A DNA stretch of 64,000 nt. Origin: a candidate division WOR-3 bacterium. Its GTDB lineage: Bacteria > Hydrothermota > UBA3072. Position numbers and translations under genes: made by a program. Below the pieces are notes generated by a model. It searched no databases. It saw nothing but the letters and a program-made list of their open reading frames with translations, and was not told where the DNA came from. The DNA is taken from assembly GCA_023131835.1 (NCBI GenBank), contig JAGLZA010000025.1, positions 5,923-69,922 on the forward strand, written 5' to 3'. Position 1 is the first letter of the stretch. Each line of letters begins with the position of its first letter. Positions 1-64,000 of the stretch are shown here, piece by piece.

Positions 1-315
1 TAAGATACTTAGCATCCTTTTTACCGATAAACTTCTTTGGGAAAACATTAGTTGATGCGTAAGGTCGGAAAATATCTATGTGCCCTGCCTTTATCTTTCT
101 TTGAAACTTTGCCATGTCTTTAGGTTCTATAACAGGCATCTGTGAACGTGGAATATTTAGGGCGTTTTTACATCTGTCTTGTAATAACATATAATTTCTG
201 TCAAAATTAGGTAGTACCTTATCTAAGGATTTGTGAACCTTAAGAAACTCAGTTTCTGAGTATTTCCTTGCCCTTTTTAATGGTACGGTTGCACAGTTTA
301 TTTTTGTCATGATTA

Positions 316-345
316 TAATTATATACTGATAGTATATATACTTTT
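316..345 (-). promoter_or_regulatory. Recurrent BRE-TATA promoter module
   Basis: Minus strand AAAAGTATATATACTATCAGTATATAATTA just upstream of an ATG; same pattern recurs at 9067, 56551, 58614, 59075 and 59810. Confidence 0.7.
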
Positions 346-1516
346 ATTCTTTAAGAATTACTTTCCTATTTTCTTCCTCTTCTTTCTTTATCACTTCAAC
401 AGCTTTTTTTACTAAATCGTTTGCACCAAGGTTTATGTAATCAGAATTTTTAAGAAGTTGTGTCATCTTACCTCCTAATCATTCAATCCAATCTCCATCT
501 TTATGTAGTTGCATTAAGTATTCTTTAAATTTTGATTTATCCACATGATATGATACCAGAAAATCTTTCCCTCTAAACTTCTTACTCAAGAGTGGTATGA
601 AACCAATAATCAATGCACTTCCTACTGCTATTAAAGCATATATATCTATCATTTTTATTAATCCTCCTTCATTTTTATAGCTTTTTTAATTTGTTTTCTT
701 TCTTCTTTGAGTTCTATTAATTTCGCATCAATCTCTCTTAATCTTCTGAAACTATATCCTTCTTTCCAACTTTTCTTTTTACTCATCTTATCTTACCCAA
801 TAAAAATCCTTAGCTGTGTGATTATAAATTGCACGGATCCCACCTCGTTCACCCAAGAAATATGTTGATTTCGTCCTCTTAGTCCACATCATACCTACTC
901 CTGGTTTTGTCTTGATAAATCCAAGTCTGTCTAATACTCGTTTTGTTGCGTCTTCAAAAGAGATATTTTCTATTCTATATTTATATCCTGTTTTGTGTTG
1001 CATTCTTTCATATCCTATCCTAAAATTTTCTTTAATCTTTTAATTTTTACTTTATAATCAACCCAACTAATTTTCCATCGTTTCTGAGGATTAGGTTTAG
1101 TCTTTAATTCTCTGTACTTATATTTAAATTCTTCTTGTAAAGGTACGTAGAGATCTTTGTTACTAATAAACCAAAGAGTAGTAAATGTAGATGCAATCTT
1201 TAAGTTTAGGTTTGTATATCTTTTATTACAATCCTTCAAAAAAGATAATAGTTCTTCCAACTCATATTTTTCGATGGAATAGTAGTGTTCTTTCATTCCT
1301 TCTCACCTTTTGTTCTTCTTTTTGCTATCCAACTTTCTAAGTTCTTTTTTTGTATCTGTAACCGTTTTATTTCTCTTCCAGCTTTTATTACTTCGTAAAC
1401 TCTTTTATCATTATTTCGTATTTTCCGTAACGTATCAATAGCTCTTTCAACATCCTTTAGTTCCTTAATTCTATCTTTTAGAGTTGGTCTCATCTTATAT
1501 TGTATATACCTACCTT

Positions 1517-1728
1517 TTATTTTTCGTATCTTCTCCAAACAACTGATTGTTTTTCTCTGTGTTCAACTCGTGCTAAACACTTTTCTCCCCTTAATCCTCC
1601 CATTTCTCTCATTGTTTCTGCATATTTCTTTGCGTCTCTCTTTCTTGTCCTTCCCCCAAAAATACCACTTTGTGTTAAGTTATACTTTTTTTTCCATCAA
1701 ATTCTTTTGTCCATATTCTGTTTCTCAT
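1517..1728 (-). pseudogene. Frameshifted member of the small basic FDGKxY paralog family
   Basis: MRNRIWTKEFDG, then a frame break in an A8 run (T8 at 1686-1693); the other frame continues KKYNLTQSGIFGG...CLARVEHREKQSVVWRRYEK*. Confidence 0.7.
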
Positions 1729-1755
1729 TTTATTGTCTCCATCTTTCCGTTAGAT

Positions 1756-1941
1756 TCACTTTGCTAATCCTTCATAAACATACCAATACTTACCAGATTT
1801 TACGATACGAGCTAACCCACCATCTTTTCTTATTGAATTTGCCACCTGTACTGCATCCTTCTTCTTAGTATAACCACTATAAAGACCATACACTTTTTTG
1901 TCAAATTTTCTATCTTCTTTCATCATTTTTTTTTGTTTCAC
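1756..1941 (-). CDS. Small basic protein, FDGKxY paralog family
   Basis: KFDKKVYGL...KKDAVQVANSIRKDGGLARIVKSGKYWYVY; SD upstream. Confidence 0.7.
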   Translation of the reverse strand: MKQKKMMKEDRKFDKKVYGLYSGYTKKKDAVQVANSIRKDGGLARIVKSGKYWYVYEGLAK

Positions 1942-3994
1942 CTCCTATTTTTTGTTGCTGGTTTTAGTACCTTAATAACATGAGGTAATAATCCCTTACC
2001 TTTTAAACAACTAGCTGTCATAATTGCCTCTCTTTTACTATAATAGTTAATATTTCCATCTTTATCCCTAACAAAATCTCTTTTATCGGTTTTCTTCTTT
2101 ACATAACTAACTTTATATTTGTCCATTTTTATTCCCATATAATTTTACCAACTCTTTTAATAATTTGATAATTAAGTCCTGTTTTCTTACTGAGTTCCAT
2201 TCCTTTTTTCTGAGCGGCTTCTAAGGATGTATGTCCGTAAGTTAATGATGAAAATTTATTTCCAGTTTCTGTTACAATGAAATATCTTCCTAACCTTTTA
2301 CTTGGTTTATATTTTACGTTTGCCATTTTGTCACCTCCTATTTCCCACTATGCTTTTTCATTAATTTTTCAGCTCTATTCTCAGCATCATATAAATAATA
2401 ACATGGATCCAACTCATCTAATCTTTTACTGTTTTTGTCATACATCTCCACAAAGTATAAATATCTTTTCGTTATTTCATCACGAACTTTGCTTATGTTG
2501 ATATTTGCACCTGTTATAGTATTTATGTAGACTCTAACTGCTAACCTATTTTCTGATTTTCTGTTCCTTTTCCAGTTTTTTATTTTCACCTTAATTCACC
2601 TCCTAATTCCTACCATATTTTTAAACTGATTTTCAGCTTGAACCTTAGTCTTATAAAACTTAACCTTCTCAGTGGTCATTCTTCCACCTTCCTCAATCTT
2701 TATCTTATACAGAAATATCTTTGGTACACCACCTAACTTAATTAGGTAGACTTTTCTACCATCATATTTGTGGAATGGTTTTCCGACACCGCTTTTTATG
2801 ATTTTATCCTTCTCAACAACCACTTTCTTTGGTCTGATAGTTTTTGTCTTAATATCTAAGACGAGACCGAACCTATCAAGAAACTCCTTACGTTTCGCAC
2901 CTAGAAGCACTCTAATACCGAGTTCTAGTTTCTTCTTGGGTAAAAGGATAAAGTATTCTTTGTGGTTGTGTTTAAGGATTTTGCCTTGTTTCTTGGAAAC
3001 GAAGCAACCTTTTACACCTCTTTCTCTATCTTCACATTTGATGAAGAAGTATTTATCTTTTAGTGTTTTGCTCGTCAAAGTCTTCCCTCTTTTCTTTTCT
3101 CTTTTATATAAAAAAACCACATATCTTGTGCATAATTATTCATAATATCATTTAACTCCTTACTATACCATATTTCATTATCTATCTGCTTACGTTTCCT
3201 TTCTAACAAATCAGTTAATTTGCAAAGAGCAACCTTAGCATTCTGAACCAGTACATCAGCTCGCTTATTTACAATTTTTATCTGTTCTCCTTTTGCATAC
3301 TGGAACGTATGACCACTTACGTAATCGTCAACCTTCTTCATCTTTCGCTCCACTTCTTTTCTTTGTTCACGTAACCTTTCTATCTCAGATTTCATTATGA
3401 CACCTCCAACTTAATGCTTCTTCCAACCTGCTTTTCATCCTTCTATCCTTTTTTAGGTACGTGCTTCAGTTTATGTTTTAACCTATCGACTGACAAACGC
3501 GAGAATTAGTAGGTTTTTGGGTTGTCCCATAGGTCACGGCGTTCAACTGAAAGGTATTTGCGGAGTTTGTTTTTCATTCTTCTATCTTCTCACATCTATA
3601 GAACATACTACCTAAACCCGCTGTCTGACTGATAAAACTCCAATGCACATCGCTTATGTGCTTTTTGCACTCTGTTTTTGTATAGAACGTTGCACCACAA
3701 CCGTGACATTTCCATTTTTTGACTTTTTGTTTTTTAGGCATACTTTTCATCTCTCCTAACTAACCTTCCTTAACCACTCAGGCTTTTCTCTCCTCCTATA
3801 TACACCTGTAGGTGGAAAGTACTTCTTGTTCTTTTTAACCCACTCGTAAGCTTCATGCTTAGTTCTAAAGTATTTCATCCTTTTAGGGACACCATACTCA
3901 ATAAAATATTTATATTTACCCTTACCATCTTTTTTGAGCTTTAGCTCGTGTTTTAGTATTAACGATACATTTTGTGTAAAGAATTTTTCGTTTG

Positions 3995-4177
3995 TCATTT
4001 TCTCCACCAAATAACATATCCTATTCTACTTTTTGTTACCCTTACCTTATGTCCAAAACCCATCAATCTTTTCTTTTCACGATCAGCCTCACTCTTTTTT
4101 GATAGTATAACATACAATTCGTATACTTTTCCATCAAATGTTCTTGTTCTCGGTTCTAAACTCATTTTTCTTGGCAT
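3995..4177 (-). CDS. Small basic protein, FDGKxY paralog family
   Basis: RTFDGKVYEL...KKSEADREKKRLMGFGHKVRV; SD GGAGGTG upstream. Confidence 0.7.
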   Translation of the reverse strand: MPRKMSLEPRTRTFDGKVYELYVILSKKSEADREKKRLMGFGHKVRVTKSRIGYVIWWRK

Positions 4178-4856
4178 ATTTTCACCTCCTATTTTTAGCT
4201 ATCTTAAAGGTTTTAACCCTACCATACCCCAAATCTTAGTCTTTACTTTGTAAGCAAGTCCTAAACTATCAGCTCGTTTATTCATAGTTCGTGCTGTTTT
4301 TGTATACTCTTCCTTTAAAACTCCTTCCACTGGTTTGTAACCAAAATGGCTCATAAAAACTTTATCCATACGATGTTTTATGTATTGTAGCTGACTTATT
4401 GTCCTTGCTTCTTTTATCCCTTTTCTGAAATACAAATAATCTTCACGTATTTCAGTTTTAGTTACTGCTTCTGTCATTTTTTTACCTCCTAATCCTCACT
4501 GTATTTACTACCTTCATATAGTCTTTTTGTGCCTCCACCAGCCTTTCTTACCATAATAAAACGTCTCAAGCCACTAATCAAAAAATCAACCTCATCAGAT
4601 GGAATTAAAGCTGGTGTTTTAGTTGAATGAATTATTGGATGACCTTCTCTTCCGTGGTATTTTATTAGGTTTTTAGTTCTTTCTCCTACTTTCCCAATTA
4701 GTTTTAGTCTTTTCATTTTTATTATTCACTACCTCCTTTTATTTATGTATTTCTTTGTATATCTTTTTCCCTCTTTTTCTTGCTGCTTTCACTTCGCTTT
4801 CTGTAAATAAAAGAAATGTCTCAACACCAACCTGAATAGACAAAAACTTTTTTCCT

Positions 4857-5240
4857 TTATATGTTATCCAGTTTTCTTCTCTCATTTTTACCTCCTGTTT
4901 CTACCACAAATTCCTTCCTCTGTTTAAACTCCTCAACTTTACCTGGATTCCATTGCTGTACTGGTCTCAGATATCCAACTATGCGTGAATAGACCTCACA
5001 CGGATTCCAGTTTCTGAGGGTTTCATCCTCCATGAAGCACTTAATGCATTTGAGTATTATGTGTTCAGTTGGTGGTGTGCCAAATTCTGGGTTGTACACA
5101 GCCCCACCTTCGATTACTATTGCTCCTTTATCATCTCTATAAATACACACTTTTACGTCTTTACCGCAGTCGTGGCATTTGCCCTCATATTCTATTCTGT
5201 TCGTAGTTTCAAGTTGTTTCTGCAATTCTTCTATTTTCAT
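4857..5240 (-). CDS. Zinc-binding protein ending in a stand-alone NrdD-type glycyl-radical loop
   Basis: CHDC and CIKC pairs, then CEVYSRIVGYLRPVQQWNPGKVEEFKQRK, matching the class III ribonucleotide reductase C-terminus. Confidence 0.8.
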   Translation of the reverse strand: MKIEELQKQLETTNRIEYEGKCHDCGKDVKVCIYRDDKGAIVIEGGAVYNPEFGTPPTEHIILKCIKCFMEDETLRNWNPCEVYSRIVGYLRPVQQWNPGKVEEFKQRKEFVVETGGKNERRKLDNI

Positions 5241-5568
5241 TTCTTATTTCCTGTGTTGGGATGTCTGCAACTATTTGTTCTGTTTCTGCCTCTACCACCT
5301 TGTTTACGTCCTTTTTGTGATCCGTCTTTCTTATTGTATCCTTCTTTTTGCATTTTTACCTCCTCCTACTTCAGTCTCGATATACCTTTACGGCTACTAA
5401 ATATGGCGTTGACCTCGCTATTACTGTTGATAACACTCTTGCTACTCCTCGTTCCAAATCAAACTTACGTCTTTTACTAGCTTCCGCTTTGGTAGCACAT
5501 ATTATTTCTACAGTTTCATTACCCATCTTTACACGATATAAATATACTTTTCCCATTTTGTTTACCTC

Positions 5569-5766
5569 CTATTTCTTCCGTTTATAAATTACAAACCCGT
5601 ACGCAGTAGGAACTGTCCTCACAAGATAGCCTCCCTTCCTCAGCTTTTCAGCGTCCTCTTTTATTCCACTATGAAACTTAGGATATTCAACATGAAACCT
5701 ATATTGTTTTCCATTAAACATCCTGTACTTTGAAAGATTTGTCCCTTCTGCCTTTTTTCTTCTCAT
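5569..5766 (-). CDS. Small basic protein, FDGKxY paralog family
   Basis: RMFNGKQYRF...EDAEKLRKGGYLVRTV...GFVIYKR. Confidence 0.7.
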   Translation of the reverse strand: MRRKKAEGTNLSKYRMFNGKQYRFHVEYPKFHSGIKEDAEKLRKGGYLVRTVPTAYGFVIYKRKK

Positions 5767-6601
5767 ATTTGCCTCCTATTCTACTTTTGCCTCATATATA
5801 CACAATAATCATCACCAATCTTTATTATATGAGCCAAATAACCTAATGTTTTTTGCTGCTCTCTCGTTCTTATTGCATCTCTTTTGTATTGATGTGATCT
5901 ATAAAAGGTATACCATTTTCCTCTATACTCTCTTCTTGTTGGTATATCTTTCTTGGTCATTTTTACCTCCTATTTCCACTTCTCTTCACAAACACCCCCT
6001 AATCCACACCTTTTCTCTTAGTCCTACTTAGATAATTATCTGACGAAATGTAATAAAGATACTTACTATCTCGTATTACAGGCGTATTTTTTACTAATGT
6101 CCTCGGTAACGTGCTTTTGGTTCTACCTTTGTGCTGCATTTTCACTTTATATATGCTGAGTGGCGAACCTTTCACGTAGTATAAGAATCCAGACTTTCTA
6201 TCTATCTTAAAGGTTACTTCCTTCTTTCCTACTTTAATTTTTACTCTTCTTGCTCTCATCTCTGCTTCTGATATTGCTTTTTTTACTATGTTTGTTTTGC
6301 TTTTTCTCATGTTTTTTTTTCACCTCCTATTTTAAATCCTTTTTATAGTACTTTCTTCCATAATTATAATTTTTACCTATATCACTACAATCTCTAAACT
6401 CTATTGCTTCTTTTGTCATCTTTAAAGAATATGAATTTTTACCTTTTTTCCAAAGAATTGCATGAATTGGAAAATCCAAAGGCAATCCTCTTACAAATTT
6501 AATAACAGCTCTCTTTGGTGAATCTGCTATCATATAATGTCCTTGTGTACTACCATGTTGCCAAACTCTGTATTCTTTTATCATTTTTTCACCTTTTTAT
6601 C

Positions 6602-6862
6602 TTACCTCCTACCCCTAACATATATAGCCCAACACACATGACAGCGACCATCGCGAGTCTCTATCAAACGCACACTCTTCCACCTTAACTTGTAATCTCT
6701 TAGTAGACGTTGTGCTTTTCTTTTTGTGTTCTTTGCATCGATTAGCTTGTAGACTTCACCACCGAGTTTTCTTTGGTATTTTGGGTATCCTGGACAAGTG
6801 TGGGTGATCATGTTTTTTTTCATCTCCTGGACAAACCTTTCTCTATTGAATAAATCCCCCAT
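6602..6862 (-). CDS. Small basic protein, divergent FDGKxY family member
   Basis: RKLGGEVYKL...TKRKAQRLLRDYKLRWKSVRL. Confidence 0.5.
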   Translation of the reverse strand: MGDLFNRERFVQEMKKNMITHTCPGYPKYQRKLGGEVYKLIDAKNTKRKAQRLLRDYKLRWKSVRLIETRDGRCHVCWAIYVRGRR

Positions 6863-7029
6863 GGAAAAATTGAAAATATCCCAAACCTGTCCTTTTCAAC
6901 AATTTGTCGCTTATCTTTGTACATAACAAACTTCTTATTTTTTAGTTTTCCCTTTGTGCCTGTCTGTATAGTCCTTTCTATTATACCAAGAACTCTTCCA
7001 CTCCTACTTACAACTTCTATCTTTGCCAT
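6820..7029 (-). CDS. Small basic protein, paralog of 58414-58605
   Basis: Both share IEVxxRxG...GxLKxKKFVxYKxK...IxPWG. Confidence 0.7.
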   Translation of the reverse strand: MAKIEVVSRSGRVLGIIERTIQTGTKGKLKNKKFVMYKDKRQIVEKDRFGIFSIFPWGIYSIEKGLSRR

Positions 7030-7221
7030 ATTTTGCTCACCTCCTTATCTTCCCATCTACCTTTAAGGTAAGAGGTTGTCCCCTCCCTCGTTTGATTGCC
7101 TGTTTAAGTGATAACGTCGTACGACACCTAGGGCACGAGATAATGCCTGTTTTCGGGTTTGCAGCTCCTTTGTACTTCCATGTGTATCCACATACGCACT
7201 TGGTTTTGGTCATGTTTTTGT

Positions 7222-7410
7222 TTATTTTCTTTCCCTATACTTAAATCCTTTCCATAGATTCCATCCACTTTTAGTTTTAGTTCTCCTTATACTGTATCCA
7301 AGTTTCATTAAACGTTTTGCTTCACTATCAATCTCTCTCTTTGTACCACGTAAGTTAAACTGGTATAACCTTCCATCAAATACTTTATAACCCTCTGGTG
7401 CTTTTCTCAT
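7222..7410 (-). CDS. Small basic protein, FDGKxY paralog family
   Basis: KVFDGRLYQF...TKREIDSEAKRLMKLGYSIRR. Confidence 0.7.
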   Translation of the reverse strand: MRKAPEGYKVFDGRLYQFNLRGTKREIDSEAKRLMKLGYSIRRTKTKSGWNLWKGFKYRERK

Positions 7411-7648
7411 GTTTCTCTTACCTACCTTTTTTAACTAATCTCTTCCATATAATAAGTGTCCCTCCATGCCTATCTCTGTACACAACCAGAGCTTTTCTCG
7501 GTTCGTATTTATCCGCTGCGTACCTTTTTACTTCTTTTTCTATCTCGGTCTTACTTAGTCTTCCACCGTAATCACTATATGTTACATTTTCTACTTCGAC
7601 TATTCTTACCATGTTTTTATTACCTCTATAATAAGTTAGAATGTTAGA

Positions 7649-7662
7649 GTATATAAAGGTTT
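7649..7662 (-). promoter_or_regulatory. Archaeal BRE-TATA promoter (AAACCTTTATATAC class)
   Basis: Identical 14-mer at 7649-7662, 8042-8055 and 23161-23174, and a 13-nt match at 13904-13916; each is shortly upstream of a minus-strand ATG. Confidence 0.75.
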
Positions 7663-8713
7663 GATGTTTTTAAGAGTGTGGAGTATATAGTGGGTATTTA
7701 TTTCATTACTAATTTTCTGGTTGATAGATTAACAGACTCTAATGCTAACCTTTTGGCTCTTTTTCTCACGAATGGATCAATCCTCTCCCAATCCGTTTCA
7801 AATTCGTTTGACTTTAGTATCCAATCATGATTGTGTTTGAAGTAGCGTCTCGCGTGTTCTATCGTTGTATACGCTCCATTTACGTTATAGTGTATTCTAC
7901 TTACCTTCACTTTTTTACTTGCTTCCTTCCTATTTTTTGATATAACTTTTATAAAGTGTTCGTTACCTGTATCTCTTTCTATTATTCTTACCATGTATGT
8001 CGTCATGTTTTCTTACCTCTAATATAGTGTTTAATTTAGTAGTATATAAAGGTTTGAGGTTTTTGAGGATGGAAAGTATATAGTAAGTTACTTTTTCTTT
8101 TTTTACTAATCTCCTAAAGAACATGCACAAAACATTAATATATACATAGCAATAAGAAAAAGCCCCCAAAAACAAAGTAAATGAGCAATAGATTTCCTTC
8201 CTTTCCAATCTACCTTTTTAGGATCAAAATATTTATAACCATATATTGCAATAAAAATTAAAAATAATTCTATAAGTATTGTCACAACATAACAAATAAG
8301 AAGAACATCATCTTGAATATTATAAAGGAACTGGTCTGATATCATAAAAAAGACTAAAAGATTCACAGTTATAAGAGTTAAAATAATTGTAGAAGGGAAA
8401 AACACCAGATCTTCAATTAAATATAAAAACCAGCTTTGCAATTTATTTTCTTTATTTAATAATTCCATTTTTTAACCTCCTTTTATAATAATCTTTCTAC
8501 AATTTAGAAATAGAACAGCAATACTTGTGTAAAAAGAGAACCGCTATAGTGTTTATAATACAAAAAAGAAAAGAAAGAGATAACAATGATACACCACAAT
8601 AGATATGAAGATGTGTCACATAAATAAAAAAATAAGAAAAAAAGAATGCTATAACAAATATAATAATTAATGGAATAATAAATATAAATGCCACTATTAC
8701 ATCTTCTCTTTCT

Positions 8714-8840
8714 TTATTTTTTATTTTCATTTAATCCATACTCCTTCATCTTGACTTTAAGTAGCTTATCAACAATATCCCGTCTCTGACTACGGACTTC
8801 CCCCTCTGAAGGATATGATGTGTTCTCCATAAATGTATAT
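8714..8840 (-). pseudogene. Truncated duplicate of the C-terminus of ORF 39756-40247
   Basis: YTFMENTSYPSEGEVRSQRRDIVDKLLKVKMKEYGLN versus YTYMEGSSYPSEGEVRSQRRDIADKMLEAEMKEYELN; 19-nt identity at 8789-8807 and 39851-39869. Confidence 0.75.
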
Positions 8841-8842
8841 TC

Positions 8843-9034
8843 TTAAAAGAGATTTAAATCAAATGTCAGCTTTGGTCGTGTCCACAACTCATACCATTCT
8901 TTGTATTTTATTATTCTTGCAGATAACCCTTCCTTCCTCACTTCCTTTGCGTGTTTTAATGCTGCAGATTTATTAAAAACCCCAGCAATATAATACTTTT
9001 TCCCATCTATAATCTTAGTTAGTTTTGTTCTCAT
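8843..9034 (-). CDS. Small basic protein, FDGKxY paralog family
   Basis: KIIDGKKYYI...NKSAALKHAKEVRKEGLSARII...YELWTRP. Confidence 0.7.
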   Translation of the reverse strand: MRTKLTKIIDGKKYYIAGVFNKSAALKHAKEVRKEGLSARIIKYKEWYELWTRPKLTFDLNLF

Positions 9035-9066
9035 TTTTTTTTCCTCTTTTTATAATACTTATATAC

Positions 9067-9096
9067 TACTTATATACTAGCACCATAAATACTTTT
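9067..9096 (-). promoter_or_regulatory. Recurrent 30-bp promoter module
   Basis: AAAAGTATTTATGGTGCTAGTATATAAGTA. Confidence 0.75.
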
Positions 9097-9700
9097 ACAA
9101 ACTACTTTTTAAAAATACTAAGCAAACAACAAACCCCGTCGTAATAAACACCATAAACGGTATCTCAGGTGTCACCCAGACATCCTCCGCTTTGTCCACT
9201 ACATCAAATCCTTGCTTACTAAACGCACCTGTTTTTGGATCGAACAGTAACCGTGAGAACTTAGGTACTACGTGCGGTTTGTACCCGATTAGAACCAGCC
9301 TACGACTCGCGTACGTTTCGTACCAACCTAGGTTACGTACGTTAGTAACGAACAAACCAATAGGTACGGATAACGCAAGCACAACCGCACAAACCAACAC
9401 ACTTAACGCGAAGAAAGGTACGGTGGTTAGGACTGCTGATATGCAAATTAACGCTTTGGTATCCGCACCTCCTATCAGGTTGTATACAAACATCAGGTAG
9501 GATAGTATGATGGTGACAACTAGGGATAGTACGTAAAGTAGGAAACCATCGTGATGATAGAAGGTGTAGACAGCGAAGAAGGGGGCGGTAGCAAGCATGA
9601 GTTTCCAGACGGTGTTGGATACTTCACGGGTTTTTAGGTCGGTGTAAGAGGCGTAGAGTAAGCAAAGTAGGGTGAAAGTTAGCTGGATAACAAATAACAT
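9095..9700 (-). CDS. A24-family prepilin/prearchaellin peptidase (FlaK/PibD-like)
   Basis: Multi-pass membrane protein with YASYTDLKTREV (first Asp) and IGGADTKAL (GxGD-type second Asp), plus the VWVTPEIPFMVFIT tail. Confidence 0.85.
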   Translation of the reverse strand: MLFVIQLTFTLLCLLYASYTDLKTREVSNTVWKLMLATAPFFAVYTFYHHDGFLLYVLSLVVTIILSYLMFVYNLIGGADTKALICISAVLTTVPFFALSVLVCAVVLALSVPIGLFVTNVRNLGWYETYASRRLVLIGYKPHVVPKFSRLLFDPKTGAFSKQGFDVVDKAEDVWVTPEIPFMVFITTGFVVCLVFLKSSL

Positions 9701-9701
9701 C

Positions 9702-10067
9702 TTAGATAGTAAACCTTCTGTTAAGCTCCTCTAGCGTTAGGATATTTCTTCTCTGGTTCTCTTCAACTTCTTCTGCTACTTTAGGGTCGCATTCTATCTC
9801 TTCCATTAAATCGCGTAGTGTTCCTTTGCTTTTTGGTTTCCAGTTTTCGTCTTTAATTTCCCAATCATCTGCATTTAAATCTTCTAATGGTAGATGGTAT
9901 TGGAAATGACCTCCGTGAGGCATATCTCTAAGTTTACTTAGATTGCTATCCCATTCATAGGTAATTGAATCCGCTCGGTGCCACGATTCGCGTCGGACTT
10001 TCTTTCCTGTACGCAAAGCAGATAATATTTCTTCAAACTTCATTTTTCTATTTTCCTCTCTAAACAC
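9702..10067 (-). CDS. DUF2829/Tad2-like protein with C-terminal extension
   Basis: MKFEEILSALRTGKKVRRESW...EDLNADDWEI matches the F-x-EAL-x-ALKxGKKVxRxxW...D-x-LAEDW pattern. Confidence 0.65.
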   Translation of the reverse strand: MFREENRKMKFEEILSALRTGKKVRRESWHRADSITYEWDSNLSKLRDMPHGGHFQYHLPLEDLNADDWEIKDENWKPKSKGTLRDLMEEIECDPKVAEEVEENQRRNILTLEELNRRFTI

Positions 10068-10257
10068 TCACTCAATCCTGACAACAAACCCGCAATAAAC
10101 GCAGACCATATAGCAAAGAAAACAAAAGCTATCTGTGTTATACCAATACTCGCTACATTTCTCATTAGTAGATAACCGAAACTTATTGATATTAGAAGGA
10201 ATAACAAAAACAACCAAAGAAAAATTCTTTCTGTTTTCATCTTACTTTCTCCTATTC

Positions 10258-10497
10258 TTAATTATCATACACACTATAAGTCAACCAACACGATTTATAT
10301 CCATTCTTTTTTTTATCAAATCGTCTTTTTGCAAAGAACTTAGTAAAATAAAAAGAAAGAAAATCACGAAGACTTGAATCACGTACTACAGCGTAACCAT
10401 AGTGTATAGGAAATGAATATTTCATCTGTATTTGGATTAGTTCTATCTTACTTTGCTTCTTTCCATCATCTACTATGAAACTTTCCATTATTTTCAT
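10258..10497 (-). CDS. Hypothetical protein, paralog of 33585-33842
   Basis: Shared SFIVDDG...KFFAKR...GYKSC(W/F)LTY(S/G)VYD. Confidence 0.75.
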   Translation of the reverse strand: MKIMESFIVDDGKKQSKIELIQIQMKYSFPIHYGYAVVRDSSLRDFLSFYFTKFFAKRRFDKKKNGYKSCWLTYSVYDN

Positions 10498-10852
10498 TTT
10501 TCTACCTCCTTAGAAGATTCTCCCATGCTTCCTTCACTGCTTCATATCCTTCATGATTTATTTCTCCCTCTTTCCATTCCTTATATAATTCAGTCATGCT
10601 TTTTCTCTTCATTTTTCTATCTCCTTAACCAATCTATCCTTTTTAACATATTCTCACAAACAAATTCATTGATAGCATCCTGCAAACTTTGGAAATTCCA
10701 CAGCTTTTTGTACTTATTTCTGTAATCCGTCTCGTACTGGATTTTGTAATGCCAACTACCTATGCCATCGGGGTCGTAAATAATGCGGAAGTTTGTATCG
10801 TTGCAGGTTTTTGAGGTTAGGATCTTGTATCTCCTTTTCATTTTATCGGACA

Positions 10853-11239
10853 TTAATCCTCCACTATCTCAATTTTCTTTTCTTTCAAAAGTTCTTCTAT
10901 AACCTCTACGCATAGGCTGTAATCGATGTGAAGGTGTTCCGCTATTTCACTAGGGAATATATTACCATCAATTTTGTTTAGGTACTCAGAAATTCTCTTT
11001 TTTGCTTCCTTATTATCCATGTCTTTAATTACTGATATTTTTGCAACAGGAAGACTCTCATGAATGTATTTTTTACAAAAATTACATTCTAATTCTATTC
11101 CTGAGGTGGTCAATAAACCTCTGGTATGAAGGAACTCAAGAACCAACTCAATGGTTGTTATTCTGTCTTTGGATAACTCCTCCTCTCCTCTTTCTAACAT
11201 CCAGTTTTCGAGCCATTCTAATTCTGTCTTTTCTTCCAT
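10853..11239 (-). CDS. Protein with C-terminal winged-helix DNA-binding domain
   Basis: IFPSEIAEHLHIDYSLCVEVIEELLKEKKIE. Confidence 0.6.
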   Translation of the reverse strand: MEEKTELEWLENWMLERGEEELSKDRITTIELVLEFLHTRGLLTTSGIELECNFCKKYIHESLPVAKISVIKDMDNKEAKKRISEYLNKIDGNIFPSEIAEHLHIDYSLCVEVIEELLKEKKIEIVED

Positions 11240-11965
11240 TTTTATCTTCTCTAAATTATATGTGTTTTAACTTACCTGCATATTCTCCATGTCCTCACCG
11301 TATGCCAGAACTTAATCTTACAACGAGGACAATATAACCTCATAAAACAAAGGACTTGGTAGAACATCCCTGTATTTGGTATTAATCCACCGCATTTAGG
11401 ACACTTTATAAATTCTTCATTATTGTCTACTATCATTTTTCTATCTCCTTTAAATCATAAAATAATTTTGCTCCTTCATGCCATTCTTCATCTCTAAAAT
11501 CTGGAACTTCCTTATATTTAGCTATGTAACCTTTTCTTCGATATGCAGCTTTCTTTCCACCAACACTTCTTTTAAAATGCAATAACATTCTATTCCAAAA
11601 TTTCTCTGAAAGTTTATTACCCCAAGGTGTAATACCTATATTCAAATAATGCAATCCTCTTCCCTTGCATGTAGCAGCCGCAATACCAAAAACAACTGGT
11701 TGAGTTAGTTTAATAGTTACTCGTTCTGGAACACAAATATGTGAATCATCAAAATTAAGAGCAAGTTGGTCAACTACATAATAAACTTCTCTACTCCTTG
11801 AAGATTTTTTAGCTCTTTTTAATTCCTTAAAAGCAGCTTCAACATCACTTCTTTTGTAGAAAAGTGTTTTTCCTTTTTTTCTCATATCCTTATCTACTTT
11901 CAATAAATACTCAAGTAAATCACGTATTCCATACCACTCCAATCCTGTTAAAACAGTTGTTCCTG

Positions 11966-12847
11966 TCATTTTAATCCTCTCTCTTTCAAAATAATATCTC
12001 CTAAATAATCTCTAACATACTCTTTACTATCATTTGTTACTATCAAACTAAGCAATATTATAGCATCTATTACTCCATAACTCCTCTCTTTTTCACATAA
12101 TCTTGCAGACCATAAATTCATATCTAATGAAATATTATGAGGAAGAAGCTCTTTAGCAGCATAATTGAAAAACTTCTCTCTTATAACATTAGATTCAGAA
12201 CTATTTTCATCCTGATAAAAACTCTGTTTTATGTAACCTTTAACAATATCACTTGTAAACAAAATAGCTGATTCATAGAAAGCACCAAACCCTAAATCAT
12301 GAACATCTCCTGTTATAACTTGTCTTATACAAGGATGATCCTTTATTTTCTCCAATATAGAATTAATTAATAACATATTAAACCCATCATTACTTAGTTG
12401 TTTACACGAACCACTAACAATAGGAATTAAATTTTCAATCTCCTTACTCAAAATACTTAATTTGTTTTTAGTTTTTTCAATTTCATTTTCCAATCTTTCC
12501 TTTTCCTTATTCAAAGAAAATATTCTTAAATCAACCACCTGATTATGAAAAGGAATATGAACAACTTTTGCAATAGTATTAGTTAAGACAGTCATCTTCT
12601 CATAACTTACGCTGCCACATTCTATTGCGACCACAACCCTATCATTTTTTAAACCTACAACATCAATCCTATATTCTCTATCATGAAAAATAATTGTATA
12701 TTCTTTTTTTATCTCATCTTCTTTATATCCCTGCTCCTTCAAATATTGTTTCCCTATTTCTTTTAAATCATCATGTGTAAGAGGAATCTCATCCGTAGTT
12801 TTAACTCTACTATTATTCACATTCTGAACAACATCATTATCATCCAT
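11966..12847 (-). CDS. PD-(D/E)xK nuclease-like domain plus coiled coil
   Basis: EYTI...RIDVVGLKND...AIECG followed by a heptad-rich segment. Confidence 0.55.
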   Translation of the reverse strand: MDDNDVVQNVNNSRVKTTDEIPLTHDDLKEIGKQYLKEQGYKEDEIKKEYTIIFHDREYRIDVVGLKNDRVVVAIECGSVSYEKMTVLTNTIAKVVHIPFHNQVVDLRIFSLNKEKERLENEIEKTKNKLSILSKEIENLIPIVSGSCKQLSNDGFNMLLINSILEKIKDHPCIRQVITGDVHDLGFGAFYESAILFTSDIVKGYIKQSFYQDENSSESNVIREKFFNYAAKELLPHNISLDMNLWSARLCEKERSYGVIDAIILLSLIVTNDSKEYVRDYLGDIILKERGLK

Positions 12848-12850
12848 TAT

Positions 12851-13264
12851 TTACAACCACCCTCCTACTTTACTACTATGTCCAGGATTCTTCCATTTTC
12901 CATCCAAAAATAATACTATATGAACAAGGTTATGACATCTCAAACAAAGAGTAAATAGGTTCTCTTTATTTGCCTCACCATTAGGTATTCGATGGTGTAT
13001 AGTATAATGTTTAAACCTTTCACAAATATAACACCTTCCTCTATCTCGCTTATTAATCTCTTGTCTAATATCCTTTGGTATTCCCTCTTTTTTAATACTC
13101 CATTTTAACTCATTTGTAACATCTCTTGTCAGAAACAAAAATCTATCATAATTGAAAATCTCATTACCTCTTACTTCATGCTCTTTTGACAAATGATTTT
13201 TATAACCTTGCTCACTTCGTAATATTTCCTTACAAAATTGACACTCAAATCCTAAAGACCCCAT
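12851..13264 (-). CDS. C2H2 zinc finger plus HNH endonuclease
   Basis: CQFC...HLSKEH; RDRGRCYICE...IHHRIP...NLFTLCLRCHNLVH. Confidence 0.85.
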   Translation of the reverse strand: MGSLGFECQFCKEILRSEQGYKNHLSKEHEVRGNEIFNYDRFLFLTRDVTNELKWSIKKEGIPKDIRQEINKRDRGRCYICERFKHYTIHHRIPNGEANKENLFTLCLRCHNLVHIVLFLDGKWKNPGHSSKVGGWL

Positions 13265-13881
13265 GTCACTACTCTCCTCTTTATTTCATCCACATCATCC
13301 TGACTAAAACCAGAATTATAATAATGTTCTAAAGCTATTGCATTTGTATGTCCTTGAGACTTCATTATTTTTATTAAAGGTTTTTCTGCTGTTACAAGCC
13401 ATGACTCCCATGTCTTTCTCATGGTCTTTATCGCTAAATTGTAAGGCTCATCTATTCCTGCTTTTTCTGCCCAACGAGTTAAATTCCCATCCATAGCTGG
13501 ATAACTTGAAAAAGGAATAACCTTAAAATTATTTTCTCCTTTTCCATTTAAACCCTTTGCTATCTCAATCATCTTATTTAATTCCGCACTATATTCCCTC
13601 GTTAATAATACATTTCTATAATCTTTTGTTTTTGTAGCCTCTGATGGAAGTTTAATGAGGTTATGTTTTGGTTTGAACCATAAAGTTACTTTTTTAGGGT
13701 TTCTTAACCAGCTCTCAATATTCACTTTCAATCTTAACAACTCTGAATATCGCATCCCTGTATTAAGCATTGTATCTAACAAAAATTGATATTTGTATTT
13801 TCCTACTGCTTCCTTTAATATGTCATAATCAGATGGACTTAACAATCTGAATATGTCATCCATATGTCTTTCCTTTTTCAT
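13252..13881 (-). CDS. Compact tyrosine recombinase/integrase
   Basis: TGMRYSEL (R), TK (K), KTMRKT (K/HxxR), SQGH, HYY (Tyr nucleophile); has its own TATA at 13904-13916. Confidence 0.85.
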   Translation of the reverse strand: MKKERHMDDIFRLLSPSDYDILKEAVGKYKYQFLLDTMLNTGMRYSELLRLKVNIESWLRNPKKVTLWFKPKHNLIKLPSEATKTKDYRNVLLTREYSAELNKMIEIAKGLNGKGENNFKVIPFSSYPAMDGNLTRWAEKAGIDEPYNLAIKTMRKTWESWLVTAEKPLIKIMKSQGHTNAIALEHYYNSGFSQDDVDEIKRRVVTWGL

Positions 13882-15070
13882 ATTATATTAATAGAATTTT
13901 GACTATATAAAGGTTTATAACAAATATGACAAAATAGAAAGAATATAAGCTGGTTCTTAAGAATTGTCATCACATGAAAACTTAATAAAATCAACAGGTG
14001 GTATTAAGGTAAATTATTTACCTGCCAATACCATTCCTCAACTTATTCCTCAACCTACCCGACAACCCAACCCCATCAAACTCACCTTCCGCTTCCATCA
14101 CATCGTGCTCAATTTCAATTTGTGGATTATTCCATAGCAATTCTTCATACTCGCAGTTTTTCATAATTCTGTTCTTACACATAAATCTCTAATCCAAGCA
14201 TTGTTTTCTCATAACCAGTAACCTTCTTCCATTTTCCATCTATCTTAATTTTTTTAATTCTATCAAACGAAACACAATAATCTCTGTATCCACCATATCC
14301 ATATATTTTTTCAAAGTGTGTAAAATCATAACCAAAAACATAAGGTTGGATGGTAATTAATTTTCCATAAAAGTCAATTCGTAACGGTTCCTTTTTAAGA
14401 ACTATTTTTCTCATCTTATAACACTTATCTCCATTCGAATTGTTTTTTAAACTTTAGTTCCCATCTAACGGCACCAGCTCTCTTAATTTGCTTCTCTTCC
14501 TTAGCCATAGGTAATGTATAACTAATCCACACAAACTTTAATCCTCCTCTTATACCTATCCCGATCCTCCACTCTATACCCCTTGCAAAGATCGCTTCCT
14601 GTACAGGAATAAACTCAGATGAATTGGTATTAAAATTAATTTGAGATTCTTTCTTACCGTAAATATAGTGCACATTAGTTATTTTGTATTCTTTGTCTCT
14701 ACTAACTATCCTAAATATGTCCTTTAATGTTTGCTTTTGCTGTTGTGTTAATTTTTTCATCTCTCTTCACCAATAAGTTCTCACAGGTAATCCTTTACCC
14801 ACTTTATATGCCTTTAACTTTTTGATACATTCATCAGTACTAAAATAATAGAAAGAATCAATATACTTCCCATTCTTATAGATTCTTAAAATACTTTTTC
14901 CATGTAGTCCATCTACAATTTCGGTATAAACTCTTATACTCTTATTTATATCAACTGAATTATCATTACTAAAAGGAGATAAGAAAATCTCAGTTTCTAT
15001 TTTTTCAGCTACCTCTTTTGTTATTCTCATTTTTTCACAAAACTCAATATCAATAATATATCACTCTTTT

Positions 15071-15436
15071 TTATTTGCACAAAATCTTCCCTAAGTTGAC
15101 TCTTTCTGTTATCATTTTAATATTATCTGAAAAACCAGCCTTTCTTATACCTATTAAACCCTTTCTAAGCTTCCACAACCCTTTTATATCAATCCAATCT
15201 TCTACTCCTTCTGGAGTTTGTGCATCATAGTATTTGTTATCCTTCTTAATAAAAACATGATGATGTGCTACGTGAACGTATATTCGTCCTCCAAATAATT
15301 TATGAAATACAAGTGCCCAATGTCCACAGTAACCGTTATTAATATTAGGTATGGTTTTATAATACCTATTGTTTAGCTGTTTAAAATACTTTATGATTGC
15401 TTTGTTTACTGTGTTGACTTCTGTTTTTGTTGTCAT
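15071..15436 (-). CDS. Putative papain/transglutaminase-fold Cys-His-Asp protein
   Basis: NNGYCGHWA...HHVFIK...YYDA spacing. Confidence 0.45.
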   Translation of the reverse strand: MTTKTEVNTVNKAIIKYFKQLNNRYYKTIPNINNGYCGHWALVFHKLFGGRIYVHVAHHHVFIKKDNKYYDAQTPEGVEDWIDIKGLWKLRKGLIGIRKAGFSDNIKMITERVNLGKILCK

Positions 15437-15757
15437 TTTACTTCTTCATCAATAATCATCCTTATATTTCTTACTTGAACAATTGCTACTGTTTTACCAT
15501 CATCACCCAAAAGCTTTATTTTTCTTTTAGGTTGATTTTTTGATAGTTTTAATAATCTTATAGGTGTCATCATATTTAATAAAGGAGAAGAACCATGACT
15601 ATATATTGAAGGGTCATATAAACCGCAGCCTCTTCCTTTTCTTCTGACTGTAGTATAACATACCTCATAATATTTATTTTTATTTTTACTGTACTCTTCC
15701 AATGTTACTATTTTTTCTTTGAGTTTCATTTTCCTAAATCCTTATCTTGTTCATACC

Positions 15758-16039
15758 CTATAAAAATATTTCCTCTCTCTTTTGTATATACCCTATGTAT
15801 GTCTCTGGGTTTTTACCCTTGCCATCCAATTCCCGAAGAAGGCTATTAAAGTCTGGATCGGCTCCTATAACCTTATGCCCCCACACAGCTATGAACTTGC
15901 CCCTATACTGTTCCCTGTTGCTATCTGCTACCTTTACATTCTCTTCAAACGCTATTAAAGTTCTCTTTATCTCTTTATCAGAAGCGTTCATATCCTTGTC
16001 AGAGATCTCTCTCCCAATGGTAGTACTATTTTCGTTCAT
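15758..16039 (-). CDS. DUF5678-like small protein
   Basis: YRGKFIAVWGHKVIGADPDFNSLLREL. Confidence 0.55.
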   Translation of the reverse strand: MNENSTTIGREISDKDMNASDKEIKRTLIAFEENVKVADSNREQYRGKFIAVWGHKVIGADPDFNSLLRELDGKGKNPETYIGYIQKREEIFL

Positions 16040-19000
16040 TTTTTTAACCTCCTACTTTCCTAACCCCTTATCTATCTCCTCTTTACTCATTCCATCTACC
16101 AACATAACAGCTGTATAAACAAATTCATCATCGCTCATTCGTTCTATTTCATCTTTGGTATATCCGTGCTCTAAAAATTCATTTATGTCTTGGTTAGTTT
16201 TCATTTTAAATTACCCTATAATATGAAACAGCGTTTTTGAATAAACATATTCTGACCATGAAATTTTCTCCAACTGTTGATTACGAACAGTATCAGGAAC
16301 ACCATGTAATATTGCATAAGGTTTCCCTTCAAATATCATAGTTTCCATTTTAATCTCTTATTCCTAAATCTAACATTCCAGTTCTCTGTAATAAATCATG
16401 CAATTTTCTTGTCTTTTCTTTTTTATGAATCTTATAGTATTACCATCTACTTTTATATCGTGTATTTCATGCTTAGTTTCGTTCATTTCGTTTTACCTAA
16501 TAAAACCTTTTGATGCAGTTCAATCTCCTTAATTGCTATTTCAGTATAACCATGCTTTCTTAGCCATTTTCTTTGATATTCGTTCATCATTTTCCCTCCT
16601 CATCTATAACAAAACTTCTATCCTATATAAATCTTTAAATCATTCTACAATCTCAAACTTCTTAACCTCATCTAAAGGAAAATACATCAAAAACCTAAAA
16701 TCCTCGTAATCCGAGATATCTATTGCGTCTGGCTTTACTTTGATGTAGATGTTTTCAAAAGTTAGCATCTTTTCCTTTTTTCTGGTTATCACTATCTTCT
16801 TGATTTTCCTAATACCGTTATTGTTATCCATTTTATTTTCCTCAATATATTCATTGGTAATTTCAACTTAGGATTCACTTTCTTTACGCCTTCTGAAAAC
16901 ACTTTTCTTGGTTTTCTGATTACTAACTCCGCACCATCAAGTTCATCTAATTTCCAAATAATTCTGTCTATATAACCTGAGTCACTAATAAAATACACAC
17001 CCGCTTCTGCCAACTCGTTTTCTGCGTTCATAATGTGTTCCCTTGTTTTTACTTTTTGTGAATCAAAAACTAACTCTGGTCTTATGATTACTTTTGCATT
17101 TTTTAGTGACCAATCCAATTCCCACTCAATTATGTCTTCTTCCAGGTCGTAACCCGAATCGAAGGTCACTCCTGCTTTAGTTAGTTCGCTTCGTGCTTTT
17201 TTCAGGTGTTTTAGTCGTGTTTCGGTTAATACAGGTATTTTTAGAGTTGCATCCATTTAGTCATACCTCCATATGTAACAGTCACTAAAATCATCATAGT
17301 AGGTATAATTCTGTTTAATAAACTCGCTAATTTGTTCCTGTGTGCAATTTTCAGAATAACAAATCCATAACACTGATATATCATATGAACAAGATTCTTC
17401 ATTATTTCCTTTAGACCAGTTATAGCTCCACCAACCGTTGTCATAACCTTTTTCTAACAATTTGAGTTTGTAATTAACCTCTTCTTTTTTGAGTTGTTCA
17501 GTACATTCTTCTAGAAGTTCAGCACATCTTCCGTAACCATCGTTACATTCCTTAAGAACATTAATACATCTTTGCCAACCATCACCATAAAGATTTCCTG
17601 CTTTATGGTAACCTACAGAATATCCTATGGCATACCCTGTAAATAAAGTAGTAAGGAATACACTCAAGAGTAAAACACCATGTAGCTTAGTTTTTTCTAC
17701 CATTTCTATACTTCTTTTCCACCTCTTCCTCTATCCTTAATCTTGCATCCCGATACACTTCAACATACTTTCCTAAGTTTTTTGTATCCCCTTCTATAAT
17801 CTTATCTATGATAAATTTAATGTCCTCAATATTCTTACCGAGATTGTTTAATGCTATACTTTCTTCTATGTCTAAGTTTCTACCGTTTGGAAACATTCTT
17901 AGTTCTATAGCTCTCCAAAGTGATAGACTAATAATTCGTAGGTCTTTTTTATTTTTTCCTTCCATTTTTATTTACTCCTTCATTCAAATAATAAAACTCT
18001 CGCTATTGGTCTTCCCTTACTATCTATATATAACGCACCCAATCCTGAAATTAATTCTATTTTTCCTCTTGCCTCTAAAGAAGACAGTATAGGTGGTAAT
18101 TCCTCTGTTATTTCACCTCTAACTTCTTCATTGAATTGTCCAATAAAAACCGCTAAAAAAAATGTTTTTTCTTTGGACAGAACCAATAGTAGATATCTTT
18201 CCAAAGCTCCAAACCTTTTTCTGTCTTTCTTTCTAAAAAGATTCTCTACATCCTTAATATTTTCTATCATCTTATCCAGTCCATAAACCTAATACGCCTT
18301 TATCTTTGATTTCTTTTGCTTCCTCATCCGTCAAGGAAATACACAACCCAAAACCACCATTGGAGATGCTAATAAAATTATCAGCATCTCCAATATTATA
18401 TGGTAAACAATTACATCCACCAAAACCACAACCTTTTCCGTTTAGCTCAACTATTGCAAATGGCTCTTTCCTCTCTATTTCGAACTTTTCTATTTTCATA
18501 TTTAGATACTCTCCTTTTTACTCTTCTCAAACTCCTCTCTCTTTAAATCCAACCACGGACTGATTCTCCAAAAATCATCATACTCACTAATTATACATAC
18601 TAGTTGTCTTTCCCAAACATCTATTATAGCATTCCATATTAACTCACGATCATCCCAGTCCCTATCTGATACATTCTCAGGTTTGTCTGTGTTATTATAG
18701 TATCCAAATTCCTCTAATTGTGGATTATTATCAAGGAAGTCCCATCTATCATATTCAATAACACCATACGGTATCAGGTAGTAATAATCTTCGTATTCAT
18801 GAATGCTAACACACATATCAAAGTTAAATGGATTCTTCTCTGTTGAAACAACAGCATCTTTATAGAGTTTAATGATTATATCATGTGTTTCATCAACTGT
18901 TTTTCCTTGCTCTATTATTACGTTATAATAATGTCGCATTTGTTGTTTGACAACTTTTAGTCCGTCTTCTTTGATTTTACTCATTACGTCAAATAGTCCC

Positions 19001-19040
19001 AAGCTTTTTGGGAATCTATACGCAGTATAGATTTTTGTGC

Positions 19041-19391
19041 TCATTTTATATCATACCCCACATCGTTAATATTAGTATATATCTTCAAACCTAACTTCTT
19101 AGCAACTTCCAACTCTCCATCAGCTCCATTTGAATGAGACATAAAGAACATCGCATCACTAACTTTTAACCACTCCAAATCATTTTTCAGATACTCTTTA
19201 TACTCAAATGAACAATTCGGTCTTAAGTGCATATAGTGCGGAAAGTGCGGAATATATACTGAATGACCTCTCTTCATTAGTTCTATACCTATGTCTATTG
19301 CTCTATTGACATTTTTAAGTACGTCTCTTGGATGGTTATCTGAGTATTTACCGCTGATAAAAAATCTCATACTATTTTCTTCTCCTTCCAA
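19041..19391 (-). CDS. Nucleoside 2-deoxyribosyltransferase-fold protein (DUF4406/DUF1937-like)
   Basis: FFISGKYS...GHSVYIPH...DLEWLKVSDAMFF...SNGADGELEVAKKLGLKIY. Confidence 0.75.
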   Translation of the reverse strand: MEGEENSMRFFISGKYSDNHPRDVLKNVNRAIDIGIELMKRGHSVYIPHFPHYMHLRPNCSFEYKEYLKNDLEWLKVSDAMFFMSHSNGADGELEVAKKLGLKIYTNINDVGYDIK

Positions 19392-19565
19392 TTATCTTAA
19401 ATATATCTTTTTTCACACCTTTATATAGAAATTCATCAATAATTACAACATCAATGATTGGTCTTAACCACACCGTCTCCTTGAAAACTTTAATGACTAC
19501 CCATCTACGATCATCACTTTCATCTCTTTCTTTTTTTACGACAATATCATCTTTAGAAAAATCCA

Positions 19566-20474
19566 TCATGTTATCCCCCAATTTTCTATCTTGCTGTTAT
19601 CCTTATGTGAAGTAAACCTTTTCTTATCTGGTTCATAGTTTATCCAGATACTCTCAACCCTTCGCTGATCTTCCCTAATGGTAGCACCCTCACCTAATAA
19701 ACCGCTTAGTCTCGTCCTACCAACCGCATCACATCCAACTTCAAAATCTATCCGTCGCCAACCCACATCCTCAAGTAGCTTGTACGTTCTGCATTGGTAG
19801 CCGCTTAGCATTATCTTTCCGTGCCATCGCTTTGATAGTAGGTAGTTTACTAATTCTATGTGCTCCGTACCCGAAAAATCACACGGATACTTAGTGTTGC
19901 TTCTGGTTACTGGATGATAAGGTGGATCTAAGTATGCAAAACCATCTGTTTTCCAGTTGTACCGTTCTAAGCATTTCTTCCAATCTATGCTATCTATCTG
20001 TACACTCATTATTCGTGTATGAACCTCTGGTAATAAATCTATTGTATCTAACCATGCACTTACGTGTTTAGGTTTATCCTTAGCATAAGACTCAAAGTTA
20101 TAACCCCAACCTGCACCTAAAATACCTGAGAAACTTGTTCGTATGGCTACATAGAAATAGTACGCTTTTTTAATTTCATCTTTCTCTCTTCTCCATGCTT
20201 TGTTACAAAACCTATGCTCTTCCTTTGCATACGGTGTTAAACTAACCAACCTATGAAACTCCTTAAACTTTTTAGGATCTCTGATTACTCTGAACAGATT
20301 AACTAAACCGTTATCTACATCGTTGTAAACTTCGAACTTTGCGGGTTGCTTAGCAAACAGCAAACTGGCTCCACCACCAAACACCTCTACATAGTACGTG
20401 TGGTATGGTACGTATTTTAGGAGTTTGGGTGATAGGTTTCCTTTGCCACCGAACCAAATGATTGGGCTTCTCAT
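19566..20474 (-). CDS. D12-class (Dam-like) N6-adenine DNA methyltransferase
   Basis: N-terminal WFGGK, motif I YVEVFGGGAS, EVYND, motif IV YLDPPY, MLSGY. Confidence 0.92.
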   Translation of the reverse strand: MRSPIIWFGGKGNLSPKLLKYVPYHTYYVEVFGGGASLLFAKQPAKFEVYNDVDNGLVNLFRVIRDPKKFKEFHRLVSLTPYAKEEHRFCNKAWRREKDEIKKAYYFYVAIRTSFSGILGAGWGYNFESYAKDKPKHVSAWLDTIDLLPEVHTRIMSVQIDSIDWKKCLERYNWKTDGFAYLDPPYHPVTRSNTKYPCDFSGTEHIELVNYLLSKRWHGKIMLSGYQCRTYKLLEDVGWRRIDFEVGCDAVGRTRLSGLLGEGATIREDQRRVESIWINYEPDKKRFTSHKDNSKIENWGIT

Positions 20475-20609
20475 GTTAGTATACCTCCACGTCTCTACTT
20501 CTACAACGTAGACAAATCACACGCTTCTTTTTGTATCTGTTATTTCTGTTAGCGGGTGGATCGTCATCTTCTTCAAAAATTTTCCCACATGCATTACAAA
20601 TATACTTAC

Positions 20610-20864
20610 TCATTTCTTCTTTTTACCTAAATAGATTAGAAAGTAGCGACCGTTTTTGGTATTATTTTTAGGTATTCTATATACCGCTTTTTGTGTTTCT
20701 AATCTGCGTATACGTCTTAATACGGACTTTTGGGTTATCTTTAGTTTCTTTGATAGTTTTGCTGTTGTTGTAGGTGAACCAAGTGTTTTTATAGCGGTTA
20801 GAGTTTCGTTGTCGGTTTTTTGACGTCTAAATTTACCAACTATTTTATAAATGTTTCTTCTCAT
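20610..20864 (-). CDS. Winged-helix transcription regulator
   Basis: TTAKLSKKLKITQKSVLRRIRRLETQKAVYR. Confidence 0.65.
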   Translation of the reverse strand: MRRNIYKIVGKFRRQKTDNETLTAIKTLGSPTTTAKLSKKLKITQKSVLRRIRRLETQKAVYRIPKNNTKNGRYFLIYLGKKKK

Positions 20865-20886
20865 CTTATTTTTATGAATATAAAGA

Positions 20887-20904
20887 GAAGCCCAGTTGGG
20901 CTTC
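20887..20904. other. Perfect 8-bp hairpin closing the pentamer array
   Basis: GAAGCCCA-GT-TGGGCTTC. Confidence 0.6.
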
Positions 20905-20910
20905 CCCTTT

Positions 20911-21038
20911 TCCTTACCATATCCTACCGTACCTGACCTTATCGGACCGCACAGTACCCTACCTTACAGTACCTTATCTTACCATACCTTACCGAACCAG
21001 ACCCATCTATGAAATAGATGAGAATAAACTACTTAACT
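20911..21038. repeat. Degenerate pentamer array 1 (19 ACCNN-like units) plus 25-nt motif
   Basis: TCCTT ACCAT ATCCT ACCGT ACCTG ACCTT ... ACCGA ACCAG ACCCA in phase 20911-21005; ATAGATGAGAATAAACTACTTAACT at 21014-21038. Confidence 0.9.
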
Positions 21039-21702
21039 TTTTTTAATTCATCTGACATTCTTATCATATTCCCAAACTCAAAAAGCATAAAAACAAAAAT
21101 GACAGAAGCAAAACTAACCAATATTAGCCCTATTATCCCGACACTCTGGTAAAACAACTCCGGGTTGAACACTACCCTACCAAACAAACACATGTATCCG
21201 AGAAACAAAAAGATCGAAATTGATAGTGTGTATCCGAGTATGTGGAACATGTATGGTGTCTCTAAATCGGAAATTGAAAAAAGCAAAGCTATTGTTCCTA
21301 TTATTAATAAAAATAAAAAATACGTTAAAAACATTCTTTTTCACCTCCTAATCTTTTTGATACTCCTCACCAAAGGACATCTTTCTATGCATTATCTCCT
21401 CAAAATTCTTTGCAAACTCTCCTTCAACAATTGACTTCTCGGTAAGATGGTTACTTATGTCTATAAGTGATACTCCTTCGTCTCTAAGTGATTTCCCATT
21501 GTTTTTTATCCACCAATCTATAATTAACTCATCTAAAAAATAGAACATGTTCATTTTTCACCCTCCTGTTTTAACCTTTCAACTTTCAAAACTAATTTAT
21601 GACCACACTCGAGGTTCATCTCCATAAAACCTATTGTATTTATGTAGATATCCTTTACTCCTGTTAATCTCTTACAAATGTTACATCCTACTTCTATCTT
21701 TG

Positions 21703-21945
21703 TCATTTTTGATTCCTCCAACTATAAAACCATAGCAAACCCCAAATTACGGTACAAATAGGTATTGCAGCTAACCACAATTTGAGCGTCACCATTGTTA
21801 CGTTTACTATACACAAACCAAAAAATGTAAATCCACAAGTATGTAAGTTTAAGGACTGTTTATTTGTTATTACATCTTTTAATTGTGGTATTAGTAAAAA
21901 CCCAAATATTAGGTTTGCACCCGTTAATATGAAATCTTGCCACAC
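21703..21945 (-). CDS. PQ-loop/SemiSWEET-like three-helix membrane protein
   Basis: FGFLLIPQLKDVITNKQS followed by two hydrophobic helices. Confidence 0.5.
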   Translation of the reverse strand: MWQDFILTGANLIFGFLLIPQLKDVITNKQSLNLHTCGFTFFGLCIVNVTMVTLKLWLAAIPICTVIWGLLWFYSWRNQK

Positions 21946-22560
21946 TTTTCTTTCTCCTTCTTATATATTAATTCTTAATCTCAATTTCATCTTGATGGAT
22001 TAAGAGGTTTTCAACTCTTTTTATACAATTTATGATATCTTTAAGTTTTTCAGTGTCCTTTGTTTCCTCATATAATTGTTTAGCATTTGCGTAACTTACC
22101 ATCGCAAAAGCATACGAACCATTGCTCTCACGGTATCTGCCTCGCTCTTCCGCTTCCTCTGCTCTTCTTTTTGTTATGTTCATCTTTGTTCTCCATTCCA
22201 TTCATAATAAATACACTCCTCAATCCATTCTTCTTCTTGTTCTTCATCTCCACAATCTAACATTACTGTTTCCTCTATCTCAAATAAATCGCGTTCGCAA
22301 TAATCTGTTGGTTCAACATAGTTTTTACAATCTCTACATAATTGTCTAGACATTTTCCCTACCTCAAATCAAAAATACCCTTCTCATTTGTTTTATAGAT
22401 AAAACATAAAATAATACTTAAAAAACATTCCACCAATCACGTTCTTTCATCTTTACGTTATAATATCCATGATCGGGCTTATAGAAAATACTTTCTCCTC
22501 TTTGTCTCTTGTCTTCTGCTCCTCTACGTGTTTGATAAAAAATTCGTATCATTTCTTTTT

Positions 22561-22752
22561 TCATGTCTTTTTGTATCCTGGTCTTTTATAAAAGTAGACA
22601 CAATAATATCCTTTTCCACCTCTCTCAACAACACGTGCAAGATGTCCATCCTTACGCCATTTTTCTGCCTCATGTTTTGGTAAGAACTCACTAGTTGCAT
22701 CTAAATAATATACCCTTTCACCAAATACTCTCTTTTCCTGAAAAAAATTCAT
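22561..22752 (-). CDS. Small basic protein, FDGKxY paralog family
   Basis: KRVFGERVYYL...KHEAEKWRKDGHLARVVERGGKGYYCVY. Confidence 0.65.
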   Translation of the reverse strand: MNFFQEKRVFGERVYYLDATSEFLPKHEAEKWRKDGHLARVVERGGKGYYCVYFYKRPGYKKT

Positions 22753-23190
22753 TTTATATTACCTCTTTTTTATAACACTATATATTATTAAATATCAAAT
22801 TCACTAATGACCCATCCTTCATCAATATGTATGAGTACAGCAGCTATACAATCTTCATGCATATTCCATATTTTTTCTATATCTGAAGGTATTTCTATTT
22901 CCTCTTTACAGTCTTTACATATCATTCTTATAGATTCACTCTCCCTACTAACGTTGTTTTTATTACTTCAACTTTTGCTCCTTTATCATTTTGCTTTATA
23001 GTTTTAGCAAAGCTTTTTGCTTCTTTCAAAGGAATATGATCAAAAACTTCCTTTCCGTTTTTCCTTACTTGGTACCACGAACTTTCCCCTTTTAATACCT
23101 TATATTCTACCATTTTTTGTCACCTCCTTTTTAACTCCTATATATTACTTAGATTTTGAAGTATATAAAGGTTTGAATTAATTATACTTC

Positions 23191-33157: not shown

Positions 33158-33412
33158 TCATTTTGATACTACCTCCATATTTAATTCTTCTAATAACTGG
33201 AGAACTTTCCTTACCCATACTCTATCTGATTCCTTTTCTTCCTCTGATAAATTCTTGTATGCAGTATGTGATTGGCGTTCCCATCTTCTTCTATTACTTC
33301 TACTATAAAATTCCAAGAAGTATCGTGTCCAATGTCCCCACTGTTTGTGTTCAAGATCAGCAAGTTTCTCGATTAGTTCGGTTTTTTGTTCAGGTGTTAA
33401 ACTTCTTATCAT
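33158..33412 (-). CDS. Stand-alone RyR-domain-like protein
   Basis: LADLEHKQW...AYKNLSEEEKESDR. Confidence 0.6.
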   Translation of the reverse strand: MIRSLTPEQKTELIEKLADLEHKQWGHWTRYFLEFYSRSNRRRWERQSHTAYKNLSEEEKESDRVWVRKVLQLLEELNMEVVSK

Positions 33413-34042
33413 TATAATCCCCTCTCCTTTGCTATAATAACAGCATTAGAAACATTAATTACATCTCCTTGTATTATCTCTTTTGCTTCTTTGTCTGTTA
33501 TGTCAATAACCTGCGTAGGTTTCCATTGGTATTCTACTTTAATTTTCATTTTATTTTTATACACCTTTTCCTATTTATTTTCTTTCATTTTTTATCATCA
33601 TATACACCGTATGTCAAAAAGCACGACTTGTATCCTTTCTTTAACGAAGTAAAAAACCTTTTAGCAAAGAACTTAAAAAGAAAAGAACGAGAAAACTCAC
33701 CGTACTTTACAGAATAAAAATGTCGAATTAACCATAAACTAATTGCATTTTGTGTTAGTTCCACACGAAAATACTTCTCTCCATCATCTACTATAAAACT
33801 ATTTATTACTTCTACTTTGTTCATTTTTATAAGTCCTCCCATGCATCATCTTCTTCTGGTCGTAGCCAATCTTTCTTAAGAGATGATTCTAAAATACATT
33901 GTGGAGTTACTATCGGGGATTTTTCAACTAATTCTCCCTACTCAGCAGCAAAACAATCTATGCATAATCCATTCTGTTATGGCTCATATTCTTCAAGTAT
34001 TATTTCACACTTTTTACATCTTGTTGTCATTTTGTTTTTCCT

Positions 34043-34456
34043 CTATTTTGCCTTCTCTAACATTTCAGGATTTCCATATACATTACCAATCTTCTCCAAT
34101 TTACCCCAACTAAAGTTCCTTACGCTACCAGTATAAAATGGTTGATAACTGCCTTTGATAAGAACAATATTAAAACCCGCTATTGCCTTACTATATCGTA
34201 TCCAACCTGTATTTTCCTCTCCGTAGTTGTTTATCCATTTTACTATATCCCCCTCACATAGTTTTTCCTTATGAATATCTTCTCGTTCAATATATTGAAG
34301 TATATCAATTATTGACCAGCCTTCAAAAACTGTTAATTGACGAAATTGTTCAAAATTAGAAGATTCAATTTCACAATCTATAAGAGAAATATCAAATAAT
34401 CTTAATTCTTCATTTCTCTCAAGAACATACCTAAATTTTAGTTCTCGTTTTTGCAT
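34043..34456 (-). CDS. YopX family protein
   Basis: ELKFRY...EGDIVK...LEKIGNVYGNPEML. Confidence 0.8.
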   Translation of the reverse strand: MQKRELKFRYVLERNEELRLFDISLIDCEIESSNFEQFRQLTVFEGWSIIDILQYIEREDIHKEKLCEGDIVKWINNYGEENTGWIRYSKAIAGFNIVLIKGSYQPFYTGSVRNFSWGKLEKIGNVYGNPEMLEKAK

Positions 34457-34803
34457 TTCTCTCCCTCCTTCTTTAAGTGTTTAAACAACCTTCCTCTTGC
34501 TCTATTCCGTCCTTCTTTACGACTGAAATTATCACTTTTATCACAAATTGCAACACCGTAAAAACTATAACTCCCTCGTAATTCTTTTAAGAGATGAGTT
34601 GCACGACCGTATTCATTAACTACCCCCTCTCTCATGCTATCTACTATGTATCCCTTGACTTCACTCCATGTGTATCCATCCTCTGCACCCACAGCTACGG
34701 TTACAGCACGAAACGGGTGTATATCGGTATAATGGTATATCCGTGGTCTTATTCCTATCCCCTCAAATGCTTTATCTAACTTTTCTTCAGCTTTTGATTT
34801 CAT
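34438..34803 (-). CDS. Viral protein with a Tad1/Acb4-like C-terminal motif
   Basis: YGVAICDKSDNFSRKEGRNRARGRL. Confidence 0.4.
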   Translation of the reverse strand: MKSKAEEKLDKAFEGIGIRPRIYHYTDIHPFRAVTVAVGAEDGYTWSEVKGYIVDSMREGVVNEYGRATHLLKELRGSYSFYGVAICDKSDNFSRKEGRNRARGRLFKHLKKEGEKCKNEN

Positions 34804-35180
34804 TTTTCTTTCTCTATTAATTTCTCTCTAAGTACTTCTATGATCTTATCTTGTATTTTTATATGATCACGTAAACTATCAATTACAGTTTTCATACTTC
34901 TGATTATTCGCTGATTGAGGTATTCTACACCTAAAATGCCGACTACCGCAATAAATGCCATTACTATAAATATTTTAAAACATTCGTAGTTCATCATTTT
35001 TTCATCTACCTAAAAGAAAAGTATATCTCCTGTTTTTCTATCAATATCACAAATAACTAATGTAAGTTCTACAATACCATCTCCATAATCAATAAGTTGA
35101 TATGTAGTTCCGCATTCTTCATCGTCCCCACATTCGGAAAACTCCTCTATATCAACAATTATTTTTTTCATTTTTTCATC

Positions 35181-35468
35181 CTAACTTAAATATTTTGGGT
35201 ATAAATCGTGATAAAGCTTATCTTTAAGTATTATTCCACCTCTTCTATCAGTATGATAACACTTAAAGAATGCGACATCAAGAATATCATCATAATTATA
35301 ATGATTTAGAAGTTTTGTTTTTAGATTGGATGACATATCCACATAAAGAGGTTGTTTTTTAAGGTTATATAAAACATAAACTCCAACAACATCAGGTATT
35401 AAAGAAATATTACGCTGACTCCAACTTCTAATATTCCATCGCTTAACAATTTGAACCATTTTTCTCAC
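35181..35468 (-). CDS. GIY-YIG-like domain protein
   Basis: GVYVLYN...PLYVDMSSNLKTKLLNH (YxG glycine replaced by Asp, conserved Arg replaced by Lys). Confidence 0.6.
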   Translation of the reverse strand: MRKMVQIVKRWNIRSWSQRNISLIPDVVGVYVLYNLKKQPLYVDMSSNLKTKLLNHYNYDDILDVAFFKCYHTDRRGGIILKDKLYHDLYPKYLS

Positions 35469-35492
35469 ACTCCATTTTTTATTATTTTGTTA

Positions 35493-36155
35493 TTACTCCT
35501 TTTTAAGCAAATAATTCCTAATCTTATCCTCATCTATACCGTAAACATGTGCAGATACTATAAAAACCGCTAAAGTACCCATCTCAATCCCTAACTCCTC
35601 CGCTATCTCGTGCTGTAACATTATATGCCCCTTTGTATTATATAAAAATGCATTAAAAATGTCCCACGATCGAAATACAACACTCTGGTGTAGCTTATTA
35701 TCCCTAATTAAAAACTGTAAATATGCCAAACACACGCTGTAATTTGCGGTAAGGTCGGTGCGTTCCCAGACTGCCATAGATGCTCTGCGTGAATGCGGTC
35801 GCTGTTTGAGAAGATTAATCACATCTTGTTTCTGGTCTAAAACTCGCTTTGATTGGGGTTTATCTGTGGACTGAAACAACATACCATCCATGAATTTCTT
35901 GGATACGTTGCTTAGAATGGGTGGTACTTGGATATATGGACTTGGATTTTCGATTAAGACGGTTAGAGATTGCAGTTCGATGGTTTTGCCTCCGCTGCGG
36001 CTGCCCTTGTCGTCCTCCTCTATTTTGACTCTGTTGCCTTTAAGGAGAAGAATCTCTAAAAGATTGGTAAATGCTTCGTTTACGGTTTCGGCTTTAATTT
36101 GGTATCCTACGAAATGGTCTTCCATTTTAGTTTCTCCTTTCTTTATTCCTTGCAT
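35493..36155 (-). CDS. Thymidylate synthase-fold enzyme (dTMP synthase or dUMP hydroxymethylase)
   Basis: SRRAS...VCLAYLQFLIRDNKL...FRSWDIFNAFLYN...SAHVY; catalytic Cys and the dUMP-type Asn are present. Confidence 0.88.
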   Translation of the reverse strand: MQGIKKGETKMEDHFVGYQIKAETVNEAFTNLLEILLLKGNRVKIEEDDKGSRSGGKTIELQSLTVLIENPSPYIQVPPILSNVSKKFMDGMLFQSTDKPQSKRVLDQKQDVINLLKQRPHSRRASMAVWERTDLTANYSVCLAYLQFLIRDNKLHQSVVFRSWDIFNAFLYNTKGHIMLQHEIAEELGIEMGTLAVFIVSAHVYGIDEDKIRNYLLKKE

Positions 36156-36415
36156 GCTCTTCCATTATACGCTCTGAATCCCTCTCTACCTCTAAAGCTT
36201 GGTCTCTAGAAAATAATATTATGTAGTCTGCCTTATATTCCTTACCATTCGCAAGCTTTCTTTTTAGAGTTAGAGTTCTTGGCATTTCATATATGTAATC
36301 AGCTCCACCACTAATCCCCGAACAAACAATAATTTCTGATAACGGTTTATCAGGATCTCCTGTTTCTGATATTAACATTGGCAACACTGATGTTTTCTCT
36401 TCAAATTCTATTAAT

Positions 36416-36754
36416 TTATCTTTTTTCATTTTCCTTTATTTCCTTCTTATGATGTAAACACACATAATACAAGAATCCTTTAGTTTGTTCATCACATTTA
36501 TGTAGTTGTTTTATCTCGCTTTTCCACTCTTTCAAACTTTTAAAACCACTACCCTCAATGTAATCATCTAAATCGTCTGGGATAATGTTCTCCTCTTGAA
36601 TATCCACAAAAACGTCGTATAGCTTTCTACCTCCTCTCCTATCTGCAACCCAATCGTCTCCTAATACCTTCCTCTTTTTTAGTCTGAAAGTTACAACTTC
36701 ACCCATAGTTCGTAGCTGTTCTAATGCTTTTTTACTGCTGAAAATCATTACCAT
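36416..36754 (-). CDS. ASCH/PUA-like domain protein
   Basis: GEVVTFR...SGFKSLKEW. Confidence 0.45.
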   Translation of the reverse strand: MVMIFSSKKALEQLRTMGEVVTFRLKKRKVLGDDWVADRRGGRKLYDVFVDIQEENIIPDDLDDYIEGSGFKSLKEWKSEIKQLHKCDEQTKGFLYYVCLHHKKEIKENEKR

Positions 36755-36765
36755 TTAGTTTCTCC

Positions 36766-37020
36766 TTAGTAGTCCACCCTTTCGTTCTTTAGCCAGAAAT
36801 CCTCCAAATCAACTAAAACCTTGCGTCCGACCTTGTAATGCTTAATGTGCTGTCTTTTGATGTTTTCGCTTAGTGAAACCGTAGTTCGCAAATCCAATAG
36901 GTTAGCCACATCCATAATGCTCATAACACCCTCTTTCGGGATAATGGCTGCAATTAGAACTTCTTCCACAACTTGTTTCTCTTTATTGTATTTTTTTATT
37001 TTTATAGCTGTTAATTCCAT
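36766..37020 (-). CDS. Excisionase-type HTH DNA-binding protein
   Basis: MSIMDVANLL...IKHYKVGRKVLVDLEDF. Confidence 0.6.
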   Translation of the reverse strand: MELTAIKIKKYNKEKQVVEEVLIAAIIPKEGVMSIMDVANLLDLRTTVSLSENIKRQHIKHYKVGRKVLVDLEDFWLKNERVDY

Positions 37021-38010
37021 TTTTTTACTCTCCTTTTTCTAAATTTATTTCTTCTTCAATTAACTTTTCCATGTACTGATGATACACCGCTCTATCCGTG
37101 AAAACATCGAGTTTGTACGGTGGATAATCATCCCTATCATGGTATGCATTATTTATCTTTCTCATTATTTTTTCTAATGTTTCAATTCTTACACTCATCT
37201 CATTTTGCTCCTTTTCTCTGTTTAGATACTCTGACAACTTTACTACCTTTTTTTGTTTTTTTGCCTTTCTTCACTTTCCGTTTTATGCGATTGCGTTTTA
37301 ACTCCTTTAAACTATTCACCAACTTAAAAGTGGCTTTTTCCACTGCTTCTTGTGGTGCAAAAATCCTGATACCTATCTGCCTCTCACTTAAACCTTCATC
37401 TAGTCCTTTTTTAAGTTCCGCTACTTCATAAGGCTCAAAAAGCCACTGCTGCCTGCGTTTGTTATTATCCGTGTACTCCGCACGTATCCGTTTGGGTAGG
37501 TCTTTTGGGTTCTTTTTCGCTATGTACAGTAGCGGGTTGAATCCGTCATTAGCTATTTTCTTTAATATAATTTTACCAAACTCCTCACAAAGCCCGTGTT
37601 TTGCTTCTCCATATGGCACTAGAGTGAATGGTTTGAACACCATTCCGTCACTTAAATCCACATATTCCTTATTTTCTTTTACTAAAAAATGATTAGACAT
37701 TTTTATTCTCCTTCTTTTCTATAACATCGTATGTACCGTTTGTTTGTCTTATTGCATCATGGATATCCGTTGCTTCTACTCTTTCAGTTTCTATTAACTT
37801 ACCTTTTTCGTTCCGAACAAAAACTATGTATTGGTTCATTTTTCTTCTCCTTTTACATTACCATGTGCTTTAGAAAAACAAGTACCAAACCCAATCCAAT
37901 AGGTACATAGAACAAATGGTTACCTGTTATAAATAATGCCATAAACCCCATTAGCAAGCTTATGATTCCACAGCTTGCTAATACGTTTCCAAATTTCCAT
38001 TCTACTATGT

Positions 38011-39033
38011 TCATTTTTCTTCCTTTTTAATAACTGTCCAAACTGCATTTTCAGCATTTTCAGGTTTGTCATCAAGCAAAGAAAAGGATACACTTGGATA
38101 TTCAGAATGTAGAATTAACAATGCTTGTTCCCTCCGTGTTTCCAGCCTTTTTGCTTTTTCTGCTACCATTTTTGCACTGTTCATTATTGTCTGTCGCTTT
38201 TCTTCAATCTCACTAATGATTGCTTTTGCTTCGTTATGTAACTCGTCTGGTAGTTCGTTTAGAAACATAGCATTGCCGTTTTCCATTGCTTCAATTATGT
38301 GTTTTTGTGAGAACCCTGAGATAATACGATGTATCCTAATATAGTCCTCACATTTTAATTTGATTCGTAATCCATTATTGTACTTTACTACAAAACCCTC
38401 CTGCTCCTCACCTTTCATACCATCTAGCATTGTAATCGCTTTTTTTATGGAAAGGTTAAATACCTTAACAGGTGTAATACCCAATCGCTCTGCCTCTTCT
38501 ATATGACTTACCTCGTTACCAGAAATGGTATGGCGAACCGCAAGTAGCACCAACTCTTCTATATTATAATTGCAAATTATCTTGTTTTCTTTGTATAGTA
38601 TCTCAAAAAGGTAGGTGTATTCTCTCTTGAAATCACTTATTTTGTAACCTTTTTCAGATAGCCACATTGTTCCCCAAACTGCCATAGGTGATTCAAAACT
38701 ACCTCGTGTGCTTATAGCTGGTGAATCCATATTGTCATAAAGGATACCTAGACTTCCTGAAACCTTCTCAGTTATCTGTGGTATTTCAGAAGGCAGATTC
38801 TCCAAAGTCATTCCCTCTTCACCAAGATTAAAAAACTTCGAAAAGGGATTGGATACTATTCTATCGTGGGAATCCATAATCAACCCACGACATTTAGTTG
38901 TTATTTCGTTCCATACACGGTGATACTGACATTTGGGTGTGTAGTTGTATATCCATAGATCAAGCTGTGGGTGCTTTCTGACGGATACGAAATGTTCTCT
39001 GATAAGTTTGTTCAGTTCATTTCTGTCTATCAT
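38011..39033 (-). CDS. T4 Rnl1-like RNA ligase
   Basis: IYNY, CRGLI, FSKFFN, motif I TEKVSGSLG, FEI, EGFVV, RIKLK. Confidence 0.85.
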   Translation of the reverse strand: MIDRNELNKLIREHFVSVRKHPQLDLWIYNYTPKCQYHRVWNEITTKCRGLIMDSHDRIVSNPFSKFFNLGEEGMTLENLPSEIPQITEKVSGSLGILYDNMDSPAISTRGSFESPMAVWGTMWLSEKGYKISDFKREYTYLFEILYKENKIICNYNIEELVLLAVRHTISGNEVSHIEEAERLGITPVKVFNLSIKKAITMLDGMKGEEQEGFVVKYNNGLRIKLKCEDYIRIHRIISGFSQKHIIEAMENGNAMFLNELPDELHNEAKAIISEIEEKRQTIMNSAKMVAEKAKRLETRREQALLILHSEYPSVSFSLLDDKPENAENAVWTVIKKEEK

Positions 39034-40303
39034 TTTTTCTTTTTCACACTACGCTCTATACTCCACGGGCAGGATTTTTGATATTGCAATTCAGTAAGGT
39101 AGGTCCACCAACCTACCCGCTTTAGAGAAAGCATAGTTCCTTTTATTTTTTCCTTACGCTTCTACCGACAACGCCACCCAACTTTTTATTAATGCCCTTT
39201 CTCTTTTGCTATCCTATCTGCAACAAACACACCAAAATCCCTAAAAAGCAATCTATCCTTTAGTAGTTTGTTTTTTATATTTGATGATTCTTCCTCTTCA
39301 TAGTACAAAACAATAAAATCTCCTATCCATCCCTCAATCTTTTGGTTTAATTTTATTCTTTCATTCCAGACATCCATCTTATACATCCTCTTCAGCTTTT
39401 TTAAGTGTATTTAAATACTCATCAGCACGACCAAGTACAATAGTCTGTTCTCCTTCCGCTTCTTCTATCAAATCGTATAGTATAAGTAAGTTCAGTGAAC
39501 CCTTAATTGGTTTTTCTAAAAAGTCCTTAAGGATTATCCCTCCATCGGTCTTAATCCATTTTCCTTCTTTCGTCATTTTCTACCTCCTTTAATATATTTA
39601 ATAGTTCAGTGGTTAGTGCTTGTAATCCAACTTTACTGACAAATATCTGCCTAAATACCATAGTCTCAGTCTCCATCTCTCGTATGTTAATTCCCCGTAT
39701 GCCGTTATATGTATTGGCTAAAATTTGGATCTGCAAACCCTCTGAATTAACTTCTTCAGGCTTGGTGATCCATCTTATTTCGTTGTTTTCCATTTAATTC
39801 ATACTCCTTCATTTCAGCTTCGAGCATCTTATCTGCGATATCTCGTCTTTGACTACGGACTTCCCCCTCAGATGGGTAACTACTTCCTTCCATGTATGTA
39901 TACCAACCACGCTTTCTTCCCTCATATATTTCTGTGTTTAATCTCCGATACTCTCTTGCTAACGTAGAATAGTCACCTGAATTTAGTATCTCTGTAAACT
40001 CATCCTCTTGTTTTTTAGCGTCCTTTATGTTTTCATGCTTTGTCGCATCTATATCATCGTTCAATTCACGTAACCTATCACGTAAATCTGCTATGTCGAA
40101 ATTGATGGAATCTCTATGTGATATTAAGTCACCTATTTCTTCAGCCATCCTGTCTCGGTCTTTGATTAGGTCTTTTAAAACATTATCATCTTGCTTTCTA
40201 AAGTTAGTTTGCATTATCACCAGCCCTAATCCATTCCATACAAACATCTAAATACTTTGTCTCATCGAATGCATAGAGCATTTTACTCATTTATATCACC
40301 TAA

Positions 40304-40810
40304 CTAATATACTACACACTCATCCTCTTCCTTTTTTTTCTCTTCTGCATCCTCCTCATCTATTTCTTCCACATCTATTTCCTCCTCTTCTGTATCTCCC
40401 ATAAGAGATTCTAATACCTTTAATTGAGGACTCCACGACCCGAACTTTTTTACAACACAAATAAAAAGTTCTATATCATGCTTTTTCACGCCCCAGTGCA
40501 CATTCTTGTCCTTGTCCTCTTTGGATCTAATATGCATCAATTCGTGGAATACAAGGGCGTTTTTCTGATGTTCGCTTAGTTCGACCCAGGTATCCTTATG
40601 CAGTAGGAGTACATAATTAAAATCAGACAAATATTTCCAAACTCCTGATGTTTTCTCCATCTTACCAGAGAAATCGCACTTCTTTACCAGAACAAACAAA
40701 GAGATGATCTTCGCTTTAGTTATGTTCGGATCTAGATCGCTTGCGTTGTCTCGTATTGTGGTGTCTAAAATGTCTAAAACATTTTTTGATACTTTTTCAT
40801 AATTTCGCAT
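40304..40810 (-). CDS. Putative phage metallopeptidase with acidic tail
   Basis: ALVFHELMHI...HDIELF (HExxH). Confidence 0.75.
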   Translation of the reverse strand: MRNYEKVSKNVLDILDTTIRDNASDLDPNITKAKIISLFVLVKKCDFSGKMEKTSGVWKYLSDFNYVLLLHKDTWVELSEHQKNALVFHELMHIRSKEDKDKNVHWGVKKHDIELFICVVKKFGSWSPQLKVLESLMGDTEEEEIDVEEIDEEDAEEKKKEEDECVVY

Positions 40811-40868
40811 TTTTTCTTTTCCTCATAGTTGTTAGTAAAGAGAAAATTAATTCTCTCTACTATCAAAT

Positions 40869-40947
40869 TCCATACCTTACCCTACCATACCTCACCAAAC
40901 CACATCTTACTCACCTAATCATATAGATGAGAATAAACTACTTAACT
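40869..40947. repeat. Degenerate pentamer array 2 plus the same 25-nt motif
   Basis: ACCTT ACCCT ACCAT ACCTC ACCAA ACCAC ATCTT...; 40923-40947 is identical to 21014-21038. Confidence 0.85.
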
Positions 40948-41401
40948 AAATTTCATCTGCAAAAACCAAGTGTGATTTCTTTGTACCTCCCTCATTAAAG
41001 ATGATACCTTCCCTATAGAGGTCGTTAAACTTTTCAACTATGTCTGTAAACTTATACTTTGTATTGCCCTCAACTAGTTTACATATTTTTTTAATATCAA
41101 CACTCTTATTCTTTGTAGGATTCTTCTGTAGCACATATTGCAGATGATCTTCAATAGGTGAATCTGTAGATAGTATCTTAAATTTTGTAGATGGCGGTTT
41201 TGATACACTGCCATTAAGTATTCTCTCAACTTCGCTAATTGGTATCCGTGTCTTATTATACGGTAGTTTCTTAACACTTATTATACCTGATTTTTCCCAG
41301 CTTTGCAATGTTGCAGAACATATATCCAAAATTTTACATACTTTTTGTGGTCTAAGTAGTTCTTCCATTTTTTTCATGGTAGTTCCTCTATAATATAACA
41401 A
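40946..41401 (-). CDS. MerR/excisionase-type HTH protein with a second winged-helix-like domain
   Basis: LLRPQKVCKILDICSATLQSWEKSGII...RIPISEVERI. Confidence 0.7.
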   Translation of the reverse strand: MLYYRGTTMKKMEELLRPQKVCKILDICSATLQSWEKSGIISVKKLPYNKTRIPISEVERILNGSVSKPPSTKFKILSTDSPIEDHLQYVLQKNPTKNKSVDIKKICKLVEGNTKYKFTDIVEKFNDLYREGIIFNEGGTKKSHLVFADEI

Positions 41402-42118
41402 TATAAGCTTTATAGATATAAATAATTAGACATAAGTTAACTAAATTAATATATAATACTATATGCTATATTTATTGATACATATCCTATATAGGTATAA
41501 TTGTATATAATAATAAGCGGCTCCGCAGCGGCGGATTTTTCACCCAGTAAAATACCTAATACGCCTAATTACTTAATGCGGAAACCTGTCTTCTGGTCTT
41601 TTCTCTCGCTCTGCCTTCTTCCGTTCTTCGTCTGCCTCTCTTTTCATTCTTACTTCAACATCTTCCTTTATTTGTTTTATGGTCATTTTTTGTTACCTCC
41701 TATTTATTAATAACTCGACATTTTACAAACCTATCTATAACTATTTTTGTAAAACAATTTAGCAGATTTCTCCCATTCTATTTCTAAATATGCTTGTTTT
41801 ACTCCTTCAGAAATTGCACTAAATATTTCCTCTTTAGATATTTCTTCCATTTTTACCTCCTATTGATAACCCTCAATTTTTCTTCTCTACCTTCTCATCA
41901 GGTTCTAAAGTTGACTCATGTATAGCAAATAGATAGTGTCCAACTGATTCGTATTTTACATCTATCTCCTCCTCCATCAAATTTTTGTAGTGAATGAAAT
42001 ATTCACATACATCTCTAGGTACAATTATTGCTGCGTATTCTTCTTCACCTTCTTTAAAGAACCTAACATTTTCCTTTTCTTCGTCTATTTCTTTTTCTTC
42101 TTCATTCATTTTTCTTTT

Positions 42119-42499
42119 TCACCTCCTAACTACTACTATCAAACACTCATAAGTAACCCGATCTGGATCAATATTCTTATCCTGTGCTACTTCCCTCACT
42201 TTTTCACCTACCTTTACTTGTATCTCATCGTCTGTCATCGTAGTGTTTTCTAACCTGTAAGTATAACTATCATCGTAAAGTGTTATACCTAAAGACTTAA
42301 CTTCATAATTCACTGTTATATCAACAGTTCTGACTTCTGGGTTTATAGGAACTGGTGTTGGGCTTGGAGTTGATGTGGATGTTGAAATAGGTGTAGGAAT
42401 CGGAGTTGGTGTTTGTATTACTTCTATTTTAAAAATATCTATACAACCGCTTCCTACAATCACTACCATTATTACCATCGCTAAGATTAGTTTTTTCAT
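42119..42499 (-). CDS. Predicted archaeal lipoprotein with Pro/Thr linker
   Basis: MKK, hydrophobic core, GSGC lipobox, TPTPIPTP repeat. Confidence 0.65.
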   Translation of the reverse strand: MKKLILAMVIMVVIVGSGCIDIFKIEVIQTPTPIPTPISTSTSTPSPTPVPINPEVRTVDITVNYEVKSLGITLYDDSYTYRLENTTMTDDEIQVKVGEKVREVAQDKNIDPDRVTYECLIVVVRR

Positions 42500-42681
42500 G
42501 TTATCACCTTAATCACTCCTCTGTGTGATTTCTTCCATAACTCGTTTTTAACTATCTCATCTGCTCGTTCCTGAAGTAATTCGGTACGAGTCTTAAATCC
42601 TTTCTTTTTTCTTTCTTCTTCACCCAAATATTCTTCCAATGCATCCATCTGATCTTTTGGTATTTCCATTTTTTCACTCTT

Positions 42682-43983
42682 TTATGTATTTTCACCTCTA
42701 TACCTAAACAAATAACCGACAATGAGCAAGCTTAAAAAAGTAAACATAATTCCGACTCCTGGAACCTCTCTTAGTGTAGGCATTGAAGTCGGTTTTACTT
42801 CAGGTTTTGCTGTTGGTTTTACTTCTGTTGGTTTCGGTGTTACTTCTTCTGTTGGTATTGGTGTAGCTACTTTTGTTGGAGTAACTACTGGTTTTGATAC
42901 TATCTCTATTATTAGTTCGTCCGTATGTCCATCACCATCATCTGCTTCTATTGTATACGACCCAACTATCGCATTAGCAGTACTAAATGTCGCACTAAAA
43001 CGATTACTCGTTACTTTTGCAGTTTGTGGTTGAAATACCGTTTGTCCCACAACCATAACAATAACTGAATGACCATCCTCTTTACTTGACGTTCCTGTAA
43101 CCTTTAATGAATTTCCTACTACTACATCTTGAATACTATCTAACACTACCGATACTACCGATTCCGATGCAACCTTAACATAACTTGTCCAATAAAAGTC
43201 GTCGCTCGCTACTGCACCATACGTCGCATCCTCTATTATATCTATGATTTGGTCTTGTAGTTTGTTTGTAAATCTACGACTAGATAGAGCAGCAGTAAGA
43301 TCATCATGCCCTTTTCCATATCTATTATCATCCCCCTTAGTAAGTACCATAACAAAATAACTTCCAGTATCAATTTTTTCATCAGTAACAACATCTAATG
43401 AGTATGTGTTATCATTAGATACAATCGGAGATTTGTAGTAAATACTTGTAGAATTTATTGTAGTTGCTCCATCTTCTATGCAACTACCGTAATTTCCATC
43501 GGGTGGGATAATTAATACGTCTACAGTTTTTGTACCTTTTGCGATACCGCTAATCGTGAAGTCGGAACCTGGAGAGACGATGGTAGTTGATGTTTTAGCG
43601 GTTAAACTTCCTCCTGTTAATACTATTCCTATCATTCCATCATTTATTTCCCCTAGTTCTATATCAGTAGACAAATCTCTATTTACGTACGCTCTTAGTA
43701 TTAAATACCCTGTAGATTGAAACTCTGCATACTCTGAAGTGTCAATTTCTTTACTGAAGTTTTTATCATTTATTGGAATGTTATTTAATGCTGGATAGAG
43801 TTTATCTTCTAATGATACGTCAACAGTACCAGTGGTATTAACGTATCCTTGAATTATAAAAATTTCGCCAATAGACACTGTAGATGAGACGTTAAAAGTG
43901 ACTGGTATATCAATAGCTGAACATGGAATTATTAAGAAGAAAAGAATTAGTATTACTACATTTAAGATTAGTTTCTTTTTCAT
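42682..43983 (-). CDS. Surface glycoprotein with PGF-CTERM-like sorting signal
   Basis: Signal peptide, beta-rich domains, Thr/Pro linker, VPGVGIMFTFLSLLIVGYLFRYR tail. Confidence 0.75.
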   Translation of the reverse strand: MKKKLILNVVILILFFLIIPCSAIDIPVTFNVSSTVSIGEIFIIQGYVNTTGTVDVSLEDKLYPALNNIPINDKNFSKEIDTSEYAEFQSTGYLILRAYVNRDLSTDIELGEINDGMIGIVLTGGSLTAKTSTTIVSPGSDFTISGIAKGTKTVDVLIIPPDGNYGSCIEDGATTINSTSIYYKSPIVSNDNTYSLDVVTDEKIDTGSYFVMVLTKGDDNRYGKGHDDLTAALSSRRFTNKLQDQIIDIIEDATYGAVASDDFYWTSYVKVASESVVSVVLDSIQDVVVGNSLKVTGTSSKEDGHSVIVMVVGQTVFQPQTAKVTSNRFSATFSTANAIVGSYTIEADDGDGHTDELIIEIVSKPVVTPTKVATPIPTEEVTPKPTEVKPTAKPEVKPTSMPTLREVPGVGIMFTFLSLLIVGYLFRYRGENT

Positions 43984-44434
43984 TTTTTATTACCTCCTAA
44001 AAAACATCTTTTAAACCCTCAAAAGCACTCCTCTCTTCTGCCTCTCCTGCTTTCCAAACCCTCCTAATTAAAGTTTTCCCATCAACTCTTTTCCAACGAA
44101 CATTAATTAAACCTCCTAACTGCAAATCACTACGTAATTCATGTTCATTAGCAAAAAAGAAAGTAAGGTTTTCGGTCATCAACTCACCCGGTGTCCACCA
44201 TTCGTCTTGAACCTCTAAAACCAAACAATCATTGCACGGGACTAATCCAGATGTCTCACAAGTTGGAATAGACGCAATAAACTGATCATTTAACCGATAC
44301 GTCTTAATCCATGTCGAAGATGTTGGTGCATTATAAAATATTCCGAAACCAACTATCACAAATATTATTGCAATACATGAGATAACTACTAAGACCTTTT
44401 TATCCTCTTTTCTCATTTTTCTTTTTTTCACCTC

Positions 44435-44785
44435 CTAAGTCACCATCCCTATACTAAGTAAATTTATTCCTACTACGCATACATAAATACAATCACTCAC
44501 AAAAATCCCATTTATTGCTAATTTCTTTTCGTCTTTCTTCCATAGCGAGTAACATATTATTCCAACTATAACAATCGCTACCGCTTTTCCTAACCATAAA
44601 AGGTTGTAACTCATCAATACCGCAGCTAGAGGGTTTATCTCGTCTGCTCCTAATCCGACTTCGTATGCGATGGATGTAGTGACTATATCGAGTATTTGTA
44701 GGGTGATTATATCGAGTATTTGTAGGGTGATTAGAATTATAAAGAGTGTGATGAATATTTGTGTTGGTTTTTGTTTTTTATCCAT
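44435..44785 (-). CDS. DUF5658-like membrane protein
   Basis: LDIVTT...GADEINPL. Confidence 0.65.
   Translation of the reverse strand: MDKKQKPTQIFITLFIILITLQILDIITLQILDIVTTSIAYEVGLGADEINPLAAVLMSYNLLWLGKAVAIVIVGIICYSLWKKDEKKLAINGIFVSDCIYVCVVGINLLSIGMVT
44684..44731. repeat. Perfect in-frame 24-bp tandem duplication
   Basis: TATATCGAGTATTTGTAGGGTGAT twice; duplicates ITLQILDI. Confidence 0.95.
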
Positions 44786-45581
44786 TTAGTTCCCTCTCTA
44801 TAATGTCCATCTCTTTTAATGAAGTTGTAACTATTAGTTTGTAGTCTTGGTAGCCGTTGGTATCAAGGAGTTGACGGCGGCGTTGATAGTATTCTTTATT
44901 TGTTTCACCATATGACTTCATTCCTGGTATTGGATGATGTTCCCAAAATAATTTATTTTCTATGAAGAAATCAATCTCTTTTCCTCCTATTCTAAAATGA
45001 GGTATAAAGTTCACTTCTAAATTAACTAAATATTTGTAACATTCTATTTCTTGTTTTGACCAAAAGTAATGACCATCATACTCAAGTCTCGGATTAGGAA
45101 GGTTGTTTCTTGCCATATCAGGATATTTTTTATGTACTGCTATTGCACCTAAAACCTTAATTCTATGCAATGCTTCTGGGTTATTTTCTTCTAAGGATTT
45201 AAATCCCAATTTACCTGCTTTTGATCTTACTTCATGGGTATATTCTAGATTCTCATCTTGAAACTTTCTTAATGATTTACTCAGTTTTTCTTTAATTTCT
45301 TTTGCTCTCTCTTTTCCAAAAAGCTCTTCATATGTTTTTCCTCTCCTAAAATTATCAAAACAATATTTTGAACAAAACCCATGATATCCAAAAGCTAAAC
45401 CTCCAAAACTTGCTTCTTTTCCACAAACACACATACCTTCACTTTCTTTTCGTAAATAAATATTGTAATACTGTTTGGTAGATATTTTATGCGTCTTTAC
45501 AATATGATGACCTAATCCTGAGAATGTCTTACATTCACGACCACAAATTTTACAGACTATATTATCTTCTTTTGCCTTCAT
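44778..45581 (-). CDS. Free-standing homing-endonuclease-like protein (zinc finger, NUMOD3-like, PD-(D/E)xK)
   Basis: CKIC...HIVKTH; GKTYEELFGKERAKEIKEKLS; KEIDFFI...WEHH. Confidence 0.65.
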   Translation of the reverse strand: MKAKEDNIVCKICGRECKTFSGLGHHIVKTHKISTKQYYNIYLRKESEGMCVCGKEASFGGLAFGYHGFCSKYCFDNFRRGKTYEELFGKERAKEIKEKLSKSLRKFQDENLEYTHEVRSKAGKLGFKSLEENNPEALHRIKVLGAIAVHKKYPDMARNNLPNPRLEYDGHYFWSKQEIECYKYLVNLEVNFIPHFRIGGKEIDFFIENKLFWEHHPIPGMKSYGETNKEYYQRRRQLLDTNGYQDYKLIVTTSLKEMDIIERELNG

Positions 45582-45591
45582 ATCTCAAAAC

Positions 45592-46740
45592 CTATATCAT
45601 ATCATAGAAACAATTTGGGTCTGCACCCATGAGAATCGCCTCTTCTAATGGCTGTTCAGGTTTTGAATTATAGATTAACCTTTGAGACACGCACCCGGAC
45701 TTACATTGATGGAAGAATTTGCACGATTGGCACATATCCGATTTCACTAATTTATATCCACCATTATAAATAAAATCCCTAAATATCCTAAATGTTTTTG
45801 AGTTATCCCATGCTTCAATAAGATCTCCTTTTTTTGTGAATAGTCCTGCTCTAAACCTATCTAACTTTTTCCACGATGGACAAACATGAATACTTGAAGT
45901 CCCATCCTCATTTGGTATGCAAATAGGATCTCTTGCACCACCCCTACAAACCACAGGTTCCCTCTTATCACTAATTAAAAAAGTAAAATCAAGTGGAATA
46001 CCGATTCTTATGTTTATGCCACCATTCTTCTCTTCTTCTTTTAACTTTAACAGAGTATACTGCAATTCCATAAACTCCTTCTTACTTAGTTCAAATTTCT
46101 CTGGTGTTTCCATACTACGCCCCTGCTTAACCCAACGAAGAAAAGAAACCTTTGAAACACCCATACCTTCAAGAAAGTCTACAGTATCTACAATATCCTT
46201 ATAGTTGATAGCCATCGGCACGAAATGCGTGCTTACGTTAATTCCAGCTTCTATACACCTACTTATGGTTGTTTTTACGTTTTCAAATGCACCATCCACT
46301 CCCATTATGTTATCTACTTTTTTCTCTTCACAATTTTGCATATCAGCAATAACTTCAATGTTTTTGTAGGTTTGTAATCTTTTCACTGTTTCATGACTCA
46401 TTGGTATTATCTCATTGTCTTTGTTTAGTTCTGAACCAGATGTATAGAGTAAGAATTTGTAGTTTAAACTCTGTGCATAGTCCATAACTTTCCAGAGGTC
46501 TGGATAAATTAATGGCTCACCACCACTTAAACTAAATGTAGACGCTCCTATTTGTCTTCCTTCATAAAGCAAATTCTTAATTGTAGGTAGTGATAATTCT
46601 CTATTACAATTTTTGGTCTCATCCCCACATTGGTTACTTATACAGACTGCATTGGAACTGCAAAAAATGCAATCGCAGACACATCTGTGTGTAAGCTCAA
46701 TAGACAGCTCATTTGCTTGGTATTTATTCATCTTTTCCAC
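45592..46740 (-). CDS. Radical SAM/SPASM-domain enzyme
   Basis: CVCDCIFC (CxxxCxxC), SGGEP, C-terminal CQSCKFFHQCKSGC...DPNC. Confidence 0.9.
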   Translation of the reverse strand: MEKMNKYQANELSIELTHRCVCDCIFCSSNAVCISNQCGDETKNCNRELSLPTIKNLLYEGRQIGASTFSLSGGEPLIYPDLWKVMDYAQSLNYKFLLYTSGSELNKDNEIIPMSHETVKRLQTYKNIEVIADMQNCEEKKVDNIMGVDGAFENVKTTISRCIEAGINVSTHFVPMAINYKDIVDTVDFLEGMGVSKVSFLRWVKQGRSMETPEKFELSKKEFMELQYTLLKLKEEEKNGGINIRIGIPLDFTFLISDKREPVVCRGGARDPICIPNEDGTSSIHVCPSWKKLDRFRAGLFTKKGDLIEAWDNSKTFRIFRDFIYNGGYKLVKSDMCQSCKFFHQCKSGCVSQRLIYNSKPEQPLEEAILMGADPNCFYDMI

Positions 46741-47051
46741 CTTTCATTTCTTTTTGATCTCTCTGATAGAAACTTTTGCTGTAGAAAAATCACCAGGAAT
46801 ATATTCTAAATTTTTAATATACACTGAATACCTCGTTGGAAATCTTACTATTTCACATCTTTTCTTATCATGTATTACTATATCTCCAATAGAAAATTCT
46901 TTAACTTTTTTTATCATTTTTCTTCACCTTTCTCACAAAATCCCGTATATGATTCATAACATTCTTTACACATTGTTACCGTGCCCATATCAGGCGTCTC
47001 TAGTTCCTTGTACGCTTTAACACCACACATCTCACATTTTTCTTCCATTTC

Positions 47052-47597
47052 TTATCTCACTTTTTTAAGTACCCTTGCGGAGAATAAATCCGCAACATGA
47101 ATAAAAGCCGCTAACTGAGAATTACTTTTATACGTCTTTGAAGCATCACTCCATCCACCGTGATGCCATGCAAGTGCCTCTGTTTGTTGCTTTGTTAATG
47201 AAATACCATGTTCAGCTAAGATTCTCAAAACATCCATCTCAGGTGGATACGTTGCTCTTTCTTTACGTTTGTACGTATAAAAAGGTTTGTCTACTTTCTT
47301 TTCAGATAGCGGTCGTAACTCGTATCTATACATCTTATCTAAATCATGGATAAACGAGACAATGATGATATCATCTAGTTTCACGTTTAGTTCATCTTCC
47401 CACTTATTGAATAAATTCACTGCTATGTTAATCACCTGTTCCGTATGAGTGTATAGACCACCTTACCAGTTGTGATGATACTTAACTGCAGCTGGAGCGG
47501 TTGCAAAATCTTTTTCTATAGCATTATAGAGGTTTATGTATTTTTCTCTTAGTTCTTCGTTCTGGATCTTACCCAGAAAATAAAGTATTAATTTCAT
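47052..47597 (-). pseudogene. HD-domain phosphohydrolase with an in-frame TAA at codon 45
   Basis: ATG at 47597 in frame: APAAVKYHHNW*GGLYTH...FIHDLDK...WHHGG...HVADL; stop at 47463-47465. Confidence 0.8.
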
Positions 47598-48292
47598 TTC
47601 TATACCTCTAAATTATCTTAGCTGTACATCCCTCTTGTTGCTTCTACAGGATCTACAAATGGTACTGACGCTAAACCCTCCTGTGGAACTCCTATTGCCA
47701 TTTCTTTCATATCATCATCAGACCCGTCGTCTGAATCCTCATCTGACTCACTGTTTTTTGTCTCATCCATGATTACCATTACTTCCTGTTGGAGCAACAC
47801 AACTTTTACGCGATCCAATACAGATATTATGTCACTAACAGAGAGGTTTTGATCTAATGCATTCAAAGACATCTCTTTGATCGTATCCACTAAATCGAAG
47901 TACGCTACGTGGTTTTCCAACCGCATTTTTCTTTCTTTTTTATCCATTTCTTTTTTCCTCCTTTATAATAATCCATCCTCTTTATACATATCACCAAGTT
48001 CTTCAATTACAGGTAATTCATCCCACCACTCAACTCTGAATAGCTTACCTTCACTTTTTCCTTCAAATTTATGGTTTCCTTTATGGTCTTTTTCGAGTTG
48101 ACATTTAAACCAGGAGTTATGTAAACCTCCTGCTCTCCTAATTACTATATCAGCATCACATTTACTCATTTTTATCCTCCTTAATACCATACCAACTTTT
48201 TGTCTTAAACATACTGCATTTTGGACACCCACCGTCAAAAACACCTCGTAGATACTTAGTTCCGCACTTAGGACAGGTTACTTCCATACATG

Positions 48293-48946
48293 TCATTCCA
48301 CATACCTCTTCATATTACTACATTTTAATTCATATAACCTTAGGTTATATAACCAATCACGATAGAATGTATCATCTGGCTTTTCTGGTAGTTGTGAGTA
48401 TTTATATGCTTCATTGAGCCAATCTATCCACTCAATGATATCATCTGGTGTACCACCTTTAAATGGTGTGAACTCAAATTTACCTGTATCCAATAAAGTC
48501 TTACCAAACTGCAACACCCTTAGAATCTTATTGCACCTACGTTCACTGTCATCCTTACCGCTATAAACATACTTTTTAAAGTTATGCACGGCTAATCCAT
48601 GAATTGAATGATAGCAGTTTTTGCTTACGTTCTCTTTTACTATGTTCTGTAAATCCAAATAAAACTTTGTCAATGGTTGCCTTGCTACCGATATAGTTAA
48701 AGGTGACATCACACCAACAAAAAAGTTAAAGTTTCCTTTTAATAGCTGCCCTACCACTTTACCTATCTCATGTAGTGTTATGTCCGTATTATCTTTTTGT
48801 ATAAACTTTGATCGTGTGTTTGCTGTTCCTTTAAGTATCTCTTCAGTTGATGCTACATATACACGAAATAAATCAGTATCCGACTTAGGATGTCTCATTA
48901 ACCATATAGTTGAACCTATCTCGGTAGTAAACAAATTATCTATCAT
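48293..48946 (-). CDS. Predicted nucleotidyltransferase (RlaP/YcgL-like)
   Basis: IGSTIW...KSDTDLFRVYV, HEIGK. Confidence 0.75.
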   Translation of the reverse strand: MIDNLFTTEIGSTIWLMRHPKSDTDLFRVYVASTEEILKGTANTRSKFIQKDNTDITLHEIGKVVGQLLKGNFNFFVGVMSPLTISVARQPLTKFYLDLQNIVKENVSKNCYHSIHGLAVHNFKKYVYSGKDDSERRCNKILRVLQFGKTLLDTGKFEFTPFKGGTPDDIIEWIDWLNEAYKYSQLPEKPDDTFYRDWLYNLRLYELKCSNMKRYVE

Positions 48947-49623
48947 TTTTTATCTTCTCACATCCTACTAATAATTGTATAATAGATGCTGCCTTTTGTG
49001 CATCCCTTTTCTTTTCAGCTTTACGTAGATCTTTCATAAGCTGCTTTTTATCACACTCTTCTTTTCTCATCTCACCTATCCATCTCCTTCATAAGTATCA
49101 CCAACTCATCATACGTCTTCTCTGGTAAGTTATCAAACAAAAGCTGATGCAGAAAAATAGCTTCTTTTTTTAAGTCGCCTTCTTCTATCGCATCTATCTC
49201 TATTATTACATTACCAACTGCATTACCAGAAAAAACATATACGTCTACCTTTGTTTTTCTTTTCATGTTATTTGCTCACCTCCATCCGTTTAGGTGGAAA
49301 ATTCCAATTATCACTACCACAAAGAGGACACAACTCAGATCCGAGGTTTACCTCTATCTCGTGTTTACAATTGAAACAGTACGCTATTCTTTTAGTCATT
49401 TACTCGCTCATCTCCTCTTCTTTAACCATCTCTCTTACCTCTATTATCCTTCTCATCTCCAAAATCAACTCCGTTCTTTCATTTGGTTTCAAACCAATCC
49501 TCTTTGCTTTTTTGTCAATCTCAGCTCGTAAATTGGCTACCGAGCACGAGGTGTCATGTTTGGTTATTAGTAGTGATAGTATGTCACTTTTGGTTTGATC
49601 TCTACCGTTTGGTTGGGTCATAT

Positions 49624-50613
49624 TTATTCCTCTAATTGAACACCACAACTAACCAAATAACTCTGTAATCTCTCTACTTCATTATCCATATTAGTTAAAA
49701 ACATTTTCAAATCTATATGAAAATCACAAAACGTCTCTATGTTATCAACAAAAGGAGAAATTAAAATATACTTATATGTAGGATGTAAATTCCTAAATTC
49801 TATAATTCTTTCCCTAAATCTTTTTCCCATCCAATATTCAGCACCTTTAATTTCTATAACTATATTTTTGTTTTTAACTGTTAAATCTGGATATATCTTT
49901 TTTGAATTTTTTATAGAATACCCCTCTTCATAAATATATTGTAAGCCAATTTGTTTTAGTTTTATGCAAACTTTCTTCTCTACTTTGCTTCTTACAACAT
50001 GACCTAACTCGGTAGAAAACTTAGAATTGGGTGTATTTGGTGAATGTCCTGGTTTGTATTCAGTTCCTGGTGATGTTCTCTTCCCACTTTTACCCTTAGA
50101 TATTGATTCACTAGTCTTTTTCCTATATTCTGGATCCTTCCACATTCTTTTTCCTAAATCAGACCGCTGTTTTTTCCCTTCAGGTGTCATCAACCAATCA
50201 CTTAATTTAGGATTGGGTTTTCCTCTTAATCCATCACTTATGTTTTTACGGGTTTCAGGTTTTTTCATAGCCTTTCTAACATTTTCTTTTTGTTTTTTTC
50301 TTATTTCTGGATCATTCATTACATTCTCGATTCCACAATTATGTCCTCTACTATTATGCCCTGAAATAAATCTTTTTCCAGGACTTGCATATCCCCCACA
50401 TTTGCATTCACATAACTTAGCTTCTGGTTTTGGACGATTCTTACGATTGATTTCACATGTCTTTTTATATGATACTCTCCATTTTTCAATTGTTTCTTTT
50501 TTACGGGTTTTACCATTATTAGAATTATTATGTCCCCAAATAAATCTATTCCCAGGTTTGGTTACTCTTCCACCACAACCACATTCACAAAAAGGTAATA
50601 TGTTATTACTCAT
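49624..50613 (-). CDS. Free-standing homing-endonuclease-like protein (NUMOD3-like repeats, PD-(D/E)xK)
   Basis: CECGCG...RFIWGHN repeats; YPDLTV...IEIKG. Confidence 0.7.
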   Translation of the reverse strand: MSNNILPFCECGCGGRVTKPGNRFIWGHNNSNNGKTRKKETIEKWRVSYKKTCEINRKNRPKPEAKLCECKCGGYASPGKRFISGHNSRGHNCGIENVMNDPEIRKKQKENVRKAMKKPETRKNISDGLRGKPNPKLSDWLMTPEGKKQRSDLGKRMWKDPEYRKKTSESISKGKSGKRTSPGTEYKPGHSPNTPNSKFSTELGHVVRSKVEKKVCIKLKQIGLQYIYEEGYSIKNSKKIYPDLTVKNKNIVIEIKGAEYWMGKRFRERIIEFRNLHPTYKYILISPFVDNIETFCDFHIDLKMFLTNMDNEVERLQSYLVSCGVQLEE

Positions 50614-50874
50614 ACTAATCCTCCTCTAGGCAATGGAGCACGTTCTGTATCCCAAGTGAATGTTTTCACCTTTATCATCGTGTATCCCGCTTCCTTAATC
50701 TTCCTTAGCAGTGTCTTTAGCTTCTCTATATCAGCCACCTTAATGTAACCGTAGATTAACGGACGGCTGGTTTTTGACGGTTGTGCTATGACCTCATTCG
50801 CTGACGTCACGCAAATTATGTAGCGGTCGGATTTCGCAAAGTTCGCTAACCATAGTTCCATTCCTTCAATGGTT

Positions 50875-51291
50875 TCAAGTTCGTGTATTGGCATTTTTAT
50901 GTACCTCCTTCATAAATTCAGGATTTTCATAGATATTACCCACTACTTTTATTTTTTGAGATTTTCCATTTGTCCACTCAAAATAGTAATTCTCAGCAAA
51001 TGAGATAAATCTATGTGTACTATCATCTACGTATCCAAAAGCACCATAATAAAGAATTACTGGTGATCGGAAATATGGATCTATAAGGTTAAATTTCGCA
51101 ATTATATCTCCTGCATATATTACTTTATTGTCCTTGTCTCTTAGTCCAGGAGCATACATCACTTCAATATCCTCTGGTTGTAATGCAAAATAATCAGGTT
51201 GTCTCTTGAAGACGATACCATCACAATCTATGAAAAAATCATAAATCATCTTCTTTTGCTTCTTATCCCACACTCTTGATAGTAATGTCAT
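50875..51291 (-). CDS. YopX family protein
   Basis: RVWDKKQKKM...GLRDKDNKVIYAGDII...VVGNIYENPE. Confidence 0.85.
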   Translation of the reverse strand: MTLLSRVWDKKQKKMIYDFFIDCDGIVFKRQPDYFALQPEDIEVMYAPGLRDKDNKVIYAGDIIAKFNLIDPYFRSPVILYYGAFGYVDDSTHRFISFAENYYFEWTNGKSQKIKVVGNIYENPEFMKEVHKNANTRT

Positions 51292-52745
51292 TTTTGCTTT
51301 ACCTCCTTACTAAAGTATACCATCTGCTCACCACCGTTTACCTCTACTTCCCATCCGTGCTTTTCTGCTCTGTCTATTGCCTCTGGTGTCGCTTCATCAA
51401 AACTCTTACTGAACTGTATCCTATTTCCCTCTATACTTGTTTGCATTTTTACCTCCATCTGGTGCTACAATAAAAGTCAGATGCTTTTCTAAATCACATA
51501 TTAATAGAGGTGCTTCCTTCTTTGGTAGGTAAACCTTAAAATTAATGTGATCTCTAAATAGAAAACGATCTACTAAGTTTCTGTCGTACCAGAAAGTATT
51601 ATCCTTTTGGGTGACTGGTATCAAAGCGGGTGTAACTATACGATAGCTGAAATCTACGTTACGTTTAAGTATATCTATGAGAATGTCTGGTTCTAATCCT
51701 GTTACCGCTGTCATCTCGTCGTTATCTAAGACATATGCTATCTCTTTTAGTAGTTTGCTCATTTTTTGTCTACCTCCTCATTACGATAATACTTCCTTGC
51801 TACTTGAATTGTTCGTTTATCTGCACTACATACTACTTCTAATTCACCAAATAACTCCTCACGCTCTTCTCTCAAATTCCATTGTTCATCTGACTTCTCT
51901 TTGCAATCCTCACAATGCTCACTACCAAACTCCCAAAACTCATGAGGATCATAAGTAGGGTCGGTATTCCTACATTCCTCTTTTAAATGATGAAGTTGAT
52001 TAATTTGCTCACCTATCTCCCATAGTCTTCTTGTTATCTCAAGCACCCTTGGTTTGCCACTCTTAACTTGCTTAAACCATTCTATCATACGTATTTTTCT
52101 TGTCTTAAAAGCTTTCTTTCCTGCATTGCTTCTCTCACTATATCTTTTTATTCCTGCTTCGTTCTTAAATGGAAGGACATCCTTTTCATCCCATAATTTC
52201 ATAGGAGCAGCAGATGAAAAATAAGGGTTCTTAACTTCTTTAAATGGTAATTTTAATTTAATTGGATCTACACCATAATTCTCCTTATACCATTTTTTGA
52301 TATGCAGACTATCTTGTTTCTTATTTTTCTCACTAAATACTTCACTCATTTTTATCTCCTAAATCCTACAACACGTATGTAACCACCAACCAACGAACAA
52401 ACACTGCTAACAACGCACCACCCCATATCATAAGTAATGCTATAATAACATAGTCAATTGGTGTCAAAGAAAAATACTTCTTTAGAACAGTGGCTGTTTG
52501 TGTCTCTGTTAGTTGTCTTATATTTACAGGTGTTATTTCTTTCTTTTCCATTTTTACCTCCTCTCTTTTTTTATAATAAAAAGATGTGAATCGCTTCAAA
52601 GTAAATAACAAGTATACCCACTATACGCTTGACTATATGCTAAATGAGCCATTTGTTTGTTCCATTCAACATAACGAACTCCTCTTTCCCCTCCTTTCCT
52701 CCTTAATTATTTTTTGAATTTTTCTTGCGTCTAAATTTTTTGTTC

Positions 52746-53426
52746 TCATTTTTCTTTTTCCTTTTTTGTAAAACATTCACCATTTGTTAGATAGTTTATG
52801 CTTACGGTGAAAAATTCCTCCCAGTACTCACGGTCTTTTTGGGTCTTTCCATGGCAACTTCTGCATAGCGGGACAAACAAGGGCTTTACGTCGTTGCAAC
52901 ATACCATTTTATTGTAGTTGACGTGGTGTACGTCGAGCTTGCGACCGTTATCAGTCTCGTTCATACCACATACGTAGCAGCATCTACCGAAGAAGTTTCG
53001 GACTCGTTCTTTTAAGTCATCGTCGAATTTCTCACAGTAAGGTAAATTTGAAATTCCGCCTTTCCACATACCACTTTTTTCACCTGACTGATCTGCATGA
53101 TTATCACTTATATGTTGTTTATGCTCATCTGTAAGATGTCTTCCTGTTAATGTCTTACTTATTTTTTCGGGTGCTCTTTTATGCCCTTCTATCATTTTAG
53201 ATGTTGGTTCTTTATCTGTTAGTGCTTCACTTATTTTCTTACGATAACCATCTGATGCCAATGAAGCATTAGGGAATTTCTCCCTATATTCAAGCATAGT
53301 TATATCATGCATTTTTAAATGCGTACTTGTAATTTTCTCAAACTCCTTGCCACAAATTTCACATTTAATCTTTGCTGTTTCCTTAGTGAACTTATCATCT
53401 AAATTTTGTTGTTTTTTTATTTTCAT
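52746..53426 (-). CDS. NUMOD3 plus HNH homing-endonuclease-like protein
   Basis: CEICG...HLKMH; WKGG; CYVCG...LDVHHVNYNK...LCRSCH. Confidence 0.85.
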   Translation of the reverse strand: MKIKKQQNLDDKFTKETAKIKCEICGKEFEKITSTHLKMHDITMLEYREKFPNASLASDGYRKKISEALTDKEPTSKMIEGHKRAPEKISKTLTGRHLTDEHKQHISDNHADQSGEKSGMWKGGISNLPYCEKFDDDLKERVRNFFGRCCYVCGMNETDNGRKLDVHHVNYNKMVCCNDVKPLFVPLCRSCHGKTQKDREYWEEFFTVSINYLTNGECFTKKEKEK

Positions 53427-53431
53427 CTTAC

Positions 53432-53707
53432 TTACTTAACTCTCCCTCTTAGTTGTGCATCACGGAGAATCGAATAACCCGCTATATCTTCCCAAGGACT
53501 TTCATCCAAACCATCCCTATCGGTTGCTATCCTAAACAGCTTATCTATTATACGTGTTATCGCTAAAACATCATCGTATTGATCAGGTTTAATTCCGTTT
53601 GGATATAGTATTCGTAGGATATCACCACTCTTAGCAAATGAATCACCATATGCCTTATTCTTACGTTCTACAAGTTCTCCTATCTCTTTACCTCTTTGAC
53701 TATACAT
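53432..53707 (-). CDS. Nucleotide-modification-associated alpha-helical pyrophosphatase-like protein (Nmad1/DUF1599-like)
   Basis: KNKAYGDSF...DKLFRI...SPWEDIAGYSIL. Confidence 0.75.
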   Translation of the reverse strand: MYSQRGKEIGELVERKNKAYGDSFAKSGDILRILYPNGIKPDQYDDVLAITRIIDKLFRIATDRDGLDESPWEDIAGYSILRDAQLRGRVK

Positions 53708-53729
53708 CTTAAAAATCTCCTGTCATCTT

Positions 53730-54761
53730 TTATACCTCTAGTTTGGTCTGTACAACTTTATTCCTTATTTTAGGGAACCTTATCATGTTACTATACTTCC
53801 CATAGAAATTGTCTAACTCTTCTAAAAGTGCATCCTCTGTCATATCACCAAAATCAGGTTTCTGTTTGTAAATTAGTCCTTGTCTACCACCACCCCAATA
53901 ATCACAAACACTGCACGGCATAAACACCCTTTTACGTTCTGCAAGGAACTTCCTGACTATTTCAAAAGGTCTTGAAAACCAAATATCATGTAAACTATTT
54001 TCTGGGAATTTACCCAACACTAATTCCCTTGAAGCATCCAGACAACAGAGACCCACTGCACCATCGTGTCTGATAATTAATTCTCGATAAATCCTTGTGC
54101 AATTTTTCTTTGGTGGTTCTTTCGGAATTGTTACCATATGCTTACCAAACTTTACAGGTTTCTTAATGTTACCTGCATAATTCCATGCTGTTCGTATCAC
54201 GTGTCGTCCGCTTTGCGAACCCAGATTATCCATCAAAATTATCATCTTATGGTGGTTATTCTTGTATCCGTAGACTGGAAAGATCTCACCCTCGTCAATT
54301 TTCTTGTAGTAATCCCATACTGGTATATCATAATTACATAACTGGTTGTAATAATTCATTAGCTGGTCGTGTCCGTCATACGTATCAATTAGTAGTCTGT
54401 TTATACCATCATTAAAGTAGCTAGTTATTTTGTCGTACTTTAAATCGTAACTATGGTTGTTTCTTCGTAGAAGGTCACCATTGGTCGTTAGCGTTATTTG
54501 ACATTTCGGATAGTTATCTCTGATATTCATTATTATTTCGTGTAACTTTTTGTTTAGTAACGGTTCGCCAATCATAGCTAATTCTATACGTTTTCCTTTT
54601 CCATCGAACCATTTGTTTAAGTCGATAGCCATTAGTCTCGCTGTATCAGGATGCATGAATTTTACTGTCTTGTCTTCTTGATAAGTCCATGCGCAGAATT
54701 TACATTTTTTGTTACAACCCCAGGTCGGCTCTATCTGGACTGAATAAGGATTATTCGTCAT
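53730..54761 (-). CDS. Radical SAM enzyme with SPASM/twitch domain
   Basis: CNKKCKFC, GEPLL, TTNG, C-terminal CT...CC...CSVC; overlaps the amidoligase stop. Confidence 0.88.
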   Translation of the reverse strand: MTNNPYSVQIEPTWGCNKKCKFCAWTYQEDKTVKFMHPDTARLMAIDLNKWFDGKGKRIELAMIGEPLLNKKLHEIIMNIRDNYPKCQITLTTNGDLLRRNNHSYDLKYDKITSYFNDGINRLLIDTYDGHDQLMNYYNQLCNYDIPVWDYYKKIDEGEIFPVYGYKNNHHKMIILMDNLGSQSGRHVIRTAWNYAGNIKKPVKFGKHMVTIPKEPPKKNCTRIYRELIIRHDGAVGLCCLDASRELVLGKFPENSLHDIWFSRPFEIVRKFLAERKRVFMPCSVCDYWGGGRQGLIYKQKPDFGDMTEDALLEELDNFYGKYSNMIRFPKIRNKVVQTKLEV

Positions 54762-56133
54762 TTATCCATCTTCCTAAATTTACTTTACATGAATCTCCTT
54801 GCATCTCATTTAACTCCTTTACTATGTTTTGACAACAATCAAAAACCAAATCAACAACTTTCTTGTGCATCTCGATACCTTTGAAAAAATGAGGATCAGG
54901 TATTTTTCCGATGCTGTTACTACTATATTTAACAATAGGAACATATTTTGGATTTTTGCCAAATTGCTCATTCAATCGTTTATAGTTGGCATTATCCATA
55001 TAGAAGATAACATCAGCCCAATTGATTATGTCGGTAGTAAGGAATTTCGAACGGATTTCAAAGTAGTCAAATCCCTTTTCTTCCAATGCCTGTATCATCC
55101 TCTTACTGGTAATTAATCCACCATTTTTATCACTTAAACATGCAGAATCTATATTAATAAGGTTATTGAGGTGTTCCATAATGACTTGACAAGCTGGTGA
55201 TCTGTTTATGTTGCCCACACAGACAAATAAGATGTTATGATATTTTATGAGTTTTTTAAGTTCTTCTTTGACTTTTTCTCTTGAATTTTTATCGAGATTT
55301 GTCTTTTTAAATAAGGTATGTAATCCGTGGTCGTATTTTACAGGGGTAGGAAATGATAAGTTAGGATATTCCGCTATTATATCCTTTGGTCTTTTTTGAC
55401 TATTTAAAGCACTATCCATAAATTCTCTACACCATATAAAACAACTTCTTATCTCATCCAAATTTAACGTTTGATAAAAATGTCTAAATTCCACTGTTTT
55501 AGTTTCTTGTAATTGACGTAGGTTTATTCCTGGACGAGGTGCTATGAACCATGAACGATTACCATATTTGTCTTGTGGTGCATGTGCCAGAAAAAAACCT
55601 TTGATGGTCGTAGCATTAAGAGCTTCAGTCACCCTATCCTTTGGCAACATTTGCTGGTGACTAACTTTGTTACGTTGTAACCTTTTTTTTGCACCTTTGT
55701 ATGCTTCTTCGTTTTCAAAATCCTGACGTTTCACTATTGGTAAGTTATCAGCTATTTCAAATGCCTCTCTACCGTATTTATCAATATATCGTAAGAGTTT
55801 TTTACATGCTTCTATGTCTTCATCCAAGCCAGGAACACCAATATGAATATGTAGATTGCATTTGTAATTAATGGTAGGTCTTGGATACAACAACCCATTT
55901 ATCTCTTTTATTACTTCTACTTGTTCATCGATAGTATTGGTTGGTCTGGTATTAATTTCGCCACCAAATTTCCATAGTTCCCCTTTTGGATCGTTAGCAA
56001 TACCATTTGAATTTACGATACTATAATCTCTTTCGTTCCATTTACATCCTTCTGGTAGTTTGTTGAAACGATACACATCAGCGTATTCGAGTTCAGCACC
56101 ATATGTAAAATCCTTAGATGAATATTTTTTCAT
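54751..56133 (-). CDS. Amidoligase (COOH-NH2 ligase) fused to an LMW phosphatase domain
   Basis: YGAELEY, GEIN, CNLHIHIG, INL, TVEFRH; then ILFVCVGNINRSP...IPDPH. Confidence 0.8.
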   Translation of the reverse strand: MKKYSSKDFTYGAELEYADVYRFNKLPEGCKWNERDYSIVNSNGIANDPKGELWKFGGEINTRPTNTIDEQVEVIKEINGLLYPRPTINYKCNLHIHIGVPGLDEDIEACKKLLRYIDKYGREAFEIADNLPIVKRQDFENEEAYKGAKKRLQRNKVSHQQMLPKDRVTEALNATTIKGFFLAHAPQDKYGNRSWFIAPRPGINLRQLQETKTVEFRHFYQTLNLDEIRSCFIWCREFMDSALNSQKRPKDIIAEYPNLSFPTPVKYDHGLHTLFKKTNLDKNSREKVKEELKKLIKYHNILFVCVGNINRSPACQVIMEHLNNLINIDSACLSDKNGGLITSKRMIQALEEKGFDYFEIRSKFLTTDIINWADVIFYMDNANYKRLNEQFGKNPKYVPIVKYSSNSIGKIPDPHFFKGIEMHKKVVDLVFDCCQNIVKELNEMQGDSCKVNLGRWINDE

Positions 56134-56141
56134 TTTTGTTC

Positions 56142-56221
56142 CTCATAGACATTTCTTCCATAAATAATGTTTAGGTATTGGTGGCTCCTGCTCAAAAATA
56201 TAATTCTTTATAACATTCATA
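56142..56221 (-). pseudogene. Relic copy of the 3-prime end of the amino acid:DNA transferase gene
   Basis: 56171-56196 matches 56683-56708 at 23/26 nt (FEQEPPIPK versus FEEEPPIPK); 56142-56155 matches 56634-56647. Confidence 0.65.
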
Positions 56222-56550
56222 ACAAATTAATATTAAACTCAAAAAAAGAAAAACCCACTCATCCTCAAAATTTTATTTAAGTGAAAAATATCTTTTTTGA
56301 AGATGATGATTTTTTAAAAATACTCATCTATATATTTTTATTTATATTTTTACTTTTGTTAGAGATCATTGATTTGCATCTGTAATTTTTATGTAATCAG
56401 GTGCATCAAACATTATTTCACCTCCTCTAACTTGCCTTATTATTGAATTTACAGTTTCACCTTCATCCATACGCCATTTTTGTCCAAACCAAACAACAAT
56501 AGACTTTCCTTTTGTCATAGTTTTCACCTCCTAATTTAAACTTGTAATAT

Positions 56551-56580
56551 TACTTATATACTACCACTATAAATACTTTT
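56551..56580 (-). promoter_or_regulatory. Recurrent 30-bp promoter module
   Basis: AAAAGTATTTATAGTGGTAGTATATAAGTA. Confidence 0.75.
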
Positions 56581-56612
56581 AAGTTTACTGAAAAACTCAC
56601 TATGTTACCAGA

Positions 56613-57689
56613 CTACACTACCAACATATTACTCTCATACACATTTCCAATAGATGGAAAACTTACCTTCCTCGAATATTGCTTAGGTATTGGCGGTTCC
56701 TCCTCAAAGAAACCCACCAACCTACCTGTATCCTTAAATATGTTCATCCTTTCTTTTCGTATACCTTTCCAACCGTTCAGCTCACCCAAGAACCATGGAT
56801 CGAAGAACTCACTGCGAAAATCCCAAAGTAGAGACCATTCGACTCCGTCCTTTATGTTAGATTCCATAGTATTTAGTTCTTCTAATTGTCTATCAATATA
56901 ATACGGAAAATACCGAGTGGACCAAAATAATTTTTTTAGGGAACATAATGCAGTCTCTATGTTCCAAAAAGTAATATTAAGCTCTGGATTTTCTTCTTGT
57001 AATTCTTTTTTTAGTTGTAAAAGTTTATCTTGGAGCAAATCATAATTTATAGGTGTTTTTGGTTTTTTGTGATGTAGAGTAATCATATCGTCCAATCCAC
57101 ACCCATAGCAAAGCCCATTCCTACAACTCTCTGCCTCTCTTAAATTAAGTCCAGTAGGTCTAAGTTCCAAATCAGTTATTTCGTTTAAAGATTCCAAATA
57201 ATTAAATAAAGTAAACCTACCAAAATAGTATATCTTCGATGTCTCCCTATAAACTTCGTTATACCTCTGTTCTAAGTTTTTTGTGCTCTTAAACTTCCTG
57301 AAAAACTCAACTTGGCTATCACCTACCAACTCGTGGTAACTCACATATGAAGGAACAAATTTATCAAAATTCTTAACCTTTGCTCTATCACTTTGAAATA
57401 GAATCTTACTTTTGTTTGCTCTCCACCACCTTTCCATTCTCTGAACATTCACATTCTCTGCATCAGGAAATTCATTAAATATATAGTAAGCAGATGGTGC
57501 ACAATATGTCAAAGAGTAGAGATAAGCAAGCCAGTACCTTTGCTCTAGATTTAACTCCAATCTGTCACAAATGTAATTTAAGCATGGATATGAAGGATCA
57601 CACTCGTTGTTGTAAATCATTCTTGCTATGTAATCCTTCATCCCATCCCATCGCTCTTTGGTATAGTTTTTGATATTATAGTCCTTCAT
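56613..57689 (-). CDS. Amino acid:DNA transferase (aGPT-pyrophosphorylase family)-like hypermodification enzyme
   Basis: ECDPSY...QRYWLAYLYSLTY...FGRFTLFNYLE...NIETALCSLKK...RYFPYYIDRQLEE, plus its gene neighbourhood. Confidence 0.68.
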   Translation of the reverse strand: MKDYNIKNYTKERWDGMKDYIARMIYNNECDPSYPCLNYICDRLELNLEQRYWLAYLYSLTYCAPSAYYIFNEFPDAENVNVQRMERWWRANKSKILFQSDRAKVKNFDKFVPSYVSYHELVGDSQVEFFRKFKSTKNLEQRYNEVYRETSKIYYFGRFTLFNYLESLNEITDLELRPTGLNLREAESCRNGLCYGCGLDDMITLHHKKPKTPINYDLLQDKLLQLKKELQEENPELNITFWNIETALCSLKKLFWSTRYFPYYIDRQLEELNTMESNIKDGVEWSLLWDFRSEFFDPWFLGELNGWKGIRKERMNIFKDTGRLVGFFEEEPPIPKQYSRKVSFPSIGNVYESNMLVV

Positions 57690-58326
57690 TTAAACCCACC
57701 ATTTTAAATTGTTTAATAGTCTCAGCTTCCTTCCATGCACCACCTGCACGTTTTATCGTATCGAGTGTTGAAACTAAAAACAGTGCCTTATCCTTAAAGT
57801 TAAACTTATAAAGTGGTCTTTTGTTATTCCGTAACCCATAAATTTTATTGTCTAATAGTAGTGTAGCTGAAAAGCTACATTCCTTTTGACTCTTAAGAAA
57901 ATCAACTAAATTAATACCCTGTTCAATTTTTCTTAGGAACACCTCTGCATCGTTATCACAATTACATACAACATTAAAATCTTTTTGGAACTCCTCCATC
58001 TTTTTCATACTTAAAACGCCATTCATAGCAATCGCACCCACACCATCCACCACAATCGGCTGGTTATTTTTCATGTCGTGCCAATCACCACTTGTGCTGT
58101 AGCGATTATGGTAGATAAAACAGTCGCTACCGCTTTGGACAAAAGCATCGACGAGTTCGTCGGGATTTAACTCGAAACTTTTAGTTACTTCGATTGAGTG
58201 GTTGTTGTAATAAGCTATGCCAAATGAATGACATCCACGTATTTTGAGTTCTGTTATTAGTTTCTTTGTGAAGGTGAGTGTTTCGGGGTCTTTGTTAAGA
58301 AAGTAAGCTCCTAATATACCGCACAT
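57676..58326 (-). CDS. Class II (Ntn) glutamine amidotransferase
   Basis: MCGILG start, RG, HNRYSTSG, NQPI, NG, NDAEVF. Confidence 0.88.
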   Translation of the reverse strand: MCGILGAYFLNKDPETLTFTKKLITELKIRGCHSFGIAYYNNHSIEVTKSFELNPDELVDAFVQSGSDCFIYHNRYSTSGDWHDMKNNQPIVVDGVGAIAMNGVLSMKKMEEFQKDFNVVCNCDNDAEVFLRKIEQGINLVDFLKSQKECSFSATLLLDNKIYGLRNNKRPLYKFNFKDKALFLVSTLDTIKRAGGAWKEAETIKQFKMVGLNEGL

Positions 58327-58413
58327 TTTTACTAATCCAACCTAATCTTTAAGATATAACATACCAATTGCTATTAAACACTTACCTTACTTGCTTTTTT
58401 CATCTTTTTTATA

Positions 58414-58605
58414 TTATTTGAATCCCCAAGGATATATTTCAAGAAATCCATCGATTCTATGAACAGCATATTTTTTGTTTTTATATATTACAAACTTTTT
58501 TCCTTTCAAATCTCCTTCTATACCTTCTCGTATGTTTCTGTTTATCACTTCAATAGTTTCTCCTTTTCTATTACAAACTTCTATGTCTGCATTTATTTTT
58601 TCCAT
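58414..58605 (-). CDS. Small basic protein, paralog of 6820-7029
   Basis: See 6820-7029; preceded by the promoter module at 58614-58643. Confidence 0.7.
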   Translation of the reverse strand: MEKINADIEVCNRKGETIEVINRNIREGIEGDLKGKKFVIYKNKKYAVHRIDGFLEIYPWGFK

Positions 58606-58613
58606 TTTATTTA

Positions 58614-58643
58614 CCTATATATACTATGCACATAAATACTTTT
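58614..58643 (-). promoter_or_regulatory. Recurrent 30-bp promoter module
   Basis: AAAAGTATTTATGTGCATAGTATATATAGG. Confidence 0.7.
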
Positions 58644-59074
58644 GAGTTTACTATCATATTTTCCTTAGCAAACTACATAATATGATGATATTGAGTATTT
58701 ACTACGTCCTTTATATACTATATACATCCTACCTTTTCTCATTTTATTATATCAAAACTATCTCGAAAATCTCTTCTTAATATCTTCATAATAATATCCA
58801 CCAATATCTTCTCCCTCATAACCAAAAAAAGAAGGATCCTCTGGTAAAGAACCAAACACTTTTTTGTATATGCTTTTTTCTTTTTTTGTCCTTGGATAAT
58901 ACACAATTATAACCTTATCAAAAACACCTTTTATTGGTTTAGCGAAAAAATACTTTTGTCTTTTTCTAAGCATAACAGAGACTTTTTTAATACCCATTGC
59001 TATCAATCTTCTTCTTGCCTCTTTTATTATTGGATCCATTTTGTTTTTCACCTCCCATCTTTAACCTCTAATAA

Positions 59075-59104
59075 CACTTATATACTACCTATATAAATAC
59101 TTTT
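59075..59104 (-). promoter_or_regulatory. Recurrent 30-bp promoter module
   Basis: AAAAGTATTTATATAGGTAGTATATAAGTG. Confidence 0.75.
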
Positions 59105-59108
59105 GAAT

Positions 59109-59744
59109 TTACAGCATCCACCTTGACAAATCCGTGATATCATCCTTTGTCTTATATTGCTTCATCTTTATTCCTGTCTCAGCTTCCACGTACTTCAGAA
59201 TCTCTACCAAATCCTCCTCGGTCTCGTTCTTAAACTTCTTCACCACAAAGAAATCATCATCCTTAACCAACTCCAAAGTCTTCTTACACACCTCTAATTT
59301 GCCAACCACGTGTCCTTCACGCTTCTTAGTCCACTGCTTTCCCTTGCTACGTATTACTAACCGCTCTTTGATTAGCTCTAAAGGTGTATCAAGGTAGAGT
59401 AGGATAACCTTGCGTTTAGGTTCTAATTCCTTATACCAATTCACAAAGGTATTAAAGTAGACTATCATGAAACCTTCGGTCATGGCTATATCGTAGTCGC
59501 TCTCCCAAAGTTCACGTATTAGTTTGTGACGCTCGTCAGTGGTTACAGAATACGCATCGAAACCACCTGTGTAGATTCCGCTACGTTTCTTAGAGTAGGA
59601 TCCGAGAACTAAACATGTTTTGTCTGGGTTTGTTTGGTTCCATAGCTGGCGTCGTAGGTTTATGTTGTAACTTAATGCAATGGAACTAATCACACGGGAT
59701 TTACCTGTGCAATGGGTTCCAATAGGCTGGATGAATGTCTTCAT
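59109..59744 (-). CDS. P-loop nucleotide kinase of the base-modification-associated type
   Basis: GTHCTGKS Walker A, GGFD, MTEG, LYLDTPLELIKERLVIRS. Confidence 0.75.
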   Translation of the reverse strand: MKTFIQPIGTHCTGKSRVISSIALSYNINLRRQLWNQTNPDKTCLVLGSYSKKRSGIYTGGFDAYSVTTDERHKLIRELWESDYDIAMTEGFMIVYFNTFVNWYKELEPKRKVILLYLDTPLELIKERLVIRSKGKQWTKKREGHVVGKLEVCKKTLELVKDDDFFVVKKFKNETEEDLVEILKYVEAETGIKMKQYKTKDDITDLSRWML

Positions 59745-59843
59745 TTTAACTCACATACTAAATCCCGCTGAAAAATATCGCGCTAAATTATTTTTTAATT
59801 CACTATATATTATATTGATCTGTGCACATAAATACTTTTGAGT

Positions 59844-60326
59844 TTATTGATAACCTACTATCACCACAAACCACACGTAACTATCCACTGGAAACTTTGA
59901 CCTTATCCCTACCTTACGTAGCATCGCCATGACATTGATACCGTTAGCCTCTGGTTTCTTAAGCATTACTCTACCCGACATTTCTAGACAATCTTCAGCA
60001 TACTTAAACAATACATTTCTTGCACCACGCTGATAGTATAGACAGTTGTGCAGTTGTCTGAAAGACCAATCGGGGTGGTTCACTTTTAGGTTGGCTACGT
60101 GCTCACCCAAGTCAAACTTCATGGCCACTGTATAGACTTCTCTTGTTGTATCTATGATATCGGTTACGTACGGTGCTTCAGGAGGGCAGTCTGGTAGTTT
60201 ACTGTAATTTGGGCATCCGTGTTTATGTGCGGTGTATGGTCTTGTACAAAGGTCTCCTATCTTTGGGTTATGTTTTAGTGGTATTTGGCTACAGAATATA
60301 TCTAATATTTTGAGCATTTTAAACAC
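59844..60326 (-). CDS. DUF2284 Cys-rich metal-binding protein
   Basis: CTRPY...GCPNY...CPP; KPEANGINV. Confidence 0.75.
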   Translation of the reverse strand: MFKMLKILDIFCSQIPLKHNPKIGDLCTRPYTAHKHGCPNYSKLPDCPPEAPYVTDIIDTTREVYTVAMKFDLGEHVANLKVNHPDWSFRQLHNCLYYQRGARNVLFKYAEDCLEMSGRVMLKKPEANGINVMAMLRKVGIRSKFPVDSYVWFVVIVGYQ

Positions 60327-60696
60327 AGTTTTACCTTATCTTTTTTCATTCTCTATTTGAAAAAAAATTAATTATATCTCTTTATTCTATTATCCAATCA
60401 AAGAGATTCTGTGTTTTCGCATCCTCCTTATTTTCCAATACTATCCAATGGTCACCGATGTGCTGTTCATGCCTAATTATGCACTGCCCATTTGCTTTAA
60501 CTTGTGCCTTTATGATTTTTTCTAATTCTGGTAGGACTTTTTCACTAACTGCATCTAATATTTTTGTTCTAGCAACACATATGTAACTGATATCATTTTT
60601 TATACTCAGTAATATATCAAAATTTGCCTCTAATTTTGCTGGTACTATTAATTGCTCCTCTATTCTTATCTTATTTTTTCTCATTTTTCCTATTTC

Positions 60697-61794
60697 CTAA
60701 ACTAACAAATACCCTAAAAACACACCTCTCTCTTCTACTTTCAAATTGAAATAACTTATGCATAACGGGATCGCCCGATTTTGTATTTCCAAATACCCAC
60801 CTTCCATATGTGTTTTTAAGCTACAATCCTTATGGATCGGACATCGGAACGGAAGGAGCTGAAAGCTCTCCCAGTAACCTTGTCTGTGTGCTTCTAACTG
60901 GTAGTTATGCAACTCCTTGATGCCTTTGACTGTCTTGATACTGTTTTTTAATCTGATTACGTAGAGTTTCCAGTCTTTAATGGTTTGGTATAGGTCGTCA
61001 TCCCTATAGCGATCACGGTTGCATAAGAAAGGTGTTTTAAGTTTACATGTTTCACATCGTGCTTTGCTTATATCTGGCTGCCAAATATCCTTCACGTCGT
61101 ATACCTTTACAACATTATTAAGGTTTAATACATGGTCGGTGGTTTGGTTTCGTTTGGGAAGGTTTAGAGGGGTGAAGTCGTGGTTTAAGGTTCCGTACAC
61201 CATTGATACACTGTAATAGGTGTCTATGGGTGGTACTTCCATAGGTAGCATGGAGTAGAGATCAATACCGATTGCTTCGGGTGAATGTAAAGCAAGAGAA
61301 CAACTTTTTTTGCTTCTATCACCACCTCCTTCTATCAGTGTTTCGATCTTACCAAAAAACGAAAGATAGTTTAAGGTTTCCACTCTACGATCCTTAACAC
61401 GCTTCTTTAACACATTGCTCCCTTCATTTCCGGCAAAGTATTTCGCTCGCCAATCCGAATTAATTAAAGTTAGATTATCCTCAATTCGTGCTCTTACGTC
61501 TATCTTACCTATAACCAAAAGGAAGAAATTATACTTACTTAGTTGTTCCCTCCAAACATAGTATGGTGCTGTTTTTGGATTGCAACCCATATTACGACCG
61601 TACATCCCACAAGTCACACATTTTAACTGCGACAATGGAGAGAAAACCAAATTGCTAAATGGGATGATCTGTGCACTAACACTACCATCAAACGGGATGC
61701 CACGTTTGTTGTAAGCGGTGAAGGTTTCTGTACGGGTTAGGTGGTTGAAATCTACGGTTTTATCTGAGTAAGACAAGAGTGAAGTTTGAGTCAT
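60697..61794 (-). CDS. Tandem two-domain DUF2284-like protein
   Basis: CVTCGMYGRNMGCNP...SPEAIGIDL; second domain CETC...C...CPIHKDC. Confidence 0.65.
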   Translation of the reverse strand: MTQTSLLSYSDKTVDFNHLTRTETFTAYNKRGIPFDGSVSAQIIPFSNLVFSPLSQLKCVTCGMYGRNMGCNPKTAPYYVWREQLSKYNFFLLVIGKIDVRARIEDNLTLINSDWRAKYFAGNEGSNVLKKRVKDRRVETLNYLSFFGKIETLIEGGGDRSKKSCSLALHSPEAIGIDLYSMLPMEVPPIDTYYSVSMVYGTLNHDFTPLNLPKRNQTTDHVLNLNNVVKVYDVKDIWQPDISKARCETCKLKTPFLCNRDRYRDDDLYQTIKDWKLYVIRLKNSIKTVKGIKELHNYQLEAHRQGYWESFQLLPFRCPIHKDCSLKTHMEGGYLEIQNRAIPLCISYFNLKVEERGVFLGYLLV

Positions 61795-62523
61795 TTTATC
61801 TCATTATAAATAGACCATCCTCTTTCGATCTTTAATACATCTAACTTAGTATATGGTGGTAACCTCTTAAGTCGTTGTCTAGCATATTCTATTGCACCAC
61901 CTTTTGTCTCAAAACATTTATCTGTTTGTTTATAAAAGGGTTCATGTGAAATAGGATTAACTACTACCCAAATAGGTTTATTTGGTAAACTCCATGGATA
62001 TATTTTCATTTCTCCTCCTCTTTTTTATTTCTAAACAAAAAATTGACTCATCACTTGGCTACAGATTTCCGTATGCTCCGTAAATCCTTAATACCATGTC
62101 TTAGACCGTATTCCGCAATTTGGTTACGGATATGCTTCCTTACAGCTCTACCACTCTTGGTTGCTCTATCATGCTTTTTACTTCCTCTACTTGTCATTTT
62201 ATTCCTCCTTTATATCTTCCAATAATTCACGTATATCTAAAAGCACCTCTAAAATGAAGCTGGTATTTATTGATTCCAAACTCCAACCTTTTGGACTACT
62301 TTCATCCATTATTTCTTTTCTATTTCTCATTTTTACCTCCTATTCCTACTCTCTTATCTTTAATCCAAACCTTTTCATATCTTCTTCATTATATTTCATT
62401 CCAGGTAACCCATACAAAGTATTTGCTAGTTTTATACAATTGCAATCACTTAGGCATCTGGTCTCTCCATAAAGAGTTATAACACAATCTTTACCATCTT
62501 GATTTATCTCCATTTCTCTTACC

Positions 62524-62877
62524 TCAATTCTCCTTTATTTCTTGTTTTTTATACTTTTTATTCGCTTCATCAACAAGGTCCAGATTCTCTAAATATCCTT
62601 CACTCTTGTTTTCTATGTCATCACCAAAAAACAAATCCTCCATTCGCTCGTCTACAGTTCGGTCGGGTTTTAATTTTGGTTTACTACTATCCTGTTGCTC
62701 AACAGAGATACTATCACTAAACGCAACAGGTACTATGATTAGCTGATTGTTTTCTCCATTTTTAAACTGTATCTCGGTCGCACGTGTTTGTTCTATCCAT
62801 TCACGTGGGATAGTTAGTTGGTAAAAGGTATTGCCGTTTGGGTCGCTACGTTTTCTTATCTTATATGTTGTTCTCAT
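62524..62877 (-). CDS. AbrB/SpoVT-like DNA-binding protein
   Basis: TFYQLTIPREW...LIIVP. Confidence 0.55.
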   Translation of the reverse strand: MRTTYKIRKRSDPNGNTFYQLTIPREWIEQTRATEIQFKNGENNQLIIVPVAFSDSISVEQQDSSKPKLKPDRTVDERMEDLFFGDDIENKSEGYLENLDLVDEANKKYKKQEIKEN

Positions 62878-64000
62878 TTTTTACTCCTTTTTCAATCTAT
62901 ATATTCGCTCCCTTAATCGCTTATTATTCTCTTCCTCCTCATTAACAATAATAAATAACTCTCTATCTTCATACTTCACAAAACCCGCAATCAATCCTCC
63001 ATCCCTATCAAGTACTTCATACTTTAAATGATATGCAGGTTCAATAGTATGTCTATGTAATGCCATTTTGTTTTCTCTCCTTTTTCTTTTGCCTTATATA
63101 GTTACGTAATTTCATACACAGTTGGATTGCCATAAGGTATAACAGAGTTGCCAAAAGTAATTTTCCTATGATTACAAGTTCTTCCATCATTTTTTATTTT
63201 CCCTTTCTTTAGATAGTTGTATCATCTTTGAGCAATTTGGATGCTATAACATATAACAACAGTGTTGCTAAAAATAATTTCCCTATGGTAATAAGTACTT
63301 CCATCATTTCTTACTCTCCTTATTCATTGTTTTTATTTAAATTCACCATTCTTCTATACATAGCATCGCTGAACCCCTTCTTTCTGTATTTGTAATAGCG
63401 TTTTTGCTGGTTGAAATTTCCTATCCCAACAATCTTCTCTTTTCTGTTTACGTTCTGCCTCCACTCTATAACAAAACCATCAACAAAACACAGATAAAAC
63501 GTAAATATCATTCGTTTGAATCTTCTATCTAAGTAAATCATACTTTATAAACAACTCCTAAAAATCACTATTTCTCATTGTTCTTTTTGGTTTTATCCAT
63601 GTAACACACAACAAAAAGCACAGCACAAGCAAACCAAATTACTATATTCCCAACTATCTTTAAACCGCTAAAAACTACGATGAGACCAATCAACCCTATA
63701 AACACGGTTAAAACCGCTATCATATCTGACTTAGTTATTTTATTTAATTCATTTAAATAATTATTCATTTTACTCTATCCTCCATAATAACCTATTCAAA
63801 AGTTTTTTGTGTGTTCTCACCAAAACCACTATAATGTCTCGCTTGTATCTTTTGTATCCTTTTACATTCAATTTTCCATTCCTCCTCGGTCATATTAGAC
63901 CATGGCTTTTCTTCTTTAGGCATCAATTTGTTTTTCCTAATTCTATTTAAAAAATAAACCTATAAATCTTCAATCATATTTACAGCTTCATCTTAAAGAG

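Follow-up and report, generated by a model that had tools for sequence, protein, structure and literature searches.

Candidate VIPR-type guide RNA genes dispersed in the genome of an uncultured cold-seep virus

The stretch of DNA analysed here, 64,000 nt in length (the window), contains a short region between two genes in which a pentanucleotide recurs nineteen times in phase, a nearly fixed GGT followed by two variable letters (GGTNN). What does such an array specify? A first-pass annotation of the letters had concluded that no standard feature class explained it, which was true until two 2026 preprints described the guide RNAs (vrRNAs) of VIPR systems. We find that the two arrays of the window, together with a third on the same scaffold, are very probably genes for VIPR-type guide RNAs, and the identification of the loci as vrRNA-type cassettes is strong. 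We infer the rest, namely transcription, the RNA ends, binding by a distant or in-trans Vipr protein and the outcome at the targets of the window cassettes.

The window is part of a 180,060-bp cold-seep viral scaffold (window position + 63,244 = record position). It has a G+C content of 34% and carries nearly all of its genes on the minus strand, among them a family B DNA polymerase (PolB), a Dam-type methylase, thymidine-hypermodification enzymes and radical-SAM proteins. The region found no nucleotide match in 50,697 phage records by megablast or blastn. A search of the whole window against Rfam returned no family at the gathering threshold, and a DABA-DC-AT hit, seen when the region was searched with E up to 1, was discarded as a chance match of 15 bits. 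The tRNA search found none. The host of the virus is probably an archaeon, as hinted by a PolB nearest to those of haloarchaeal viruses, by an archaeal-type prepilin peptidase (Peptidase_A24 and Arc_PepC_II; window 9095-9700) and by a virus-encoded AglB/STT3 oligosaccharyltransferase gene in the scaffold flank (L128 14724-17135). The virus probably carries modified thymidines. A DNA hypermodification gene cluster at 53730-58326 includes genes for a radical SAM/SPASM protein (53730-54761), an LMW phosphatase-domain protein (54751-56133) and an amino acid:DNA transferase/aGPT-pyrophosphorylase-like protein (56613-57689). Elsewhere, a near-perfect 24-nt tandem repeat of 2.3 copies (GTGATTATATCGAGTATTTGTAGG) is found at 44679-44733.

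Anatomy of the three cassettes

Cassette 1 occupies 20880..21038 on the minus strand, flanked by ORF 21029-21334 and ORF 20610-20864, and every element of the first-pass annotation (stop codon, 25-mer, hairpin, 19 pentamers and GC hairpin) was recovered in place on that strand. It opens with the 25-nt leader AGTTAAGTAGTTTATTCTCATCTAT (21038-21014), which contains the TAG stop of the upstream ORF 21029-21334 and, within it, TAGTTTAYTCTCATC, a stretch common to the solo cassettes of relatives. The end of the leader enters a 5' hairpin, CATCTAT-TTC-ATAGATG (21020-21004), which in the predicted fold may lengthen to CTCATCTAT/ATAGATGGG, thereby reaching the array's first GG. Guide array 1 (21003-20909) consists of 19 in-phase pentamers, with 14 GGT, 3 GAT and 2 TGT triplets, and its last unit is GGAAA; its NN pairs read CT TC AA AT AA AA AC AA AG AC GC CC AA CA AC AG AT AA (AA). 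A GC hairpin, GAAGCCCA-ACT-GGGCTTC (20904-20887), and then TCTCTTTAT follow. In the RNA fold this part forms a 3' hairpin, GGGGAAGCCCA-ACU-GGGCUUCUCU, with a U-rich run (20880..20908), which could be either a terminator or a tail.

The regularity of the array is far above chance. The pattern GGTNNGGTNNGGTNNGGT, with at most two mismatches allowed, matched 28 times against 1.6 expected, a count that none of 100 shuffles reached, and Tandem Repeats Finder placed a period-5 array at 20912-20993. The region is non-coding, as the first-pass annotation had held: no real open reading frame covers the array, and the only one is a TTG-initiated ORF of 38 aa on the plus strand. The array is unlike a CRISPR array, in which unique spacers separate direct repeats of 23-50 nt and cas genes are usually close by: its repeat unit is 5 nt, spacers are lacking, and no cas-like genes were found among the annotated ORFs of the window. 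No sigma-70-like promoter was found in the leader. An archaeal TATA-like reading of TTTATT in the leader was dropped, since a cassette that follows vipr in the related contig L136 is without that part.

Two further cassettes were found. The 25-mer AGTTAAGTAGTTTATTCTCATCTAT has 2 exact copies in the window against 0 expected, and the second copy (40947-40923), which the first-pass annotation had missed, heads a shorter array ~20 kb from the first. This cassette 2 (40835..40947, minus strand) has a 5' hairpin, CTCATCTA-TATGAT-TAGGTGAG (40931-40910), an array of 8 units running from GATGT to GGAAT (40906-40867) and a 3' hairpin, AGAGAGAA-TTAA-TTTTCTCT (40858-40839). Cassette 3 was found by reading 10 kb past each window edge. 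It lies ~8 kb past the right edge on the same scaffold (L131 1205-1390), with the leader TATTACTCTCATCTATATGATTAGGTGAGTAA, the same hairpin as cassette 2, an array of 20 GGTNN units (L131 1246-1345) and a 3' hairpin, AAGAGGTTGTT/AACAACCTCTT.

Comparison of cassettes revealed which parts are held constant. Pairing in the 5' hairpin amounts to 97% over 9 cassettes and drops to 31-40% once the partner columns are displaced, and one UA-to-AU change is compensatory. Across related viruses the conserved part is this hairpin and not the whole 25-mer, a distinction that had also gone unnoticed. The 3' hairpin is always present, with a variable sequence (cassettes 1 and 2 and the relative L138). The arrays of cassettes 1 and 2 have 19 and 8 tandem in-phase GGYNN units, where a vrRNA has at least 4. 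Entropy per position is 0.25/0.66/0.47 bits for GGT and 1.64/1.81 bits for NN, and the T of the triplet is conserved to the same degree as its Gs. GGY is conserved, whereas NN is hypervariable, including between close relatives.

The exact 25-mer had no match in IMG/VR. In cold-seep metagenomes, the leader of cassette 2 (window 40910-40942) is covered at a depth of 3-5x that of its flanks, and the contigs that run out of it continue in a wide range of GGYNN arrays. Thus, the leader is a multi-copy constant part to which numerous guides are joined across this viral community.

Relatives with the same leader, and the search for vipr

VIPR systems are the subject of two bioRxiv 2026 preprints from the Doudna lab (10.64898/2026.04.26.720920, 10.64898/2026.04.26.720927), which describe them mostly from Vipr-centred loci of cultured phages and prophages. 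According to the preprints, the phage-encoded vrRNA carries a structured cap and 9-16 repeats of YNNGG, in which GGY is fixed and NN varies; it is a discrete small RNA of ~100 nt that copurifies with Vipr. Vipr, a ~20-kDa RAMP protein, polymerises on the vrRNA (10.64898/2026.04.26.720920, 10.64898/2026.04.26.720927), with one protomer per repeat sequestering GGY (10.64898/2026.04.26.720927). The NN pairs read double-stranded DNA, one target base is skipped per unit, the wobble base of the codon, and the usual result is that competing phages or satellites are silenced. Seven types are described there, and type II includes Escherichia phage SUSP1 and a P. fulva prophage (10.64898/2026.04.26.720920, 10.64898/2026.04.26.720927).

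To place the cassettes among such loci, we scanned IMG/VR blindly for (GGTNN)5GGT and obtained at least 119 loci, many of which are degenerate, intergenic, multi-copy arrays with genome-specific flanks. The SUSP1 locus was located in its GenBank record, and its Vipr served as the query for homologs. Among the listed array loci, at least 30 have a SUSP1 Vipr homolog within the retrieved sequence. Where the layout was read, which was for SUSP1, L136 and L140, Vipr adjoins the arrays. The association of array and Vipr is thereby recovered independently of the pipeline of the preprint authors. Neighbors of Dam methylases in IMG/VR (L005-L007) contained no arrays. Several IMG/VR contigs (L012, L017, L025, L028, L093, L097 and others) carry a conserved GGTTAGGTTAGGTAAGGTTAGGTTAGGTAAGGA in long ORFs, beside iteron-like ATGTATCCAAAATGGATACA repeats; this stretch has a period of 15 and apparently codes for protein (VRLGK), and a relation to vrRNAs is improbable.

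Related cold-seep contigs were found through homologs of the 101-aa protein encoded upstream of cassette 1. In L134, L135, L136 and L137, and likewise in metagenome contigs, the two flanking genes abut and cassette 1 is absent, indicating that cassette 1 is an insertion. L138 has the cassette with one unit deleted and three added relative to the window, its 3' stem being kept by a compensatory A-T to G-C change, and L139 has the cassette with a different array of 10 units. Metagenome contigs likewise show the same leader with different NN and with indels of whole units. Two other features of these contigs deserve mention. Downstream of the cassette in L139 (~850-1070), a stretch of ~220-270 nt that appears G+C-richer by eye splits the start of an 84-aa winged-helix gene, a possible intron or mobile RNA element. 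IS200/IS605 elements lie in L134 (4555-5676) and L135 (1425-3116), with a TnpB-like OrfB and, in L135, a Y1 TnpA; they are absent between the corresponding genes of the window virus in this region.

PolB, DCD, DUF192 and the 101-aa protein occur in both L136 and the window, and L136 encodes a Vipr homolog at 7714-8247 (E = 3.7e-38). A thumb arginine and the G-loop D-F-R-P of this protein align with R138, D177, W178 and R179 of SUSP1 Vipr. Two vrRNAs stand directly after the gene, with leaders of the type YTCTCATC-hairpin-GATGAGTAA; these leaders, TTCTCATCTTTTTCAGATGAGTAA and TAGTTTACTCTCATCAATCATTTGATGAGTCA, and that of the window are members of one family. The first of the two follows the vipr stop directly and keeps only the hairpin of the leader, which suggests that the 5' hairpin is more likely a part of the RNA (a handle or processing site) than a promoter. 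Vipr also stands beside same-leader arrays in L140 and in 6 of 17 metagenome loci. The search of metagenomes for motif, array and neighbors that the first-pass annotation had recommended proved to be the decisive check. The other same-leader loci that have several kb of flank contain no Vipr, and L191, L198 and L212 are such solo cassettes. The two vrRNAs of L136 are separated by a gene for a DUF559/MTES_1575 (Vsr-like) endonuclease (8363-8650), and in one relative the same nuclease is fused to Vipr (P0146, 253 aa). These sequences hint at a nuclease-armed VIPR type in the L136 clade. Homologs of the RHH and DUF559 genes of L136 are absent from the window.

No vipr gene was found near the window cassettes. 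Profile HMMs of Vipr (built from 27 and 147 sequences), phmmer with SUSP1 Vipr, tblastn with L136 Vipr and a search for the G-loop motif all gave no match in the 64-kb window and ~10 kb on each side, which together make up 84 kb of the 180-kb scaffold. The slot between DUF192 and DCD, where the VIPR locus is sited in L136, is empty in the window virus, and 0 of 32 close homologs of L136 Vipr are recorded on a 180,060-bp contig. These results would be expected if the cassettes were relics, that is, guides left over from a VIPR locus after the loss of vipr and no longer used. We consider this unlikely. The three cassettes keep a near-fixed GGT and intact 5' and 3' hairpins, and the tail has changed in a compensatory manner; the guides of near-identical relatives differ by whole units, and solo cassettes without a Vipr within several kb recur, a pattern that looks maintained. 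Furthermore, 96 kb of the 180-kb genome remain beyond the 84 kb searched.

Guide matches under the one-base-skip rule

If the arrays are vrRNA genes, their NN pairs should spell genes when every third target base is skipped. The clearest case comes from L136, where the guide next to its Vipr matches the DUF192 gene of the window (23893-24216, minus strand) at 23912-23944 (-) in 22/22 NN positions, which fall on codon positions 1-2. The same guide scores 16-17/22 on the window with skips of 0, 2 or 3, and the best shuffled guide reached 20. It matches L134 at 22/22 and L137 at 21/22, compared to only 16/22 on its own DUF192 allele, in the gene that flanks its VIPR locus. Its own allele also differs in amino acids, VKNIKGFLEMK against VEGVKEFLEVK. 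By these sequence matches, the one-base-skip code holds in this viral family.

Guide 1 gives a similar, weaker picture. Its best match in its own genome is 26/36 (72%) at 21074..21127 (+), a score reached by 2 of 300 shuffled guides. This site corresponds to codons 70-87 of the adjacent ORF 21029-21334 (-), ~70 nt away, with the skipped base on the wobble position. At the homologous site of relatives without the cassette, guide 1 matches L134 at 30/36 (83%), L137 at 29/36 (81%), L135 at 27/36 and L136 at 25/36, while all three carriers stand at 26/36 (72%). The match is modest and mixed, its best value of 83% being just over 80% and the four cassette-less relatives spanning 69-83%. The carrier allele reads LILVSFASVIF, most others are of the CFGAV- or CLGA-type, and these residues are closer to what guide 1 spells; closest is the CFGAVL of the L134 allele, LILVCFGAVLF. 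The 10-unit core of the guide 1 target was not found in IMG/VR.

Guide 3 matches the first 20 codons of the adjacent downstream gene, including its start codon, at 31/40 (78%), a score that 0 of 300 shuffles attained. An identification of this gene as the N-terminus of PolB was dropped for want of Pfam support. Guide 2 (8 units) is too short for a target to be called. Its best match genome-wide (15/18 at 35264-35290) is not above background, and neither is its match by hand to codons 10-18 of the downstream metallopeptidase gene (13/18). Variant alleles in metagenomes did not match guide 2 clearly better, and no relatives of the metallopeptidase gene were found in IMG/VR.

The preprints set the target threshold at 80% NN and report that self matches of natural guides stay below it and that perturbing the NN pairing abolished silencing (10.64898/2026.04.26.720920, 10.64898/2026.04.26.720927). 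The window virus conforms to this pattern: guide 1 exceeds 80% with wobble skip on other mobile elements (L134 and L137) and its best self match is 72%, that of guide 3 being 78%.

These self matches could be taken to mean that the guides tune the carrier's own neighboring gene in cis, with a partial pairing of 72-78% NN. Within the carrier genome, guides 1 and 3 do find their best matches in adjacent genes, and that of guide 3 spans the start codon. We nonetheless regard such self-regulation as improbable, given the published dependence on NN pairing and the lack of self matches at the threshold among natural guides, the preference of the L136 guide for rival alleles (21-22/22) over its own (16/22), and the better score of guide 1 on two cassette-less relatives than on its own genome.

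The NN matches also bear on the older readings of the array. A ring-shaped protein of the TRAP kind, a suggestion of the first-pass annotation, would bind GGU and control termination or translation of the flanking genes, or else be titrated by the array. The 5-nt period, the fixed triplet, the 2-nt spacer and the terminator-like hairpin after the array all suit such a protein, and the idea of a protein oligomer leaving a 5-nt footprint on a fixed triplet survives in our interpretation; the oligomer would be a helical RAMP filament that guides DNA recognition and not a ring on an mRNA leader. TRAP sites in the B. subtilis system are expected to be GAG/UAG, spaced by 2-3 nt, whereas the triplets here are GGU/GAU/UGU. 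Far from being spacers, the two variable letters are the part that carries information, with gene matches of 22/22 and 30/36 under the one-base skip. The same leader stands beside Vipr genes in relatives, and the cassette is an indel between two unrelated genes, not the leader of a regulated operon. A ring protein, whether TRAP-like or of another kind, is therefore most improbable as an explanation. Equally improbable are readings of the array as structural or neutral DNA, be it a two-tier G-quadruplex, a signal for replication or packaging, or a pentanucleotide microsatellite in decay. The regular spacing of GG would permit two-tier quadruplexes, and other viral contigs do have pure (GGTAT)n and (GGTCG)n microsatellites. 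A quadruplex, however, accounts for neither the fixed T nor the gene matches, and NN spells codons of specific genes in place of decay from one unit; whole-unit indels, the swapping of arrays between relatives and the conserved flanking hairpins point the same way.

A model for the cassettes and its relation to known systems

Taken together, the cassettes are best read as genes for VIPR-type guide RNAs, and the following model is built on analogy with SUSP1. Each cassette would give rise to an RNA of ~100-150 nt with a 5' hairpin, (GGUNN)n and a 3' hairpin. Vipr protomers, one per unit, would coat the repeats, hiding GGU and presenting NN, and the NN letters would base-pair with a double-stranded DNA target, leaving out one base in three. 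Vipr itself may be encoded elsewhere in the 180-kb genome or be supplied in trans. Each guide would lie next to a gene and spell the alleles that rival relatives have of it, and the carrier would escape through amino-acid-changing substitutions that bring its own allele below the match level at which targets are called. The effect on a co-infecting relative would be silencing; cutting is possible where the locus has a DUF559-type nuclease, as suggested for the L136 clade by the nuclease between its vrRNAs and the fusion in P0146.

Several features of these loci are unusual: the cassettes are solo and dispersed, they have a 5' hairpin, the arrays reach 20 units, and guides sit beside the gene that they match in rivals. 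The available text of the VIPR preprints contains no mention of a layout that places the guide next to the matched allele (10.64898/2026.04.26.720920, 10.64898/2026.04.26.720927). We propose, tentatively and at less than even odds, that these are guide-only modules, in which guide and resistant allele are co-inherited as a linked pair of killer plus immune allele and spread among relatives by recombination. Such modules may rely on a distant Vipr or on one from a co-infecting relative.

The findings suggest that VIPR operates in a cold-seep virus of 180 kb that is uncultured and probably infects archaea. They make a natural conflict between viruses readable in the sequence, in that the L136 guide matches the window completely and guide 1 fits two cassette-less relatives best. 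They also suggest a rule whereby the guide adjoins the gene that it polices and the carrier escapes by amino-acid changes that wobble-skipping cannot ignore. Since guides can sit far from any vipr, surveys anchored on Vipr would overlook them; the hairpin leader followed by GGYNN units is a sufficient handle with which to search for more.

In comparison with known systems, the cassettes are closest to VIPR type II. Both consist of GGY/NN pentamers in short non-coding cassettes of viral genomes, with a one-base skip on the wobble position, targets in competing relatives and no self match of 80% or more, and a Vipr homolog with a conserved G-loop is encoded by relatives that have the leader. Unlike type II loci, the window cassettes are solo, dispersed and without vipr in 84 kb, not clustered around it. 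The preprints give type II an invariant 3' tail with a pseudoknot and VIPR arrays 9-16 units, whereas the window family has a conserved 5' hairpin cap (YTCTCATC...GATGAG), a variable 3' hairpin and arrays of up to 19-20 units. A further difference is that the guides here adjoin a gene with matched rival alleles, in a virus whose host is probably archaeal.

The likeness to the crRNA and Cas7 of Class 1 CRISPR systems lies in a RAMP-fold polymer on a guide RNA with bases flipped out at a fixed period, in a structured handle that caps the variable part, and in a role in defence or competition between genetic elements. A repeat-spacer array, Cas1/Cas2 and a contiguous spacer are all lacking here; the information resides in 2 of every 5 nt, and each guide has its own small cassette. 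TRAP and the (G/U)AG repeats of the trp leader of Bacillus share an oligomer that reads a fixed triplet every 5-6 nt of single-stranded RNA. In TRAP, 11-12 subunits form a closed ring around which mRNA is wrapped for attenuation, with spacers devoid of information, in contrast to the GGU triplet, the gene-matching spacers and the associated RAMP protein family seen here. Finally, the cassettes recall marker exclusion by phage homing endonucleases (Seg and Mob of T-even phages), where a small insert beside a gene acts on the allele of a co-infecting phage while the carrier is resistant; specificity here would come from a predicted RNA guide and not from a protein.
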